Shown: one piece after another, positions 1 through 64,000 of the stretch
Position numbering within the stretch: position 1 is the first letter of the stretch
Layout of the letters: the number at the start of each line of letters is the position of its first letter
From: a bacterium
Lineage (GTDB): Bacteria > Zhuqueibacterota > Zhuqueibacteria > Residuimicrobiales > Krinioviventaceae
Assembly (NCBI GenBank): GCA_963675755.2
Contig: CAXXMD010000003.1
Span: 1,760,001 to 1,824,000, forward strand
Length of the DNA stretch: 64,000 nt
Reading direction: 5' to 3'
Notes under the pieces: model-generated
Told to the model about the DNA's origin: nothing
The model's database searches: none
What the model saw: the letters and a program-made list of their open reading frames with translations, nothing else
Program-made: the position numbers and the translations under genes

Positions 1-2458
1 ACAATATAAACTTGCGCTGTCTCTTTTTACAGAAGCTCTGGATAAATTCAGATCCATTGAAAACCATGAAGGTGAGGCACAGTGCCTGCGAGATATTGGG
101 CGGGTTAATTTCTTTTATCTTGATAATTATTATGATGCATTGGTTGTTCAACGCGAGGCTTTGGATATTTTCAAAACTTTGGGTATAACCCAGGATTTTG
201 TGGATGCATTGCACAATCTGGGTAACACCAATGAAAAAATGGCCAACTATAAGCGTGCTCTTGCTTATCAACAGCAGGCACTTGAATACGCTATCCAGCT
301 TGATGATGTGAGATTGCAGGGATTGTCACGACAGTACCTGGCAAATGTTTACTGGAAAATGGGCAGCTACCAGAGTGCGCTTGAACAGCAGGAACAGGCA
401 CTCGCTATATTTGAATCTTTGCAGGACAATAAATTGTTACAGGTAGCCAATGCTACCCGTGGATTGATTGCGCTTAGTTTTGGTGATCCCGAAAAAGCGC
501 AGACATTTGAACTCAAAGCCCTTGAGCTGGCTACTGCGCTTGGTGACCGCAAAGACGAAGCAACCATTTACAAAAATATTGGAATGATACAGCGCGCGCA
601 GGGCAGAGATGACCTGGCATTGTCCAGCTTTGAGCAAGCCGCAGAGATTGATTCGTTAATCAATTCCAAGCGGGGTATGGCTTATGATCTTCGTAATATT
701 GCATCCATACAGATTGGGATGAATGTCAATTCGCCATCTCGGCAGCATTTGAATCGATCCTTACAAATTTCTCAAGACATTCAGGACTGGCGCAATACCA
801 CACAATGTTATCTTGAACTGGGTCGTCTGGAAATGCTGGACCAACGGCCAGACAGCGCTCGGGTCTTTTTTGGAAAATCAGCAGAGCTTGCTGAAAATTT
901 ATACATGCCCGAAATCCAATGGCGTGCGCATAAATATCTGGCAGAAACCTGGCAAGGTGTCAATGCGGATAGTGTTTCTGCACAATATTACAAAGCTATT
1001 GATGTTATAGAATCCATGCGAGCAATGATCAAAGTGGAAGAATTTGCTTCGGGTTTTGTGGATGATAAACTGGATGTATACGGAGCGTTGATTGACCTGC
1101 ATCTTGAACAGGGACAGGTGGAAAAAGCGTTTGATCTGGTAGAACGATCCAAAAGCCGCAGTTTTCTGGATATGCTGGGAAGTAAAGAAATTGCATTTAA
1201 TACTCAAAACCGTGATCTGTTGGCAAAAGAAGACAGCCTGGATACAAAGTTAAAAGAAACCCAAACCCGGTTGTTTTATCTTCGCTCTAAAAATGACAGC
1301 CTGGTAAAGGATGAAAAGATCCAGCTTGAGGGTCTGGTTAAACAGATTGAACAGGAGCGCGATTCTTTATTGGTTCGCTTGCAACAGAGCGATCCCGAGT
1401 TGTCTGATATGCTGTCTGTAAATCCTTTGACGGTTGAACAGTTGAAAGAAAAACTGCCTGCACGTACAGGTGTTCTGGAATTTTATCTTTATAAAGACCA
1501 TCTCTATTCGTGGTTGTTGACACGAGTTGGGATTGATTACCGCAAGGTTGAAATTGATCCTGTCCAATTTGAAAAGGATGTCTTTGAATTGCGTCAGGTT
1601 CTTGACAGGCAATTGTCTGTAACAAACTGGTCTCAATCTTTATATGAAAAACTTGTAGGTCCCTGGGATTCTGAACTTTACAAGGTAGACCATCTGGTTT
1701 TGATTCCTCAGGGCAGTCTGCATTATCTGCCGTTTGCCGTTCTGCAGAACAAAGACCAGGTATATTTTGGATTGTCGCACTCGCTTTCTATTGCACCCAG
1801 TGCAACTGTAATGGCGTATTGTCTGGAAAAGGGTGATTCTTTGCGCACAACGAACAAAGACAGCATGAGTGTTCTTGCGTTTGGGAACCCGGATCTTGGT
1901 AGTAAAAAATGGGACTTGCCCTTTGCTTCTCGCGAAGTAAACAGTTTAAACCGCTATTTCACTCATGTGAATATGCTTTTAAATAAACGTGCTACGGAAA
2001 CCAATTTGTATTCTTTATCAGAATATCCACCCATTATGGTTTTCAGTTGTCACGGAGAATACGATGACGCGAATCCGCTCTTGTCTGCGTTGCTGTTATC
2101 ACCCGATTCCACCAATGACGGCAAGCTTGAAGCAGAAGAGATTTTCTCGCTTGATCTGAATGCGTATATCGTGGCCATGAGTGCCTGTGAAACTGGTCTG
2201 GGTACTATTCGTGGTGGAGATGAAGTGGTAGGCCTTTCACGCAGTTTTATATATGCGGGTACTTCTTCACTGCTAAGTAGTTTATGGAAAGTGGATGATC
2301 TGGCCACTGCGGTACTTTTAAAACGATTTTTCCGGTATCTGTCAGAAGGCAAATCCCGGGCTGATGCATTACGCATGGCGCAAAAAATTGTTCATGATGA
2401 GATCAATCCTTATCCGTCCTTTTGGGCAGCATTCACCCTTACAGGTGACTGGCGTTAA
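1..2458 (+). CDS. TPR-repeat + CHAT (caspase-like) domain protein, 5'-truncated by window edge
   Basis: Frame is open from base 2. It has multiple TPR-like helical repeats (ALHNLG, YLANVY, IYKNIG), a coiled coil, then CHAT motifs LHYLPF, FSCHG and MSACETG with the His/Cys dyad intact, and the C-terminal WAAF. Confidence 0.9.
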   Translation, partial: QYKLALSLFTEALDKFRSIENHEGEAQCLRDIGRVNFFYLDNYYDALVVQREALDIFKTLGITQDFVDALHNLGNTNEKMANYKRALAYQQQALEYAIQLDDVRLQGLSRQYLANVYWKMGSYQSALEQQEQALAIFESLQDNKLLQVANATRGLIALSFGDPEKAQTFELKALELATALGDRKDEATIYKNIGMIQRAQGRDDLALSSFEQAAEIDSLINSKRGMAYDLRNIASIQIGMNVNSPSRQHLNRSLQISQDIQDWRNTTQCYLELGRLEMLDQRPDSARVFFGKSAELAENLYMPEIQWRAHKYLAETWQGVNADSVSAQYYKAIDVIESMRAMIKVEEFASGFVDDKLDVYGALIDLHLEQGQVEKAFDLVERSKSRSFLDMLGSKEIAFNTQNRDLLAKEDSLDTKLKETQTRLFYLRSKNDSLVKDEKIQLEGLVKQIEQERDSLLVRLQQSDPELSDMLSVNPLTVEQLKEKLPARTGVLEFYLYKDHLYSWLLTRVGIDYRKVEIDPVQFEKDVFELRQVLDRQLSVTNWSQSLYEKLVGPWDSELYKVDHLVLIPQGSLHYLPFAVLQNKDQVYFGLSHSLSIAPSATVMAYCLEKGDSLRTTNKDSMSVLAFGNPDLGSKKWDLPFASREVNSLNRYFTHVNMLLNKRATETNLYSLSEYPPIMVFSCHGEYDDANPLLSALLLSPDSTNDGKLEAEEIFSLDLNAYIVAMSACETGLGTIRGGDEVVGLSRSFIYAGTSSLLSSLWKVDDLATAVLLKRFFRYLSEGKSRADALRMAQKIVHDEINPYPSFWAAFTLTGDWR

Positions 2459-2539
2459 GTTGTATACCTTATTTCATTATAATTATTTCTGTTTGAGCAG
2501 AAACACATCAGGTTTTTTAAATTAAACGAGGGCAATAGT

Positions 2540-3652
2540 ATGGAGCATCGATTGTCGGGTATTCCCCAGGGGCGCATTTTATCATTAGATGTTTTGCGTG
2601 GTTTTGATATGTTTTGGATTATTGGCGGGGCATCATTATTGGGCAATTTTTTTAAATTATTCAACACTCCATTTACAGATTCGCTTGTCAGGCAGTTTGA
2701 GCATACGGAATGGAATGGATTCACTTTTTACGACCAGATTTTCCCCATGTTTTTGTTTATAGTGGGTACCAGTATGGCTATTGCTTTGGGGCGAAGAAAA
2801 CAAAAGGGACTGTCAAAAAAAGAATTGTACAAGTATGTAATTAAACGTTTTCTGTTATTGTTGTTTTTAGGCTTTGTTTTTAATGGATTGTTTGATTTCA
2901 ATTTTAGCAATTTTAGATATGCCGGAGTGCTGCAGCGCATTGCATTTAGTTATTTGTTTGCATCAATCATTTTTATCCATACCTCAAAAAAAGTACAATA
3001 TGGTATAGCTGCTTTTATATTGCTGGCCTATTGGGCAATGATGATGCTAATTCCGGTACCCGGATTTGGTGCGGGACAGCTTACTCCTGAAGCCAACCTG
3101 GCGGGATACATAGATCGAATGCTTTTACCGGGAAGATTTTGCTGTTACACTTTTGGAGATAATGAGGGCATTCTTACGACACTGCCGGCAATTGTGAATA
3201 CCTTGATGGGTGTATTTGCGGGTTACTGGATGTTGTCTGCAGCATCTCAAACCAAAAAGGCACTGGGCTTGATTATAGCAGGTGTTGCTTCGTTATTGGT
3301 CGGTGGGTTATGGGGACTGGTTTTCCCAATCAACAAGTTGTTGTGGACCTCAACATATGTATTGTGGACTGTTGGCTGGAGTCTGCTGCTGCTGGCTCTG
3401 TTTTACTGGATTGTGGATATTAAAGGATGGCAGCGATGGGCGTATCCGTTTATCGTGATTGGTTTGAATCCCATAACCATCTATGTAGCACAGCGTCTGT
3501 TCAAATTTGGAGATGTGGCCCAGGTATTTATTCATGGATTTGTTGAATATCTCGGTGATTTTAAAGTGGTCTTTACCATACTCTGTGTGTTGGCAGTCAA
3601 GATTTTATTTCTACACTTTTTGCACAAGCACAAAATCTATTTACGGGCCTAG
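2540..3652 (+). CDS. Membrane acyltransferase, heparan-alpha-glucosaminide N-acetyltransferase-like (DUF5009/DUF1624)
   Basis: Motifs RILSLDVLRGF, FYDQIFPMFLF, GVLQRIA and PINKLLWTS; polytopic membrane protein; GAGG RBS. Confidence 0.85.
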   Translation: MEHRLSGIPQGRILSLDVLRGFDMFWIIGGASLLGNFFKLFNTPFTDSLVRQFEHTEWNGFTFYDQIFPMFLFIVGTSMAIALGRRKQKGLSKKELYKYVIKRFLLLLFLGFVFNGLFDFNFSNFRYAGVLQRIAFSYLFASIIFIHTSKKVQYGIAAFILLAYWAMMMLIPVPGFGAGQLTPEANLAGYIDRMLLPGRFCCYTFGDNEGILTTLPAIVNTLMGVFAGYWMLSAASQTKKALGLIIAGVASLLVGGLWGLVFPINKLLWTSTYVLWTVGWSLLLLALFYWIVDIKGWQRWAYPFIVIGLNPITIYVAQRLFKFGDVAQVFIHGFVEYLGDFKVVFTILCVLAVKILFLHFLHKHKIYLRA

Positions 3653-4227
3653 TTTTCTGTGTTGCGTTTAAATAAAAACGCATCCTGTGAAAAAGCGTGT
3701 TTGTAAGAAATTGTTGTGAATCCGGATTCATGAGCCAGTGATTGAATTGCTGCAACTGACCTTGCATGGATCCGGTTTACTCCCACACTTCGCAAAAAGG
3801 TGAACCAGCTTGGAGGAGAGCTGGTGAGCAGTAGATATCCACCAGGTAACAGGCATCGTTTACATTCAATGAACAACAGGGGCAGGTCTTTAATATATTC
3901 AGATAAACCAATAACGGTTACAAATGAAATTGAATTGCTGCACACGGCCTGGTGCAGTGCGTCTGAAGCTATTACAGAATGATTTTTTTGGTGGCTTTTT
4001 TGTACCATCGAGATGCTCTTGTCAGAGCCCAGTTTGAAAAGCGGTTCAGGCAGCAGCTCCATCGAGTCTCCGCTGCCGCATGCCATGTCGAGTCCCCAAC
4101 CCGACAGCTCGGGTACTCGTTTTATCAACTGTTGAATTTGTCGCAGCTCATTGGTGTGGATTTGGTTCAAGGGCCATGGACTGCGGAACCATTTATAAAG
4201 CGGAGCTTTCAGGTCCCACAGGTTCAT
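3649..4227 (-). CDS. Class I SAM-dependent methyltransferase
   Basis: Motif I LDMACGSG and late motif LLPGGYLLL; start overlaps the PNP stop (ATGA). Confidence 0.75.
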   Translation of the reverse strand: MNLWDLKAPLYKWFRSPWPLNQIHTNELRQIQQLIKRVPELSGWGLDMACGSGDSMELLPEPLFKLGSDKSISMVQKSHQKNHSVIASDALHQAVCSNSISFVTVIGLSEYIKDLPLLFIECKRCLLPGGYLLLTSSPPSWFTFLRSVGVNRIHARSVAAIQSLAHESGFTTISYKHAFSQDAFLFKRNTEN

Positions 4228-5048
4228 GATCCAATTTCTTGTGCAAATGCGGTTAGCAGTCTGCTAAGTTTTTCTCCGGCCTTGTCTGCCATTTCTGTTA
4301 CTTCCGAGTGAGTCAGTTTGTTTTTTGCCAGTCCGGTAGCCAGGTTGGTAATAATGGAAATACCCAATACATTCATGTGGCGTTGATTGGCTACAATGAC
4401 TTCAGGGACTGTAGACATGGATACCGCGTCACCACCCATCATTCTCAACATTCTGACTTCTGCGGCTGTTTCATAGTTGGGCCCGGTTACCCAGCAAAAC
4501 ACACCTTTTTGCAAGGTGATATTTTCACGTTCGGCAACGGTCTCAAGGGTATGACGTAATTCCAGGTTATAAGCTTCGGTCATATCCGGGAAACGGGGGC
4601 CCAGCAGATTGTCTGGCTTGCCAATAAGCGGATTTCCAAAACCAAAGTTGATGTGGTCTGTTATCAGCATCAAGTCTCCCGGAGTAAAGTCCGGATTCAA
4701 TCCACCACTTGCGGTTGTCAATACCAGATTTTTTACACCCATGCTTGCCATGAGTTGTACCGGGTAGGTTACCTGCTTTAATGTATAGCCTTCATAACGA
4801 TGGACCCTGCCCTGAACCGCAAGCACACGGGTGCCGTTGATATTTCCAATCACCCATTGCCCCTTGTGGCCCGGAACCGTAGATACCGGATAATGGGGGA
4901 TTGACTCGGTTTTTATGGTCACCGTGTCTTTGAGCGTATCTGCGTAACCACCCAGGCCTGAACCCAGCACAATGGCGGTTTCAGGCATTTCAGGAATGAG
5001 CGGTTCAAGATATTCGATAGATTTTTGAATTTTCTTTTTTAATTTCAT
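4224..5048 (-). CDS. punA: Purine-nucleoside phosphorylase (trimeric PNP I family)
   Basis: Motifs IVLGSGLG, GRVHRYEG, GPNYETAAE, MSTVPE and ITNLA. Confidence 0.93.
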   Translation of the reverse strand: MKLKKKIQKSIEYLEPLIPEMPETAIVLGSGLGGYADTLKDTVTIKTESIPHYPVSTVPGHKGQWVIGNINGTRVLAVQGRVHRYEGYTLKQVTYPVQLMASMGVKNLVLTTASGGLNPDFTPGDLMLITDHINFGFGNPLIGKPDNLLGPRFPDMTEAYNLELRHTLETVAERENITLQKGVFCWVTGPNYETAAEVRMLRMMGGDAVSMSTVPEVIVANQRHMNVLGISIITNLATGLAKNKLTHSEVTEMADKAGEKLSRLLTAFAQEIGS

Positions 5049-5049
5049 A

Positions 5050-6633
5050 CTAGATCAATAATCCTGCTATGGTTGCTGTCAACCATGAAGCAAGTGCGCC
5101 ACCAGCCATGGCCCGAAGTGCAACACGTGACAAGTCTGATCTTCTTGACGGAACCAGCGCGCTGATTCCACCGATTTGTATACCAATAGACGACAGGTTT
5201 GCAAAACCACACAGGGCATACGTGGCGATGGTGATGGAACGTAAAGAAATATCACCCGCTTTAATGTGGTTTGCAAGTTCGGCATAACCTACAAACTCGT
5301 TAACGGCAACTTTGATACCCATCAGGTTACCAACATCCATGGCTTCTTTCCAGGGGACACCCATAACAAATGCAAGGGGCGAAAAGATGGTACCCAAAAG
5401 CGTTTTCAAGCTGCCAGGGAAAATGCCCTGGTACTCGCCGCGTGCTTCATTAAGTACTCCGCCCAACAGTCTGTAATCAATCAACTTGTCAAAGTAGCCG
5501 AAAATAGAATCAATCATTGCTACCAGTGCTAAAAAGGCCAGCAGCATGGCGCCAACATTCACGGCAAGTTTAAGTCCGTCAGTCACTCCCTGTGTTGTGG
5601 CGTCCAACAGGTTATCTGCTGATTTGATTTTGGGTATTTCAACATCACCTGCAGTTTTCGAGTGTTTTGTTTCAGGCAGCAATACCTTGGCAATGGCAAG
5701 CGCTGCCGGAGCTGACATAACGCTGGCAGCAATAAGATGCCCGGCGTTTACGCCCAATCGGATATAACCGGCCAGTACACCACCGGCGATTGTTGCAAAT
5801 CCGCCAACCATAATGGCGTGAAGTTCGGATTCGGTCATGTCTTCAATAAAGGGTTTGATTAAAAAAGGTGCCTCGGTCTGGCCTACAAAAATATTTGCAG
5901 AACAGGACAGTGTCTCCGCACCGGAAGTGCCCATGGTCCAGCGCATAAAGCGCGCCATAACCTGAACAACCGCCTGCATCACTCCAAGATAATAGAGAAT
6001 GGACATGACAGCCGAGAAAAAGATAATTGTAGGCAATACAGAAAATGCAAACTGGAAACCAAAGGTGCCAAAGTATTCGGGATTAGCCAAGTTGCCAAAC
6101 AGGAACAAGCTGCCCACATCGGTCAGTTTTAAAAATTCGGCAACACCATTTGATAATGAGGCAAACAGGTCTTTGCCCACAATGTTGCGTTGTAAAAAGA
6201 TACCCAATGCCAGGAATTGTATACTGCCATAGATGTACTTGTTATTACTGCCTTTTTTTACCAGTTTCAAAACAACCATGGCCAGTACAAGAATACCTAC
6301 CAGATACCCACCAAAACCGGGTTTATCAATCAAGTAACCGGCAAATGTTATAACCAGGGATGCGGCAATCATTGCCAACAGTTTACCGGCATTGGCTAAA
6401 AGTCCGTCTTTTAAGCGAATGTGACTCTCAAAAATATAGAGCAGAATAAGACTAAAGAAAACATACATACCAATCCATGAGAGGTATGATTTGCTGAGGA
6501 TGATTGTTGCAAAAAGAAACTGGAGACCTAATCCCCATGCAACAATTCTGAATTTTACGGCAGAGCGGGATTTTGAAAAGATATAAGCCAACCCAACCAG
6601 TACCACAATACCAAGTATTCCGATGAATCTCAT
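5050..6633 (-). CDS. nupC: Concentrative nucleoside transporter (NupC/CNT family)
   Basis: Motifs VLPTIIFF, NIFVGQTEAP, GFATIAGG, NEFVGY and LCGFANLSSIGIQIGG. Confidence 0.92.
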   Translation of the reverse strand: MRFIGILGIVVLVGLAYIFSKSRSAVKFRIVAWGLGLQFLFATIILSKSYLSWIGMYVFFSLILLYIFESHIRLKDGLLANAGKLLAMIAASLVITFAGYLIDKPGFGGYLVGILVLAMVVLKLVKKGSNNKYIYGSIQFLALGIFLQRNIVGKDLFASLSNGVAEFLKLTDVGSLFLFGNLANPEYFGTFGFQFAFSVLPTIIFFSAVMSILYYLGVMQAVVQVMARFMRWTMGTSGAETLSCSANIFVGQTEAPFLIKPFIEDMTESELHAIMVGGFATIAGGVLAGYIRLGVNAGHLIAASVMSAPAALAIAKVLLPETKHSKTAGDVEIPKIKSADNLLDATTQGVTDGLKLAVNVGAMLLAFLALVAMIDSIFGYFDKLIDYRLLGGVLNEARGEYQGIFPGSLKTLLGTIFSPLAFVMGVPWKEAMDVGNLMGIKVAVNEFVGYAELANHIKAGDISLRSITIATYALCGFANLSSIGIQIGGISALVPSRRSDLSRVALRAMAGGALASWLTATIAGLLI

Positions 6634-6645
6634 AAAGAATCCTTT

Positions 6646-7224
6646 TTAATTATCCGGTTTATGTTCAGTGAAAACAGTATGGCAGAATCTGCAACGTGCT
6701 TCATAAATATCGCCAGAACCAACAACAACACGATGAGAGTCGTTGCTGAGACGCTGGGTACGATTTGCGGGACGTCCGCATTGTACACAAATGGCAAGGG
6801 TTTTTGTGATATATTCCGCAATAGCCAGCAATTGAGGTATGGGTTCAAAGGGCACGCCTCTATAGTCCTGGTCCAGCCCTGCTACAATGACCCGTTTACC
6901 ACGGTTTGCCAGTTCCTGACAAACGTCTACCAGATCCATATCAAAAAATTGTGCTTCGTCAATACCTACAACGGTAGCTTTTAATGCCTGATCCAAAATA
7001 TCAGCAGCAGAAGTAACAGATGTTGAAGGTATTTTCTGTTCACTGTGCGAAACAATATGATTAGAAGAATATCTGTCATCAATTTCAGGCTTGAAAATAG
7101 AGACGTTTAATTTAGCGATCTGCGCGCGTTTCAGTCTTCGTATCAGTTCTTCGGATTTGCCGCTAAACATGCTTCCGCATATAACTTCTATCCAGCCCGA
7201 ACCTTTGGGTGCAACGTTATACAT
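6646..7224 (-). CDS. tdk: Thymidine kinase
   Basis: P-loop [15 protein letters not shown], and zinc ligands CVQC and RCRFC. Confidence 0.95.
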
Positions 7225-7245
7225 GTTCTTACCCCGTTGTTTGAA

Positions 7246-7461
7246 TTATTTTCTAAAAATCCATAAAACTAGAGTGATCAATACCGAGATCAATATGCTG
7301 GTAACAATGGGAAAATATAAAGTAGTATTGCCTTTTTTGTAAATAATGTCGCCCGGCAGTTTTCCCAGTTGGATGCCTAGTTTTTGAAACAAGGTAATCA
7401 CAATACCTGCAATGACCAAAAAGATACCAGCAGAAATTAACAATTTGCCAAGATCATTCAT
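7246..7461 (-). CDS. DUF2905 family small membrane protein
   Basis: Signature LGKLPGDI...YFPIVTSILIS with two TM helices. Confidence 0.85.
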   Translation of the reverse strand: MNDLGKLLISAGIFLVIAGIVITLFQKLGIQLGKLPGDIIYKKGNTTLYFPIVTSILISVLITLVLWIFRK

Positions 7462-8080
7462 AGTATTTTTTTATTTTTAATATAATTTTATCTATTTCTT
7501 CATCAGTTAATATTTCAGCATACACATTCAGGTCTGCATACTTTTTTGACGGGAGAATGTATTCAATACTCATGGGGCGTACGGTTTCCAGATATTGCTC
7601 AACAACCGACTCTGTAGTTCGTCCTCTTTCTTTTATATCTCGCTGTAATCTTCGTATAAAACAAATATCAAGAGGAGTATCTACAAAAAGTTTAAAATCA
7701 ATCATGTTACAAAGGTCTGGAATGGCGAAAAGCAGAATACCATCCAGAATAATATAGTCTGTAGGTTCTACCGTAACACAATCCTGGGTTCGATCATGAA
7801 TAGAAAAATCATATACCGGGCATTGAACAACGCTGCCTTTTTTCAATTGTTCAAGATGTTCAATGAGCATGGTTGAATCTATCGCATCGGGATGGTCATA
7901 GTTGGTATGGATTCTCTGCTCCATTGCAATATGAGACTGCTTTTTATAATAAGAGTCTTGAGAAATTATAATTGCCTTGCTGCCAAGTTCCTGTGCGATT
8001 TTTGTGGTCAGATAGGTTTTCCCGGAACCCGAGGCTCCGGAAATTCCAATAATATAAGGGGACTTATTTTTTGCTGTCAT
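7454..8080 (-). CDS. udk: Uridine kinase
   Basis: Motifs IIGISGASGSGKT, SQDSYY, NYDHPDA and RRLQRDIKERGR. Confidence 0.93.
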   Translation of the reverse strand: MTAKNKSPYIIGISGASGSGKTYLTTKIAQELGSKAIIISQDSYYKKQSHIAMEQRIHTNYDHPDAIDSTMLIEHLEQLKKGSVVQCPVYDFSIHDRTQDCVTVEPTDYIILDGILLFAIPDLCNMIDFKLFVDTPLDICFIRRLQRDIKERGRTTESVVEQYLETVRPMSIEYILPSKKYADLNVYAEILTDEEIDKIILKIKKYYE

Positions 8081-8474
8081 TCTTTAAATACTGTTTGTCA
8101 AATGGATAGGAAAACAAATCTCCCAGGGGGATGATTTGAAAGTTTTTACTGTCAGATATGAGTATAACCGGAAGGTCCGGAGCATAATCCCAAAGGACTT
8201 GTCTGCATGCACCACAGGGGGGACAAAAGTTTTTGGAATCTGAAGCAATTGCAATAGCTTCAAATTTCGTGTGGCCTTCAGACAATGCTTTGTAAAGGGC
8301 CACGCGTTCCGCGCACATGGTTAGTCCATAAGAACTGGATTCTACATTACAGCCGGTAACAACCTCGCCGCTTGAGGTTAATAATGCGGCACCTACTCTG
8401 AAACCCGAGTGTGGGGCCTGGGCAAATTTACGGCTATCAAGGGCTTTGTTTATCAAGTCATCATAATTTATCAT
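8064..8474 (-). CDS. cdd: Cytidine deaminase (homotetrameric type)
   Basis: Motifs GCNVE, CAERVA and PCGACRQ (zinc site). Confidence 0.94.
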   Translation of the reverse strand: MINYDDLINKALDSRKFAQAPHSGFRVGAALLTSSGEVVTGCNVESSSYGLTMCAERVALYKALSEGHTKFEAIAIASDSKNFCPPCGACRQVLWDYAPDLPVILISDSKNFQIIPLGDLFSYPFDKQYLKNDSKK

Positions 8475-8486
8475 AAGTCAAATCCT

Positions 8487-8514
8487 AAAAAAAATCCGAG
8501 GGGGCACCTCGGAT
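8487..8514 (-). terminator. Intrinsic terminator-like hairpin downstream of ssb
   Basis: ATCCGAGG/CCTCGGAT stem (8494-8514) with an A run that reads as a U-tract on the minus strand. Confidence 0.65.
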
Positions 8515-8549
8515 GTGTATAATTACAACGTGATTTAACTACCCTTTTG

Positions 8550-8996
8550 TTAGAACGGAAGATCATCTGAATCTGAACCGGAATCGTCAAATGCAGGTTC
8601 TTGTGGTAAGGGTGGTCCTTCGGAAGACTCTGATGAGCCGCCACCGGAACCTCTTGAATCCAGGAGCTGCATATTATCTGCCTGAATTTCCGTTGTGTAG
8701 CGTTTATTTCCGTCCTTGTCTTCCCATGAACGGGTTACCAATCTCCCCTCAACGTATACACGGGTCCCTTTTTTGGCATACTGCTCCATAATTTCAGCCA
8801 GTTTTCTCCAAACAACAACACGGTGCCATTCGGTATTTTCATTCTGACTACCGTCCTGACCTCTCCAGGACGTGTTGGTCGCTACGGATAATGTTGCCAC
8901 TGCGGCTCCGGAAGGAGTATATTTCAATTCCGGATCCTGCCCCAATCGGCCAATCAGCATTACTTTGTTCAATGTTCCTTTGCTGTCAAAAGCCAT
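8550..8996 (-). CDS. ssb: Single-stranded DNA-binding protein
   Basis: [22 protein letters not shown], and acidic C-terminus DDLPF. Confidence 0.97.
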
Positions 8997-9140
8997 TTGA
9001 ACCCTTTCTTGTTAATTTACAAGTAACAAAATTTCAAGAATAATCTTATGAATTATTTGCAAAAGAATCAAGGGGTTTTTTAGGCTTTTAATTTTCAAAG
9101 AAGATCGTTATTTTACATTGCTGATTTTTATAGAGGAATA

Positions 9141-10112
9141 GTGAACATGTTGAAAACAAAATTAATGGATTTAAATATAAATGGGATCAACCAAAAGGAT
9201 GAAACCTATAATCTTGAACAGTTGATAAATGTGAAAGAGCTTGAAAGCAATATCTGTAAAACAGGATTTGTTGCTCCGGTTTTGGTAGAAATAACCCAAT
9301 CAGGATTTAGACTGTTATATGGTTTTGCAAGAGTTAAGGCCATGCTTGCGATTGGTGAGACTATAATCCCGGCAATTGTTTTAGAACAGCAGCTTTCGTT
9401 TCAACAGGCATTTGCTCTGGCACTGCAAGACCGTATGGATAGAGGACCTGTAAATCCTGTTGAGGTTTCGGTCATTATTCAACGACTGGAGTCGGGAGGC
9501 GTTGATAAAAATGAAATTGTTAAACACTTTTTACCGGAAATGGGATACGGAAGAAATCCCAAAGTGTATGAATTACATAAAGATCTTTATATGCTTGAAG
9601 AATCATGGCAGCAAATGTTAATTGATGACCAGTTATCTTTGGATATGGCCGCAGAGATTGTATCTGTTGAGCCGGATATTAGAAATGCTTTTTTGGGCTT
9701 TATTAAAGAATTACGTATTGGTAAAAATCGTCAAAAAGAGTTTTGGGCCCTGGTGCAGGATATTGCAAGAATGGAAAATGTTGCTATATCAGATTTTCTT
9801 CAGGAAGCTGAAATTCAGAATATTGTTACGGACGAACTGCTTGCGCCCGCGCAAAAATCTGATCGTATAAAACAATTGTTCTGGCAAAAAAGATACCCGC
9901 AATACAGTGAAACAGAGAGTCGCTTTAAAGAGATTTTAAAAACTGTCAAATTACCACCCGAGTTGTTAATTCAGCATCCACCTTTTTTTGATGGTGACAG
10001 ATACACAATTTTGTTGAATGTTTCATCGGCAGAGGAATTTCAACAGCATCTGGAGCGGTTACAGGAATTAAATGATAAAGACATTATAAGAAAATTGATT
10101 GAATTGGTATGA
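9141..10112 (+). CDS. ParB/Srx-like N-terminal domain protein
   Basis: N-terminal ParB-like boxes (SNICKTGFVAPV, LLYGFARVKA with a degenerate GERR patch) followed by a helical region; stop overlaps the next start (ATGA). Confidence 0.6.
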   Translation: MNMLKTKLMDLNINGINQKDETYNLEQLINVKELESNICKTGFVAPVLVEITQSGFRLLYGFARVKAMLAIGETIIPAIVLEQQLSFQQAFALALQDRMDRGPVNPVEVSVIIQRLESGGVDKNEIVKHFLPEMGYGRNPKVYELHKDLYMLEESWQQMLIDDQLSLDMAAEIVSVEPDIRNAFLGFIKELRIGKNRQKEFWALVQDIARMENVAISDFLQEAEIQNIVTDELLAPAQKSDRIKQLFWQKRYPQYSETESRFKEILKTVKLPPELLIQHPPFFDGDRYTILLNVSSAEEFQQHLERLQELNDKDIIRKLIELV

Positions 10113-11209
10113 GCAAATATAAAGATTTTTTTCGTCCGGAACGGATATATATTGAAACAGATGTAAAAAACACAATGATGGTTAAACGGATTTTGGACCG
10201 TTTCCCCAATGCAGATGTTCATGATACTGAAGACGCAAACCTGGTTATTGATCAGGCTACCGAGCAAACACACAGTAAATGGCAAAATACCTTATTGCTT
10301 GCAAAACAGCGCGGCCCTTTTTTGCGCTTGTGTCCAGGTACACAAAAGCATGTTTGCTGTTTGTACTATAATCTGGATATTGCGGCGGGATGTGACCTGG
10401 GATGCAGTTATTGTATTCTACAGGGGTATTTAAACAATCCATTGATTACAGTCTATGCCAATCATGATGATATGTACACAGAGCTGGACCGAGCATTGGT
10501 TGATCACCCCACCCGGTTTTACAGAATAGGGACAGGGGAGCTGAGTGACAGCCTTACCTTTGACCACTTTTTAGGCATAGGGGCAGATCTTGTACGCTAT
10601 TTTGCAGACAAGCAAAATGCCATCATTGAGCTTAAAAGCAAGAATGTACATGTGGAAGATTTGTTGACAGTTGAGCACAAAGGCCGGACTGTTGTATCCT
10701 GGTCTATGAACGCAAAGCAGGTAACAGAACATGATGAGGGAATAGCACCGTCAATTGATGACCGCCTTTTGGCAGCACAGCAGGTTCAGCAGGCTGGATA
10801 CAGATTGGGATTCCATTTCGATCCAATGATCTGGTTTGATGGCTGGAAACAAGAATACAAAGAAACCGTAGATAAAATATTCAAAGTTATTAAACCGGAA
10901 AATATTGCATGGATAAGCCTGGGTGCGTTGCGTTACCCAGCCATGCTGGATGATGTAATACGTGAGAATCATCCGAATTCTGATATTGTGTTGGGAGAAC
11001 TCTTGCCGGGCCGTGACAAAAAACTACGATATTTTTTACCACAACGCATAGAAATGTTTTCACACATGTACAAATGGATAAAAAGCTATTCAGCAGATGT
11101 GTTTATCTATTTATGTATGGAAAACAAAAGCGTTTGGGAAAAATCTTTCTCCTGGGCCCCCAAAAACAGTGCACACCTGAAAACCCTGCTGGATCAACAG
11201 GTGCAGTGA
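10109..11209 (+). CDS. Spore photoproduct lyase (SplB)-like radical SAM protein
   Basis: Radical SAM motif CDLGCSYC plus SPL-family-like motifs IGTGELSDS, ELKSK, GFHFDP and YLCME. Confidence 0.8.
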   Translation: MSKYKDFFRPERIYIETDVKNTMMVKRILDRFPNADVHDTEDANLVIDQATEQTHSKWQNTLLLAKQRGPFLRLCPGTQKHVCCLYYNLDIAAGCDLGCSYCILQGYLNNPLITVYANHDDMYTELDRALVDHPTRFYRIGTGELSDSLTFDHFLGIGADLVRYFADKQNAIIELKSKNVHVEDLLTVEHKGRTVVSWSMNAKQVTEHDEGIAPSIDDRLLAAQQVQQAGYRLGFHFDPMIWFDGWKQEYKETVDKIFKVIKPENIAWISLGALRYPAMLDDVIRENHPNSDIVLGELLPGRDKKLRYFLPQRIEMFSHMYKWIKSYSADVFIYLCMENKSVWEKSFSWAPKNSAHLKTLLDQQVQ

Positions 11210-11235
11210 TTCTACCTAATCGTCATTAAATTATA

Positions 11236-11619
11236 TTATATTTTTTTCCAACGTTCAATTTTATCGACAGCATCTTGTGCTGCTTTGGTAATTACCGAAA
11301 GGTCAAATGGTTTTGGGAAATAATCATCAAAACCTGCCTCAAGACAGGTGATAAGATCAAAAGTAGATTTGTAACCTGTTATTGCATGAATACATGAGGT
11401 CGGTTTGTTCTTTTTTAACAACTTGCAAAGATTTATTCCATCCATCCCCGGAAGCATTAAATCAAGAAAAATGATTTCAATGTTTTCTTTGACCAATAAT
11501 TTTAAAGCCTCTTCGCCTGTTGATGCAGTATAAACCGAAAAGCCAACCTCTGTTAATGTTTCTTCGAGCAGATTTCGGATCATATCCTCATCATCAACAA
11601 CAAGAACTTTTTTATCCAT
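11236..11619 (-). CDS. Single-domain response regulator (receiver)
   Basis: Motifs VLVVDDE, FLDLMLPGMDG and PKPFD. Confidence 0.9.
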   Translation of the reverse strand: MDKKVLVVDDEDMIRNLLEETLTEVGFSVYTASTGEEALKLLVKENIEIIFLDLMLPGMDGINLCKLLKKNKPTSCIHAITGYKSTFDLITCLEAGFDDYFPKPFDLSVITKAAQDAVDKIERWKKI

Positions 11620-11804
11620 TATTACCTCTTGATTTCATCTGTAAGAATTGTAATTGTCTTATTATACAGGATTTATTGACAAAAATCAACAACAAAGTTT
11701 GTAAAAAGACTTGAAAATGACGTTTATTAAGCAATTATTTTGTTTCTGTAATTATGTTACAAGTTTTTAAAAATCATTACGTTAAATATCTTATAAAGAC
11801 GTGC

Positions 11805-13895
11805 TTATTTTATATCCTGCTTAAACCTTACAACATCCAGAGACTTGCCATAGATTAACAGCTTGTCTCCCCTCATAAAGACCATATCTTTATGAGGCAT
11901 CACTTTTTCCGCGTCCGATGTTTTCATGTCCACAAGGTTTAACCGTTCTACCATTAACACATCTATATTGTACTTGTTTCTCAGATTGAGTTTTGACAGG
12001 CTTTTGTTGATAAAGCTGTCAGGAAGGTTGACCTGCGCTATTGAAAAGCCCGGTACCGCCTCCATAATTTTGTCTTTCTGCAAGGACTTTACATTTACAG
12101 CCAGTTCGTCTCTGAGTGATATTTTACCAATTTTCTGGTTATAGATATTCAACACATCTTGATAGTGTAATACTCCCAAAATTTTATTTTCAACACCTTC
12201 TTTTAATACAGGAATCTCTTCAATGTGGTGTGAAGCAAAAATTCGCATTGCCATTTCAAGATTGTCATTACAGTTAACAAAAATCAGGTTTTCATCGGCA
12301 ATATCTTTGGCTATTACCATGCCTTCAAGCGTATGATAAGATGTTATAAGATGGTGAAGTGTTGAACTGTGAATAACACCGGTGAGACTGCCTGCTTTGT
12401 TGGTGATATAGATGGTATCGTGTTCTTCATCGTTCAAAAAGGTATGAATCAATTCAGAGATGGGTGTGTTTTCAGGGATGAGTAGTATAGATTTTCGGGT
12501 AATGTGTTCTACCGGAATTGAACAGAGTATCCGTTTTTCCTGAGTTTCACCTACTTCGTATCCTTCTTCTGCCAGTTCTTTTGCATAGATAGAGCCATTC
12601 ATGGCCATTTGAGCAATTGTATGACTGCCTACAATGCCCAATATAAGCGGCAAAATAAAGTGATAATCGTTGGTCATTTCAAACAAAATCATAATTGCGG
12701 TTATAGGTACAGAGTTAACCCCTGCCAACATTGCGCCCATACCCACCAGTGTAAATGTTGTGGTATGCAGATCAAGATTGAATACTGAAGAGGCGGTTAC
12801 CGCAAACAGATAACCGAAACATGCACCCATGAACATAGAGGGCGCAAAGATACCGCCAAAACCGCCGGCACCCAAAATCAAAACAACAAGTGCAAATTTT
12901 AAAACAAAGAGTAGAGATATGGTTTTCAGGGTATAGGTTTGTGCCAGCATGTTATTAATTGCATCATAACCAATGCCCAAAATATCAGGAATCATAAAGC
13001 CAGCCAAACCCATGATGAGTCCGGCTACAACCATACCTGTCCACAAGGGATACCGTTTATAAATACGTGAAAAACTGTGGTGTACGCTTTCTTTGGATTT
13101 GATAAAGAGAATGGATAACAATCCTGCGCCTAAACCCAAGAGCAAGTAGAAAATATAATCCTGATAAGAACCGAGCTGTACCGTATCAAAGAGGAATTTG
13201 GGATCGTTGCCTAAAAAGATACGAGAAACAGCGCTGGCAGAAACTGATGAAAGCAGAAATACACTGAGAGCTGTGGCTCTAAACTCGTTAAGCAGAACAA
13301 CTTCTAGCGCGAAAAATACCCCGGCAAGCGGAGTGTTAAATACACCCGCAATAGCTGCTCCGGCGCCGGCTGCGGTAAACATTCTCAGGCGCGATTCTGA
13401 AAGGCCCAGCATTCTACCCAAAGCGGATACAACACCTGCACCGGTTTGGGCTGCAGGGGCTTCCGGGCCAACGGTACAACCGCTTCCTATACAAACAGCA
13501 GGCGCTAAAAAGTGAAATAATGTTGCTTTGGGAGAAAGCTTGCCATCGTACAGGGAGACAGATTTAATTACTTCAAGTACACCTTTTTGCCGGGATTCTT
13601 TGGGAGCAATCTTGACCATAAAATACTGGATCAGCATGCCGATTACCGGCAATATTATGATCAACCAAAATGGGGCTGAATGGTTTTTCAATGCCAGATG
13701 TTGTAAAAGGGCAATAGATTCGTGAAATCCTACCGCTGAAAGTCCGGCAACAGTGCCCAATATTAATGAAAATATTATTAAAATTGTATATTCAGATGCA
13801 CCATGGGCAGAAAGATATTGCCCTGCTCTGAGTTGGTGCTTTTTAAAATGTAGCTTGAGGTTTGATAGAAAAGGGTCCAAGGGTTGATACCACAC
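11805..13895 (-). CDS. ClC-family chloride channel/antiporter with CBS pair and C-terminal TrkA-C (RCK) domain
   Basis: GPEAP (gating Glu), FNTPLAG, FALEV and GGIFAPS; CBS-like region; terminal NKSLSKLNLRNKYNIDVLMVER...GDKLLIYG. Confidence 0.88.
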   Translation of the reverse strand: MWYQPLDPFLSNLKLHFKKHQLRAGQYLSAHGASEYTILIIFSLILGTVAGLSAVGFHESIALLQHLALKNHSAPFWLIIILPVIGMLIQYFMVKIAPKESRQKGVLEVIKSVSLYDGKLSPKATLFHFLAPAVCIGSGCTVGPEAPAAQTGAGVVSALGRMLGLSESRLRMFTAAGAGAAIAGVFNTPLAGVFFALEVVLLNEFRATALSVFLLSSVSASAVSRIFLGNDPKFLFDTVQLGSYQDYIFYLLLGLGAGLLSILFIKSKESVHHSFSRIYKRYPLWTGMVVAGLIMGLAGFMIPDILGIGYDAINNMLAQTYTLKTISLLFVLKFALVVLILGAGGFGGIFAPSMFMGACFGYLFAVTASSVFNLDLHTTTFTLVGMGAMLAGVNSVPITAIMILFEMTNDYHFILPLILGIVGSHTIAQMAMNGSIYAKELAEEGYEVGETQEKRILCSIPVEHITRKSILLIPENTPISELIHTFLNDEEHDTIYITNKAGSLTGVIHSSTLHHLITSYHTLEGMVIAKDIADENLIFVNCNDNLEMAMRIFASHHIEEIPVLKEGVENKILGVLHYQDVLNIYNQKIGKISLRDELAVNVKSLQKDKIMEAVPGFSIAQVNLPDSFINKSLSKLNLRNKYNIDVLMVERLNLVDMKTSDAEKVMPHKDMVFMRGDKLLIYGKSLDVVRFKQDIK

Positions 13896-13918
13896 ATGTT
13901 TTTATGAAAAAATAAATA

Positions 13919-14275
13919 TTATATGTCCCTAACCAGTAACAATAATGCACCATGGGGAACGATCAAAAATGTTTCGTTGTCATATTTTACTTCAACAGCT
14001 GCTTTGCGCAAGAATATCGCATAATCACCTACCCGGGCTTGCTGGGGTATTGATTGTTCGTCGTAGTTTTGCTTCCAGGGTTCCTGTTCAATGTCTTCGG
14101 GCTCCGGCATGGGTACTGCAGGACCTACTTCAACAATTCTGCCACCCTGAATGGATTCTTTTTCCACTGCCCATTTGGGCAGGTACAAGCCAGAGTTGCT
14201 GCGATCGTCACCTATATCCGGGACGATTAACAGCCTGTCTCCAACTACGATAAGTTCTTTTTTACCTTGTTTCAT
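13919..14275 (-). CDS. GroES (Cpn10)-family co-chaperone, stand-alone
   Basis: Motifs VGDRLLI, SGLYLP, GRIVEVGP and VGDYAIF; no groEL adjacent. Confidence 0.8.
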   Translation of the reverse strand: MKQGKKELIVVGDRLLIVPDIGDDRSNSGLYLPKWAVEKESIQGGRIVEVGPAVPMPEPEDIEQEPWKQNYDEQSIPQQARVGDYAIFLRKAAVEVKYDNETFLIVPHGALLLLVRDI

Positions 14276-14404
14276 ATATTTTTCCTTTCCTGGATTAAAA
14301 ATACAGAAAATTTGTTAAATATCAAAAAGATAAAAACAAGATTCTAGAGTTGACTTTGGAAAGCGGTTTGATTAATTTAGAAAAAAAGAAAATAGGAGTA
14401 AAAA

Positions 14405-16078
14405 GTGAAAGTATTGAACACGTTTTTAGGTTTTATTTTCTTGTCTACTATTGCTTTTGGACAAGGATTACAGGAGAGTGATATGGAAGCGTTTTTACAA
14501 AAACATTTGGCAAAAGTTCAACCCTTGCAGGAACAGGCGGCACTGGCTTATTGGAATGCCGCATTAAAAGGACAATCGGAAGATTATGAAACCTATAGTA
14601 AAGTAGAGCTGGAGCTAAAACAGGTTTATAGTGATCCCAAGGATTTTGAATTAATTAAAGCATTTAAGGAAAGTGGGAATATTAAAGATCCGCTTTTGGC
14701 CCGTCAACTTGAGATTCTGTACCTGGGATATCTACAGAACCAGATTGAGCCTGAGCTGCTTGAAGCTATTGTACAAAAAGGCGCCAAGATTGAAGAGCGG
14801 TTTAACACCTTTCGTGGAAAAATAAATGGTAAACCCGTAAGCGGGAATGATATAGAATTGATTTTAAAAGAAGAAACGGATTCTGCTAAAAGAAAAGACG
14901 CATGGTTGGCAAGTAAACAAGTGGCACCCGAAATTGCCAATGATTTGATTGAATTGGTAAAATTGCGTAACAAAGCTGCACATAATTTAGGATTTGAGAA
15001 TTACCATACTTTGTCTCTTAGTGTTGATGAACAAAGTGTGGAAGAATTGGATGCTATTTTTGATGAATTGTACAAATTGACCAACAAGCCGTTTGCAAAG
15101 CTGAAAAAAGAGTTGGATGGCATTTTGGCCAAAAACAGTGGCGTGTCTGTGGATGATTTAAAGCCTTGGCATTATCATGATCCGTTTTTCCAGGAAACCC
15201 CGCTGGTTTATCAACTGGATCTTGATGGATTTTACGAAAACAAGGATGTTGTAAAATTGGCTGAAAAGTTTTATGACAGCATCAATATGCCGGTAGAGAG
15301 TATTCTTGCCAACAGTGATTTATATGAAAAAGAAGGTAAAAATCCGCATGCGTTCTGTACTGACATTGACCGTGAAGGAGATGTTCGTATTTTGTGTAAT
15401 GTGAAGAATAATGAACGCTGGATGGAAACCATGCTGCACGAATTGGGTCATGCCGTTTATGATAAATATCAGGATTCTGAAACGCCATATTTGTTGAGAA
15501 CACCTGCTCACACCTTTACTACCGAAGCCATTGCCATGTTCTTTGGTCGCCTGAGCAGAAACGGTGCCTGGATGCAGGAAATGCTTGATCTCTCTGATGA
15601 TCAGAGAAGCGATATTGATAAAGTAAGTGATAAATATGCCAGACTCAAACAATTGATTTTTGCGCGCTGGGCAATGGTTATGTACAATTTTGAAAAAGAA
15701 TTGTATGCAAATCCTGATCAGGATCTGAACACCCTCTGGTGGGACCTTGTTGAAAAATACCAGATGGTAAAACGTCCTGAAAAGCGTAACGAGCCGGATT
15801 GGGCCGCCAAGATCCATTTCTCTATGGCACCTTGTTACTATCACAACTATTTATTGGGCGAGCTGTTTGCTTCTCAATTGCACCATACATTGGTCGTAGA
15901 TGTAATGGGAAAAGATATGAAAAGTGATGTGAGTTATGTGGGTGAAGGCAAAGCTGGCGAATATATTGAAAAACATATTTTTGAACCCGGCGCTAAATAC
16001 CGTTGGAATGAAATGATTGAAAAAGCTACCGGCGAACCATTAACCGCCAAATATTTCGTAGAGCAATTTGTAAAATAA
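14405..16078 (+). CDS. Secreted gluzincin metallopeptidase (M2/M3-like)
   Basis: Signal peptide, HELGH zinc motif, third ligand in TTEAIA, and PCYYHNY. Confidence 0.85.
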   Translation: MKVLNTFLGFIFLSTIAFGQGLQESDMEAFLQKHLAKVQPLQEQAALAYWNAALKGQSEDYETYSKVELELKQVYSDPKDFELIKAFKESGNIKDPLLARQLEILYLGYLQNQIEPELLEAIVQKGAKIEERFNTFRGKINGKPVSGNDIELILKEETDSAKRKDAWLASKQVAPEIANDLIELVKLRNKAAHNLGFENYHTLSLSVDEQSVEELDAIFDELYKLTNKPFAKLKKELDGILAKNSGVSVDDLKPWHYHDPFFQETPLVYQLDLDGFYENKDVVKLAEKFYDSINMPVESILANSDLYEKEGKNPHAFCTDIDREGDVRILCNVKNNERWMETMLHELGHAVYDKYQDSETPYLLRTPAHTFTTEAIAMFFGRLSRNGAWMQEMLDLSDDQRSDIDKVSDKYARLKQLIFARWAMVMYNFEKELYANPDQDLNTLWWDLVEKYQMVKRPEKRNEPDWAAKIHFSMAPCYYHNYLLGELFASQLHHTLVVDVMGKDMKSDVSYVGEGKAGEYIEKHIFEPGAKYRWNEMIEKATGEPLTAKYFVEQFVK

Positions 16079-16089
16079 GGGATTAGCGC

Positions 16090-17421
16090 ATGAACAGATT
16101 AGACCGTGATCTTTTTAGACGGATGCCGGATGGAACAGAAAAACATATCAATCCGTTTACCGGTACCGAAGTTTGGTTCATACCGGGACGCGGGAATCGC
16201 CCCATTAACACTGTCCGTCCTGATGACATAAAGCCTATTCAGAAAAAAAAGGATGAAGATTACTGTGATTTCTGTTCAACGCTTTATTTTAATACAACAC
16301 CGGAAAAATCCCGAGTTCAAATAATTGATGGTAAATATCAGTACTTTGAAAATCTGCAGCCGCATGAAATTTTGACAACGCCTGCAGAATTCCGGCGAAT
16401 TTCAAATTTGTTTGAAATTGTTCGGATTGATTATTGGAAAAAGAATTATGATTACCGCTTGTCAGACAAGAACCAGCAGCGTAAAGATGCCTATTTGTCA
16501 ACCGAGCTGGGTCGAAATCACATTGTTTCCATGATCAATATGAAATTGAAATATACAGGTGTAGCGGATTCTGAAATTGCCAAAATGACTGTGGATGAAA
16601 AGATTGCAATGAGTGACGCTTTTTTTGGTGGTACGCATGAACTTATTATTCCACGCCGTCATTATCGGGATGATGCTAAACAGACCATAGATCTTGCTTC
16701 TTCGGGTGCGTTGACACCCGAAGAGCATTTTCAATATTTTCAGTTTACCATCAGAGCCATGCAGGATATGTACGAGAACGTAAGATACGTCCGCTATGTC
16801 AGTGTTTTTCAAAATTGGCTGCGAGAGGCTGGCGCTTCTTTCGAGCATTTGCACAAACAACTTGTAGGACTCGATGAATGGGGTGTATCTGTTGAGCGCG
16901 AGATAGAGATGGCGGCACGGAATCCCAATATCTATAATGAATATGCGGCCAATTTTGCGTCTTATAATAATTTTGTGATCTGTGAAAATGATTATGCTAT
17001 TGCCTTTGCAGATTTGGGGCACCGGAACCCTACGGTTGCTATCTATTCTAAAAGTGAGAATTGTCGTCCCAATGATCATTCACCCAGTGAATTGCGCGGA
17101 TTTAGCGACCTTGTGCATGCTATTCATGCAGCAATGGGGCCGGGAATTTCATGTAATGAAGAGTGGTATTATATGCCGGTGGACAGTGTGGTACCCATGC
17201 CCTGGCATGTATTGATAAAATGGCGTATTAATATTTCGGCGGGATTTGAAGGCGGAACCAAGATTTATGTAAATCCATTGTCTATTTCACAGGTGCGCGA
17301 TATCATAGTACCGCGCTTGTTTGATCTGCGTACCCATGGCAAAGTAAGCGATATGCATATTGCGGCTGAATGTCCTGTTAAACCCAATTCTTTAAAATAT
17401 TACAAGCATCAGCCCCAATGA
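16090..17421 (+). CDS. DUF4921 family / GalT-like (HIT superfamily) nucleotidyltransferase
   Basis: Motifs NPFTGTEVW, CDFC, FQNWLREAGASFEHLHKQ (HxHxQ) and AGFEGGT. Confidence 0.75.
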   Translation: MNRLDRDLFRRMPDGTEKHINPFTGTEVWFIPGRGNRPINTVRPDDIKPIQKKKDEDYCDFCSTLYFNTTPEKSRVQIIDGKYQYFENLQPHEILTTPAEFRRISNLFEIVRIDYWKKNYDYRLSDKNQQRKDAYLSTELGRNHIVSMINMKLKYTGVADSEIAKMTVDEKIAMSDAFFGGTHELIIPRRHYRDDAKQTIDLASSGALTPEEHFQYFQFTIRAMQDMYENVRYVRYVSVFQNWLREAGASFEHLHKQLVGLDEWGVSVEREIEMAARNPNIYNEYAANFASYNNFVICENDYAIAFADLGHRNPTVAIYSKSENCRPNDHSPSELRGFSDLVHAIHAAMGPGISCNEEWYYMPVDSVVPMPWHVLIKWRINISAGFEGGTKIYVNPLSISQVRDIIVPRLFDLRTHGKVSDMHIAAECPVKPNSLKYYKHQPQ

Positions 17422-17422
17422 T

Positions 17423-19840
17423 CTAAACCGGAGGCTGACGGTAAAATTCAATACGACTAGAGAGGCCGTGTTTAAAATACGGCCTTGATATGATCCAGGG
17501 ATTGAAAACTGCTTCTGCCGGTTGCCATGCGCTTTCGTCTATGACCTGAATTTCATTTATATCTGTTTGTTGGGTTAATGCGGCTTTCCAGCTTTCGTTT
17601 GACTGGATGATGAGATTGGGTTCCTCACATTCAAACCAGATGTTTCCCGCGGCTTTTGTTTCTTTTTTATATTGCTTAACCTGTACGGTTATTATATTTT
17701 CACCCTTTTGTAAATAATCTTCTACACGCCAGTATTTTACACGTTCAGCTTCTACAATGGCGGATAAGGTTCTTGAGGCTACCGCAGTGCCTACCAGATT
17801 GCCATTAATCCAAACAGCCGCATGTGTCTCCGCAATGATTTGGATCCACGCTGTTTTGGGCAATTCGTCTAAAAGTATCCTTTTCTGTAGAACGACTCCG
17901 GGAATGGATTCATCTTTGGAGGGAAATGAGATAAACCGTGATTCCAGATTGCCATTCAATTGTACATTCCCCTGCATGATTTCCTGCTGTTTTATCTTGA
18001 TTTCTTTTTCAACGCGTTCCATCAGTGTCAGTATACGGTGCAGGTTGTCTTTTTTATTGTAGGTTAACCAGATGGTTTTGTAATCTGTTTTGATTTCCGT
18101 CAGTTTTTCAATCAGCAGATTCATTTGGTCTGATAAAGCTAATTTTTGTTCTCTGTCCGGGATATGTAATTTCAACTTTTGTAAATCAATTCGCAGATTG
18201 TACAAAATGCCTACCCACTCGTACATACGGGCGCAGAGATTAAGAATATCTAAATGGCTTGTATCAAGTCCTATTTCTTTTCTTAATTGTTTAATCTCTT
18301 TTTGTGCTTGCTTGGCCAGCAAGGGCAATTCATTGGCCCGTTTAAGAAAATGCTGCTTGTCTCTTTGTCCGGGGTAAAAGGGGTGCCCGAAAAAATGGTT
18401 TAGATCATAATAATCTGAACAGGAGGAAAGGAGGTGGTACACAGAAGCAATACCGGGATCCTCACAGTGCAAGAATTGATAGAAAAAACGGTCTTCAAAA
18501 TCTGCAATGTCATTGCTGTCCGGATTCCATGATAATTCAGCTCCATAGGCAAATGGGTAAGTGTTGAGTTCACGCATGTTACCGCCACCAAAATCTCCCC
18601 ACGCGGAATTGATAACGCCTATGGTGTTGTTTTCATGGCCATCTTTAATGATGCCGGCAATGTTTGTACGGGCGTGGGTTAGATCGGGGAAAATGCGGCT
18701 CCAGCTTTGTGTGCCGGGAGAAACAATAAAAGGTTTGCCGCTTTTTTTAAATATCTCTGTTGATGAATAGGGGGATTGGAGATCATAATGCCAGTCCACA
18801 ATAATGACATTGTCAGGGATGTATTGTAAAATTTCGGGATAGTCTAAAATAATATCACCATACATCATGATCTGTTTGTTGTGCTTTTTTACCAGCTCAA
18901 AGACTTTGAGGTAATGGTCGGCATGGACCTTGGCGTTGCCATGTTTTTCCGTTTTTTCCCGACTGGCGCCGTGTCCAATATCCCATGATTCATCAGCACC
19001 AATATTGATGTATGCTGAATCGAAAACCGGTAAAAATTCATCAAGCAGTGTTTCCAGAAACTTGTATGTTTTGGGTGAAACCGCATTGAGTGAAGACGCA
19101 CCCGGGTATTCCGCATGCTCTATAAATTCGGGCTGGATTAGAATGTTTTCAAAATGTCCCAGAGTTTGAAATACCGGAATGATTTGTATGTTTAGTGCTT
19201 TTGCGTAATCCTGAAGCTCGCGGCATTCTTTTGCAGAGAGGGCACCGCGGTTACTACCGATTTGTGGAAAGGCTTTAAACTGGAACATGTCTTCCAGATA
19301 AGGCATATAGACGTTAATTTTGAATTGGGCCAGCCTGTCAAGTATGGTTTTAAAATTCTCCAGTGTAGAGACCTGTCCTCTGCTGATGTCATCCGAAACA
19401 CCACGGATAGAGAAATATGGCCAGTCTTTAATTATAGTGCCTGGGATTTTGTCAGAGGATGAGTACTGCTGAAAGATCTGCTGCAAGGTGGAAATTCCAT
19501 AAAACATGCCGGCGTTACTTTTTGCCAAAAGAATAATTTGGTCTTTTTGAATGTCCAGAATGTAACCTTCATTGTGGAGAGCAGTGTTAAATTTGATGTT
19601 GCCGTCGGGTGAGCAATATTGCAGATTTTTTTCTTCCGCAATTAACAGCAAAATACTGTATTGCCTCATATCTGTTTCTAACGAGTCAATAATTTCCAGC
19701 TTTTTAGTATTCCCAAATAATTTTGACAATTGTTCAGCCTGTGATTGGAACATCGGGCTGAAACCAATAGTAAAAGTACTAGGTTTGATTAAGTGATGTT
19801 CTTTGTTATTGAATATTCTGGGTTTTGGGATGATTTTCAT
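17423..19840 (-). CDS. Glycoside hydrolase family 20 (beta-N-acetylhexosaminidase-like)
   Basis: Motifs EGYIL, DWPYFSIRG, DISRG, QTLGH and catalytic IGADE. Confidence 0.88.
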   Translation of the reverse strand: MKIIPKPRIFNNKEHHLIKPSTFTIGFSPMFQSQAEQLSKLFGNTKKLEIIDSLETDMRQYSILLLIAEEKNLQYCSPDGNIKFNTALHNEGYILDIQKDQIILLAKSNAGMFYGISTLQQIFQQYSSSDKIPGTIIKDWPYFSIRGVSDDISRGQVSTLENFKTILDRLAQFKINVYMPYLEDMFQFKAFPQIGSNRGALSAKECRELQDYAKALNIQIIPVFQTLGHFENILIQPEFIEHAEYPGASSLNAVSPKTYKFLETLLDEFLPVFDSAYINIGADESWDIGHGASREKTEKHGNAKVHADHYLKVFELVKKHNKQIMMYGDIILDYPEILQYIPDNVIIVDWHYDLQSPYSSTEIFKKSGKPFIVSPGTQSWSRIFPDLTHARTNIAGIIKDGHENNTIGVINSAWGDFGGGNMRELNTYPFAYGAELSWNPDSNDIADFEDRFFYQFLHCEDPGIASVYHLLSSCSDYYDLNHFFGHPFYPGQRDKQHFLKRANELPLLAKQAQKEIKQLRKEIGLDTSHLDILNLCARMYEWVGILYNLRIDLQKLKLHIPDREQKLALSDQMNLLIEKLTEIKTDYKTIWLTYNKKDNLHRILTLMERVEKEIKIKQQEIMQGNVQLNGNLESRFISFPSKDESIPGVVLQKRILLDELPKTAWIQIIAETHAAVWINGNLVGTAVASRTLSAIVEAERVKYWRVEDYLQKGENIITVQVKQYKKETKAAGNIWFECEEPNLIIQSNESWKAALTQQTDINEIQVIDESAWQPAEAVFNPWIISRPYFKHGLSSRIEFYRQPPV

Positions 19841-19934
19841 AGTAAATTTAAATAATTATGCGGTTTTTACTTGCTATTTTATTTCAGTTTGTTTAAATAT
19901 AAATAGGGCTATTGGAAAATAAAAAATTAATGCA

Positions 19935-19961
19935 GGAATTTCAAGTGAAATTCGGAGGTTG
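19935..19961 (+). promoter_or_regulatory. Candidate SigR/SigH-type ECF promoter (GGAAT-N18-GTTG)
   Basis: GGAAT at 19935-19939, an exact 18-nt spacer, and GTT at 19958-19960, about 90 bp upstream of the ECF sigma gene. Confidence 0.5.
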
Positions 19962-20051
19962 TGACGCATTGATGACTCGGGGAGATGGAATTCTTGTTAT
20001 GGTTGTAACATTTGTTTAATATTAACATTAATCAAATGAAAGGGGCAAAAA

Positions 20052-20648
20052 ATGAGTAAAGTTTTAATTCCGCTTTCGGAACATAAGCGGACCAAGTTTG
20101 AAGATGTTTCTCTGCAATACATGGATTTACTCTATAGCTCCGCACTTCGTTTAACAAAAAATTCTGCTGAAGCAGAGGACCTTGTGCAAGACACTTATTT
20201 ACGTGCTTATCGGTTTTTTGAAAAATTTCAGGAAGGAACCAATTTTAAAGCCTGGATTTTCAGAATCATGACGAATACCTTTATTAACCGGTATCGCAAA
20301 AAAGCACGATCACCACAACAGGTAGAGTTGGAAAAAGTATCTTTTTTTATTGAAGATGAAGGCCCCGGATACGAATCCATTACAAATAATGTGTTTGAAC
20401 AAGACACATACAGGGAATTATTTGATGATGAGATCAATGGTGCACTCGATCGATTGTCTGATAATTTTAGAGAAATTATTGTGTTGGCAGATGTTGAAGG
20501 ATTAACATATAAAGAAATAGCAGAAAAAGCAGAGATCCCTTTGGGGACGGTCATGTCACGATTGTTTAGAGCAAGACGCATGCTGCAAAAGAATTTATAT
20601 GGAGTAGGTAAGGAGCGCGGTTATTTGCATGAACCCGGATACGCATGA
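20052..20648 (+). CDS. ECF sigma-70 factor (SigH/SigR-like)
   Basis: Region 2 [13 protein letters not shown]...[18 protein letters not shown] and region 4 YKEIAE...[11 protein letters not shown]. Confidence 0.92.
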
Positions 20649-21943
20649 ATGTGTAATGTTTTGGTTCAGACGGGACCTGCGTTTGCAAGACAACGCAGGC
20701 CTGTTTGAAGCCCTGAATAGTGGATATAAAGTAGTCCCCGTTTTTATTTTTGATACAGTTATTTTAGACCCCTTAAAAGACCCAAAAGATAAGCGCGTTA
20801 CGTTTATCCATTCAACATTAAAATCCTTACACAATCAACTTTTAGATGTTAAAAGTGGTTTGATTGTCAGGCATGGTGAGCTTGAGGTGGTTTGGAATGA
20901 ATTGTTTAACAGGTACAAACCCAAAGCACTTTATTTAAACCACGATTATGAGCCTTATGCCATTGAGCGAGATAATCGTATTGAAAAACTCTGTAAATCC
21001 CAGGGAATAAGATTTCGGAGTTGTAAAGATCAGGTGATTTTTGAAAAAGATGAGGTAGTAAAGCCGGATGGAAAGCCATATACGGTATTTACTCCTTTTA
21101 AAAACAGATGGCTGAAAACACTCCAACCCACTGATCTTGAAACAAAAGATTCAAAAGCGAATTTAAATCAGTTTTTCAAGTTTGAAAATACTCCTCAACT
21201 GCCGGGATTAAAAGAAATAGGATTCGAGCCTGCTGATACCCGTTTCCCGGATAGTGTTCCGGATCTGCAAATCATTCGCAATTATCACAGTACACGGGAT
21301 TTTCCGGCTATTGATGGAACAACCCATCTGGGGCTGCATTTGCGCTTTGGAACGGTCAGTATCAGAGAGCTGGTTCAGCTTGCAATACATGAAAATGATG
21401 TCTGGCTTTCGGAATTGATTTGGCGCGAGTTTTTTATGATGATTTTATATCATTTTCCCCCATGTTGAAAACCAATCTTTTCGGGAGAAATATAAAAACT
21501 TTCCCTGGCGGCACGATCCCGAGGCGTTTGAGCTTTGGTGCAACGGGCAAACCGGGTATCCTCTGGTGGATGCAGGTATGCGCGAATTGAACCAAACCGG
21601 ATATATGCACAACCGGGTCCGAATGATTACAGCTTCTTTTCTGAGTAAACATTTGTTGCTGGACTGGCGGTTGGGTGAACGGTATTTTGCTGAAAAACTG
21701 CTGGACTATGATTTGTCTGCCAATAATGGAAACTGGCAATGGGCCGCAGGAACGGGATGTGACGCCGCTCCGTTTTTTCGTATTTTTAATCCTACTACGC
21801 AGCAGCAAAAGTTTGACAAGGATTTCAAGTATATAAAAAAATGGGTGCCAAATGTGCATACGCCAGAATATTCTGGCCCGATTGTTGATCATTCTTTTGC
21901 CAGAAAGCGCGCTTTGGCTGCGTTTCATGGTTATTTTGATTAA
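20629..21943 (+). pseudogene. phrB: Deoxyribodipyrimidine (CPD) photolyase, split by a +1 frameshift
   Basis: N-terminal WFRRDLRLQDN and ELIWREFF are in one frame; DAGMREL, MHNRVRM and NNGNWQW are in another. Deleting one C from the C5 run at 21457-21461 restores HFPHVENQSFREKY and a 437-aa ORF. Confidence 0.88.
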
Positions 21944-22099
21944 CTCAAATGCTAAAAAGATATTTTATTATTATCTATATACTGATTTATATCAGAGTTT
22001 TAGATAATATTTTCGTTTTTTTAAAAAGATATAATTTGATTTTAAAAATTAATTATAATAAATTGATATATTATAATATATGCTATTCAGGAATAATAT

Positions 22100-23326
22100 A
22101 TGAACGAAATTAACAAGCAGGAACTCGGAAACGTCCTGTTTATCTCCGAAGATGTAGATCTGACCAGATTGTTGAACAATGCTTTTAAACGGTCAGAAAT
22201 TGCTTTTTTTACCAACAGTAAGCAGGGATCACTGGAAATGCTGGGAAGGAAAGCTATTGATCTTGTGATATATGACTATCAATTGGCCCAGTCTGAATCT
22301 TTTGATTTTTTAAAGCAAATAAAATCCCAGCACCCTGATGTGCTGCGAGTCATACTAGGTGGATTTGTTGAGCAGCCGGCTGTAGTCAAAGCATTGACAG
22401 ATGGCCTTGCCGTCTCTTCATTTACCAAACCCCGGGATGCCAATGCAACTGAAATCCGCAAGGGATTGAATCGGATTTTAAATATCAGAAAGATATTACA
22501 CGGTAAAAAACTTGCTACTTTGATGAACAGTATCGAGTCTCTGCCTCATTTACCCTTGTTATATCAGGAATTTATGAAAGCTGTTGAGAGCAGGGCTGAT
22601 TATCAGGATTTCTCCCGGATTATCGAAAAAGATGCTTCTGTTGCTTCTGCGGTGCTGCATGTAACCAATTCAGCTTTTTACGGTAATATGGGTACTGCAT
22701 CGCTAGAACATGCAATCATGTATTTAGGTGTTGATGCTGTTCGGGATATCGTTTTGGCTGTTTCTCTTGCCAATCTCAAACCCTTGTCTCAAAAGCAAAT
22801 GGAAGAATTTCAGAAAATCATTAAACATTCTGCCTTTGTTAATAAATATCTGCAATATCTCTATAAATTGATGAATAACGAAACAATAAACTCTAATTAT
22901 AAATCTGTGGGTATCACTCACGATATTGGTAAAATTGTTTTGTTGCAATATTTCCCTGACCGATATGATGAAGTTATTGCTTGTATGAAGAGGAATCCCG
23001 AGTTGTCATTTTACGAATGTGAATTGTCGTTGGGATTTTCGGAAAGCACTCACGCGGAAATTGGTGCGTATCTGTTAGATCTATGGAATCTGCCGGATAT
23101 CTGTATAGAGGTTGCTTTGTTCCATCACCAAATTGATAAAAAAGACAGCAAGTTTACCAATATACTGGAAGCCGCTCATCTTGCCAATGATATCATCTGT
23201 GCTATTGAAAAAGGCGCAGATGAAAACAGTCTGAACTTTGGCCAGTTTCACATGGCCCATACTTTTAAAGATATTTTTGATGAGGTTGTAAGCCAAATTT
23301 ATCGCGACTATCTAGCCCTTAAATAA
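22100..23326 (+). CDS. Receiver-like + HDOD domain signalling protein
   Basis: Degenerate N-terminal receiver; HDOD motifs LPHLP, NSAFYG, THDIGK, THAEIGAYLLDLWNLP and FHH. Confidence 0.88.
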   Translation: MNEINKQELGNVLFISEDVDLTRLLNNAFKRSEIAFFTNSKQGSLEMLGRKAIDLVIYDYQLAQSESFDFLKQIKSQHPDVLRVILGGFVEQPAVVKALTDGLAVSSFTKPRDANATEIRKGLNRILNIRKILHGKKLATLMNSIESLPHLPLLYQEFMKAVESRADYQDFSRIIEKDASVASAVLHVTNSAFYGNMGTASLEHAIMYLGVDAVRDIVLAVSLANLKPLSQKQMEEFQKIIKHSAFVNKYLQYLYKLMNNETINSNYKSVGITHDIGKIVLLQYFPDRYDEVIACMKRNPELSFYECELSLGFSESTHAEIGAYLLDLWNLPDICIEVALFHHQIDKKDSKFTNILEAAHLANDIICAIEKGADENSLNFGQFHMAHTFKDIFDEVVSQIYRDYLALK

Positions 23327-23355
23327 ATCCAATTTTAAAATACGCAAAATATGTG

Positions 23356-23390
23356 ATCGGTACGAATAATTTTCGTACCGATTTTGTTTT
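23356..23390 (+). terminator. Intrinsic terminator
   Basis: 11-bp stem ATCGGTACGAA/TTCGTACCGAT followed by a T-rich tract. Confidence 0.7.
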
Positions 23391-23452
23391 TATATATAAC
23401 CTGTGTACCTGCAACTGTAATAAAAATAGTCCCTTGTGGCTATTGAAATCTT

Positions 23453-23468
23453 TGGCAGGCATTTTGAT
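23453..23468 (+). promoter_or_regulatory. Possible sigma-54 (-24/-12) promoter
   Basis: TGGCAGGCATTTTGAT has GG-N10-GA spacing, with GA instead of GC at -12, 40 bp upstream of the DUF3160 gene. Confidence 0.3.
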
Positions 23469-23507
23469 AGTATAAAAGTGTAATACTAGAAAATAGCGAG
23501 GGTTGTT

Positions 23508-26081
23508 ATGAAAATATATATATTGAAAATTGCATTTATTGTATGTTTTATTATTCCGTCGCTGATGTGGGGGCAGGAAAATTTTAGTTTTGAAGCCTAC
23601 CAGGACTATTTAAAAGCTACTGAAAACATGTCTGTTGATGCATTGTCATCAGAATATCCCATACAGAATACATATTATAAACAATTGAATACTGAGCATT
23701 CAATCGAATCCGCTGCCTATCTGGATTCTGTGATAGAAAAATACGAGTTGACCGAAGATGAGGTACAGCTGTTAAAGAATAATCATTTTATGGTGACAGA
23801 GCGTCTAAAGTTTAGTGCAATTGGCCAGGCATTCCATGATATTTATATCAAAGATATGCCGGTTTTTGTAACTACTGATGCAATTTTACAGGCGTTGCAT
23901 TCTTCATATGATCGAATTTTGATGGACCTTGAAATTGAATTGCTGGAGCCTTCATTGGATATCCAGTTGGAAAAGATGTATGAGCGGATGCCGGATCTTT
24001 TGAGCAAATATGCGAATGCAGGGTTTGATAATGAGCTGGGTGATGTTGATCTTTATATTACCATGGCCCTCTCATTATTAAGGGGGGAGGCCCAGCATAC
24101 CCAGTCTGGATTTGTAGACAATTTTGATGATGTTTGGCAGTCAATACAAGCTGAACAACCGGCATCCATGTCCCTTTTTACATTTGAGGAAAGAAAACGT
24201 CAGATTGATTTTAGCCAATTTACAGTGCGAGGACACTATACAAAGACGTACTGGAAAGATGGTGAGTCAAGAACGCTGGAAGATTATTTCAAGGCCATGA
24301 TGTGGTTGGGTCGTATTGATTTCTGGCTGACACCTCCGCCAGTGAATCCTTTTGAAAAAGAGTGGGAATGGTACGAGGTCCAGCGAATGGCGCGTGCTTC
24401 GCTCTTGATGAATGAGTTGATGGAAAGTGCGAATGTTTGGGAGCAACAGGAAGAGATAGACAAAATTATCACTTTTTTTGTAGGTGAAAGTGATAACATG
24501 ACACCTGCTGAACTGGCCCAGGTATGTTACGACAACAGTATAACCGTTGAATCCCTGGCGGATAGTGCAAGTATGGCTGCGTTTCAGGAAAAGTTGTTAG
24601 GTTCAGATGAATATGGCCAGAAAATTTTATCATCCATTATGATGATGGATCCCTACAGTGACGAGCCCGGTGTTTTACCGGTATCTTATAAATTGATGGG
24701 GCAGCGGTTTATTATTGATTCCTATGTACTTGGTAACGTTGTCTTTGACCGCATTGTTTTCAATGGGGCCAAGGTATGGCGCCCATTACCTTCCCCTTTG
24801 GATGCAATGTTTGTACTGGGCAATGATAATACCCTGCCCCTTTTAAAAGAAGAGTTGGAAACATACAACTATGCACAGAATTTGGCAAGTTTGAGATATC
24901 TGGTAGAAAGCTATGATGATTCTTATTGGGAAAAATCTTTATATAATGTCTGGCTGAATACCATACGAACCATTAATCCTGCTCAGGACCTTGAAACCTA
25001 TCCAGAGTTTATGAAATCTGCGGCATGGCACCAGTTAAAAATCAATACGCAACTGGCATCGTGGGCGCAGTTACGTCACGACAATTTGTTATACGCAAAA
25101 CAATCCTATACCGGTGCAACGGGATGTTCTTTTCCGCATTCATTTGTTGAGCCATATCCCGAGTTTTACAGAGGTATTCAGTTGTTTGCAGACAAGGCCG
25201 CAGCCTTTTTTGAAGGATATTCTCAAGACAGTTATATAATGCCCAATATTTTGGACTATTTTGAAAGACTGGGAAACAATATAGTAAAGTTAGAGTCGCT
25301 TTCATTAAAAGAATTGAACAATGAAACATTTAATGACAATGATGTTGAGTTCTTGCAATCCATGTTGTTTATAGGGGGTGGAAGCGGGCAGCCACCGTTT
25401 ACTGGTTGGTATGCAGATTTGTATTACGAACGGGAAGATCCGGCATTAATTGACCATGTTATTGCCGATGTGCACACACAACCTACCGATCAAGGGGGCG
25501 CACCAGTAGGTCATGTGCTGCATGTTTCTGTAGGCAAGTTTCAGCTTGGTTTTTTTGCTGCACCTTGTCCTACAAATGAATACGAAACAATGATCTTTGT
25601 GGGGCCGGTCATGTCGTATTATCAGCAAGTTACCAAAGATTTTAAACGATTGACCGACGAAGAGTGGAAAGAATCGGTAGAAACTGGTAATGTGCCGGAC
25701 CGTCCCGACTGGGTAAATATCTTCCTGGCTGATGAAACCGGAAATGCAATGCAGCAGGGGCGCGAGCTTCCGGCTGTAGTGCTGACCGATATTGGTAATG
25801 AGCAGGAGGCAGTGCCAATGCAATTCAGTCTTGAAGATAATTACCCAAACCCGTTCAACCCGCAAACAACGATTCATTATTCGATTGCCGCAGGTGGTCA
25901 TGTGAAGCTGTCTGTGTACGATCTACTTGGACGAGAAATACAGGTTCTGGTTAATGGAAATAAAGCAGCAGGCAGGCATCAGGCTGTATGGAATTCTGAA
26001 AAATTTGCTAGTGGAATATACTTTTACAAAATCGTGTCAGGTAGCTTTACAGCAACCAAAAAAATGACACTTTTGAAATAA
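23508..26081 (+). CDS. DUF3160 domain protein with T9SS-type-A-like C-terminal sorting domain
   Basis: Signal peptide, motifs DFSQFTVRGHY, YFKAMMWLGR, GQRFIIDS and LASWAQLRHDNLLYAKQSY, and tail NYPNPFNP...SGIYFY...KKMTLLK. Confidence 0.85.
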   Translation: MKIYILKIAFIVCFIIPSLMWGQENFSFEAYQDYLKATENMSVDALSSEYPIQNTYYKQLNTEHSIESAAYLDSVIEKYELTEDEVQLLKNNHFMVTERLKFSAIGQAFHDIYIKDMPVFVTTDAILQALHSSYDRILMDLEIELLEPSLDIQLEKMYERMPDLLSKYANAGFDNELGDVDLYITMALSLLRGEAQHTQSGFVDNFDDVWQSIQAEQPASMSLFTFEERKRQIDFSQFTVRGHYTKTYWKDGESRTLEDYFKAMMWLGRIDFWLTPPPVNPFEKEWEWYEVQRMARASLLMNELMESANVWEQQEEIDKIITFFVGESDNMTPAELAQVCYDNSITVESLADSASMAAFQEKLLGSDEYGQKILSSIMMMDPYSDEPGVLPVSYKLMGQRFIIDSYVLGNVVFDRIVFNGAKVWRPLPSPLDAMFVLGNDNTLPLLKEELETYNYAQNLASLRYLVESYDDSYWEKSLYNVWLNTIRTINPAQDLETYPEFMKSAAWHQLKINTQLASWAQLRHDNLLYAKQSYTGATGCSFPHSFVEPYPEFYRGIQLFADKAAAFFEGYSQDSYIMPNILDYFERLGNNIVKLESLSLKELNNETFNDNDVEFLQSMLFIGGGSGQPPFTGWYADLYYEREDPALIDHVIADVHTQPTDQGGAPVGHVLHVSVGKFQLGFFAAPCPTNEYETMIFVGPVMSYYQQVTKDFKRLTDEEWKESVETGNVPDRPDWVNIFLADETGNAMQQGRELPAVVLTDIGNEQEAVPMQFSLEDNYPNPFNPQTTIHYSIAAGGHVKLSVYDLLGREIQVLVNGNKAAGRHQAVWNSEKFASGIYFYKIVSGSFTATKKMTLLK

Positions 26082-26112
26082 ATACCCTCCCTTCCAAGCT
26101 GTCCCTTGGCCC

Positions 26113-26147
26113 AAAAAAAGGAACCCTTCCCCGGGGTTCCTTTTTTT
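26113..26147. terminator. Bidirectional intrinsic terminator
   Basis: A7-GGAACCC-loop-GGGTTCC-T7. Confidence 0.8.
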
Positions 26148-26232
26148 ATTTTTATATTGCATTATCTTTTTTTATTACATAATTTAAATAAGGGTGTTTT
26201 ACTTTTTTTGTGGAAAACCAGAGGGGTGTTTC

Positions 26233-28788
26233 ATGAATTTTAAATCGATTGTTGTTTTTATCTTTTGCATTGTTTTTTCAATAGCGTGCTTTGCTCAGGA
26301 TGATTTTGATATTCAAGCTTATGAGCAGTATTTGTCTGATAATGTAAATATGTCTGCCCGGGAATTGTTAGATGCCTATCCGTCTCCTTCTACTTATTAT
26401 AGAGAGCTGGGAAGTCAACAACCAGCATCTACCGCACTTTATCTTGATTCTGCCATTGTTAAATATGGATTGACGGCAGATGAGCTGGATTTGTTGAATG
26501 CGAACCATTTTGTTGTAACAGAAAGAAAATCTAAAAGTTCTCAGGGACAAATGTTTTTTGATATTTACAACAATGATTTGCCGGTTTTTCTCTCAACAGA
26601 TGCGATATTAAATTGCCTTCATACCGCGTACGATAATGTTTTGTGGGATATTGAGGCTGTGTTATTGAATCCCATGCTGGGTAGTCTTTTGGTGGCGTTG
26701 TATGAATCTGTTCCAGAGTTGATTGAAAAACATCAAGGGGTTGAGCTGGAAAAAGCATTGGCTGATGTGGATTTGTATGTATCTATGGCACTTTCTCTGT
26801 ATAAAAAGCAAAAAGTTTTACCACAAACCGATTGTATGACAGATTTTGAAAAGATATGGGCGTATATTGAATCTGAGGATGCAGCACAATGGTCATTATT
26901 TTCAGAAAGAGAACGGTTTTTTGATTTTAGTCAATTTACAGTTCGGGGGCATTATGCCGAGCTAAATCCCGAGACCTATGAGACTCTTGATGGTTATTTT
27001 CAAGCCATGATGTGGTTGGGTAGAATTGATTTTTGGCTATCGTCACCTTCTGAAACACCGACTGACAATGCGTGGGAGTGGAGTGATTTACAGCGAATGG
27101 CTCAGGTATCACTACTTTTAAATGAGTTGCTGACCCTTGCGGATGCCTGGTATGAATTAAATCAGATAAATGAAATGATTGGGTTCTTTACAGGTGAGAG
27201 TGATAACCTTACACCACAGGAATTGAAAAATCTTGTCGAGAGTGAGAATGTTACCCTGTCTTCCATCTCGGACAGTGATGGATTTGCTGGTTTTCAGAAC
27301 CGGCTGCTAGAATCGGATGAATTTGGACAAAAGATTTTGTCATCAATTATCAAGATGGACCCGTTCAATACCGAGCCGGGCAAGCTGCCAATTTCTTACA
27401 AGCTCATGGGGCAGCGGTTTGTTATTGATTCTTATGTGCTTGCCAATGTTGTGTTTGATCGCATTGTGTTTAATGGAGATAAAGTTTGGCGGCCAATGCC
27501 TGATCCGCTTGACGCCATGTTTGCGTTGGGTAATGACAATGCTCTGCCGCTGCTTGAACAAGATTTGGAGCAATATCACTATTCTCAAAACCTGGCAGGA
27601 TTAAGATACCTGGTAGATAATTACAATACAGACTTTTGGGAAATGTCTTTATATAATGTCTGGTTGAGTGCAATCCGTACGTTGAATCCAAAAGAGGTTG
27701 AATCGTATCCCTTGTTCATGCAATCCGCGGCATGGCAGCAATTAAAGTTAAATACACAACTGGCATCGTGGGCGCAGTTACGTCACGACAATCTTTTGTA
27801 TGCGAAACAGTCATACACCGGTGGTTCGGGCTGTTCTTTTCCTCATTCGTATATTGAACCGAATCCTGAATTCTTTCATTGTATAGGAGTTTTTGCCAAC
27901 AAGGCTGCTGAATATTTTTCTTTATTTTCAACAGATAATGATTTAATGAGTTCAATCTCCGGGTATTTTGAAAAGCTGGGAGACATTACAGTAAAATTAA
28001 AAGGCCTTGCAGAAAAAGAATTAAACCGAGAACCTTTTTCTGAGGCCGAAATTGAATATTTGCAATGTATGCTTTATTATCCGGGTATATGTGGTGATCC
28101 TGTGCATTTGGGGTGGTATAAGGATTTTTTCTACCGGGAACAGGCAGTATTTGATTCTGAATGCATAATTGCAGATGTTCATACTCAGCCTGAAAATGAA
28201 TATGGACACAAAGTTGGCAGGGTATTGCACGTGGGAACTGCAGCCTTTGATATGGGATTTTTTATTGCTCCTTCACCTTCGAACAATTTTGAACCCATGG
28301 TGTTTGTAGGGCCGGTAATGTCATATTATGAATTAATAACAGACAGGTTTAATAGATTGACTGATTTTGATTGGTGCAGAATTGTGATTGATGATAAACT
28401 GCCTGAAAGACCGGATTGGGTCAATGTCTATCTGGCGGATAAAGAGGGGAAGGGGCGGGATATCGGGCGGACTTTACCCTCTGTTGTGATGACGGATATA
28501 GTAGATAACAATACAAATTCACCGTTTCAATTCAGCCTTGAAGATAATTACCCAAATCCATTTAATCCGTTAACCCGAATTGGATTCACAATGGCGGAAA
28601 AGGGCCATGCAAGGCTGGCAGTTTACGATCTTTTGGGCCGGGAGGTAGAGGTTTTGGTGAATGGTCAACGAAATGCGGGGAAATATGAGGTTGTCTGGAA
28701 TTCCAGGCATCTTCCCAGTGGGGTATATTTTTACAAGTTTGAAACGGAAAGTTGTAAATCGATAAAAAAGATGACACTGGTCAAGTGA
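26233..28788 (+). CDS. Second DUF3160 domain protein with T9SS-type-A-like tail (paralogue of 23508-26081)
   Basis: Same DUF3160 motifs and NYPNPFNP tail; ATG at 26233 chosen because it follows a GAGGGG RBS and starts a signal peptide. Confidence 0.85.
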   Translation: MNFKSIVVFIFCIVFSIACFAQDDFDIQAYEQYLSDNVNMSARELLDAYPSPSTYYRELGSQQPASTALYLDSAIVKYGLTADELDLLNANHFVVTERKSKSSQGQMFFDIYNNDLPVFLSTDAILNCLHTAYDNVLWDIEAVLLNPMLGSLLVALYESVPELIEKHQGVELEKALADVDLYVSMALSLYKKQKVLPQTDCMTDFEKIWAYIESEDAAQWSLFSERERFFDFSQFTVRGHYAELNPETYETLDGYFQAMMWLGRIDFWLSSPSETPTDNAWEWSDLQRMAQVSLLLNELLTLADAWYELNQINEMIGFFTGESDNLTPQELKNLVESENVTLSSISDSDGFAGFQNRLLESDEFGQKILSSIIKMDPFNTEPGKLPISYKLMGQRFVIDSYVLANVVFDRIVFNGDKVWRPMPDPLDAMFALGNDNALPLLEQDLEQYHYSQNLAGLRYLVDNYNTDFWEMSLYNVWLSAIRTLNPKEVESYPLFMQSAAWQQLKLNTQLASWAQLRHDNLLYAKQSYTGGSGCSFPHSYIEPNPEFFHCIGVFANKAAEYFSLFSTDNDLMSSISGYFEKLGDITVKLKGLAEKELNREPFSEAEIEYLQCMLYYPGICGDPVHLGWYKDFFYREQAVFDSECIIADVHTQPENEYGHKVGRVLHVGTAAFDMGFFIAPSPSNNFEPMVFVGPVMSYYELITDRFNRLTDFDWCRIVIDDKLPERPDWVNVYLADKEGKGRDIGRTLPSVVMTDIVDNNTNSPFQFSLEDNYPNPFNPLTRIGFTMAEKGHARLAVYDLLGREVEVLVNGQRNAGKYEVVWNSRHLPSGVYFYKFETESCKSIKKMTLVK

Positions 28789-28801
28789 GCAGACCTCAAT
28801 G

Positions 28802-28837
28802 ATTTCAATAAAGGTCGAACACGGCCTTTATTGAAAT
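28802..28837 (+). terminator. Stem-loop downstream of DUF3160 paralogue
   Basis: ATTTCAATAAAGGTCG/CGGCCTTTATTGAAAT, a 16-bp stem with one G-U pair. Confidence 0.55.
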
Positions 28838-29110
28838 ATTCATTTTTGTAGGATATTTTTATAATTCCTTCAAAATAGTTGTTTTTACACCCACCTTTTG
28901 ATTGCATCAAACAAGACAGCCGTGCTCAAGTCCCTAAAAAACAGCCACTCAATAATTTTGGGTTGGTGGATTTTTATGATATTGCATTTTTTGTTATATA
29001 CAAAAATGTAGTTTATTTATTTTTTTACTCCAATTTTGTAGGTATATATTTGCACGTTTTTGTTGTAAGTACCTATAAAACAATGTGTTGGGCGCATGTG
29101 GTTTTTTGGT

Positions 29111-29130
29111 ATGATATTTGACAATATCAT
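29111..29130. promoter_or_regulatory. Perfect palindrome (candidate operator) upstream of glnK-amtB
   Basis: ATGATATT-TGAC-AATATCAT, overlapping a TTGACA hexamer, 40 bp before the P-II start. Confidence 0.4.
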
Positions 29131-29169
29131 TAAAACTAACTGTTTTTTATCAATTAACGGGAGTATTAA

Positions 29170-29511
29170 ATGAAACTTGTAATTGCTTATATACAGCCCG
29201 AAAAGCTGAATTCTGTAAAACAGGCACTTTATGAACATGAGATTTACAAAATGTCTGTTACGAATGCTTTGGGTTGTGGTCAGCAGATGGGTTATCATGA
29301 AACCTATCGCGGTACGGACATTGAGGTGAATTTGTTGAAAAAAGTTCGTCTTGAAGTGGCTATCAATAATGATTTTTTGGAACCCACAATTGACGCAATT
29401 ATTCAGGGAGCGCGTACCGGAAATATTGGTGATGGAAAGATCTTTGTGCTTTCTCTGGATGATTGTATTCGCATTCGAACCGGAGAGACTGGCCATGATG
29501 CCATCGGGTAA
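29170..29511 (+). CDS. glnK: P-II nitrogen regulatory protein
   Basis: T-loop YRG and [13 protein letters not shown]...IRIRTGE; directly upstream of amtB. Confidence 0.92.
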
Positions 29512-29517
29512 ATATTA

Positions 29518-30858
29518 ATGGATCAGATATTAGGAGGAGTTTTGAAAAATTTCAAATTTGGTATTATTGGAGGAGTATTTTTATTCGCTACAAGCTTGTT
29601 TGCCCAGGAAGCAGCTGGTGATGCTGTTTCAGCTAGCGATGTTTTATTTACTGTAAACAATACCTGGATGATGGTTGCCACATTTTTAGTTTTTATAATG
29701 CATTTGGGTTTTGCTACACTTGAAACGGGTTTAACTCGAGCAAAAAACACGGTAAATATTTTATTCAAGAATACATTGATTGTATCCATCGGGTTGCTGA
29801 CCTATACCTTGATGGGTTTCAATTTAATGTATCCTGGTGATGCATGGCTGTTGGGCAAGGTTTTAGGATTTGCCGGCTTTGGCGTTGGCACAGATGCGGC
29901 AGGCTTGACAAGTGCTTATAATCCTGGTTATACCTATTGGACAGATTTCTTGTTTCAGGGAATGTTTGCCGCTACCGCAGCTACTATTGTTTCTGGTGCT
30001 GTTGCAGAACGTATAAAGCTGAACAGTTTTCTTATTTTTTCTATGATTTATATTGCCATTGTTTATCCCATCGTTGGTTCATGGGGATGGGGTGGCGGTT
30101 GGCTCGCTAAGTTGAATTTTCATGATTTTGCAGGTTCTACCTTTGTACATTCTGTTGGCGGATGGGCGGCCCTGGTTGGCGCAATTGTTCTGGGTCCACG
30201 TACCGGCAAGTTTGTAAATGGCCATATTAAACCCATTATGGGCCATAGCATGCCGCTGGCAGCGATTGGTGTTTTTTTGTTGTGGATGGGCTGGTTTGGT
30301 TTTAATGGCGGCTCTGTATTGTCCGCCGATCCCGGTGCTGTATCCTATGTTCTGGTTACTACCTCTCTTGCCGCTTCTGCCGGAATTATTTCTTCGATGA
30401 TCACTTCATGGTCTGTACAAAAGAAACCGGATCTGACTATGGTCTTGAATGGTTCTCTTGCCGGTTTGGTTGGTATTACAGCTGGTGCAGACGTTGTGTC
30501 TATTCCCTCTGCAATTATTATCGGTTTAATTGCCGGTGTTATTGTTGTTTTCTCCGTGCTGGCTGTTGATCATCTAAAAATTGATGATCCTGTTGGTGCT
30601 ATCTCTGTGCATCTGGTTTGTGGTGTTTGGGGAACATTGGCAGTTGGTATTTTTAGTAAGGAATATAGCATTTTAAACCAACTCATTGGTGTATTGGCAG
30701 CAGGTGTTTTATGTACAATAGCCGCATTTGCTATTTTCTCGATTTTAAAAGCAACCCTGGGTATCCGTGTTACTGAGGATGAAGAACTGGGTGGTCTTGA
30801 TATTGGTGAACATGGTATGGAAGCATATAGTGGTTTTCAGATCTTTTCAAACCAGTGA
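29518..30858 (+). CDS. amtB: Ammonium transporter
   Basis: Motifs FQGMFAATAATIVSGAVAER, DFAGS.VH, GWFGFNGGS and DDPVGAISVH. An alternative TTG start at 29542 follows AGGAGG. Confidence 0.96.
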   Translation: MDQILGGVLKNFKFGIIGGVFLFATSLFAQEAAGDAVSASDVLFTVNNTWMMVATFLVFIMHLGFATLETGLTRAKNTVNILFKNTLIVSIGLLTYTLMGFNLMYPGDAWLLGKVLGFAGFGVGTDAAGLTSAYNPGYTYWTDFLFQGMFAATAATIVSGAVAERIKLNSFLIFSMIYIAIVYPIVGSWGWGGGWLAKLNFHDFAGSTFVHSVGGWAALVGAIVLGPRTGKFVNGHIKPIMGHSMPLAAIGVFLLWMGWFGFNGGSVLSADPGAVSYVLVTTSLAASAGIISSMITSWSVQKKPDLTMVLNGSLAGLVGITAGADVVSIPSAIIIGLIAGVIVVFSVLAVDHLKIDDPVGAISVHLVCGVWGTLAVGIFSKEYSILNQLIGVLAAGVLCTIAAFAIFSILKATLGIRVTEDEELGGLDIGEHGMEAYSGFQIFSNQ

Positions 30859-30869
30859 TTTTTAAAATG

Positions 30870-30900
30870 TGGCCCGTCTATTTGGCGGGCCATTTTTTTT
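30870..30900 (+). terminator. amtB intrinsic terminator (overlaps the 3' end of the convergent PIN gene)
   Basis: TGGCCCGTC/GGCGGGCCA stem followed by T8. Confidence 0.7.
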
Positions 30901-31372
30901 GTAAATTCAGTGCTATATTGATGATTTTATCAGAGTACCTGCCTATTTTCCCCGTTTTATAAATCAACTTTTCAGCCGTTTTACCATCAAGGATATTTTG
31001 ATATTGCATTAAAGCATATATTGAAACACAGGAAAAGTGTGGAATATTGTTGTTTTTGCAATAGAGCAATATTTTTTTGTCATCGCTCAATACTGCATCA
31101 CAATTTGTAGAGGAGTGCAGGGTAACTACAGCCTTGTCTGTATGAGAAAGGCCATTTATTTTGATTGGGGTTACATCTTTAATATCAATTGTATGGATTC
31201 TTTCAAGTTGTTTTTCATTTATATCGTAAAGAGATTTCTCCTTCAACTCTATGATTACCTGAGATGGGGTACAGAGCTGGTAATGCTGCATTACAAGATT
31301 CAACGTGTCAGATCGGTGCAGCAGCAATAGCGAGCATGTGTCTACTGAAAAGGATTTTATATTTTCCATCAT
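30878..31372 (-). CDS. PIN-domain protein
   Basis: Acidic PIN pattern: VDTCSL, VIIEL, SHTDKAV and LSDDK. Confidence 0.65.
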   Translation of the reverse strand: MMENIKSFSVDTCSLLLLHRSDTLNLVMQHYQLCTPSQVIIELKEKSLYDINEKQLERIHTIDIKDVTPIKINGLSHTDKAVVTLHSSTNCDAVLSDDKKILLYCKNNNIPHFSCVSIYALMQYQNILDGKTAEKLIYKTGKIGRYSDKIINIALNLQKKWPAK

Positions 31373-31451
31373 ATCTTTTCTTGTTTCTTGTACAGAATTT
31401 CTGTATTATATGAAAAATTTTGATATTTATAAAGTAAATAGGGAGTAGATT

Positions 31452-32321
31452 GTGAAAAGAATAGCAGGTATTTTCATGTTGATTGCAATAAATTTGTGGG
31501 CTGCTGAAAAGCCAACCGTCCAACCCTTGTGGCCAGATGGTGTGCCTATGAAAACAGCAGAACAAACCGCAGAAGAACCCATGATGAGTATCTATTTACC
31601 TGCTCCTGAAAAGAATACAGGAGCCGCAGTTGTTATTTACCCTGGTGGTGGGTATTCAGGATTGGCAACAGACCATGAAGGAAAACAGATTGCCGAATGG
31701 TTGAATGATAACGGTATTGCGGGAATTATCACAACTTATCGCCGCGGCAAGGGGAGTCAACATCCTGTACCGTTGACAGATGCGCAACATGCTATCCGAA
31801 CTGTGCGATATAATGCCGAAAAATGGAATATTGATCCTGACAGAATAGGTGTTATAGGGTTTTCTGCTGGCGGTCATTTGGCTTCTACAACGGGTACTCA
31901 TTTTGATCTGGGTAATCCCGATGCTCAAGATCCAATTGAAAAAATGAGCTGTAGACCCGATTTTATGCTTTTGATTTATCCGGTAATTTCTTTGAATTCC
32001 GAATACACACATCAGGGATCGAAGCGGAATCTGTTGGGAGAAAATCCCGATCCTGTATTGGTTGAAAAGTTTTCAAACAATCAAAGCATTACTCAAGATA
32101 CGCCTCCCACGTTTCTGGCACATACCAATGAAGATACGGGTGTCCCCTCTGAAAACAGCGTTTTGTTTTATCTGGGATTAAGAAAGGCCGGTGTACCTGC
32201 AGAAATGCATATATTTGAAAAAGGTCGTCATGGATTGGGCTTGGGTCCCAAAGATATGGCCTTTCGTTACTGGCCCATGTTGTGTATTGAATGGTTAAAA
32301 ACCCGAGGGATTATTGAATAA
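31452..32321 (+). CDS. Secreted alpha/beta hydrolase (carbohydrate esterase-like)
   Basis: Signal peptide, oxyanion PGGGY, nucleophile GFSAGG, D in EDTGV and H in GRHG. Confidence 0.88.
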   Translation: MKRIAGIFMLIAINLWAAEKPTVQPLWPDGVPMKTAEQTAEEPMMSIYLPAPEKNTGAAVVIYPGGGYSGLATDHEGKQIAEWLNDNGIAGIITTYRRGKGSQHPVPLTDAQHAIRTVRYNAEKWNIDPDRIGVIGFSAGGHLASTTGTHFDLGNPDAQDPIEKMSCRPDFMLLIYPVISLNSEYTHQGSKRNLLGENPDPVLVEKFSNNQSITQDTPPTFLAHTNEDTGVPSENSVLFYLGLRKAGVPAEMHIFEKGRHGLGLGPKDMAFRYWPMLCIEWLKTRGIIE

Positions 32322-32352
32322 AAAAAGCCGCTGATTTTCAGCGGCTTTTTTT
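32320..32352. terminator. Bidirectional intrinsic terminator between convergent genes
   Basis: A7-GCCGCTGA-TT-TTCAGCGGC-T7. Confidence 0.85.
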
Positions 32353-32354
32353 AT

Positions 32355-34088
32355 TTATTTTGTTCTATCGATTACCAGGTAAATGGTCGCAAGTTGATAT
32401 CCTACTGCAACGAGGTCGCGTGTCAGTTCCCACCAATCGATTTCTCCTTTTTCAGGAACAAAGATTGTATCTCCTACTTCAATGGAAACTTTTCTGCCCG
32501 GTCTAAGCCATTCACCGGTTTTGGCTTTGATAATATGAACTTTGGATTTTTTGGCGTTATAGTTATATCCGCCGGCTTCAGCGATATAGTATTCCAGCTT
32601 TTTACTATTTTCAAAGGGAATCAATCCGGGATTTATAACTTGTCCCGCAACATTCACTGTTAGATCTTTGGTAGGTATAACGATAAGGTCCTGATCACGC
32701 AGTAAAATATTTTGCTGTTCATCATTTTGTTCAAAAACCTGGATGAAATCAATACCCATTTGGCCGGTACGTTCACGGGATTTTACTTTGAAATAATCTC
32801 TTTCCATCTCGGTCATGTCTGCAACCATCATGTTCTGCAAACGAATAAATTCAGGATCTTGAACGTTTTCCAAAGCCCGGCGTATGATATATGCGTTTTT
32901 CAGGGAGGCGCTGGATGTAAAGCCACCCGCAAGTTTAACAACATCTTTTAATCGTCTTACAGTATCATCCAGTGCATATTTGTTGGGGTAAAGAACTTCT
33001 CCCTTGATCTCAACAGTTCGTTTGGAATGATAGTTGGGTATCTGTTGAACAAACAACCGGTCATCCGGTTTTAACATAAAATTCAATGATTCTTTTTTAC
33101 GCTCCGGCGTGTCTAACAACAAGCTGATCTTTTTTGTTGCAGATGCATGGTTGGTAAAACGAACCAGTTCAATTTGCGAAGAGTCTGCATCAATGGTAAA
33201 ACCATGGGCCATATTGAGGATATCTTTAACTCTGTCACCAGGCAGGTATTCATATGTTTCCGGATTTTTAACCGCACCGAATATGGAAACCTGACCTAAA
33301 CCCTCTTTGAGGCTGGATATTGTAACAACATCACCATCAACCAAAACGGGATTCGCATCCAGATCACCAATCAGTGAATATTTCAGGTAATCGGCATTCA
33401 ATACTTCACCGGTACGGCGCTTAACGGTAATGTTACGTTTGGATGCTACAATTTCACGATCTTTTTCCTGTGGATTAGTGAATTCTATTTCTAATTCACT
33501 GGTTTCCGGTTTTTGAGTTTGTTGTGCGTTGGGATTGGTTCTGGCCGTTGGTTTTTTCTGTAGATTCTCCGGAGGGTTTTCCATTTCAAATCCACCAGCC
33601 ATATAAATAGCGTCTGAAACTCTGTCTCCGGCAGTTACTATTACCAAACCCGGACTGTTAACCGCACCACTAACCGTGACTTTGAAAGCCCTGACATCTA
33701 TCAGTGTGATTTCAATATTATCATCAAGGTATTTACTTTTAACAAGGTCTGTTATTTCGGATTTTGCTTTTGCCAGTGTCATTCCTGTTAGATCTACACT
33801 TCCCACAGAGGGAATAGATAAACTACCTTCCGGTGATATTTTTAAATTGTTGAATGTTGATTCTTCACGATTTCCCACAACAATTTGTATAATATCTCCG
33901 GGGCCTACTCTGTACTCGTTTTCATCAACAGGGTACTCGATAGGTGTAGATGGAGTAATGCTTGCACTTTGGGCAGGTTTGGATATATTTTTTAAAGAGC
34001 TTAGACTTTCAATACTGCTAAAATCCTGTGCTGCCACTGTTAATGAGAGAATTAATAGTGACAGAGATACCAGGATGGTTTTATACAT
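32355..34088 (-). CDS. Polysaccharide export protein with multiple SLBB domains (Wza/KpsD-like)
   Basis: Signal peptide, YRVGPGDII, and repeated V.G.V..PG...I..AGG SLBB motifs. Confidence 0.87.
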   Translation of the reverse strand: MYKTILVSLSLLILSLTVAAQDFSSIESLSSLKNISKPAQSASITPSTPIEYPVDENEYRVGPGDIIQIVVGNREESTFNNLKISPEGSLSIPSVGSVDLTGMTLAKAKSEITDLVKSKYLDDNIEITLIDVRAFKVTVSGAVNSPGLVIVTAGDRVSDAIYMAGGFEMENPPENLQKKPTARTNPNAQQTQKPETSELEIEFTNPQEKDREIVASKRNITVKRRTGEVLNADYLKYSLIGDLDANPVLVDGDVVTISSLKEGLGQVSIFGAVKNPETYEYLPGDRVKDILNMAHGFTIDADSSQIELVRFTNHASATKKISLLLDTPERKKESLNFMLKPDDRLFVQQIPNYHSKRTVEIKGEVLYPNKYALDDTVRRLKDVVKLAGGFTSSASLKNAYIIRRALENVQDPEFIRLQNMMVADMTEMERDYFKVKSRERTGQMGIDFIQVFEQNDEQQNILLRDQDLIVIPTKDLTVNVAGQVINPGLIPFENSKKLEYYIAEAGGYNYNAKKSKVHIIKAKTGEWLRPGRKVSIEVGDTIFVPEKGEIDWWELTRDLVAVGYQLATIYLVIDRTK

Positions 34089-34124
34089 TTCTCCTCCATA
34101 AAATCTGATATATGTAATTCTAAA

Positions 34125-35222
34125 TTATGATGATAGTGCTTCAAAAACCTCAACAATCCTTTTGGATGCTTCTCCATCCCATAATGGTGGAATAGCGTGT
34201 TGTTTTTGATCACCATTCATAGTTTCCTGATATGCTTTCAATATTGCATCGGGCTGAACACCTATCAGTTTGTTTGTTCCCAGTTCAACCGTTATGGGAC
34301 GTTCAGTGTTTTCCCGTAATGTGATACAGGGGATTCCCAAATAGGTTGTTTCTTCCTGAATACCACCGGAATCTGTCAGTACCAGTCTGGCTTTGCTCAT
34401 CAGTCTTAAAAATGCAAGATAACCGATGGGATCAACCAGTTGGATGTTTTGCATTGTTTCAACTTTATCTAACAAACCAAATTTCTCCAGATTTTTCCGT
34501 GTTCTGGGATGAATTGGGAAAAATATGGGTAAATCTTTTTGTACGGTTTCAAATGTGTCTAGTATCTGTTTCAGAATTTCGGGATTATCAACATTTGAGG
34601 GTCTGTGTAATGTAACGAGAGCGTAACCATTTGGTTCCAGGTTATTTTCTTCAAGCACTGTCAAAGATTCTGACGCTTTAAGGTGTTCAATGAGAGAATC
34701 TATCATTACATTACCAACCATATGGATTTTATCTGAAGGGATTCCCTCTTTTGCCAGATTGTCAATGCCGCTCTGTTCGGTGATAAACAAAAGGTCAGAG
34801 ATTGAATCCGTTAGAATTCGGTTGATCTCTTCCGGCATTTGACGGTCAAAGCTGCGCAGACCTGCTTCCACATGAGCTATGGGGATGTGTAATTTTGATG
34901 CGGCAAGTGAAGCCGCAATGGTAGAGTTTACATCGCCCACGACCAAAACCCAGTCCGGCTTTTGCTCCATAAAGGTCTTTTCAAGCGCAATCATAACAGC
35001 AGCGGTTTGTTCTGCATGAGTTCCGGAACCGACCCCTAGATAAAGGTCGGGTTCCGGCATGCCAAGTTCGGTGAAAAATGTTTTTGACATTTTTTCATCA
35101 TAATGCTGTCCGGTATGTATAAGCAAAGGTTCAATTTTTGAACTTGCCTGCATCCGTCTGTGTATAGGTGCAATTTTCATAAAGTTGGGTCTGGCCCCAA
35201 CAATATTTGCAATTTTTAACAT
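34125..35222 (-). CDS. wecB: UDP-N-acetylglucosamine 2-epimerase (non-hydrolysing)
   Basis: Motifs VGARPNFMK, HTGQHYD, HVEAGLRS, TDSGGIQEE and RENTERP. Confidence 0.95.
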   Translation of the reverse strand: MLKIANIVGARPNFMKIAPIHRRMQASSKIEPLLIHTGQHYDEKMSKTFFTELGMPEPDLYLGVGSGTHAEQTAAVMIALEKTFMEQKPDWVLVVGDVNSTIAASLAASKLHIPIAHVEAGLRSFDRQMPEEINRILTDSISDLLFITEQSGIDNLAKEGIPSDKIHMVGNVMIDSLIEHLKASESLTVLEENNLEPNGYALVTLHRPSNVDNPEILKQILDTFETVQKDLPIFFPIHPRTRKNLEKFGLLDKVETMQNIQLVDPIGYLAFLRLMSKARLVLTDSGGIQEETTYLGIPCITLRENTERPITVELGTNKLIGVQPDAILKAYQETMNGDQKQHAIPPLWDGEASKRIVEVFEALSS

Positions 35223-35231
35223 AATATATCC

Positions 35232-36557
35232 TTAGAATCGGGTACCTGATCCAAGTTTCGTGATCTTTTTATCCACATCATCTACATTTTTGGTAAGATT
35301 TCGTGTATCTACAACTGCTTTAGAGTGTTTTACAATGAATTCAGGATCATAAGCGGTATGATCAGTAGCAATAACCGCCACATCAAATGACTCCAGGCAC
35401 TCTGCGGTCAATTCAGTGGATTTCATTGTGTTACCTTTGAACTGAATTTCAGGAACAAAGGGATCGTTATAAGATATTTCTGTTGCACCGCGTTCATCGA
35501 GGAATTTCAAGATTTTCAATGCCGGGGATTCACGCATATCATCAATGTCTTTTTTAAAGGCTACACCAAGAATGAGAATTTTTGCTTTATTAAAAGGTAC
35601 ACCCACCTGGCCCAAAGCACGACGAATGAGTCCCAATACATAAAAGGGCATGTCTTCATTGGTTTCTGCTGCCAGTTCAATAAAGTTGGTATGGAAATCG
35701 TACTCACGCGCTTTCCAGGATAAATAATAGGGATCGATCAGAATACAGTGGCCGCCAATTCCCGGTCCCGGGAAAAAGGGCATGTAACCAAAGGGTTTTG
35801 TTGCTGCGGCTTCAACCACTTCCCAGATGTCAATTCCACCCATGCGGTCACACAGACGGGCCATTTCGTTAACAAGCGCAATATTTACACTACGGAAAAT
35901 ATTCTCAAGCAGCTTTTCCATTTCAGCAACCTTGGGAGATGAAACCGGAACAACTGTATTGATGATCTGTTCGTTAACCAGACATGCCAGTTCGGTACAT
36001 TTTTTAGTAACACCGCCAACAACAACCGGGGTATTTGCTGTGGTAAACTTTTTATTACCGGGATCAATACGTTCGGGAGAAAAAGCCAGATAATAATCTT
36101 TACCTGCTACCATTCCATTTGCTTCAAGGATGGGTTGCAAAACACCTTCGGTGGTGTCAGGAAAAGTTGTGCTTTTCAGGATAATGATTTGATCTTTACG
36201 GAGTTTGGGAGCAACACCTTTACCCGCGTCAACAATGTATGAAACATCGGGTTCTTTGTTCGCGGTAAAGGGGGTGGGTACACAGATATAGATGATGTCC
36301 ATCTGATCTGCCTGGTCGTACTCGGTGGTAGCGGTAAACAAGCCGGCTTTGAATGCTTTTTCAAATTTGGCATCTTCAACATCATCGATATAGTTTTTGC
36401 CGCAGTTTAAAAGATCTACTTTTTTCTGGCTCTTGTCAATACCAATGACTTTGAATCCCTTGTCTGCAAATTCAACTGCCAGCGGAAGACCAACGTATCC
36501 CAAGCCTACTACACCTACCAATACGTCTTTGTTTTTGATTTTTTGTTCAATGCTCAT
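35232..36557 (-). CDS. UDP-N-acetylhexosamine 6-dehydrogenase (WecC/WbpA family)
   Basis: Motifs GLGYVGLP, ICVPTP, SPERIDPG, catalytic GGHC and DMRESP. Confidence 0.92.
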   Translation of the reverse strand: MSIEQKIKNKDVLVGVVGLGYVGLPLAVEFADKGFKVIGIDKSQKKVDLLNCGKNYIDDVEDAKFEKAFKAGLFTATTEYDQADQMDIIYICVPTPFTANKEPDVSYIVDAGKGVAPKLRKDQIIILKSTTFPDTTEGVLQPILEANGMVAGKDYYLAFSPERIDPGNKKFTTANTPVVVGGVTKKCTELACLVNEQIINTVVPVSSPKVAEMEKLLENIFRSVNIALVNEMARLCDRMGGIDIWEVVEAAATKPFGYMPFFPGPGIGGHCILIDPYYLSWKAREYDFHTNFIELAAETNEDMPFYVLGLIRRALGQVGVPFNKAKILILGVAFKKDIDDMRESPALKILKFLDERGATEISYNDPFVPEIQFKGNTMKSTELTAECLESFDVAVIATDHTAYDPEFIVKHSKAVVDTRNLTKNVDDVDKKITKLGSGTRF

Positions 36558-36590
36558 ATATACTCCTTTTTACCAAAAGGCTGAAAATTG

Positions 36591-37595
36591 TTAATCCATT
36601 TTATAATGATTTTTATAATAGTCCAGATATTCACCGGATTTGATTTTTTTCCACCACCAGTCGTTCTCTACATACCAATTGATTGTTTTTGTGAGCGCTT
36701 CCTGCAATGTATGTGAAGGTTCCCAACCCAGTGCTTTGATTTTACTCATATCTACAGCATAGCGCCTGTCATGACCGGGTCTGTCTTTGACATAGGTAAT
36801 TAAATCATTGGGTTTGTTAAGAGCTTCAAGAATAAAGTGAGTGATTTCCAGATTGTTTCTTTCGTTTCCACCACCAATATTGTAGACCTGACCGTTTTCA
36901 CCATTTTGAATCAGAAAATCGATTGCATCACAATGGTCCATTACATAAATCCAGTCTCTAACGTATTTTCCGTCACCGTACACCGGCAAGGGTTTGTCTT
37001 CAATAGCGTTAGTAACAAACAGTGAGATCAGCTTTTCGGGATACTGATACAAACCATAATTATTTGAACAACGGGATATGGTTACAGGAACATCATACGT
37101 TACAAAATATGAGAATGCCAGACGATCAGCGCCCGCTTTGGATGCAGAATAGGGGCTTGAAGGTTCCAGCACATCAGTTTCTTTGAATGCGCCGTCAAGA
37201 ATGCTGCCATACACTTCATCTGTACTGATCTGTATGAATTTTTGAATATTGCTGTTGCGTGCGGCTTCGAGCAGTACAAATGCACCATAAACATCGGTTT
37301 TGATAAAGTCATCTGGACTGCCGATAGACCTGTCTACATGGCTTTCCGCTGCAAAATTTACAACAATATCACACTCTGCTACCAGAGGATTTACGATATT
37401 GGCATCGCAAATATCTCCTTTGACAAAGGTATAGTTTGTCCTGTTTTCTATATCTAAAAGATTATCAGGATTTCCCGCATAAGTTAATTTGTCCAGGTTG
37501 GTTACGTGAATAGAGTCCCCGTATTTTTCAAAAAGGTAGTGAATAAAATTACTGCCGATAAAACCTGAACCACCGGTTACCAGGTATTTTGTCAT
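36591..37595 (-). CDS. rfbB: dTDP-glucose 4,6-dehydratase
   Basis: Motifs TGGSGFIGSN, DKLTYAG, AESHVDRS, STDEVYG, YSASK and DRPGHDRRY; ATG at 37595 follows GGGAG. Confidence 0.95.
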   Translation of the reverse strand: MTKYLVTGGSGFIGSNFIHYLFEKYGDSIHVTNLDKLTYAGNPDNLLDIENRTNYTFVKGDICDANIVNPLVAECDIVVNFAAESHVDRSIGSPDDFIKTDVYGAFVLLEAARNSNIQKFIQISTDEVYGSILDGAFKETDVLEPSSPYSASKAGADRLAFSYFVTYDVPVTISRCSNNYGLYQYPEKLISLFVTNAIEDKPLPVYGDGKYVRDWIYVMDHCDAIDFLIQNGENGQVYNIGGGNERNNLEITHFILEALNKPNDLITYVKDRPGHDRRYAVDMSKIKALGWEPSHTLQEALTKTINWYVENDWWWKKIKSGEYLDYYKNHYKMD

Positions 37596-37842
37596 ATTCT
37601 CCCTGCTGCTGTACAATTATAAATACATAAACCTCAATAATTACAAGAGATAAATGTACAAACCGGAACAATAAAAGTCAATTTGTTTATAAAGAGATTT
37701 TATATTAACCGGATTTGGATACTATTAAGTATGCCTGTAAAAAAACGATCAAAAACCTTTATTTATTTCATGTTATTTTAGAATTGCTTTGAAATCCTAA
37801 AAAATTTTTATAATTTGTGTGATATAATTTTTTGGAGTATGA

Positions 37843-39591
37843 ATGCGATCCGATTTGAATATAAAAATTGCCATGTGCCAGTACAATTTTATTGTAGGAG
37901 ACTTGACTGGCAACAAAGATAAGATATTATCCGGTATTTCACAGGCCGTTGAACAACATTGTGATGTTGTGGTTTTTCCAGAATTAAGTATTACGGGATA
38001 TCCCCCGGAAGATCTGTTGTTAAGAAATCAGTTTATTGTTGACCAGTTGAGCATATTAGATGAAATAACCTTAAAAGTTGATGATATCGTCTGTATTGTA
38101 GGATTTGTAGACAGGGTAGAAAAAGATCTTTATAATGCGGCTGCGGTGATTCACAAGGGCCGGATACAGCAGGTGTATCACAAGATCCAGTTGCCCAATT
38201 ACAGTGTGTTTGATGAAGAACGATACTTTGAAGCAGGAAATGAACCTCTTGTGGTTTCTATAAACGGAGTCAAGCTGGGAATTGGAATTTGTGAGGATAT
38301 TTGGATCAAAGAATGTGTAACCGAAAGTCAGGCTTTTTGTGGTGATGCAGAGATTCTGATCAATATCTCAGCGTCTCCTTATTATATGGCCAAGTTTAAT
38401 GAACGATTAGAGATGGTTCAAAGCCGGGCAAAGCGTACCCGTGCCTTTGTGATTTATAATAACCTGGTTGGCGGGCAAGATGAACTGGTCTTTGACGGTC
38501 ACAGCTTGATTGTAGATGAAACGGGTAAACTTGCGGGCCATGGTCATGCTTTTGAAGAAGACATGCTGGTGTTTGATGTGGATGTGGACCGTATCCGTAA
38601 ACACCGTGAGAATGATGAGACCTTTGAACAGGACGCCCAGGAGTTTACCTGCCCTTTTGAATATTTGAGATATGTGGAACTGCAAACTCGTTTTGTACAT
38701 GACGAGTTGAAAATTACCGCACCGGGACGTCCCCGATTATCTGATGAAGATGAGGTCTACCAGGCATTAATACTGGGGCTCAAAGATTATGTGCACAAGA
38801 ACGGATTTAAAGAAGTGGTGTTTGGCCTTTCCGGTGGAATTGATTCTGCGCTGGTAGCGGCTATTGCAGCCGATGCATTGGGACCCGAGCATGTACACTG
38901 TGTAACCATGCCCACGCGCTTTTCATCTCGCGGCAGTGTGGATGACTCTGTACGTCTGGCAGATAATTTTGGTATTACATTAAACGAGTTGGCAATTGAA
39001 GATGTATTCAACAGTTATTTGGGACTTTTAGAACCCTTGTTTAAAGACCAACCTTTTAATGTGGCAGAAGAGAATTTGCAGGCCCGTATTCGCGGTGCTA
39101 TTGTAATGGCGCTTTCCAACAAGTTTGGTTGGATTGCCCTGGCAACTGGTAACAAGAGTGAAGTGAGTGTAGGGTATAGCACCATTTATGGTGACATGGT
39201 GGGTGGATTTTCTCCGCTCAAAGATGTTTACAAGATGTGGGTATATAAACTTTCACGGCGACGTAACGAAATTGCCGGTTACGATATCATCCCGCAATCC
39301 ATCATAGATAAAGCGCCGTCAGCGGAATTGCGCCCCGATCAAAAGGATGAAGACAGTCTGCCGCCTTATGATATTCTGGACGCAATTCTGGAGTATTATG
39401 TGGAAGATGATCTCAGTGTAAATGATATTGAAGCCAAGGGCTATGAACGTCAGACTATCAAAGATGTGATTCGCCTGGTGGATATTAATGAATATAAACG
39501 CCGACAGGCTGCGCCCGGTGTGAAAATAACTCCGCGTGCTTTTGGCAAAGACCGCCGTATGCCCATTACCAACAAGTACAGGATGGGATGA
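37843..39591 (+). CDS. nadE: Glutamine-dependent NAD+ synthetase
   Basis: Nitrilase domain (FPEL, YHK, ICED) fused to the synthetase domain (GLSGGIDS, ENLQARIR, TGNKSE, PSAEL). Confidence 0.96.
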   Translation: MRSDLNIKIAMCQYNFIVGDLTGNKDKILSGISQAVEQHCDVVVFPELSITGYPPEDLLLRNQFIVDQLSILDEITLKVDDIVCIVGFVDRVEKDLYNAAAVIHKGRIQQVYHKIQLPNYSVFDEERYFEAGNEPLVVSINGVKLGIGICEDIWIKECVTESQAFCGDAEILINISASPYYMAKFNERLEMVQSRAKRTRAFVIYNNLVGGQDELVFDGHSLIVDETGKLAGHGHAFEEDMLVFDVDVDRIRKHRENDETFEQDAQEFTCPFEYLRYVELQTRFVHDELKITAPGRPRLSDEDEVYQALILGLKDYVHKNGFKEVVFGLSGGIDSALVAAIAADALGPEHVHCVTMPTRFSSRGSVDDSVRLADNFGITLNELAIEDVFNSYLGLLEPLFKDQPFNVAEENLQARIRGAIVMALSNKFGWIALATGNKSEVSVGYSTIYGDMVGGFSPLKDVYKMWVYKLSRRRNEIAGYDIIPQSIIDKAPSAELRPDQKDEDSLPPYDILDAILEYYVEDDLSVNDIEAKGYERQTIKDVIRLVDINEYKRRQAAPGVKITPRAFGKDRRMPITNKYRMG

Positions 39592-39595
39592 TTGT

Positions 39596-40327
39596 TTATA
39601 GCGTCAGCCCCGCAAGATAATTACCATCCGGCTCTTCTTCAAGAATCTTGATTTGCCACCCGGCTTTTATGGCGTACGTTTTCAATGTGTCATAATCCAC
39701 AAGCAGCCAGTTGAACCAGGGTCCGGTAAGGTCTTTGTATTTCAACCGGATCCGTGAGATGCCTTCAAAACGATGCGCTTTACGGTTTCTTTGTTGATAT
39801 CGGATGTGTTTGATAAAATCGGTTTGTTTAAAATTGATGCCGTTGATCAGCATTTGTCCGTTTTTATTTAATAGCGATTGACAATGGTATAAAAAGTTCT
39901 CAAGCTCTTCAAGATTACCTACAATTCCTATACCGCGGCCTAGGAGCATCAGGGTATCATATTTACCTGTCAAGTCCCAAATGTCCAAACAATCCGCATG
40001 TTTAACGCCCAGTTCCTTCATTGCATCTACGTTTTCGGGACAAATATCTATAGCATGTACATCCCGGCCATATTCTTGTAATACCAGGGAATGCGGTCCT
40101 GTACCGGCGCCTATATCCAGAATTTTTCCTTCGCATTGCTCCAGTGCTGCTTTTTCATGAGGTGCCATTTCAGCAAAAGAACGAAAAAAGCTACGCACAG
40201 GCATATCATCACAATAGCCGTCATCACGTTCGGTAACAAGCAGTTCATGCATATTGCCTTGCATATAATCGGAAACTGCCATACCCATAGGTGACATGGC
40301 AGTAACAATACTGTCAGTTTCAATCAT
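39596..40327 (-). CDS. Class I SAM-dependent methyltransferase
   Basis: Motif ILDIGAGTG; start placed at the Met after the TfoX stop. Confidence 0.8.
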   Translation of the reverse strand: MIETDSIVTAMSPMGMAVSDYMQGNMHELLVTERDDGYCDDMPVRSFFRSFAEMAPHEKAALEQCEGKILDIGAGTGPHSLVLQEYGRDVHAIDICPENVDAMKELGVKHADCLDIWDLTGKYDTLMLLGRGIGIVGNLEELENFLYHCQSLLNKNGQMLINGINFKQTDFIKHIRYQQRNRKAHRFEGISRIRLKYKDLTGPWFNWLLVDYDTLKTYAIKAGWQIKILEEEPDGNYLAGLTL

Positions 40328-40356
40328 AATAATTGGTCCCGGTTTTTTAGAGGTGT

Positions 40357-40686
40357 TTATTTTGGAGGCAGCGAGATACAGTAATTGTAACCGTTTTTTA
40401 ACCATGCTTTTAAAAACGAATCATCCCCCCAGGCCTCAGGGGCTACCATGACCCAACCTTTCATGGGTCGGCCTGTTATGTCAAATACCCGGCAATGGTC
40501 CAGTTGAAGCGCCTGTTCCGCCATTTCAACGGAAAGACGCAAAATTAATGAATCTTTATAGATACCGCAGCACATATTCCCTTTGACCATGTATCCCACG
40601 CCGCCAAACATTTTCTTTTCATCAAATTCGGTCATTTCCGCTAATAACGGGCGAATACGTTCTGCCAGTTCCTGGTTGTAAGCCAT
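40357..40686 (-). CDS. TfoX/Sxy N-terminal domain protein
   Basis: MAYNQELAERIR, EKKMFGG and FDITGRPMKGWVMV. Confidence 0.88.
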   Translation of the reverse strand: MAYNQELAERIRPLLAEMTEFDEKKMFGGVGYMVKGNMCCGIYKDSLILRLSVEMAEQALQLDHCRVFDITGRPMKGWVMVAPEAWGDDSFLKAWLKNGYNYCISLPPK

Positions 40687-40717
40687 GCCGGAGAGTCCTG
40701 CTGTTTTTTGTCGTCTG

Positions 40718-42190
40718 TTATTTAATATATAACAGTTTGATAGTCCGGTTAAATTCCGGTGTTTTCAGACGACAAAAATAAGTGCCAGAGCTGAGCCCGT
40801 CCGCATCCCAGACGGCATGGTACTCACCTGCGGATTGTTCATTATTAACCAAAGTCTGAACAAGCTTGCCGCGTACATCATAGATATTCAAAGTTACATG
40901 TGAACGTTCAGGAACTGTATAAGGAATAACTGTTCGGCTGTTAAAGGGATTGGGATAATTGGCCTTTAACGCATATGTTCCAGGCAATGTTGAGCCACCT
41001 GTTGCAGTAACGGATATGCCGGGATGTTTTTCCGTGTTGCCCGCAGCATCTATACTTTCAAGCAGATAGGTATAGGTTTGTCCGTTTATGAGCTGTGATG
41101 GATCAATGTACTCGTAATTGTGTTCAAATGCACTTGTACCATAGCCCGGTATAATAAAATTGTTGATTTTTTGCTGCGTGTTATCTGTATCAGCGCGATA
41201 AATGTTCCAGCCTACATTTAATTGCTCACTGGCGGTAGACCAGTATAATGTTACACCTTGAGCGCCCGTTTCAGCATAAAACGAAGACAATTCAACCGGT
41301 ACCGTGCTGTTGAACAGGTCCCAGGCAGTATCAATAAAATTGGTTTCATTGCTGGCAAACTGCATGGTACTGTATGCGTTTGCCGTGCTGTTGGGGTGAG
41401 AATCTCCGTCGTTGCCGCCATACTCTTCTCTCAACCTGTTGGGGTGATCGGCATGGTCTTCGGGATAGGCAAGAATGTTGAACCAGTCAAAAACCGCTAC
41501 ATTATTTAAACCGGGATTCGCAGTGTTGTAACTGTCCAGCCAATCTGTTTTGAGCCAGTTGTTAAAGTCTCTTGCCCGCTGTGCCTGAGCATCGTCAGTG
41601 GCATCTGTAGGTCCATAGTTTCGGGGAGGAGCTGTTACTGCTATGAACAATGTATTGGGATTGGCAGCAAAAATATCTTCGAGTGGGTAATATGTTTTTT
41701 CATTATGGGTATAGGTGTTGCCAGCCCCGTCAGGGTGACGGTAAACAGCCTTGTAATTGACCACGTTACGGATTGCGCTGAACGGATCACCGGGTTCTGT
41801 ACCATCCGAATAGATATTGCTTATGGGGTAACAGCTTTTAAACAGGATGATTTTGTTCTCTCCATCCGAGCAGTCCCAGGTTTTTACGCTTTCCAGATAG
41901 TCATTGAACCAGAGAATCCAGTGGTTCATGTCAGTTTTATCTCCCGGAGTTGGGGCCAGGGATGCCAAACGGTCTGTATCTGGACTCAAAACCGATCCGT
42001 AAGTAATGTCATTGCGTTCGTCAATGTAATCTTTGGCAAGTAGCGCGGTATTTAAACTGTTCGAGAGCCAGTTGGCCCCGCAAGAGTGATGGATAAAAAT
42101 CAGGTCGTCTGTGGTTTGTGCAAACAGATTGTTGCCAGTGCAGAGTAATAGTATGATTATCAGAAGGATTAATGCGTTTAAATGTTTCAT
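40718..42190 (-). CDS. Secreted protein with SGNH-like domain and T9SS-type-A-like tail
   Basis: Signal peptide, FIHHS, DSHPN (DxH), PVELSSF linker and NYPNPFN...SGTYFC tail. Confidence 0.7.
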   Translation of the reverse strand: MKHLNALILLIIILLLCTGNNLFAQTTDDLIFIHHSCGANWLSNSLNTALLAKDYIDERNDITYGSVLSPDTDRLASLAPTPGDKTDMNHWILWFNDYLESVKTWDCSDGENKIILFKSCYPISNIYSDGTEPGDPFSAIRNVVNYKAVYRHPDGAGNTYTHNEKTYYPLEDIFAANPNTLFIAVTAPPRNYGPTDATDDAQAQRARDFNNWLKTDWLDSYNTANPGLNNVAVFDWFNILAYPEDHADHPNRLREEYGGNDGDSHPNSTANAYSTMQFASNETNFIDTAWDLFNSTVPVELSSFYAETGAQGVTLYWSTASEQLNVGWNIYRADTDNTQQKINNFIIPGYGTSAFEHNYEYIDPSQLINGQTYTYLLESIDAAGNTEKHPGISVTATGGSTLPGTYALKANYPNPFNSRTVIPYTVPERSHVTLNIYDVRGKLVQTLVNNEQSAGEYHAVWDADGLSSGTYFCRLKTPEFNRTIKLLYIK

Positions 42191-42277
42191 AATTTTCCCC
42201 AGAGTTTGTTCTACATATGTTATACAACACTCAGTACTATTATATACACAATAGAACCCCCAAATGCAGAATGATAA

Positions 42278-42885
42278 TTAAATGTCGTGTTTTTCCAGAA
42301 TTTTTTGCAGATCTTCTGCAACCATTTTGCGTTTGCTTTTTTCTATTATAAAGTTTTTACCTGTCATCACATACGAGGGGAATACTTGAGCTTCTTTATA
42401 GTAAAAAGAATTATGGCGTATTTTGTATGTTGATCCGGGTTGAATAACCCGTTTTCCGGATTTACTTTTACATATCCGGTTAAACATTTTGATTGCAACA
42501 TCTCCGCCTAAAAAGTAATTTTGGGAAACAGGTCCATTTCCTGTTGCAAAAGTTCTGAACAGTTTTTAATTGTATCTGCGGATACACCATACCCGGTCTT
42601 GGCACATTTGATAGCCGTGGTGATATAAAAGCCTTTATCTGTTATCTCTTGCAAGCTTGTGGCTTTAAATCCGGCATCTGCAAAAGCCTGTAAAGTGGTT
42701 TGAAGGAAAAAAGGATTTCCGGAGGCATACAGATGCTCGTTCAAATTTTCCGGTGGCGCTTCGGTAATCATGAATGTGTGGATAGATTCCGGGTTTATGG
42801 GGGTGTTTGGGATTAAATGCGAGCTGGTTTGAACGTCTTGACAGGGGAAGCCGAAACAATGAATACATTTATCGATTTGTATCAT
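42278..42885 (-). pseudogene. Uracil-DNA glycosylase-like family protein, frameshifted
   Basis: ITEAPP and TTAIKC are in the first frame, which ends ...FPKITF*. An alternate frame continues YFLGGDVAIKMFN...VFPSY across 42508-42522. A net +1 nt would join the halves (~202 aa). Confidence 0.65.
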
Positions 42886-42940
42886 GCAAAACTCCTGTTC
42901 TAGTGTAAAAAACAGGAATGGGTTCCGTTACTGCAGGGAA

Positions 42941-44155
42941 TCAGTCCTGTTTACTGATAGTTAATACAGCAAGCTGGGTGATAATTCTGGGTAAAATAGG
43001 CACCATTTCTTTTTGTGCCAGAGTAATGATCTTTTCACCAGTTACTTTGGGTCCATCCATTTCCAGCAGTCGCAGATAGTGGTCCAGTTCGGCCAGGATA
43101 TAGTTGCGTTTTTGATGCGAGAGGATCTCATCTGGTTGTTTTTGCACAACATTCTGGATCTCGCGAATGGCATTGGTACAAATGCTGATATTGTGATTGT
43201 GAATGTCCCGCAGTTTTTCAATTTCACTTTCAAGTAGTTTTTCTTCTCCCGGTTCACGGGTTGCCTGCACAATAAACTGTAACATGTAATCCATACGGGA
43301 TTGAACCAGTTGGGCTTTGATATCGTACCGGTCCCGCAATATTGCCTGGGTTTCCTCTTCCATGGAAAGAGAGGGAATAGTAAGTATTGCACGTGACTGG
43401 CCGCCGCGGCTGTCATAGCTGATCAGCTTGATGCCTAACTCGGGTTTTTCGATTTCCAGTTCAGAGAGAATTACTTCCAGAATTAGTGAATCTACCCAGG
43501 TAATGGGGTGTTCAAACGTAAACTCGATGGTGGGTTTGGACTTGTAGATCTCTTCAAATTCACCGGGATTAAAATTTCCGTTTTTCGGGTAACGGCTCTT
43601 GCGGGCAACGTCTGTAAACATGTAATCACAATATATATTGCTTAGCTTCCAGCCGTAACTGGTACAGCGATAAAAGGTCATGCCGGTTAGATTGGTATTG
43701 TCGAGTATGGTATCATTTAGATTGGTTTCAATAAGAATCGTATTTTCAAGATTGGCGTCTGTAAGGTCAGATGCCATCAGGTTGGCTCTGCCCAGATTGG
43801 CATTTTTAAGGATACAGCCGATCAGGTTGGCATCGCCAATCTCGGCCATGCGCATATCGGCACCCTTTAAATTGGCGCCGCGCAGGTTGACGCCCCACAT
43901 TTCTGCAATCATCAGGCGGGTGTCTTCCATTATACTGTCCCGCAAGTCGGCTTCAATCAAATTGGATTTCAACAGAGCTGTGCTTTTGAGGTTGGCGCCG
44001 CGCAAATCCGCATGGTGCAGGTTAATGCCCCACAATTTGGCGCCTTTGAGTTTGGCTCCGCTCAGATCGGGTTTAACCAGGGGATTGGTTTTCCGCCACT
44101 CGTTCCACTCTTTAACACCTTGACGCAATATTTTAAGATGATCCGGGTTTGCCAT
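42941..44155 (-). CDS. Pentapeptide-repeat protein with uncharacterised C-terminal domain
   Basis: MANPDHLKILRQGVKEWNEWR leader followed by more than 20 A(D/N)Lxx repeats. Confidence 0.88.
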   Translation of the reverse strand: MANPDHLKILRQGVKEWNEWRKTNPLVKPDLSGAKLKGAKLWGINLHHADLRGANLKSTALLKSNLIEADLRDSIMEDTRLMIAEMWGVNLRGANLKGADMRMAEIGDANLIGCILKNANLGRANLMASDLTDANLENTILIETNLNDTILDNTNLTGMTFYRCTSYGWKLSNIYCDYMFTDVARKSRYPKNGNFNPGEFEEIYKSKPTIEFTFEHPITWVDSLILEVILSELEIEKPELGIKLISYDSRGGQSRAILTIPSLSMEEETQAILRDRYDIKAQLVQSRMDYMLQFIVQATREPGEEKLLESEIEKLRDIHNHNISICTNAIREIQNVVQKQPDEILSHQKRNYILAELDHYLRLLEMDGPKVTGEKIITLAQKEMVPILPRIITQLAVLTISKQD

Positions 44156-44286
44156 CCGTTCGCTCCGCCTGCCTGATTTCGGTTTTAATGAATTTACTAA
44201 AGATACAACGAAAAAACTTTCCGGTCAATGGATTTTGTTAGGAATTGGGAAAAGGTAGGATATAGCTCGATGGGATAAAAGTCTGC

Positions 44287-45012
44287 TTAATCTACCGGCG
44301 ATGGAATGTAAAATTGGGATTCCATTTGTGTTACAGATCCGAACAGGCCAAATGCATTACCAGTCAAACCGGATTTATAGATTGTTTCTTTGCTGTACAG
44401 ACTAGAATTCTTGTCATAGGCATATAAAATGACATTAAAATCACCCCATTTCAAGGTGGGTATTGTAGTGTCGATAGATATTTTGGTGTCAGAAGTTAAT
44501 TCCGTATCCCAATCAGTATATTCTTCATAGTTCCATTCATATCGGCATTGATAATATTCCGCATGATCCGGAGCGGACCAGTAAAACGTTTTGTTATCGT
44601 ATTGAATGGATGTAGTGTCTGGTGTAAATGTTTCACCCCTAATTGTATCCTTTTCTATGATAACCAAAAGTTCATAAAGTGTATTGGGAGTAACTGTCAA
44701 AGAATCGCTATAATAATTTGTATAGCTGCTTATAGCTGTATCTTTTGGGTTTCGCTCTTTAAAGCGAACATTGTTTACATAAACCTCTGCACCGGAAACA
44801 GCATTATGATAATTATAATCTATAGAATCCCCCTGGACCGGATGGGTTTTAACTATTTGAATTGTCTGACAGTCCGATGAGGTTTTGAAAATGGCTTGTA
44901 TTACGATTTCCTTTTTATTTGTTGTATTGGAGGAAATGCTAAAGTCATTACCGCATGAAAAGAAAGAAAGTAGTGTAATGATGAAAAGACACACGATATA
45001 TTTAAAATTCAT
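44287..45012 (-). CDS. Lipoprotein, DUF4249-like, partner of the TonB-dependent receptor
   Basis: Lipobox FFS-C after a hydrophobic stretch from ATG 45012; C-terminal GNAFGLFGS; overlaps the TBDR stop. Confidence 0.65.
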   Translation of the reverse strand: MNFKYIVCLFIITLLSFFSCGNDFSISSNTTNKKEIVIQAIFKTSSDCQTIQIVKTHPVQGDSIDYNYHNAVSGAEVYVNNVRFKERNPKDTAISSYTNYYSDSLTVTPNTLYELLVIIEKDTIRGETFTPDTTSIQYDNKTFYWSAPDHAEYYQCRYEWNYEEYTDWDTELTSDTKISIDTTIPTLKWGDFNVILYAYDKNSSLYSKETIYKSGLTGNAFGLFGSVTQMESQFYIPSPVD

Positions 45013-47179
45013 AATAGACTCCAATTGATGGAACAATGGGCAAAGAGTTTTCATTACCAACATGGATTTTGTTACCCTCATCATCGTAACCATAGCCGGA
45101 ATAATATTTGTCCCAATCATAATATAGATGATTTTGCCGGTTCAGCAGGTTTATGATCTGGAAATAGACAGTATAACTATATTTTGTACGCACCATTTTT
45201 TTACGAATGCTGACATCAAGGCGAGAATACGCCGGCAGGTGTTCGCTATTGGTCTTGCCTTCCAGATAAAACATTTCAGCGTTACGATATTGAATGTCGA
45301 TATTATTATCAAACGGATTTATTTTACCAAAAGCGCCTCTGATGGGTGTGAAAAGAACTCCCGAGCGATAGGTGAATAACAGGTTCAGAAACCAGCCTTT
45401 TTTGATCTGGAGGCCAGTAAAACCGTGAAAGGCATGTTTTGCCTCCCATTGCAGGGGAAAGGTTTCCTGACCAAACGCTGCTTTGGTATCGAGATAGTTA
45501 TAATCCAATTGATAGGTAAAAGCGCCTTCGGATTTGTTGAGAATAATATTGAATCCCGAAATGTTACCGTCACCGTATTCAAACTCGGGAAAGACGTCTG
45601 TGTATCTTGACAAGTTTTCTATTTTGCGTTTATATACTTCAAATTCAAAGGAAATGTTTTGTTTTAAATATCCTTTCAAGCCAATACTGTGATTGTCGCT
45701 TTTTACCGGGGAGTCAGTCAAAAACAAGAGATTGGATACACTTAGCTCTCTGGCTTCTTCTCCATAACCATAATATTGATAATAGCGTCCGGAATTGAGG
45801 GACAACCGCAGCCGCATTGGCAGGTTGAGCGTAATACCGCCTCTGGGCATTTGATAATAATTGTCCAGGTATTTTTCAGAACGTAAACCGGTTTCTATTT
45901 CAATATTGTGATAGAGCGTGAGGATGTGACTTGCGTAAAGCCCCTGTACTTTTAATTGAAAGGAAGCATTAAAACGGTTGGGAATAGACTCGGTTAAAAA
46001 ATCTTCCAGATCAGATGTTGTTGGTTCGTTCCAGAAATAATCAAAATCTACATCTTTTAATTTGTATCCCAATTGTAACCGATTGTGTTTGTAATGGCCA
46101 GAATAGTCGAGCTTGATACTATTTTCATTGCTCTTGTTGTCCAGCGAATTGAAACGGGTTGTGCTGCGGCTGTTTGCGAGTGAAAAATCGATCCGGTTGT
46201 TTGCTTGCTGCCATGTGGAGTTGATACCTGCTGCGGTATTGCCCCAAATCAGTTCTTCGCCTTTGTCACTATCTTCTGCAGCTTTATCGCGGTTCAGGAA
46301 CACAAACGGTGTGATTGTAAACGCGTTTTTTTGATAGCGGTATTTAGTGTTGATATCGTAAAAGGAATAATGTATTGGCGTAACAAGATCAAAATAGGTT
46401 TTTCTGGCGGCAAACAAAAGTGATGAAGATTTGAAAGGCTTGTTGTAAACAATGCTTGAAGAAAGCAGGCTGACATTTACGGTCAGTTTTTCTTTGGGTA
46501 GAGCGGTTTTGATATCAATCACACTGCTGACACGACCGCCATATTTTGCCGGATAATTTCCCAGAAACACCTCGGCACTTTCCAGCGCGTCGATATTGAA
46601 TATGCCGGCAAGACCATAGAGATGATAGGGATTGTAAATTTCCACACCGTCTAAAAGTATAGTGTTCTGGTCAGTACCTCCGCCTTTACTGTGGAACTCG
46701 CCGCGAAAGTCGTTGCTGTTGATTACACCCGGTAAAAAATTAACAGCGTGCAGGATGTCTGGTTCACCCAGGGCGGGGATGTTTTTACTCAGGCGTGGTT
46801 CTATGACAAAGGAGCGGCTTGTACCCATCGATTTATAACGGTCTGTTTCAATCATTACTCCTTTAAACATGATGGGATCAGGAAAAAGTTTGATGCTGCG
46901 ATCCGTATTGTGCTCTGGTTTGATTTGAACAGTTTTTTCTATTAATTTGTATCCCACATATGAATATTTGACCGTATATTGACCCGGCTGTAGTTTGATC
47001 TTGTATTCACCCCGCGCATTGGTACTGGTGCCCAATACGGTGCTCTCTATGATAACATGGGCACCTTCAAGCGGGCGGTCATTTTCATCTGTTAATGTGC
47101 CGTATAAATAGGTCTTGTCTGCTTGCGGAAAAAGAGTGGTAACCGCAAGCAAGAGAAAAAGCGTGATTGTATTTTTCAT
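45002..47179 (-). CDS. TonB-dependent receptor with N-terminal carboxypeptidase-regulatory-like domain
   Basis: GTSTNARGEY and YSYVGY; plug LPGV...GGGTDQNTILLDG...YGGRVSSVI; LPAYSRLD; C-terminal YYEF. Confidence 0.9.
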   Translation of the reverse strand: MKNTITLFLLLAVTTLFPQADKTYLYGTLTDENDRPLEGAHVIIESTVLGTSTNARGEYKIKLQPGQYTVKYSYVGYKLIEKTVQIKPEHNTDRSIKLFPDPIMFKGVMIETDRYKSMGTSRSFVIEPRLSKNIPALGEPDILHAVNFLPGVINSNDFRGEFHSKGGGTDQNTILLDGVEIYNPYHLYGLAGIFNIDALESAEVFLGNYPAKYGGRVSSVIDIKTALPKEKLTVNVSLLSSSIVYNKPFKSSSLLFAARKTYFDLVTPIHYSFYDINTKYRYQKNAFTITPFVFLNRDKAAEDSDKGEELIWGNTAAGINSTWQQANNRIDFSLANSRSTTRFNSLDNKSNENSIKLDYSGHYKHNRLQLGYKLKDVDFDYFWNEPTTSDLEDFLTESIPNRFNASFQLKVQGLYASHILTLYHNIEIETGLRSEKYLDNYYQMPRGGITLNLPMRLRLSLNSGRYYQYYGYGEEARELSVSNLLFLTDSPVKSDNHSIGLKGYLKQNISFEFEVYKRKIENLSRYTDVFPEFEYGDGNISGFNIILNKSEGAFTYQLDYNYLDTKAAFGQETFPLQWEAKHAFHGFTGLQIKKGWFLNLLFTYRSGVLFTPIRGAFGKINPFDNNIDIQYRNAEMFYLEGKTNSEHLPAYSRLDVSIRKKMVRTKYSYTVYFQIINLLNRQNHLYYDWDKYYSGYGYDDEGNKIHVGNENSLPIVPSIGVYYEF

Positions 47180-47180
47180 A

Positions 47181-47990
47181 TCAGAACTCGTAATAAATCC
47201 CCAATGTTATCATGGCACGTGTTGTTTTAATGTCATAATCTTTTGCGGAATGCGTGAACATCTCTGCACCCAGTGTGCCCCAAAGGTCACTGATCAAATG
47301 CCTGTTAAGGGCCAGGTTAGCTGTGATTGCAGAGGATTTGAATTTACGCATGTTTTCATATTCATATGCGGTTGTAAATTTGGTATCCAGTTCGGGGTAA
47401 TAATAAAATTGACCGGTAATCTTGTATTTGTTGTTTATTGGGTAATTGGCTTTGGCACCCAGGCCCAGTCCTTTGCTTTTCATTAAAAAATCGTTTTCCC
47501 GTCGTAGTGGATCGCTGATATATGAAATATTACCCGCTTTTTCTGATCGGTATTTTACATCCAAATGCGAGACAGAGAGAGCAAGTCGGTCAATAATATA
47601 CCAGTCTATTGATATGTGTCTGCAGCGAAATAAACCCTCAATTTTTGTAAAAGTGGTATTGTCATTATAGTACATTTCGGATTTAACAGCCGCACCCATC
47701 AAGTCAAATAATTCATTACCGGTTTCAGAAAAGTTAAATGCTATCTGATAAAGCCTGATTTGAACCCAGGGATTGGCCATATAGATAAACGAAAATTTCT
47801 GATTTGGGTTTACATTGCTTTGGTAAAAAGGATTTTCAGGCCATTGCAGAATGGATTGCTGATCATGTACAAGCTGCCCTTTTTGATTGTTGTACCCAAT
47901 GGTGATCTTGATGTCTTTGAGTATTGGCAGATCTTGTGCGAAGCCAAAAGAGTGAATCAATAGTAATATTAAAATAGATATATTTTTCAT
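47181..47990 (-). CDS. Putative outer-membrane beta-barrel protein (copy 2)
   Basis: Signal peptide, amphipathic beta strands, C-terminal GIYYEF; tandem duplicate of 47992-48801. Confidence 0.6.
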   Translation of the reverse strand: MKNISILILLLIHSFGFAQDLPILKDIKITIGYNNQKGQLVHDQQSILQWPENPFYQSNVNPNQKFSFIYMANPWVQIRLYQIAFNFSETGNELFDLMGAAVKSEMYYNDNTTFTKIEGLFRCRHISIDWYIIDRLALSVSHLDVKYRSEKAGNISYISDPLRRENDFLMKSKGLGLGAKANYPINNKYKITGQFYYYPELDTKFTTAYEYENMRKFKSSAITANLALNRHLISDLWGTLGAEMFTHSAKDYDIKTTRAMITLGIYYEF

Positions 47991-47991
47991 A

Positions 47992-48801
47992 TCAGAACTC
48001 GTAATAAATCCCCAATGTTATCATGGCACGGGTTGTTTTAATGTCATAGTCTTTTGCGGAATGCCTGAACATCTCTACACCAAGTGAGCCCCAAAGATCA
48101 CTGATCAACTGCCTGTTAAGGGCAAGGTTTGCTGAGACAGTCGTGGCCTTGAATTTGCGCATGTTTTCATATTCATATGCGGTTGTAAATTTGGTGTCCA
48201 GTTCGGGGTAGTAATAAAATTGACCGGTAATCTTGTATTTATCGTTTATGGGATAATTGGCTTTGGCACCCAGGCCCAAACCTTTGCTTTTCATTAAAAA
48301 ATCATTTTTATGGCGTAAAGGATCACTGTAATAGTAGATATTTCCCCAGTTAACTGATTGGTATCTCAAATCAAGATAAGAGGCTGATAGTGCCAGTTGA
48401 TTAATAACGTACCAGTCTGCAGATATTTGTCTGCAGCGGAAGGAGCCTTCTATTTTGCTAAAAGAAGAGTTGTCTGAATAATACATTTCAGATTTGGATG
48501 GAACGCCTATAACATCAAACAATTGATTACCGGTTTCTGAAAAGTACAAACCAAAATGGTAGAGCTTGATTTGCGCCCAGGGATTGGCCATATAGATAAA
48601 GGAGTATTCTTGCTCAGGATTTATATTGCTTTGGTAAAAAGGGTTTTCCGGCCACTGCAGAATAGATTGCTGATCATGAACAAGCTGTCCTTTTTGGTTG
48701 TTGTACCCAATGGTGATCTTGATGTCTTTGAGTATTGGCAGATCTTGTGCGAAGCCAAAGGAAGAGATAAACAGGATTATTATAATGAGTATATGTTTCA
48801 T
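47992..48801 (-). CDS. Putative outer-membrane beta-barrel protein (copy 1)
   Basis: ATG 48801 follows GAGGGG; 269 aa like copy 2; C-terminal GIYYEF. Confidence 0.6.
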   Translation of the reverse strand: MKHILIIIILFISSFGFAQDLPILKDIKITIGYNNQKGQLVHDQQSILQWPENPFYQSNINPEQEYSFIYMANPWAQIKLYHFGLYFSETGNQLFDVIGVPSKSEMYYSDNSSFSKIEGSFRCRQISADWYVINQLALSASYLDLRYQSVNWGNIYYYSDPLRHKNDFLMKSKGLGLGAKANYPINDKYKITGQFYYYPELDTKFTTAYEYENMRKFKATTVSANLALNRQLISDLWGSLGVEMFRHSAKDYDIKTTRAMITLGIYYEF

Positions 48802-49083
48802 TATGTCCCCCTCAAATATATTATTGTATTCGAACCCGTTCCCTGCAATGATTGAGAGAATAAAAAAAAGTGTAACCATTCAAATATATTTCGACGTGCC
48901 TCCCCCAAAGGGATATAATAAATTAGAAAAAATTTTTACTTTATCAAGAAAAATGTTTATTAAAGACCTTGAATACTATGAATAGAGGCTGAGTCACTAC
49001 AAAATTTTACCATTGCATCTGTTCCCGAAAATGGATATATAATAATTATACCTAAAAATTTATATCACATACAAGGATTCAAG

Positions 49084-51384
49084 ATGAAAAATGTTATCTA
49101 TTTCTTGTGGATGGTTGTGATTTTCGCGGGGTGCTCTCAAACAGTAAATAATCAAATTGAAACAGATATTGACTGGCAGTCTTTTCTTGCTGATAAAGAC
49201 CTGCTGTGGGACCGTGCGCCGTTCAAATGGTCGCAGGGGGCCTTTGTGGGTAACGGATTGATTGGGGCCATGGTCTATGCCGACAGCTCTGGCGGATTAA
49301 AATGGGATATGGGACGCAGTGATCTGTTTGACCATCAGGGCAATGATGACGATGGCAATTTGAATACGCGTCTGCCTGTGGGATCTTTTCAACTGGAAGG
49401 TTTGTCGTTTGATGATTTTTCCATGCGACAAGATCTCTATAATGCAGAGGTGACAGGTCAAACGTTATTTAGTGAGGATGAACTGGCGTTCCAATCTTTT
49501 GCGTCGTATCAGCACAATGTAATGGTCATTGATCTGGAAGCAAAGGATTCAGAATTGCCGGGATTGACGTGGCATCCACTGCCTTCGTATCCCATGCGGA
49601 AGAAACTGCGGGACTTTGTGAGTCCCGAATTGACTTTGGCAGATGTAACGAATCCGGATCCCATTCAAAAAACAAAAGGCAATATTCATCTTTCAATACA
49701 GCCCTTGAATGCCGGTGGTGAGGTTGTAGTTGCCTGGGTATACAAGGACCTGACAAAATCCAAACGCTCCTGTTATATTACCATCACCTATTCATTCCCT
49801 GAACGGACTGCCGAGCAGGAGGCTGTTGATATTCTCAAAAAAGCAGTCCAGGCTGATCCGCAAGAGATGGTAAAGGCGCACCGGGACTGGTGGCATGCTT
49901 TTTATACCGAGAGTTTTGTATCCATTCCGGACAAGCAGTTGGAGACGTTTTACTGGATCCAAATGTACAAGCTGGCAAGTACCACACGTTCAGATCGTCC
50001 CGCAATTGACAATTCAGGAATCTGGTATAATAACGGACCCTGGAGCACCTATCACTGGAATATGGAAATCCAGATGAATTACTGGCCGGTCTATACAGCC
50101 AACCGGCTGCATCTTGGCAAGTCGTTGTGCAAACTGTTTGATTCCAATATGGACAATCTGATTGAAAACGTTCCTCAAAAATATCGTTACAATTCGGCAA
50201 CCATTGCGCGGACTACCTCAGCAAACCTCAAAGGCAGTATATACCGTATGACCCATAATCCCGGTGACGCGCCGGAATATGCCAATCTGCTGTGGGCCTG
50301 TCACAATTATTGGCTGCAATACCGATACAGCATGGATGATGGATTGTTGCGTGACGGATTGTATCCTTTGCTAAAACGGGCGGTGAATTTTTATCTGCAT
50401 GTTCTGATCCGTGATGAAAACGGGGAATATCATACACCTCTGGCGACTTCACCGGAAGCTGGATCAGCAAAAGATTGCAACTATGATCTTGCGGCATTGA
50501 GATGGGCTTGCCAGACCTTGATCAAAAGCGCTGAGCGACTGAATATTGACGACCCATTGCTCCCTCAATGGCGGGATGTATTACAAAATTTGACCGACTT
50601 TCCGCAGGATAAAGATGGATATATGATGGGCAAAGGTGTTAAAGCGCCGCAGGGCCACCGGCACTGGTCGCATTTGTTCATGATTTATCCCTATCATGTA
50701 GTGAACCGAAATCAGCCTGAAAACCAGGAGAATATCCGTAAATCGTTGGATTACTGGGATGTGAATCTGGCGCCGGTAGCATTCGGATATTCAGGGGCCG
50801 CGTCTATGTATGCGGCTTTGGGAGATGGCGACAAGGCTTATTTTAAATTACGGGAGATTTTGAACGAATACCCCAATGCGCGAGTGCAGGACCATTACTC
50901 GCGGATTTGTGAAAACACATTCAACCTGTTTGAGGTGAACGAGTATTCGGTATTGGAAGGTACATTGGGTATTGCCAACGCCATGCAGGAAATGCTGCTG
51001 CAAAGCTGGGGTGATGTAATTCGGATCTTTCCGGCAGTACCCAGGGACTGGCAGGATGTTGCATTTCATGATTTCAGGGCAGAGGGTGCGTTTCTGGTCT
51101 CGGCAGTGAAAAAGGATGGTGTGACACAGTTTGTAAGGATCAAAAGCCTGGCGGGCGAACCTTGCAAGATCATCACCGATCTAAAGGAACCGGTTTCTGT
51201 ATTGGGCCAATCAGAAAATATTCTGAGCCAAACCGGTATCGGACAATATCAATTTGACCTGGCAAAGGGGGAAGAAGTTGTGCTCTATCATGGAGAGATT
51301 CCGGATTTGACCATTACACCCGTTGATACAGATGATACATATCCTCATTATTATGGATTAAATAAGGAACAAGAGCTAAAATGA
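49084..51384 (+). CDS. GH95-like glycoside hydrolase (alpha-L-fucosidase/galactosidase-like) lipoprotein
   Basis: Lipobox FAG-C, GNGLIGA, YHWNMEIQMNYWP, HRHWSHL and EMLLQS...IFPAVP...RAEGAFLVSA. Confidence 0.78.
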   Translation: MKNVIYFLWMVVIFAGCSQTVNNQIETDIDWQSFLADKDLLWDRAPFKWSQGAFVGNGLIGAMVYADSSGGLKWDMGRSDLFDHQGNDDDGNLNTRLPVGSFQLEGLSFDDFSMRQDLYNAEVTGQTLFSEDELAFQSFASYQHNVMVIDLEAKDSELPGLTWHPLPSYPMRKKLRDFVSPELTLADVTNPDPIQKTKGNIHLSIQPLNAGGEVVVAWVYKDLTKSKRSCYITITYSFPERTAEQEAVDILKKAVQADPQEMVKAHRDWWHAFYTESFVSIPDKQLETFYWIQMYKLASTTRSDRPAIDNSGIWYNNGPWSTYHWNMEIQMNYWPVYTANRLHLGKSLCKLFDSNMDNLIENVPQKYRYNSATIARTTSANLKGSIYRMTHNPGDAPEYANLLWACHNYWLQYRYSMDDGLLRDGLYPLLKRAVNFYLHVLIRDENGEYHTPLATSPEAGSAKDCNYDLAALRWACQTLIKSAERLNIDDPLLPQWRDVLQNLTDFPQDKDGYMMGKGVKAPQGHRHWSHLFMIYPYHVVNRNQPENQENIRKSLDYWDVNLAPVAFGYSGAASMYAALGDGDKAYFKLREILNEYPNARVQDHYSRICENTFNLFEVNEYSVLEGTLGIANAMQEMLLQSWGDVIRIFPAVPRDWQDVAFHDFRAEGAFLVSAVKKDGVTQFVRIKSLAGEPCKIITDLKEPVSVLGQSENILSQTGIGQYQFDLAKGEEVVLYHGEIPDLTITPVDTDDTYPHYYGLNKEQELK

Positions 51385-52838
51385 AATTGACGACAATCAT
51401 AGCCGTTATGTTATTGCCAGTGACAATCTTTTCTTCTACTCCGGGTTCTTTTTCAGAAATGCTGGATGTGGGCTCTTTACCCCAACTGAAACACTGGCAA
51501 AGCAAGCAGGCCTCGGGATATGACCGGGGGGACGGATTTTATGACAGTGGTAATTTTATACGGGAGGAACCCGGCAAACGATTTGTCATGATGGAAGCAG
51601 ATGGACCGGGATGTATTGACCGCATCTGGATGACCCGCAAAGATCTGGCGGACAAGTTTGATATTCTGGTTTTTATTGATAACAAAGAAACTCCTGCGAT
51701 ATCCATGGATATGGATGAGCTCTGGATGTGTAATAAAGGACCTTTTGTGAAACCGTTTTTAGACTATGCGGACCGGGCCATGTTTTGCTATGTTCCTATC
51801 GGATTCCAAAAGTCGTGCAAAGTATTGCTGCACCCCACAGGTCCGGACAGTTCGTATGTCTATCGTAAAAACAGTGCGGGCGAGCAGATCTATCATGTAT
51901 ATTATCAAATATCCTATCGCGTATTTGATAAAGAAACACAGGTCAAGCCATTTTCATGGCGGATGGATGAAGAGGAAAAAATCGCTCTTGAAAAGTGCAA
52001 CTCATTGTGGAACAATGTCGGCAACTCTCCATACAATGAACAAATCGACCAGGAGCAAGAAGAGATAGAAATCGTATTAAACGGCAGTTCGAAACAGTCG
52101 CTATTCAAGCTAAATCATGCCGGGACGATCCAATCCCTCAAATTGAAGGTATCTGATCCTAAAGCGGCGGGTGATTTATGGCTGCAAATGACCTGGGATG
52201 CTCAGGAGATGCCCGCGGTCAATGTACCCCTTACGGCTTATTTTGGTGCGCAGGACTTGAACAAGGACGCAATAGCGCTGTGGATGGGTATATCTGATGG
52301 TTGGTACTATTCTTATTATCCCATGCCCTTTTTCAGCAATGCAAAAATTTCCATACAATCCAAAACAGATGTTGATGTAACGGTAAACGCCCGGATTTTG
52401 TACAATAAAAAATCTCCGAACCCTGATGCGGGATTGTTTCATGCATCCCGTTTTTATGAGGATGACAACAGTCTGGTAGCCGGTCAGGATTATACCTTGT
52501 TAAACACCCAGGGGCACGGACATATTGTTGCTGTCAATATGGACCATCACGGTGATATGGAAGGGGATGATCATTTTTTTATTAATGGTGAGGATTTTCC
52601 TTCCATCTATGGCACCGGGACCGAAGATTTTTTCAACTTTGCCTGGGGCTTTGGATTCAAAGCCTCTTATCCGTTGCACGGATTGCTGGACCATTTTCAG
52701 AATGATTTTTTATACCGTATTATGATACCCGGCGCAATAGCGTTTAATAAATCGATTCTGATAACTTGTGAGCATGGTTCAGGCAGTGAGGCAGGCGGGA
52801 CCTATTCAGGTGCGGTATTATATTATTTGAAAAAATAA
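51381..52838 (+). CDS. DUF2961 / GH172-like glycoside hydrolase
   Basis: Motifs GPGCIDRIW, YYPMPF, MEGDD and GTGTEDFF; ATGA overlap with the GH95-like gene. Confidence 0.8.
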   Translation: MKLTTIIAVMLLPVTIFSSTPGSFSEMLDVGSLPQLKHWQSKQASGYDRGDGFYDSGNFIREEPGKRFVMMEADGPGCIDRIWMTRKDLADKFDILVFIDNKETPAISMDMDELWMCNKGPFVKPFLDYADRAMFCYVPIGFQKSCKVLLHPTGPDSSYVYRKNSAGEQIYHVYYQISYRVFDKETQVKPFSWRMDEEEKIALEKCNSLWNNVGNSPYNEQIDQEQEEIEIVLNGSSKQSLFKLNHAGTIQSLKLKVSDPKAAGDLWLQMTWDAQEMPAVNVPLTAYFGAQDLNKDAIALWMGISDGWYYSYYPMPFFSNAKISIQSKTDVDVTVNARILYNKKSPNPDAGLFHASRFYEDDNSLVAGQDYTLLNTQGHGHIVAVNMDHHGDMEGDDHFFINGEDFPSIYGTGTEDFFNFAWGFGFKASYPLHGLLDHFQNDFLYRIMIPGAIAFNKSILITCEHGSGSEAGGTYSGAVLYYLKK

Positions 52839-52934
52839 ATTTATCTATAAAGCAGTTTGCCGCATCTTGTTTTATGCCATTTAGGTATATTTTTCAAATT
52901 CGAAATTAAGAGTTAATGGTAAACAGTTTTTTTT

Positions 52935-52999
52935 CTTTGAGAGCTTTGTGCCTCTGTGTGAATCTGTATTTTCTCTCACAAAGGCACAAAGACACAAAG
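52935..52999. repeat. Inverted repeat built from CACAAAG(G/A) units
   Basis: CTTTGTGCCTCTGTG...CACAAAGGCACAAAGACACAAAG, with 8-nt periodic arms. Confidence 0.6.
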
Positions 53000-53069
53000 T
53001 TGATGAACGGGTTACCTCATTTAATAGACTTTTATGTTGAATTCATAGTATTCTAATGATAATAATTTT

Positions 53070-53855
53070 TTAGTCGTACTTGATCCTGCTGAGATCATAG
53101 GGCGTGTTTGCCAGATGGTTATAATCTGAAATATTGCTAAAGTTCTTGAACCCTACAAGTCTGGAAATGCATGCTACCAACAGCCCACCATTGATATATT
53201 TTATGCTGTCGTCATTATCCGTTGTCAGTCCATATGAAATCAGTCCTATGGCGCCCAGTTCGTATAGGGATATTATAAAATTTGTTATTTTGTAATCAGT
53301 TTTGGTATAAAGAGGATTGTTTTTGTTTATATAATGGTTCCCCCAAAAAGGAGTGATGGTATTCCGCAGCATGTATTGGATTTTACTTTTACGTGGATTG
53401 TCAAAAGGGTGCAGTTCGTTTCGATTTAACTGGATTTGCTGCCGGGTCAGGTCTGTTAACAAATGATCATATAAATAATACCGAGTAGGATCCGATGCCA
53501 TCATCTTCCATACAAGATCGGTCTTGTTTTGTTGTGTTTTGGATTCAAGATATAGTGAAGCATAAATAAATGAAAAAGGACTGTTTTTTGTGCAAGCGAA
53601 TTGATATGTACATGTATCAGGCCTTGTTAAGCTGATAGGGGCAACGTTGATAAAGAAAAACATTCTCATTGCAGGTCTTAATTCCATTGTTGTGGGCCCA
53701 TTGACATAGTTTAGTTTTAATCCCGTATTTGCCGCTACCTGTTTGAATGCACTGTCAACTGTAGCGGAATCTGCATCAATGGTTTCCTGAACATAACCGA
53801 AACCGCTAGTTGATGCCATTATTAAAAAAAGAATAAAAGAGTAGAAATATTTCAT
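53070..53855 (-). CDS. Hypothetical exported/membrane protein
   Basis: 261-aa ORF with a signal peptide and two C-terminal hydrophobic segments; no family recognised. Confidence 0.6.
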   Translation of the reverse strand: MKYFYSFILFLIMASTSGFGYVQETIDADSATVDSAFKQVAANTGLKLNYVNGPTTMELRPAMRMFFFINVAPISLTRPDTCTYQFACTKNSPFSFIYASLYLESKTQQNKTDLVWKMMASDPTRYYLYDHLLTDLTRQQIQLNRNELHPFDNPRKSKIQYMLRNTITPFWGNHYINKNNPLYTKTDYKITNFIISLYELGAIGLISYGLTTDNDDSIKYINGGLLVACISRLVGFKNFSNISDYNHLANTPYDLSRIKYD

Positions 53856-53897
53856 AGGTTTTGCCCCATAGTAAAAAACCCCTGTTTATAAATCCGC

Positions 53898-53936
53898 AAA
53901 AAATTCCCTCCCGAGGAATTCAAATCCTCGGGAGGG
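53898..53936 (-). terminator. Intrinsic terminator of the minus-strand oxidoreductase operon
   Basis: Perfect 12-bp stem CCCTCCCGAGGA/TCCTCGGGAGGG with an adjacent A-tract. Confidence 0.7.
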
Positions 53937-54028
53937 TGATGATCTGAATCATTCGTTCAATTAACGACCCTTCGATACTTGAGTACCGATCCTGAAAAAG
54001 GCTGGTAATCAAACTCAGGGTCCGACTC

Positions 54029-55408
54029 TTACATATCCACGTAATCGGTGCCCCAGGGGTAACGCTGTGGACGGCTTAGCATGCTGTTTGCCTCGTCATC
54101 GTTATGGAAGCGTTCTTTGACCGGGTCCCAATGCAGTTTGCGGTCCAGTTTCATTGCAATATGGCTGATAAGACAGCCGGTACAGGCACGGTGTCCCACT
54201 TCAGCGGGAGCAATAGGCTGTTTTCGGCTTTTGATGCTTTCAATCCAGTTTTTATGCTGTTCATCGCTCACTGTCAAATGCACATCGGTATCTTTGAGCT
54301 TGGTTTGCAAAATTTTGGGATCACTGGCATCAAGCGCTTTGGCGTTATCTTTTTGTTTCACAGGGTCACTGTCAGTTGCCGCATAGTTGCCGCGGGTCAC
54401 AAAGATCCAGCCTTCATCGCCTTCAAATTTAACACCATTGGGGAATTTATCACTAACCTGAAAGGTGGTGCCGCTTTCAAACTGTCCGTTTACCAGAAAC
54501 GCGCCGTGCACGTCCCACAATCCGGATTTTGGAAATTCTGCGTCAGCTTCTACCATGACCGGACCGGTATACTCGGTACCGAGTCCCCAGTTCATGGAGT
54601 CGAGATGGTGTGCGCCCCAACCGGTGATCATGCCGGCACCAAATTGTTCACAGCGCAGCCAACCGGGACGTGAATAGCCATCCTGGGGATGAACGCCTTT
54701 TTCGGTATAATAGCGCCAGGGCGTTTCACCCAGCCACATGTCATAATTGAGATTGGCGGGAATGGGCATTTCCGGTTCTTCATCGCCAGAAGGATCATAA
54801 GGCAGGCCAATAACCACATTTTTTATGTTACCGATATAGCCATTACGTACCAGCTCGGCGGCAATACGGAACTGGGGCATGGATCGCTGCTGGCTGCCGA
54901 TTTGCAATATACGTCCGGTGCGGTGGATAACATCACTCATCAACCGGCCTTCTTCAATGGTAAGCGAGGCGGGTTTTTGCAGATAAATGTCTTTACCAGC
55001 CAGGGCCGCTTCAATAGCGGGTTGTGCGTGCCAGTGGTCCGGAGTACTGATGATAACCGCATCCAGTTCTGGCAGTTTCAGCATTTCACGGTAATCGCCA
55101 AAGGTTTTTACGTCTACGGGGATGGAGCTGCGGTTCTTTTTATACCACTCATTGACCCATTGTTTGCCTTCTTTTACGCGTTTGGAATCCAGATCGCTGA
55201 CAGCGATGATGTTGACACAATCATTGGCAAGTGTGCCCGGCATATCATGCCCGCGTGCAATACGGCCGCAGCCAATCTGACCCACGTTAATGGTGTTGCT
55301 GGGTGCGTTTTTACCAAACACTTTGGCGGGCACAATCATAGGCGCGCCAATAACCGCAGCGCTAGACAATGTGGTTTTGATGAAATTACGTCTGTTGATA
55401 TTTTTCAT
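54029..55408 (-). CDS. Tat-exported Gfo/Idh/MocA oxidoreductase
   Basis: Tat signal NRRNFIK, IGCGRI, STPDHWH, YLQKP and WGAHHLD. Confidence 0.9.
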   Translation of the reverse strand: MKNINRRNFIKTTLSSAAVIGAPMIVPAKVFGKNAPSNTINVGQIGCGRIARGHDMPGTLANDCVNIIAVSDLDSKRVKEGKQWVNEWYKKNRSSIPVDVKTFGDYREMLKLPELDAVIISTPDHWHAQPAIEAALAGKDIYLQKPASLTIEEGRLMSDVIHRTGRILQIGSQQRSMPQFRIAAELVRNGYIGNIKNVVIGLPYDPSGDEEPEMPIPANLNYDMWLGETPWRYYTEKGVHPQDGYSRPGWLRCEQFGAGMITGWGAHHLDSMNWGLGTEYTGPVMVEADAEFPKSGLWDVHGAFLVNGQFESGTTFQVSDKFPNGVKFEGDEGWIFVTRGNYAATDSDPVKQKDNAKALDASDPKILQTKLKDTDVHLTVSDEQHKNWIESIKSRKQPIAPAEVGHRACTGCLISHIAMKLDRKLHWDPVKERFHNDDEANSMLSRPQRYPWGTDYVDM

Positions 55409-55457
55409 TTTTACTTCCCAATCTCTTTATTAAAAATATTCTAATTATTTTATAACT

Positions 55458-56207
55458 TTATTTTTTCTTCATGCTCCACAACATGCCTGCTTCAAGATGT
55501 TTCAAAAACAGAGGATCGTCATAGTATTCGATCTTGTGTCCCAGCGCGGTAAAGAACTGGCGTCCGCCGTCAAACTCGTGGCACCAGGCTATGGGGATAT
55601 AATCACCCCAGGTTTCGCCCGGGTATTCGCTGCGTTTATCATCAGTAATGGTGGTAAGGTCGGCTGCTAAAAGTACATGAATATCGGGATTTAGATGATT
55701 TATGTAATAGCATTCGTCTTCCCATTTCCAGGGATCAGGCAGAAAATAAGTGGATGGATGGTCTGCATCTACAATCTTGATGTCAAAAGACTGTAACTTG
55801 GGATGACGGACAAAAAGTCCGCCTACCATTTCATGAAACCAGGGCCAGTCGCGTTCGGAAGCGCATGCGGAATGGATGCCCATAAATCCGCCACCATTGC
55901 GAATAAATCTAACAAACGCCTGACGTTGTTCATCCGTATCAAAGCCTTCATTGTTCGAGTTGGAGAAAACCAGGGTTTTGTATTTTTTCAGGTTTTCGTC
56001 TGTAAAAACAGCAGGATCGTCACTAACATCAGACGTGAGGTTGTTCTGTTTACACAGTTTTTGCAGGGCTTTAACACTGGCATCGATATTGTCATGAATA
56101 TAGCCGTCTTTGCCGTTTTTGGTATAAATCAATACCTGCGAACTGGCAGATATGTACAATCCCAGCACAATGCAGATGGTGAGTAATGCGGAAAATAGTT
56201 TTGACAT
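55458..56207 (-). CDS. ThuA (trehalose utilisation)-like domain protein
   Basis: Signal peptide, GGGFMGIHSA, WEDECY and GGRQFFTALGH. Confidence 0.87.
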   Translation of the reverse strand: MSKLFSALLTICIVLGLYISASSQVLIYTKNGKDGYIHDNIDASVKALQKLCKQNNLTSDVSDDPAVFTDENLKKYKTLVFSNSNNEGFDTDEQRQAFVRFIRNGGGFMGIHSACASERDWPWFHEMVGGLFVRHPKLQSFDIKIVDADHPSTYFLPDPWKWEDECYYINHLNPDIHVLLAADLTTITDDKRSEYPGETWGDYIPIAWCHEFDGGRQFFTALGHKIEYYDDPLFLKHLEAGMLWSMKKK

Positions 56208-56219
56208 TTTGTTCTCCTG

Positions 56220-57479
56220 TTATTGAAATTGTTTCCAGTCCACAGTGATTTTTGGAGGATTGGCAAAATCCTGCCAGTATTGCTCTGCCTGTTCTGCGGT
56301 GATCGTTCCATCGTAAACCAGCATGCGGTATTTTAATCCATAAGTATTACCGGGAACCAGGTTCCAGGTTTTATGACGAATAGGGCAGAATTCAAAATAC
56401 ATATCACCGCGGTCACCATTTGCATTGAGCGGCCATACGCGCATGGGCTCTGGGTGTTCACGGTTGGTGGGATGACTCATAAACAAGATACCGGATTTAC
56501 CACTCTGCGGCATTTCTCCGTTAACATTACACCAGCGCGCGCTTGTACCGTCTGCTTCTGCGCGGTCTTTAGCTTCAGAAGTGAGTACGGTACAGTTGTC
56601 TTTGGTCCAGTATTCCAGTGCGCGGTAGCCAATGCCACCACCATATCGGTAGGCAGTCAGTTCAACGGGCTTGTTTGTACAATTGAGCACGGTTGTCATG
56701 TCCCAGAGCCAAACATTGTTGTCCGGCGAAATGTTCCAGGCGCGAACATCCCACACTTCATTGATGGCAACCTCGGGGCCTGTCTCTGCTTTCAAGTCCA
56801 CATGTTCCTGACGGACTTTGAAGCCGGTATAGACGGAACCATCGGTGGTTGAGAGCACACCGGCAAAACGCACGGTTCCCAATCCGCGACCCAGATTCCA
56901 GAAATCCACTTCGCGTCCCTCAATATGGGTTTTGGTCCAGGGGTTCCAGATGCCTACATGGTGATAGTGGTCCGGCGGCTGGATGCGTGTCAGTTCCTGT
57001 CCGTTAGGTGTCCATAAAGGATGAATAAATCCGCTGCGGTTATACAAGGGGTCCACACCCGGGGGAGCGGGTTGTACAGCATGTCGATAGCTGAGAACAG
57101 GTGTGCCGTTTTGCCGTAGGACCAGATCGGTATCTGTTTCTTTACAAACCAGAGCGGGGGCGGTATATGATGAATCCGTATAGATCAATTCGTATGTGCG
57201 GGACTTTGAGGAGGATGAATTATCCAAAATCCACCACAATCGGGGCGTTTGCGCTGCTTCCACCTGACAGGGTACATTGATTTTGCCGGATTTGGTTTTT
57301 TCGATGAGTTTGAGTCGATACGCATCCAGCGGTACCGGCAGATTTTCCAGTGCAATGCTGACCGGAGTGTTGCTATGGGATTTTGATTTAGCGTCTACCT
57401 GTATAACGGCAAGGGTTTGCGCGTACACAAACACAGGCAGGCACAAGACAAGAATTACGCGATTTAAAATACGGATCAT
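56220..57479 (-). CDS. DUF6807 ('PmoA-family') secreted protein
   Basis: Motifs RSGFIHPLWTP, PPDHYHHVG, YGGGIGYR and FMSHPTN. Confidence 0.75.
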   Translation of the reverse strand: MIRILNRVILVLCLPVFVYAQTLAVIQVDAKSKSHSNTPVSIALENLPVPLDAYRLKLIEKTKSGKINVPCQVEAAQTPRLWWILDNSSSSKSRTYELIYTDSSYTAPALVCKETDTDLVLRQNGTPVLSYRHAVQPAPPGVDPLYNRSGFIHPLWTPNGQELTRIQPPDHYHHVGIWNPWTKTHIEGREVDFWNLGRGLGTVRFAGVLSTTDGSVYTGFKVRQEHVDLKAETGPEVAINEVWDVRAWNISPDNNVWLWDMTTVLNCTNKPVELTAYRYGGGIGYRALEYWTKDNCTVLTSEAKDRAEADGTSARWCNVNGEMPQSGKSGILFMSHPTNREHPEPMRVWPLNANGDRGDMYFEFCPIRHKTWNLVPGNTYGLKYRMLVYDGTITAEQAEQYWQDFANPPKITVDWKQFQ

Positions 57480-57597
57480 AATGCTCCTCTCGAAAGCAGA
57501 TATTGGATGGTTTGATTTATTATAATTAAATATCAGTCAATATTCAAGTAGAAAATGATACAAGGGTTTTTAGTTTTTTATTTAAAGAAGAACAAAT

Positions 57598-57846
57598 CTA
57601 TCGCATCCCTACGGGATGCCTGTTTCTGGTTGTCATGGTATCTACAGATATTGGGTCCCTGACGGGACCTTTGGATTGATGGAAGGATCAAAGAGCTCAC
57701 AATGTGGATTTAGATTGAATTACGGAATCAATCTGTTTCTTTGGTAGAATACTTGAAACCGGGATCGTTTGACGGGGGTCCCGTAGGGACCGGATATTTG
57801 TAGCCTATGCAAAAAAGCTAATCAGTGTCTCATAGGGACGTGAAGG
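57598..57846. repeat. REPIN/MITE-like unit 1 (249 bp)
   Basis: Left arm CTATCGCATCCCTACGGGATGC-N22-CTACAGATATTGGGTCCCTGACGGGACC; the right arm is its inverted copy (GGTCCCGTAGGGACCGGATATTTGTAG...). Confidence 0.85.
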
Positions 57847-57910
57847 AAATGGTTAAGGAAATGCTCAATATTAATGCATTTATGATATTTTGTTAATTAG
57901 GATATGTAGT

Positions 57911-58263
57911 CTATTGCATCCCTACGGGATGCCTGTTCTTAGTTTAGATGGTATCTACAAATATTGGGTCCCTGACGGGACCTCTGGATTGGTGAGATGA
58001 TCGATGATCTCACCATGTTGAATTAGATTGAATTAAAGGAACAACCCGGTTCTCTGGTTGAAAACATAAAGCTGGAATCGTTCGATGACGGCCCCTTTCG
58101 TGAGCCTTGATTTTGGAGGATGATCTACATTTATACAATGGGTATATATTGTATAAATTAATTAATTCGCTTAAAGTCGAAATATTATAACTGGTCCCGT
58201 AGGGACCGGATAGTTGTAGCTTTTGTCAGAAAACCAAATCAGCGTCCCATCGGGACGCGATAG
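57911..58263. repeat. REPIN/MITE-like unit 2 (353 bp, carries a 103-bp insertion)
   Basis: Same arms and core as unit 1; ends GCGTCCCATCGGGACGCGATAG. Confidence 0.85.
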
Positions 58264-58394
58264 AAAAGATCAGGAAATGCACATAATTTTTATATCCAAT
58301 GAAATTGGATCTATTGATAAAAAGTTTGCAAATTGGTTATTTTTTTGTAATATAAAATATTAATCCCAATTCAATAATATTACAGGGGTGTGAT

Positions 58395-60989
58395 ATGAAG
58401 CTGAACAAGGTAGTTCTTGCAGTAGTTTGGTGTATTTCAATAGCTTTTGCTGGTGAGCCTCAGATTGTAGTTCCTGATTTTCAGGTGAATGAAGCGGGGG
58501 GAGCTGGTAAATTGGACAAGTATAATCCCATGTTGAAACAAATAAATGATGATAGAATGATTTTGGTATGGGTAGATAAAAGATACGGGAGATTTGAAAA
58601 GATTTTTGGTCAGCTATATACATTGCAAGGCGATAAAATTGGTGCAAACCAACAATTAACATATATAGACAGCATTTATACTACTTCTTCTCCAGCAGTC
58701 ACTCCTGGTGAAAACGGGGAATTTCTTTTAACCTGGCAGGGAAATGATCATCATGGATATTTTGCGCAATTATTTGATAAAGACGCAAACCCGTTGGCTC
58801 CATATTTTTCAATTCATGAAGGAGAATATTCCAGATCTTTTTTTGATAATATTTGTGTCGATTATCATTCAAGATTTCATATTGTATGGAATAAAAATGC
58901 TGAAAATGATACATCGTTTGTCTTTATGACCACGCTTGATGAGAGCGGCACCAATAAAGAAAAAACTATTATATTAAAGAAATCTTTGAACCGGACTTTT
59001 TCTAATTTGACAATGAGTTATCATAAAAATGGAGAATTCCTGCTAACCTGTTGGGAGCCGGATAGTTTGGGATACATGCACCTGACATCACAAGTGTTTG
59101 ATACTAACGGAAACCCTGTTAATGAGCCTCAGAAATTATTAAAAACTGAAGGATTTTATTTTAAAACCAAATGTATTGATGTTGATGAGGGATTCGTTGT
59201 TCCTGTTTTTAAATTTAACGACAATAATTTTGCTAGACCAGAGTTTTTAAGAATTTCTTTGCAAGGGGAGTTAATAACAACTCCTTTAGATAGTGTTGGA
59301 CAAGAGGTGTCTGGTGTTAATGTGATTTCAAAAACAAACAACAATACATTTTATATAACCTGGCAAGAATCAGATTACAATAATATGAATTTTATCAAAA
59401 GTCAGGAATTCAGCGGTTCTTGTGAGGCTCTGGGCGATCCATTTGTATTGTATGAATCCGATTATGATCCGTTTAAAAACAGAGTTGTTTTAGGCAATGC
59501 AATTTATGTAAATAATCAAATAAATTTTTGCGTAACAAAACATATGGATTATAATTATGAATTATTTACTTACAACTATTCTTTATCAAATAATAAACTA
59601 GATGAAAATGAACCGGTTGATGATTTTATAGGATTCGCGTCTCAAAAGAATCCACGAGTTATGGTTGATGCGAACAAAGATTTTAGAGTGTTTTGGCGAG
59701 ATGATCGTTTTGAAAGAGCTAATTATGATATATTTGAGCAAGGTTTTAATATAAAAGGTGAAAGAAAAGGGAACAATTTAAACCTGACGCAAGGGTCTTC
59801 AATCTGTGGACAACAGAATATTTTCAATTTGAGCGATACTGGATTTTTAATGACATGGATTGAGAAAAAAGACGATACACATGTTATTTCAGTTCAACAA
59901 TATTCATCGAGTTTGGAGGCTGTGGGAAAGAAAATAGAATTAAAGGAAAATAATGTCTATTTAATAGGTGGTTGTCCTCAAATAGCTTCACTTCCAAAAG
60001 GTCCTAATATTGTTTGTTTTACTGAAAGAGGTGACATGAATGACTATACTTCTTTTCTATTGTTTGATAAACAGGGTAATAGTATTGGTGAAAAGGTGCA
60101 ATTAGATGATATGCCGTATCGTAATTCTGTTCATCCGTTTAATGATACAACGTTTATTGTGTTGGGTGAATGGGTGGATTGTTTTTTTCAAATGGTCTCG
60201 TCAAAGGGAGTATTAGGTATTAATGTGGATTTTGATGGTCAGGAAAATTTGTTTTTTAATCCTGTTGAAAAATATCTGTTGGGTTTTAGCTATAAAAATT
60301 TACAGATGATAATGCAACGTTTCAATGTTGATGGTAGTAAATTGGATTCTGCCAAAGTCACCTTTGATGAAATAGATGGTTATGAACCGGGTTTGCCCCG
60401 TGTGCTATTTGATAGTATAGGCAATTTTGTTGTTACATGGACCCAAGATAGTTTTAACATTAACAACTATCCTGTACCCTATTTGTGGGGTCAATACTTT
60501 AACAGGCAAGCTGAGCCAGTTGGATCACGTTTTCTTATTAAAGAGAATTTTTATTTTCAGGAATATGATTTAGCGTATGAAAATAATATATTATTTTTAA
60601 GCTGGGAGGGATTCAATGATGATCAATTTGATATGTATTCAGAAAATGATATCTGGGCCAGAATATTAGATCTGACTCCAGTTATTACATCTGTGGAAGA
60701 AAATAGTGTTGATTTACAACAACCGCATACTTTTCAGCTTTTACAAAACTATCCCAATCCCTTTAATCCGGTAACACAGATAAGGTATTCACTGGCTGAG
60801 GCAAGCCGGGTAAATCTGACAATTTATGATACGTTGGGCCGCAATGTGCGCACCCTAATTGACGCGCGTCAATCGGCGGGATACCATAATGTGGATGTAG
60901 ACGCGGGCAAGCTGCCAAGCGGGGTGTATTTTTACAAACTGCAATGCGGCAGCCAGGTGCAAACCCGCAAGATGCTGTTGTTGAGATAG
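58395..60989 (+). CDS. Secreted beta-rich repeat protein with T9SS-type-A-like tail
   Basis: Signal peptide, repeats of type P.V....G.F.V.W.D.R....IF.Q.F...G, and tail NYPNPFNP...SGVYFY...RKMLLLR. Confidence 0.8.
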   Translation: MKLNKVVLAVVWCISIAFAGEPQIVVPDFQVNEAGGAGKLDKYNPMLKQINDDRMILVWVDKRYGRFEKIFGQLYTLQGDKIGANQQLTYIDSIYTTSSPAVTPGENGEFLLTWQGNDHHGYFAQLFDKDANPLAPYFSIHEGEYSRSFFDNICVDYHSRFHIVWNKNAENDTSFVFMTTLDESGTNKEKTIILKKSLNRTFSNLTMSYHKNGEFLLTCWEPDSLGYMHLTSQVFDTNGNPVNEPQKLLKTEGFYFKTKCIDVDEGFVVPVFKFNDNNFARPEFLRISLQGELITTPLDSVGQEVSGVNVISKTNNNTFYITWQESDYNNMNFIKSQEFSGSCEALGDPFVLYESDYDPFKNRVVLGNAIYVNNQINFCVTKHMDYNYELFTYNYSLSNNKLDENEPVDDFIGFASQKNPRVMVDANKDFRVFWRDDRFERANYDIFEQGFNIKGERKGNNLNLTQGSSICGQQNIFNLSDTGFLMTWIEKKDDTHVISVQQYSSSLEAVGKKIELKENNVYLIGGCPQIASLPKGPNIVCFTERGDMNDYTSFLLFDKQGNSIGEKVQLDDMPYRNSVHPFNDTTFIVLGEWVDCFFQMVSSKGVLGINVDFDGQENLFFNPVEKYLLGFSYKNLQMIMQRFNVDGSKLDSAKVTFDEIDGYEPGLPRVLFDSIGNFVVTWTQDSFNINNYPVPYLWGQYFNRQAEPVGSRFLIKENFYFQEYDLAYENNILFLSWEGFNDDQFDMYSENDIWARILDLTPVITSVEENSVDLQQPHTFQLLQNYPNPFNPVTQIRYSLAEASRVNLTIYDTLGRNVRTLIDARQSAGYHNVDVDAGKLPSGVYFYKLQCGSQVQTRKMLLLR

Positions 60990-60993
60990 TGTA

Positions 60994-61244
60994 CTATTGC
61001 ATCCCTACGGGATGCCAGTTCCAGGTTGTCATGGTATCTATAAATATTGGGTCCCTGACGGGACCTTTGGATTGGTGGGATGATCAAAGATCTCACAATG
61101 TGGATATAGATTGAATTACGGAATCAATCCGTTTCTTTGGTTGAATCTAATAAATCGGAATTATTCTAGGGCGGTCCCGTAGGGACGGGATATTTGTAGC
61201 CAATGCCATAATAAACAAATCAGCGTCCCATGGGGACGCGATGG
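60994..61244. repeat. REPIN/MITE-like unit 3 (251 bp)
   Basis: Direct repeat of unit 1, beginning just 4 nt after the stop codon of 58395-60989. Confidence 0.85.
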
Positions 61245-61308
61245 AAATGGTTAAGGAAGTGCTCAATATTAATGCATTTATGATATTTTGTTAATTAAGA
61301 TATGTAGT

Positions 61309-61558
61309 CTTTTGCATCTCTACGGAATGCCTGTCCTTAGTTTTGATGGTATCTACAAATATTGGGTCCCTGACGGGCCCCCTGGATTGGTGGGATGAGC
61401 GATGATCTCACCATGTTGAATTAGATTGAATTAAAGAAACAATCCAGTTTTTTGGTTAAATCCTTGAAACCGGATTCGTTTGACGAAGGTCCCCGCAGGG
61501 ACCGGATAGTTGTAGCCTATGTCAGAAAACAAATCAGCGTCCCATCGGGACGCGATAG
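61309..61558. repeat. REPIN/MITE-like unit 4 (250 bp)
   Basis: Direct repeat of unit 2 without the insertion; ends 61 bp before tnpA. Confidence 0.85.
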
Positions 61559-61619
61559 AAATTATAATAAATTTTTAAAAATCCTGGTGTTTGATGAAAA
61601 TTATATGGGGGTGTTAATT

Positions 61620-62081
61620 ATGGCCAATACGTTTACTCAAATCTATCTGCAATTGGTTTTTGCCGTACAAAACCGGATGTCACTAATTCAGGATTCCTGG
61701 AAAGATGAATTATACAAATATATTACAGGAATTGTACAAAATCAGGGACACAAATTGATAGCCATCAATGGGATACCTGACCATTTACACCTGTTGATTG
61801 GATATAATCCAAATCAAAAAATACCGGATATGCTTCAGGACATCAAAGGTTCTTCATCTACATGGATTAATGAAAAAGGTTTTTTAAAAGGAAAATTCAA
61901 TTGGCAGTCGGGTTATGGCGCTTTTTCCTATTCCCGTTCACAAATTAATGATGTAATAAATTATATAAACGATCAGCAGCAACACCATGCAAAGTTATCT
62001 TTTCATCAGGAATATATTCAATTTTTGAAATTATTTGATATATCTTTTGATGAAAAGTATATATTTCAAGAGGTCAAATAA
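61620..62081 (+). CDS. tnpA: IS200/IS605-family HUH (Y1) transposase TnpA, REP-associated type
   Basis: HUH motif PDHLHLL, KGSSS, WQSGYGAFS and catalytic Tyr in YINDQ; 153 aa from ATG 61620; no tnpB follows. Confidence 0.92.
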   Translation: MANTFTQIYLQLVFAVQNRMSLIQDSWKDELYKYITGIVQNQGHKLIAINGIPDHLHLLIGYNPNQKIPDMLQDIKGSSSTWINEKGFLKGKFNWQSGYGAFSYSRSQINDVINYINDQQQHHAKLSFHQEYIQFLKLFDISFDEKYIFQEVK

Positions 62082-62174
62082 ATAGTTCAGCGAATACCCT
62101 CCCAAAAAAGATTGTTTTATTTTTCAAGATAATCATTAAATTATGGTTAAAATAACTTAATCATGAGGGGTATC

Positions 62175-62978
62175 ATGAAAACAAAATTTGTATTTGTACT
62201 GGTGTTTATCTCTTCGCTGTCATTTGCGCAGGGATTGCCAATTCTGGAAAATTTAGAGTTACGTGCAGGTCTTGATTATGAATTCGGCATGTTTAATCAT
62301 AATCCTGAAGCCCTTGTGGAATGGGAAGGCAATCCCTTTAGCGGTTCGGATGTGAATCCTGAGCAGAATTTCAGTCCTACCTACATGTTTAAACCGTGGG
62401 TATATGTAAAAATTTCGCGAGTGGGTATCGGGTTTTCCGAATTTGGCAACAAGCTGTTCGACTCGGTCGGTGCCGCATCAAAAACCGAAATGGAATATAA
62501 ATCCGGCAAGTCTTTTGGTGATGTTGAAGGTACAACCGGTAATACCGAAATCGCTCTAGATTGGTATATTCAGGAATCATTGGCGTTGACCGCTACCTAT
62601 TTGAATATGCGATATGATGCAGAGCCCGCGGACCCAAATGGAGGCAGTGCGCTTTTGAAACGTGCCGTATTCAGCATGACTGGTAATGGTGTGGGTATAG
62701 GAATTAAAACCAATAATGTAATTAATCGCAGATATGCTTTGCGTATGATGTTCATGTACTATCCAACTCTGAGCAGTGAATATGTTATTGATGATAACGA
62801 GGATGACAAGCAGTCATTTGACAGCTATATCTATGCTACACGGGTGAATGTAGACCGCAAGCTGATTAATGGATTGTGGGCAACCGTAGGACTGGACTGG
62901 ATCCATTCATCAGATAATGATAAATTTGTTCGCAATACCCGATTGATGTTAGATGCAGGAGTATATGTAGCGTTTTAA
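62175..62978 (+). CDS. Putative outer-membrane beta-barrel protein (third, diverged paralogue of 47181/47992)
   Basis: Shares AQ.LPIL, W..NPF.S.VNPEQ, FSE.GN.LFD, YYP.L and LW.T.G motifs; terminal Phe; GAGGGG RBS before ATG 62175. Confidence 0.65.
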   Translation: MKTKFVFVLVFISSLSFAQGLPILENLELRAGLDYEFGMFNHNPEALVEWEGNPFSGSDVNPEQNFSPTYMFKPWVYVKISRVGIGFSEFGNKLFDSVGAASKTEMEYKSGKSFGDVEGTTGNTEIALDWYIQESLALTATYLNMRYDAEPADPNGGSALLKRAVFSMTGNGVGIGIKTNNVINRRYALRMMFMYYPTLSSEYVIDDNEDDKQSFDSYIYATRVNVDRKLINGLWATVGLDWIHSSDNDKFVRNTRLMLDAGVYVAF

Positions 62979-62998
62979 ATGTAACAATATACGAGCAT

Positions 62999-63058
62999 AA
63001 TCCTGGTTACCTTGAATGATTTGAGATTTTTTTCAGTAACCGGGATTTATCTTTTTTT
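62999..63058 (+). terminator. Possible terminator hairpin
   Basis: AATCCTGGTTAC/GTAACCGGGATT stem with a long loop, followed by a T-tract. Confidence 0.4.
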
Positions 63059-63137
63059 GGGGGGAATCATGGGAAGCTATTCTATGGATTCTTTCAAAAG
63101 TGATCAGGGTTTTCAAAAATATGAAAGGGGTTTAAAA

Positions 63138-64000
63138 ATGGTATATCGAACCGGCCGATGGATTGTATTGTTTATCCTTTTTATTTCAAGTATTCAGTTA
63201 AAAGCCCAGTATTTAACTGAGCAATGGAGTTTTGCAGCTTTCCATACACCCATTGGTTTGCCGAATATCTGCTGTGCTGATCTGAATGATGATGGGAAAC
63301 AAGAGATAGTATTGGGACATTCTTTTGGAAGTCGCATAACTATTCTTGAATATCAAAATGGTGATTATGTTCCAATCTGGAATAGCCGTATTTTCAATGC
63401 GACTACTTTATATGCCGCGAGTTACCTAAATGTATTGGATATTGATAATGACAGTGAGAATGAGCTTGTAATTGTATTTGAAAATGGAGTCATTGAGATA
63501 TATGATGGTAAAACGTTAGAGATTGAATCATCGTTTCAGCAGGAAAAGTTTCCTGTAAAAGAATGCTGTATCAGTGATGTTGATAATGACGGGACCCAGG
63601 AAATTCTCATGTTTTTGTTTTATGACTTGTTGATCTATGATGCAGAGACTTTTGACTGCGAATGGGATTCCACTTTTAATTACCATTCCGATATCAAAGT
63701 AGGAGATATTGACGGAGATGGGGAAAATGAAATCGTATTAGGTGCAGGTAAGGTTTTAAACGGCAAGACTCACAAGGTCGAATGGAACTCTATGGTTGCA
63801 TTTGGAGAAGATATTGAACTGGCAGACATAGACCAGGATGGCATTGATGAAATAGTGGGTAGAAAGGATTATTTTAATGTGTTTGCATTTGACGGTCAAA
63901 GCCATGATGTTTTATGGCAATTGTCAACAGAATATGATATGAGATCACTTGCGGTTACCGATTTTGAAAATGACGGGATTTTGGAAATTTTATTGGGCCA
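63138..64000 (+). CDS. Secreted FG-GAP/VCBS-repeat protein, 3'-truncated by window edge (absent from ORF track)
   Basis: Open frame MVYRTGRWIVLFILF... with DxDxDG repeats: DLNDDGKQEIV, DIDNDSENELV, DVDNDGTQEIL, DIDGDGENEIV, DIDQDGIDEIV and DFENDGILEIL. Confidence 0.8.
   Translation, partial: MVYRTGRWIVLFILFISSIQLKAQYLTEQWSFAAFHTPIGLPNICCADLNDDGKQEIVLGHSFGSRITILEYQNGDYVPIWNSRIFNATTLYAASYLNVLDIDNDSENELVIVFENGVIEIYDGKTLEIESSFQQEKFPVKECCISDVDNDGTQEILMFLFYDLLIYDAETFDCEWDSTFNYHSDIKVGDIDGDGENEIVLGAGKVLNGKTHKVEWNSMVAFGEDIELADIDQDGIDEIVGRKDYFNVFAFDGQSHDVLWQLSTEYDMRSLAVTDFENDGILEILLG

Follow-up and report, generated by a model that had tools for sequence, protein, structure and literature searches.

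A secreted-protein gene bracketed by REPIN-like repeats beside a single-copy Y1 nuclease gene, and its absence from a sister species

Why bacteria keep single-copy Y1 nucleases together with repeats is a question on which the locus described here bears. In the 64,000 nucleotides of bacterial DNA that we analysed (the window; genome G000), two blocks of hairpin repeats, A and B, enclose one gene next to tnpA, a lone HUH/Y1 nuclease gene. The original prediction likened this layout to a composite transposon or an integron-like cassette, with the repeat doublets as recombination sites. Is the bracket part of such a system? Our analysis suggests that the movement of the gene in or out is probably an occasional by-product of the repeat array, not a programmed cassette system. 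The features are as follows.

56220-57479, minus strand: left flank gene, DUF6807 protein (PF14100), 419 residues, conserved anchor
57598-57845, plus strand: unit A1, REPIN-like, type 1; arm 57596-57674 (plus), spacer, arm 57778-57843 (minus)
57847-57910, plus strand: linker A, 64 nt
57912-58263, plus strand: unit A2, type 2, 352 nt; arms 57910-57987 (plus) and 58189-58265 (minus)
58262-58301, plus strand: flank after A2, resembling the linker start (repeat family D9)
58395-60989, plus strand: bracketed gene, 864 residues; signal-peptide-like N-terminus, T9SS type A sorting tail
60831-60989, plus strand: GC-rich 3' end of the bracketed gene, its last 52 codons (GC3 0.68 versus 0.27 in the body)
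60994-61243, plus strand: unit B1, type 1; arms 60992-61070 (plus) and 61174-61245 (minus)
61245-61308, plus strand: linker B, 64 nt
61310-61558, plus strand: unit B2, type 2; arms 61309-61385 (plus) and 61486-61560 (minus)
61620-62081, plus strand: tnpA, HUH/Y1 nuclease, 153 residues; motifs DHLH, WQ and YINDQQQHH
62163-62978, plus strand: right flank gene, 271 residues, no family, adjoining the 3' side of tnpA, conserved anchor

Alignment confirmed that A and B are direct repeats of the form unit-linker-unit, with 508 of 583 columns identical (87%; global alignment of 57590-58275 and 60985-61570). The shared sequence opens where the first hairpin has its CTAT foot (57598 and 60994) and stops just past the last hairpin (about 58263 and 61558); the outer arm feet are the exact limits of the homology. 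The predicted unit length of about 250 bp holds for A1, B1 and B2 but not for A2, which is identical to B2 at 218 of 248 positions and carries about 103 extra nucleotides in its spacer. The two linkers are identical at 62 of 64 positions (binomial P = 0.006, given the 13.5% divergence of the units), so conversion or constraint would appear to have acted on them. B1 and A1 have fold z-scores of -4.3 and -3.3; none of 200 shuffles folded as well. The right flank of A2 resembles the linker start at a score reached in 4 of 2000 shuffles, suggesting a remnant of an array that once ran on here.

A search of the 6.48-Mb genome returned no further match to the full units or the linker. The arm is more widespread. 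It is about 75 nt long and has two CCC-loop-GGG hairpins, joined by a conserved CTA(C/T)AAATAT box and a variable stretch. A pair of arms in inverted orientation forms a REPIN-like unit of about 250 bp. In class 2 RAYT/TnpA-REP systems a GT[AG]G tetranucleotide is expected at the hairpin foot; the CTA(C/T) box here, which reads GTAG or ATAG on the opposite strand, sits off both feet, at distances of about 10 nt to one hairpin and about 20 nt to the other. The arm profile has 36 matches in the genome and none in the reversed genome. These fall into 13 extragenic sites, the only ORF of at least 150 aa that they overlap being an upstream extension of the tnpA frame; genes are bracketed at just two of the 13. 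An arm lies within 1 kb of a tnpA homologue at 157 of 164 loci (84/85 and 73/79; reversed controls, 0), and the 140 loci with room on both sides have an upstream arm in 112 cases, a downstream arm in 110 and both in 99. These counts support the assignment of the repeats, on sequence grounds, as REP/REPIN-like and as belonging to the adjacent Y1 nuclease. In G000 there is no arm downstream of tnpA, and the last arm of B2 is oriented like the arm usually found upstream.

The predicted tnpA is as described: its ATG (61620) lies 61 nt after block B, both catalytic motifs are present, and tnpB is absent, the next gene being the unrelated 271-residue ORF. The protein scores 93 bits against PF01797 and 65.8 bits against NF033573 (transpos_IS200; cut-off 55), and its PDB relatives are IS200/IS605 transposases. 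Y-x-x-x-Q-x-x-HH occurs in 162 of 164 homologues and YxxxNP in none. The HuH motif, DHLH, has a hydrophobic third residue, yet is outside the DH[IV]H consensus. Placed by motif and length, tnpA carries the motifs of TnpA-Y1 subclass 1.2. We rejected a class 2 RAYT/TnpA-REP, given the missing YxxxNP and a score of 28.7 bits against NF047646 (REP-associated; REP_Tyr_transpos), far under the cut-off of 80. A mobile IS200/IS605 insertion sequence was also rejected, as tnpA is present in one copy (one tblastn match in G000) at the same site in both G000 and its sister species G001. Three other Y1 genes in G000 are distant and have class 2 motifs.

As predicted, the blocks enclose exactly one gene, for an 864-residue secreted protein, and B begins 4 nt past its stop; apart from a 100-residue opposite-strand frame inside this gene, the interval between the blocks has no further ORF that reaches 80 aa. 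The sorting tail (PF18962/TIGR04183) spans residues 786-861. A structure model is all-beta (pLDDT 70), and its best Foldseek rows are mostly ribosome-assembly and ciliary chains (TM-score mostly 0.2-0.4), which we take to be double WD40 propellers; tandem beta-propellers are the probable fold. The best relatives are 19-24% identical, and the gene is found once in the genome. Its reported AT-richness is moderate, at 34.9% GC (9th percentile among the 2790 ORFs that reach 300 aa), and does not extend to the last 52 codons. The composition change point is at codon 812 (2dLL 36), and a shift above 0.25 occurs in 8 of 86 AT-rich-bodied tail genes across the whole genome. By composition, then, this is a mosaic gene, and such mosaicism is not peculiar to REP sites. 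Linker homology at its 3' junction was not significant (191 of 2000 shuffles and 22 of 245 tail-gene ends score equally).

G001, about 90% identical in nucleotide sequence, is the sole close relative available, and direction and timing rest on these two genomes. Its order is DUF6807 gene (1136/1260 nt identical), another gene, one doublet, tnpA and the 271-residue gene (726/816 nt identical); the bracketed gene is missing. The predicted empty state, one doublet followed by tnpA, is thus found, but the site is not cleanly empty, because a gene for a 358-residue PAS histidine kinase sits directly upstream of the doublet. The doublet has an A-like body and B's 3' flank. Nor is it a simple descendant: both its units, D1 and D2, are type 1 (241/248 identical), its linker is unlike that of G000, and there is the kinase gene upstream. 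The units are 225-228/248 identical to A1, which matches B1 at 211/248, and group with it (bootstrap 96; 8 informative sites for A1+D versus 0 and 0-1 for the alternatives), and the 3' flank continues B2-like. Either loss in G001 or gain in G000 may explain the difference. Across 373 kb of control DNA, 24 breaks of at least 500 nt separate the two genomes, and gene turnover is therefore frequent anyway.

A second site lies at C3:741-743 kb in G000, where two genes of 24-25% GC have repeat X on one side and repeats Y1-Y2 on the other. G001 has a single repeat copy, Z, with the left flank of X, and lacks both genes. Up to column 170, Z matches X at 12 informative sites and Y2 at 4; from column 220 into the flank it matches Y2 at 9 and X at 0 (Fisher p = 0.0005; repeat body alone, p = 0.036). 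This pattern clearly points to Z as a single-crossover hybrid repeat. Judging from the one-copy state of G001 at both sites, repeat-bounded gene gain or loss has happened twice, likely through homologous recombination between the repeats.

The account we favour, with some reservation, is that a REPtron-like array took in a gene and can lose the same gene by recombination. It builds on what is observed directly: the anatomy, the cognate repeat, the absence of the gene from G001 and the hybrid single repeats. Units beside tnpA would have multiplied to give a tandem array of higher order (1-linker-2-(linker)-1-linker-2), and a foreign-looking secreted-protein gene would have ended up in mid-array, with a 565-bp copy on each side, the two forming direct repeats. 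One crossover between these copies, presumably by homologous recombination, would drop the gene, or import it from a circle of a related lineage; its first entry is likewise conjectural. Tandem arrays without genes are common beside homologues (L036, L142, L149 and L161), as are tandem duplications at arms (342/364 at C3:684 kb of G000; tnpA itself is doubled in L141). By analogy with E. coli TnpA-REP, the nuclease would cut and amplify the arms; passages of PMC3333891 describe cleavage within linkers and at distances above 400 nt from the REP, plus strand transfer. Counting against our account, E. coli amplification junctions are reported not to prefer REPs (in passages of PMC1428787). The circle or A/B junction proposed as a check did not turn up: no A-B joint skipping the gene is listed among the contigs of three runs, contigs being prone to drop rare variants.

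It is unlikely, if arguable, that a resident gene stood upstream of the tnpA doublet and a doublet copy landed on the gene's other side, the bracket being incidental and G001 later losing the gene like any dispensable gene between direct repeats. Repeats elsewhere do bracket clearly resident genes, namely type I-C cas5-cas8c-cas7 in five loci, cas4 in one, and a radical-SAM gene (G052, L296) that keeps its synteny in the congener G055, where the outer arm is missing. Moreover, 8 of the 12 other G000 sites have no adjoining G000-specific gene, and a G001 REPIN lies about 9 kb from a G000 REPIN, at a position empty in G000. However, no orthologue of the bracketed gene was found in G001, where the best match reaches 31% across some 160 aa, or among 40 relatives, and the gene is absent beside all six DUF6807 orthologue loci examined (about 1.5 kb of flank only). 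The linker-like flank past A2 suggests an interrupted array, not a clean two-ended insertion, and both bracketed loads of G000 are AT-rich and missing at the matching G001 site.

We consider improbable the original prediction in its strong form, a programmed system in which cuts by TnpA at the feet of the arms would let genes be captured, excised and reinserted. The coincidence of the A/B homology limits with the outer arm feet and the 4-nt spacing after the stop codon agree with it. So do the stop of one second-site gene inside a repeat end, the G001 kinase insert ending within a few nt of an arm foot, and two further G000 sites where a REPIN and an AT-rich gene are jointly lacking in G001 (1611 versus 82 nt; 1220 versus 29 nt). 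In a discovery set, 5 of 6 singly bracketed genes beside tnpA homologues were AT-rich versus 47 of 511 other genes (p = 0.003), and all 6 ran in the direction of tnpA. But a pre-set replication failed, with none of 3 genes AT-rich and 2 of the 3 co-directional (35 usable loci, low power), and co-directionality did not exceed that of one-side neighbours (8/9 versus 161/207, p = 0.69). Single genes are bracketed at 9 of 103 usable loci, and none of the 164 loci examined has a cassette array. At the other G000 sites, lineage-specific neighbours were not significantly enriched (4/12 versus 12/65, p = 0.26), and one-sided indel ends lie roughly 25-240 nt off the arms. The bracketed gene and tnpA are each single. 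What survives of the predicted recombination sites is probable homologous recombination; an integron-like or composite-transposon system is not supported.

We give similarly little weight to a slow gene-capture platform, in which the subclass 1.2 nuclease would nick single-stranded array DNA at arm feet or linkers and join foreign DNA, the repeats letting secreted-protein genes excise, amplify and swap between lineages. If true, integron cassettes would have a counterpart driven by an HUH enzyme, and the host would draw a benefit explaining the persistence of REP-RAYT-like systems. That the assembler made the second doublet is scarcely credible: the run contigs are broken up by the repeats and the best of the runs possibly represent the source sample, but the sequence divergence between A and B is 13%, with a 103-nt insertion in addition, copy-specific pieces of run X1 (0 other letters) bridge left flank-A1 and bracketed gene-B1, that run overlaps 27 nt at the A2 and B2 ends, and A1 has its own orthologue in G001.

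At two sites, then, sister REP-like copies bound lineage-specific genes, each with a one-copy allele in G001, which is comparative evidence that such arrays can act as points of gene entry and exit. These alleles are what is new; direct-repeat recombination is itself an ordinary mechanism, which limits the surprise, and the effect appears occasional, not systematic. The locus also names exact substrates (arm, linker, enzyme) for a subclass published as repeat-free.

Integrons combine a tyrosine integrase with an array of gene-attC cassettes. As in a cassette, a site that folds as a single strand comes soon after the bracketed gene, and a recombinase-like gene is close by; unlike in integrons, the enzyme is of the HUH/Y1 type, there is no tyrosine integrase, attI or cassette array, and each site has one load. 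A composite transposon likewise has direct repeats around a passenger gene, but here the flanking repeats encode no transposase, and gene and doublet each occur once. REP copies reportedly serve as join-points for duplications and excisions, in work by Shyamala in 1990 and Kofoid in 2003; by comparison, the homology here is 250-565 bp between locus-specific sister copies, and the outcome is gene presence or absence between species. According to passages of PMC3390384, REPs mark stable core DNA and are seldom met in regions specific to a strain.

In passages of Quentin, Siguier, Chandler and Fichant (2018, PMC6006769), subclass 1.2 is given as REP 'no', HuH DH[IV]H and about 148 aa, the 'no' being the survey's negative statement and not a sequence criterion. 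Our system shares with that description a length of about 150 aa, WQ, Y-x-x-x-Q-x-x-HH, low copy number, missing tnpB and homologues mostly in Bacteroidota-related genomes; it differs in the cognate two-hairpin arm flanking nearly all homologues and, at one hydrophobic residue of the HuH motif, in DHLH. Compared by description, it also resembles IS200 Group 3, termed 'RAYT-like', of Bertels, Gallie and Rainey (2017, PMC5581495), with an IS200-type protein, no duplicates, none on plasmids and abundant flanking 16-mers; gene bracketing is not described for that group in the passages of PMC5581495. From the E. coli REPtron, TnpA-REP with REP-BIME (passages of Ton-Hoang 2012, PMC3333891), and REPIN-RAYT systems (passages of bioRxiv 10.1101/2021.07.10.451892) it differs in YxxxQ (class 1) instead of YxxxNP, a two-hairpin arm of about 75 nt, 36 arms instead of hundreds, and a 2.6-kb gene inside the array. 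It shares with them a single-copy Y1 gene, cognate hairpins both flanking that gene and dispersed elsewhere, the pairing of inverted units, amplification in tandem and fewer repeats where the gene is dead (G001). The E. coli tnpA-REP locus, as described in part of this literature, is itself a site of turnover, with precise loss of tnpA or its replacement by hicAB.

The window corresponds to C3:1760001-1824000 of the genome under study, G000. The cargo gene, which encodes a secreted protein, lies between two repeat doublets, each made of two units joined by a linker, and is followed by a transposase gene:

57598-58263: block A, unit A1, linker, unit A2
58395-60989, + strand: cargo gene
60994-61558: block B, unit B1, linker, unit B2
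61620-62081, + strand: tnpA

The blocks are identical at 508 of 583 aligned positions and their linkers at 62 of 64. They enclose a single gene of 864 aa, whose stop codon is followed after 4 nt by block B, and the tnpA start follows block B after 61 nt. The original observation of direct-repeat doublets around one gene, with tnpA next to them, therefore stands. Its units of ~250 bp hold as to the unit-linker-unit layout of both blocks, but not as to uniform length, because A2 has ~103 extra nt. The genome search that it proposed returned no further match to the full units and linker in the rest of the G000 genome (the genome under study; 6.48 Mb in 3 contigs, 98% complete), so we regard A and B as sister copies of one local doublet rather than separate insertions. 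Given the divergence of the units, the linker identity has P=0.006, which fits conversion at a crossover, or constraint. The right flank of A2 is similar to the start of the linker (4/2000 shuffles), suggesting that the cargo breaks up a formerly longer array. At the cargo 3' junction, a microhomology with the linker end that had been noticed by eye proved not significant in a shuffle test and was dropped.

Each unit consists of two ~75-nt arms, inverted, with a spacer between them. The order within an arm is hairpin 1, ~25 variable nt, CTA(C/T)AAATAT, and hairpin 2. Across 478 different arms of homologue loci, uncorrected for relatedness, stem positions beside the CCC/GGG core pair above the expectation for independent columns; in the same uncorrected set, the second pair of hairpin 2 is formed in 358 of 387 cases against 247 expected (G-C 284, A-T 74). 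With an iterated profile, G000 has 36 arms, all intergenic, in 15 clusters at 13 sites, and the reversed genome has 0. Terminator-like sites number 12 against 2.7 by chance, owing to the repeat hairpins; promoter-like sites are no more frequent than expected by chance (26 vs 20.2 +/- 5.2), and Rfam gave two weak matches, none at gathering score. A strict pattern matches 30 arms in G000, against 9 in G001, a sister species of the same genus whose tnpA contains three stops, one at the catalytic Tyr codon; this one comparison fits a decay of the repeats once the enzyme was lost. Interspersed among the arms at L059:3900-7300 (G000 C3:741-744 kb) are at least three further families of short palindromic repeats, and the sites at C3:481 kb and 2473 kb show a comparable mixture. 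At L061 (C3:2113990-2114356), the spacer of a REPIN contains a different multicopy element of ~370 nt, which is missing from the matching G001 site and has copies elsewhere in G001.

The flanking genes of the cargo site are 89-91% identical between G000 and G001. The order in G001 is DUF6807, a 358-aa PAS histidine kinase, a single doublet D (units D1 and D2), tnpA and a 271-aa gene. The predicted empty site thus exists, with one doublet before tnpA and no cargo, though the kinase gene lies upstream; G000 is without this kinase (best match, 36%). No cargo orthologue was found in G001 or 39 other relatives when the search was redone minus the sorting tail, through which alone the full-length query had matched relatives. 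Over 248 ungapped columns, A1 is identical to D1 and D2 at 225-228 positions and to B1 at only 211, while A2 and B2 share 218. With the type 2 units (A2, B2) as outgroup, eight sites group A1 with D, and the alternatives have 0 and 0-1. The 3' flank of D continues into tnpA as that of B2 does. Given this grouping and this flank, either the two doublets would already have existed when the species diverged, with A2-cargo-B1 later lost in G001, or the cargo would have come from a more distant lineage by a single crossover, together with B1 and A2. The G001-specific PAS histidine kinase insert (L035:10538-11614) ends within a few nt of the outer foot of the arm. At 63012-64000, G000 has an FG-GAP-repeat gene, 1055 aa long in the full genome, where G001 has a 183-aa gene, a turnover of neighbouring genes without a repeat arm.

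A second site, at C3:741-743 kb, has a comparable arrangement. A repeat X and a tandem Y1-Y2 (226-241/259 identical) flank two family-less genes of 24-25% GC, and the stop of one falls within the end of X. G001 has a single copy, Z, whose left flank is that of X and whose right flank is that of Y2. Of the informative sites in Z, those up to column 170 agree with X in 12 cases and with Y2 in 4, and those from column 220 agree with Y2 in 9 and with X in 0, the signature expected if Z arose by one crossover within the repeat. Just beyond Z, G001 carries an IS-like ORF and further AT-rich genes, so this is a general hotspot, one that contains several repeat families.

We think it probable, with appreciable doubt, that an array maintained by a Y1 enzyme took in a gene, which homologous recombination between doublets then moves. 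The enzyme would keep and amplify the repeat array, the array would take in a gene, and recombination of one sister doublet with the other would bring the gene out or in. A possible route for the first entry is offered by analogy with E. coli TnpA-REP, which is reported to cleave linkers and positions far from REP and to perform strand transfer (PMC3333891).

A less likely explanation, though one to be taken seriously, is local hopping of the repeats, with the bracketing of genes being incidental. It agrees with a bracketed radical-SAM gene that is syntenic in a congener lacking the outer arm, and with the multi-gene brackets, which mostly enclose a resident type I-C cas5-cas8c-cas7 block. Another bracketed gene has its 5' part in common with a congener.

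The programmed, TnpA-driven cassette system of integron type that had been proposed appears improbable. Beside homologous tnpA genes, single bracketed genes were present in 6 of 68 usable loci at discovery, 5/6 being AT-rich (p=0.003, post hoc) and 6/6 co-directional with tnpA. In a replication with pre-set criteria, 3 of 35 usable loci had a single bracketed gene; none was AT-rich and one was cas4. AT-richness was accordingly abandoned as a general sign of capture, and the pooled count (5/9 vs 75/723, p=0.001) is unreliable because it contains the post hoc set. Nor were one-side neighbours of the repeat-tnpA cluster more often AT-rich than other genes (14/129 vs 47/511; 8/78 vs 28/212). Genes specific to G000 relative to G001 adjoin 4 of 12 other repeat sites, at 481, 741, 2702 and 3330 kb, the last a weak single arm. 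As background we used 20 evenly spaced 20-kb stretches of G001. In these, G000-specific genes numbered 18 of 286, and 12 of 65 gaps measuring >=150 nt had such a gene as a neighbour. Lineage-specific neighbours were not significantly enriched at the other repeat sites (4/12 vs 12/65, Fisher p=0.26), or with the cargo site included (5/13, p=0.14). At 481 and 2702 kb, a REPIN and an AT-rich gene are jointly absent from G001, but the distance between the indel ends and the arms is 25-240 nt, which also argues against a programmed cassette.

That the doublet duplication is an assembly artefact, a refuting option named at the outset, is hardly credible, since A and B are 13% different and contigs of sequencing run X1 match copy-specific pieces. 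These contigs contain 0 other letters and bridge left flank-A1 and cargo-B1; X1 is possibly the source sample, and two junctions are supported by 27-nt overlaps only. A second run, X2, has ten other letters at 61298-61399, resembling by eye the A copy placed on B. No joint skipping the cargo was found among the run contigs; the two joints detected, whose sides measure 44 and 22 nt, did not involve the repeats. Contig depth over the cargo (X1, 10.6 vs 6.6/7.8; X2, 7.1 vs 8.1/7.6) gives no verdict on amplification. In E. coli, REP regions are reported to have given no circles (bioRxiv 2024.07.17.603846).

The cargo protein has a signal-peptide-like N-terminus and a T9SS type A tail at its C-terminus. 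Its body is 19-24% identical to proteins made of a ~57-residue repeat, and its best homologue carries the name KSB1. The structural model is all-beta (pLDDT 70, pTM 0.50), and the solved chains nearest to it are, we assume, double WD40 propellers. In the ESM Atlas, unnamed clusters score 0.93 and BNR-type families <0.9, which are leads only. The cargo is likely to be a surface or secreted binding protein. GC3 is 0.27 in the body and 0.68 in the tail, for which no close paralogue was found in G000 DNA. The same mosaic of AT-rich body and GC-rich tail is seen in genes away from REP, and the tail was discarded as a mark of REP sites. Three adjacent secreted-protein genes at C3:3580271-3586004 likewise combine an AT-rich body with a GC-rich sorting tail (GC3 shift, 0.33-0.45), which suggests domain swapping anchored on the tails.

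The tnpA gene is present in a single copy and encodes a 153-aa Y1 protein that passes the IS200 profile cut-off and scores far under the REP-associated one. Homologues occur in Bacteroidota, Ignavibacteria, KSB1, Calditrichaceae and a few further groups. Arms lie <=1 kb from tnpA in 84 of 85 discovery loci (79 of 80 homologue loci, one duplicate being removed, plus 6 of 9 further regions) and in 73 of 79 replication loci (100 new loci less 21 duplicates). Typically, one arm is just upstream and an inverted arm right past the stop, both being present in 99 of 140 loci; the G000 gene has the upstream arm only. G000 has three more Y1 genes (L002, L003, L004), whose motifs are of class 2 (Y-I-H-x-N-P); they are so divergent that tblastn with tnpA did not pick them up. 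At L141:7581-9403, a tandem duplication covers tnpA and its arms (98% over 1080 nt, period ~745). At L162:6507-11473, a 208-aa gene and its repeat flanks are duplicated (99% over 1191 nt); a 350-aa fn3 gene separates the copies, in one of which tnpA is gone from between the arms. In 10 of 164 non-duplicate loci (L102, L103, L107, L124, L216, L231, L243, L260, L271, L289), tnpA and a type I-C cas7 are 0.2-2.9 kb apart, and arms also split the cas operon ahead of cas5 in L103, L216, L260, L271 and L289. The order in L103 is a cas3-like gene, arms, cas5-8c-7, arms, tnpA, an arm, and cas4-cas1-like genes. The cas-linked tnpA genes compared are 77-88% identical and so may be a single lineage.

Titles and the starts of abstracts, with few subscription journals among them, contained nothing on gene-carrying REP doublets or REPs of subclass 1.2, and the words 'cargo' and 'composite' each occur 0 times in the text of a REPIN review. 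REP-REP recombination and turnover at the E. coli REPtron site are already known. IS200 Group 3 of Bertels et al. 2017 (PMC5581495) is described as having no duplicates and abundant flanking 16-mers, and may be the same clade as this tnpA. The motifs of the G000 enzyme appear to agree with TnpA-Y1 subclass 1.2 of Quentin et al. 2018 (PMC6006769). Table 1 of that paper lists no REP for the subclass, whereas nearly all the homologues analysed here have arms beside them.
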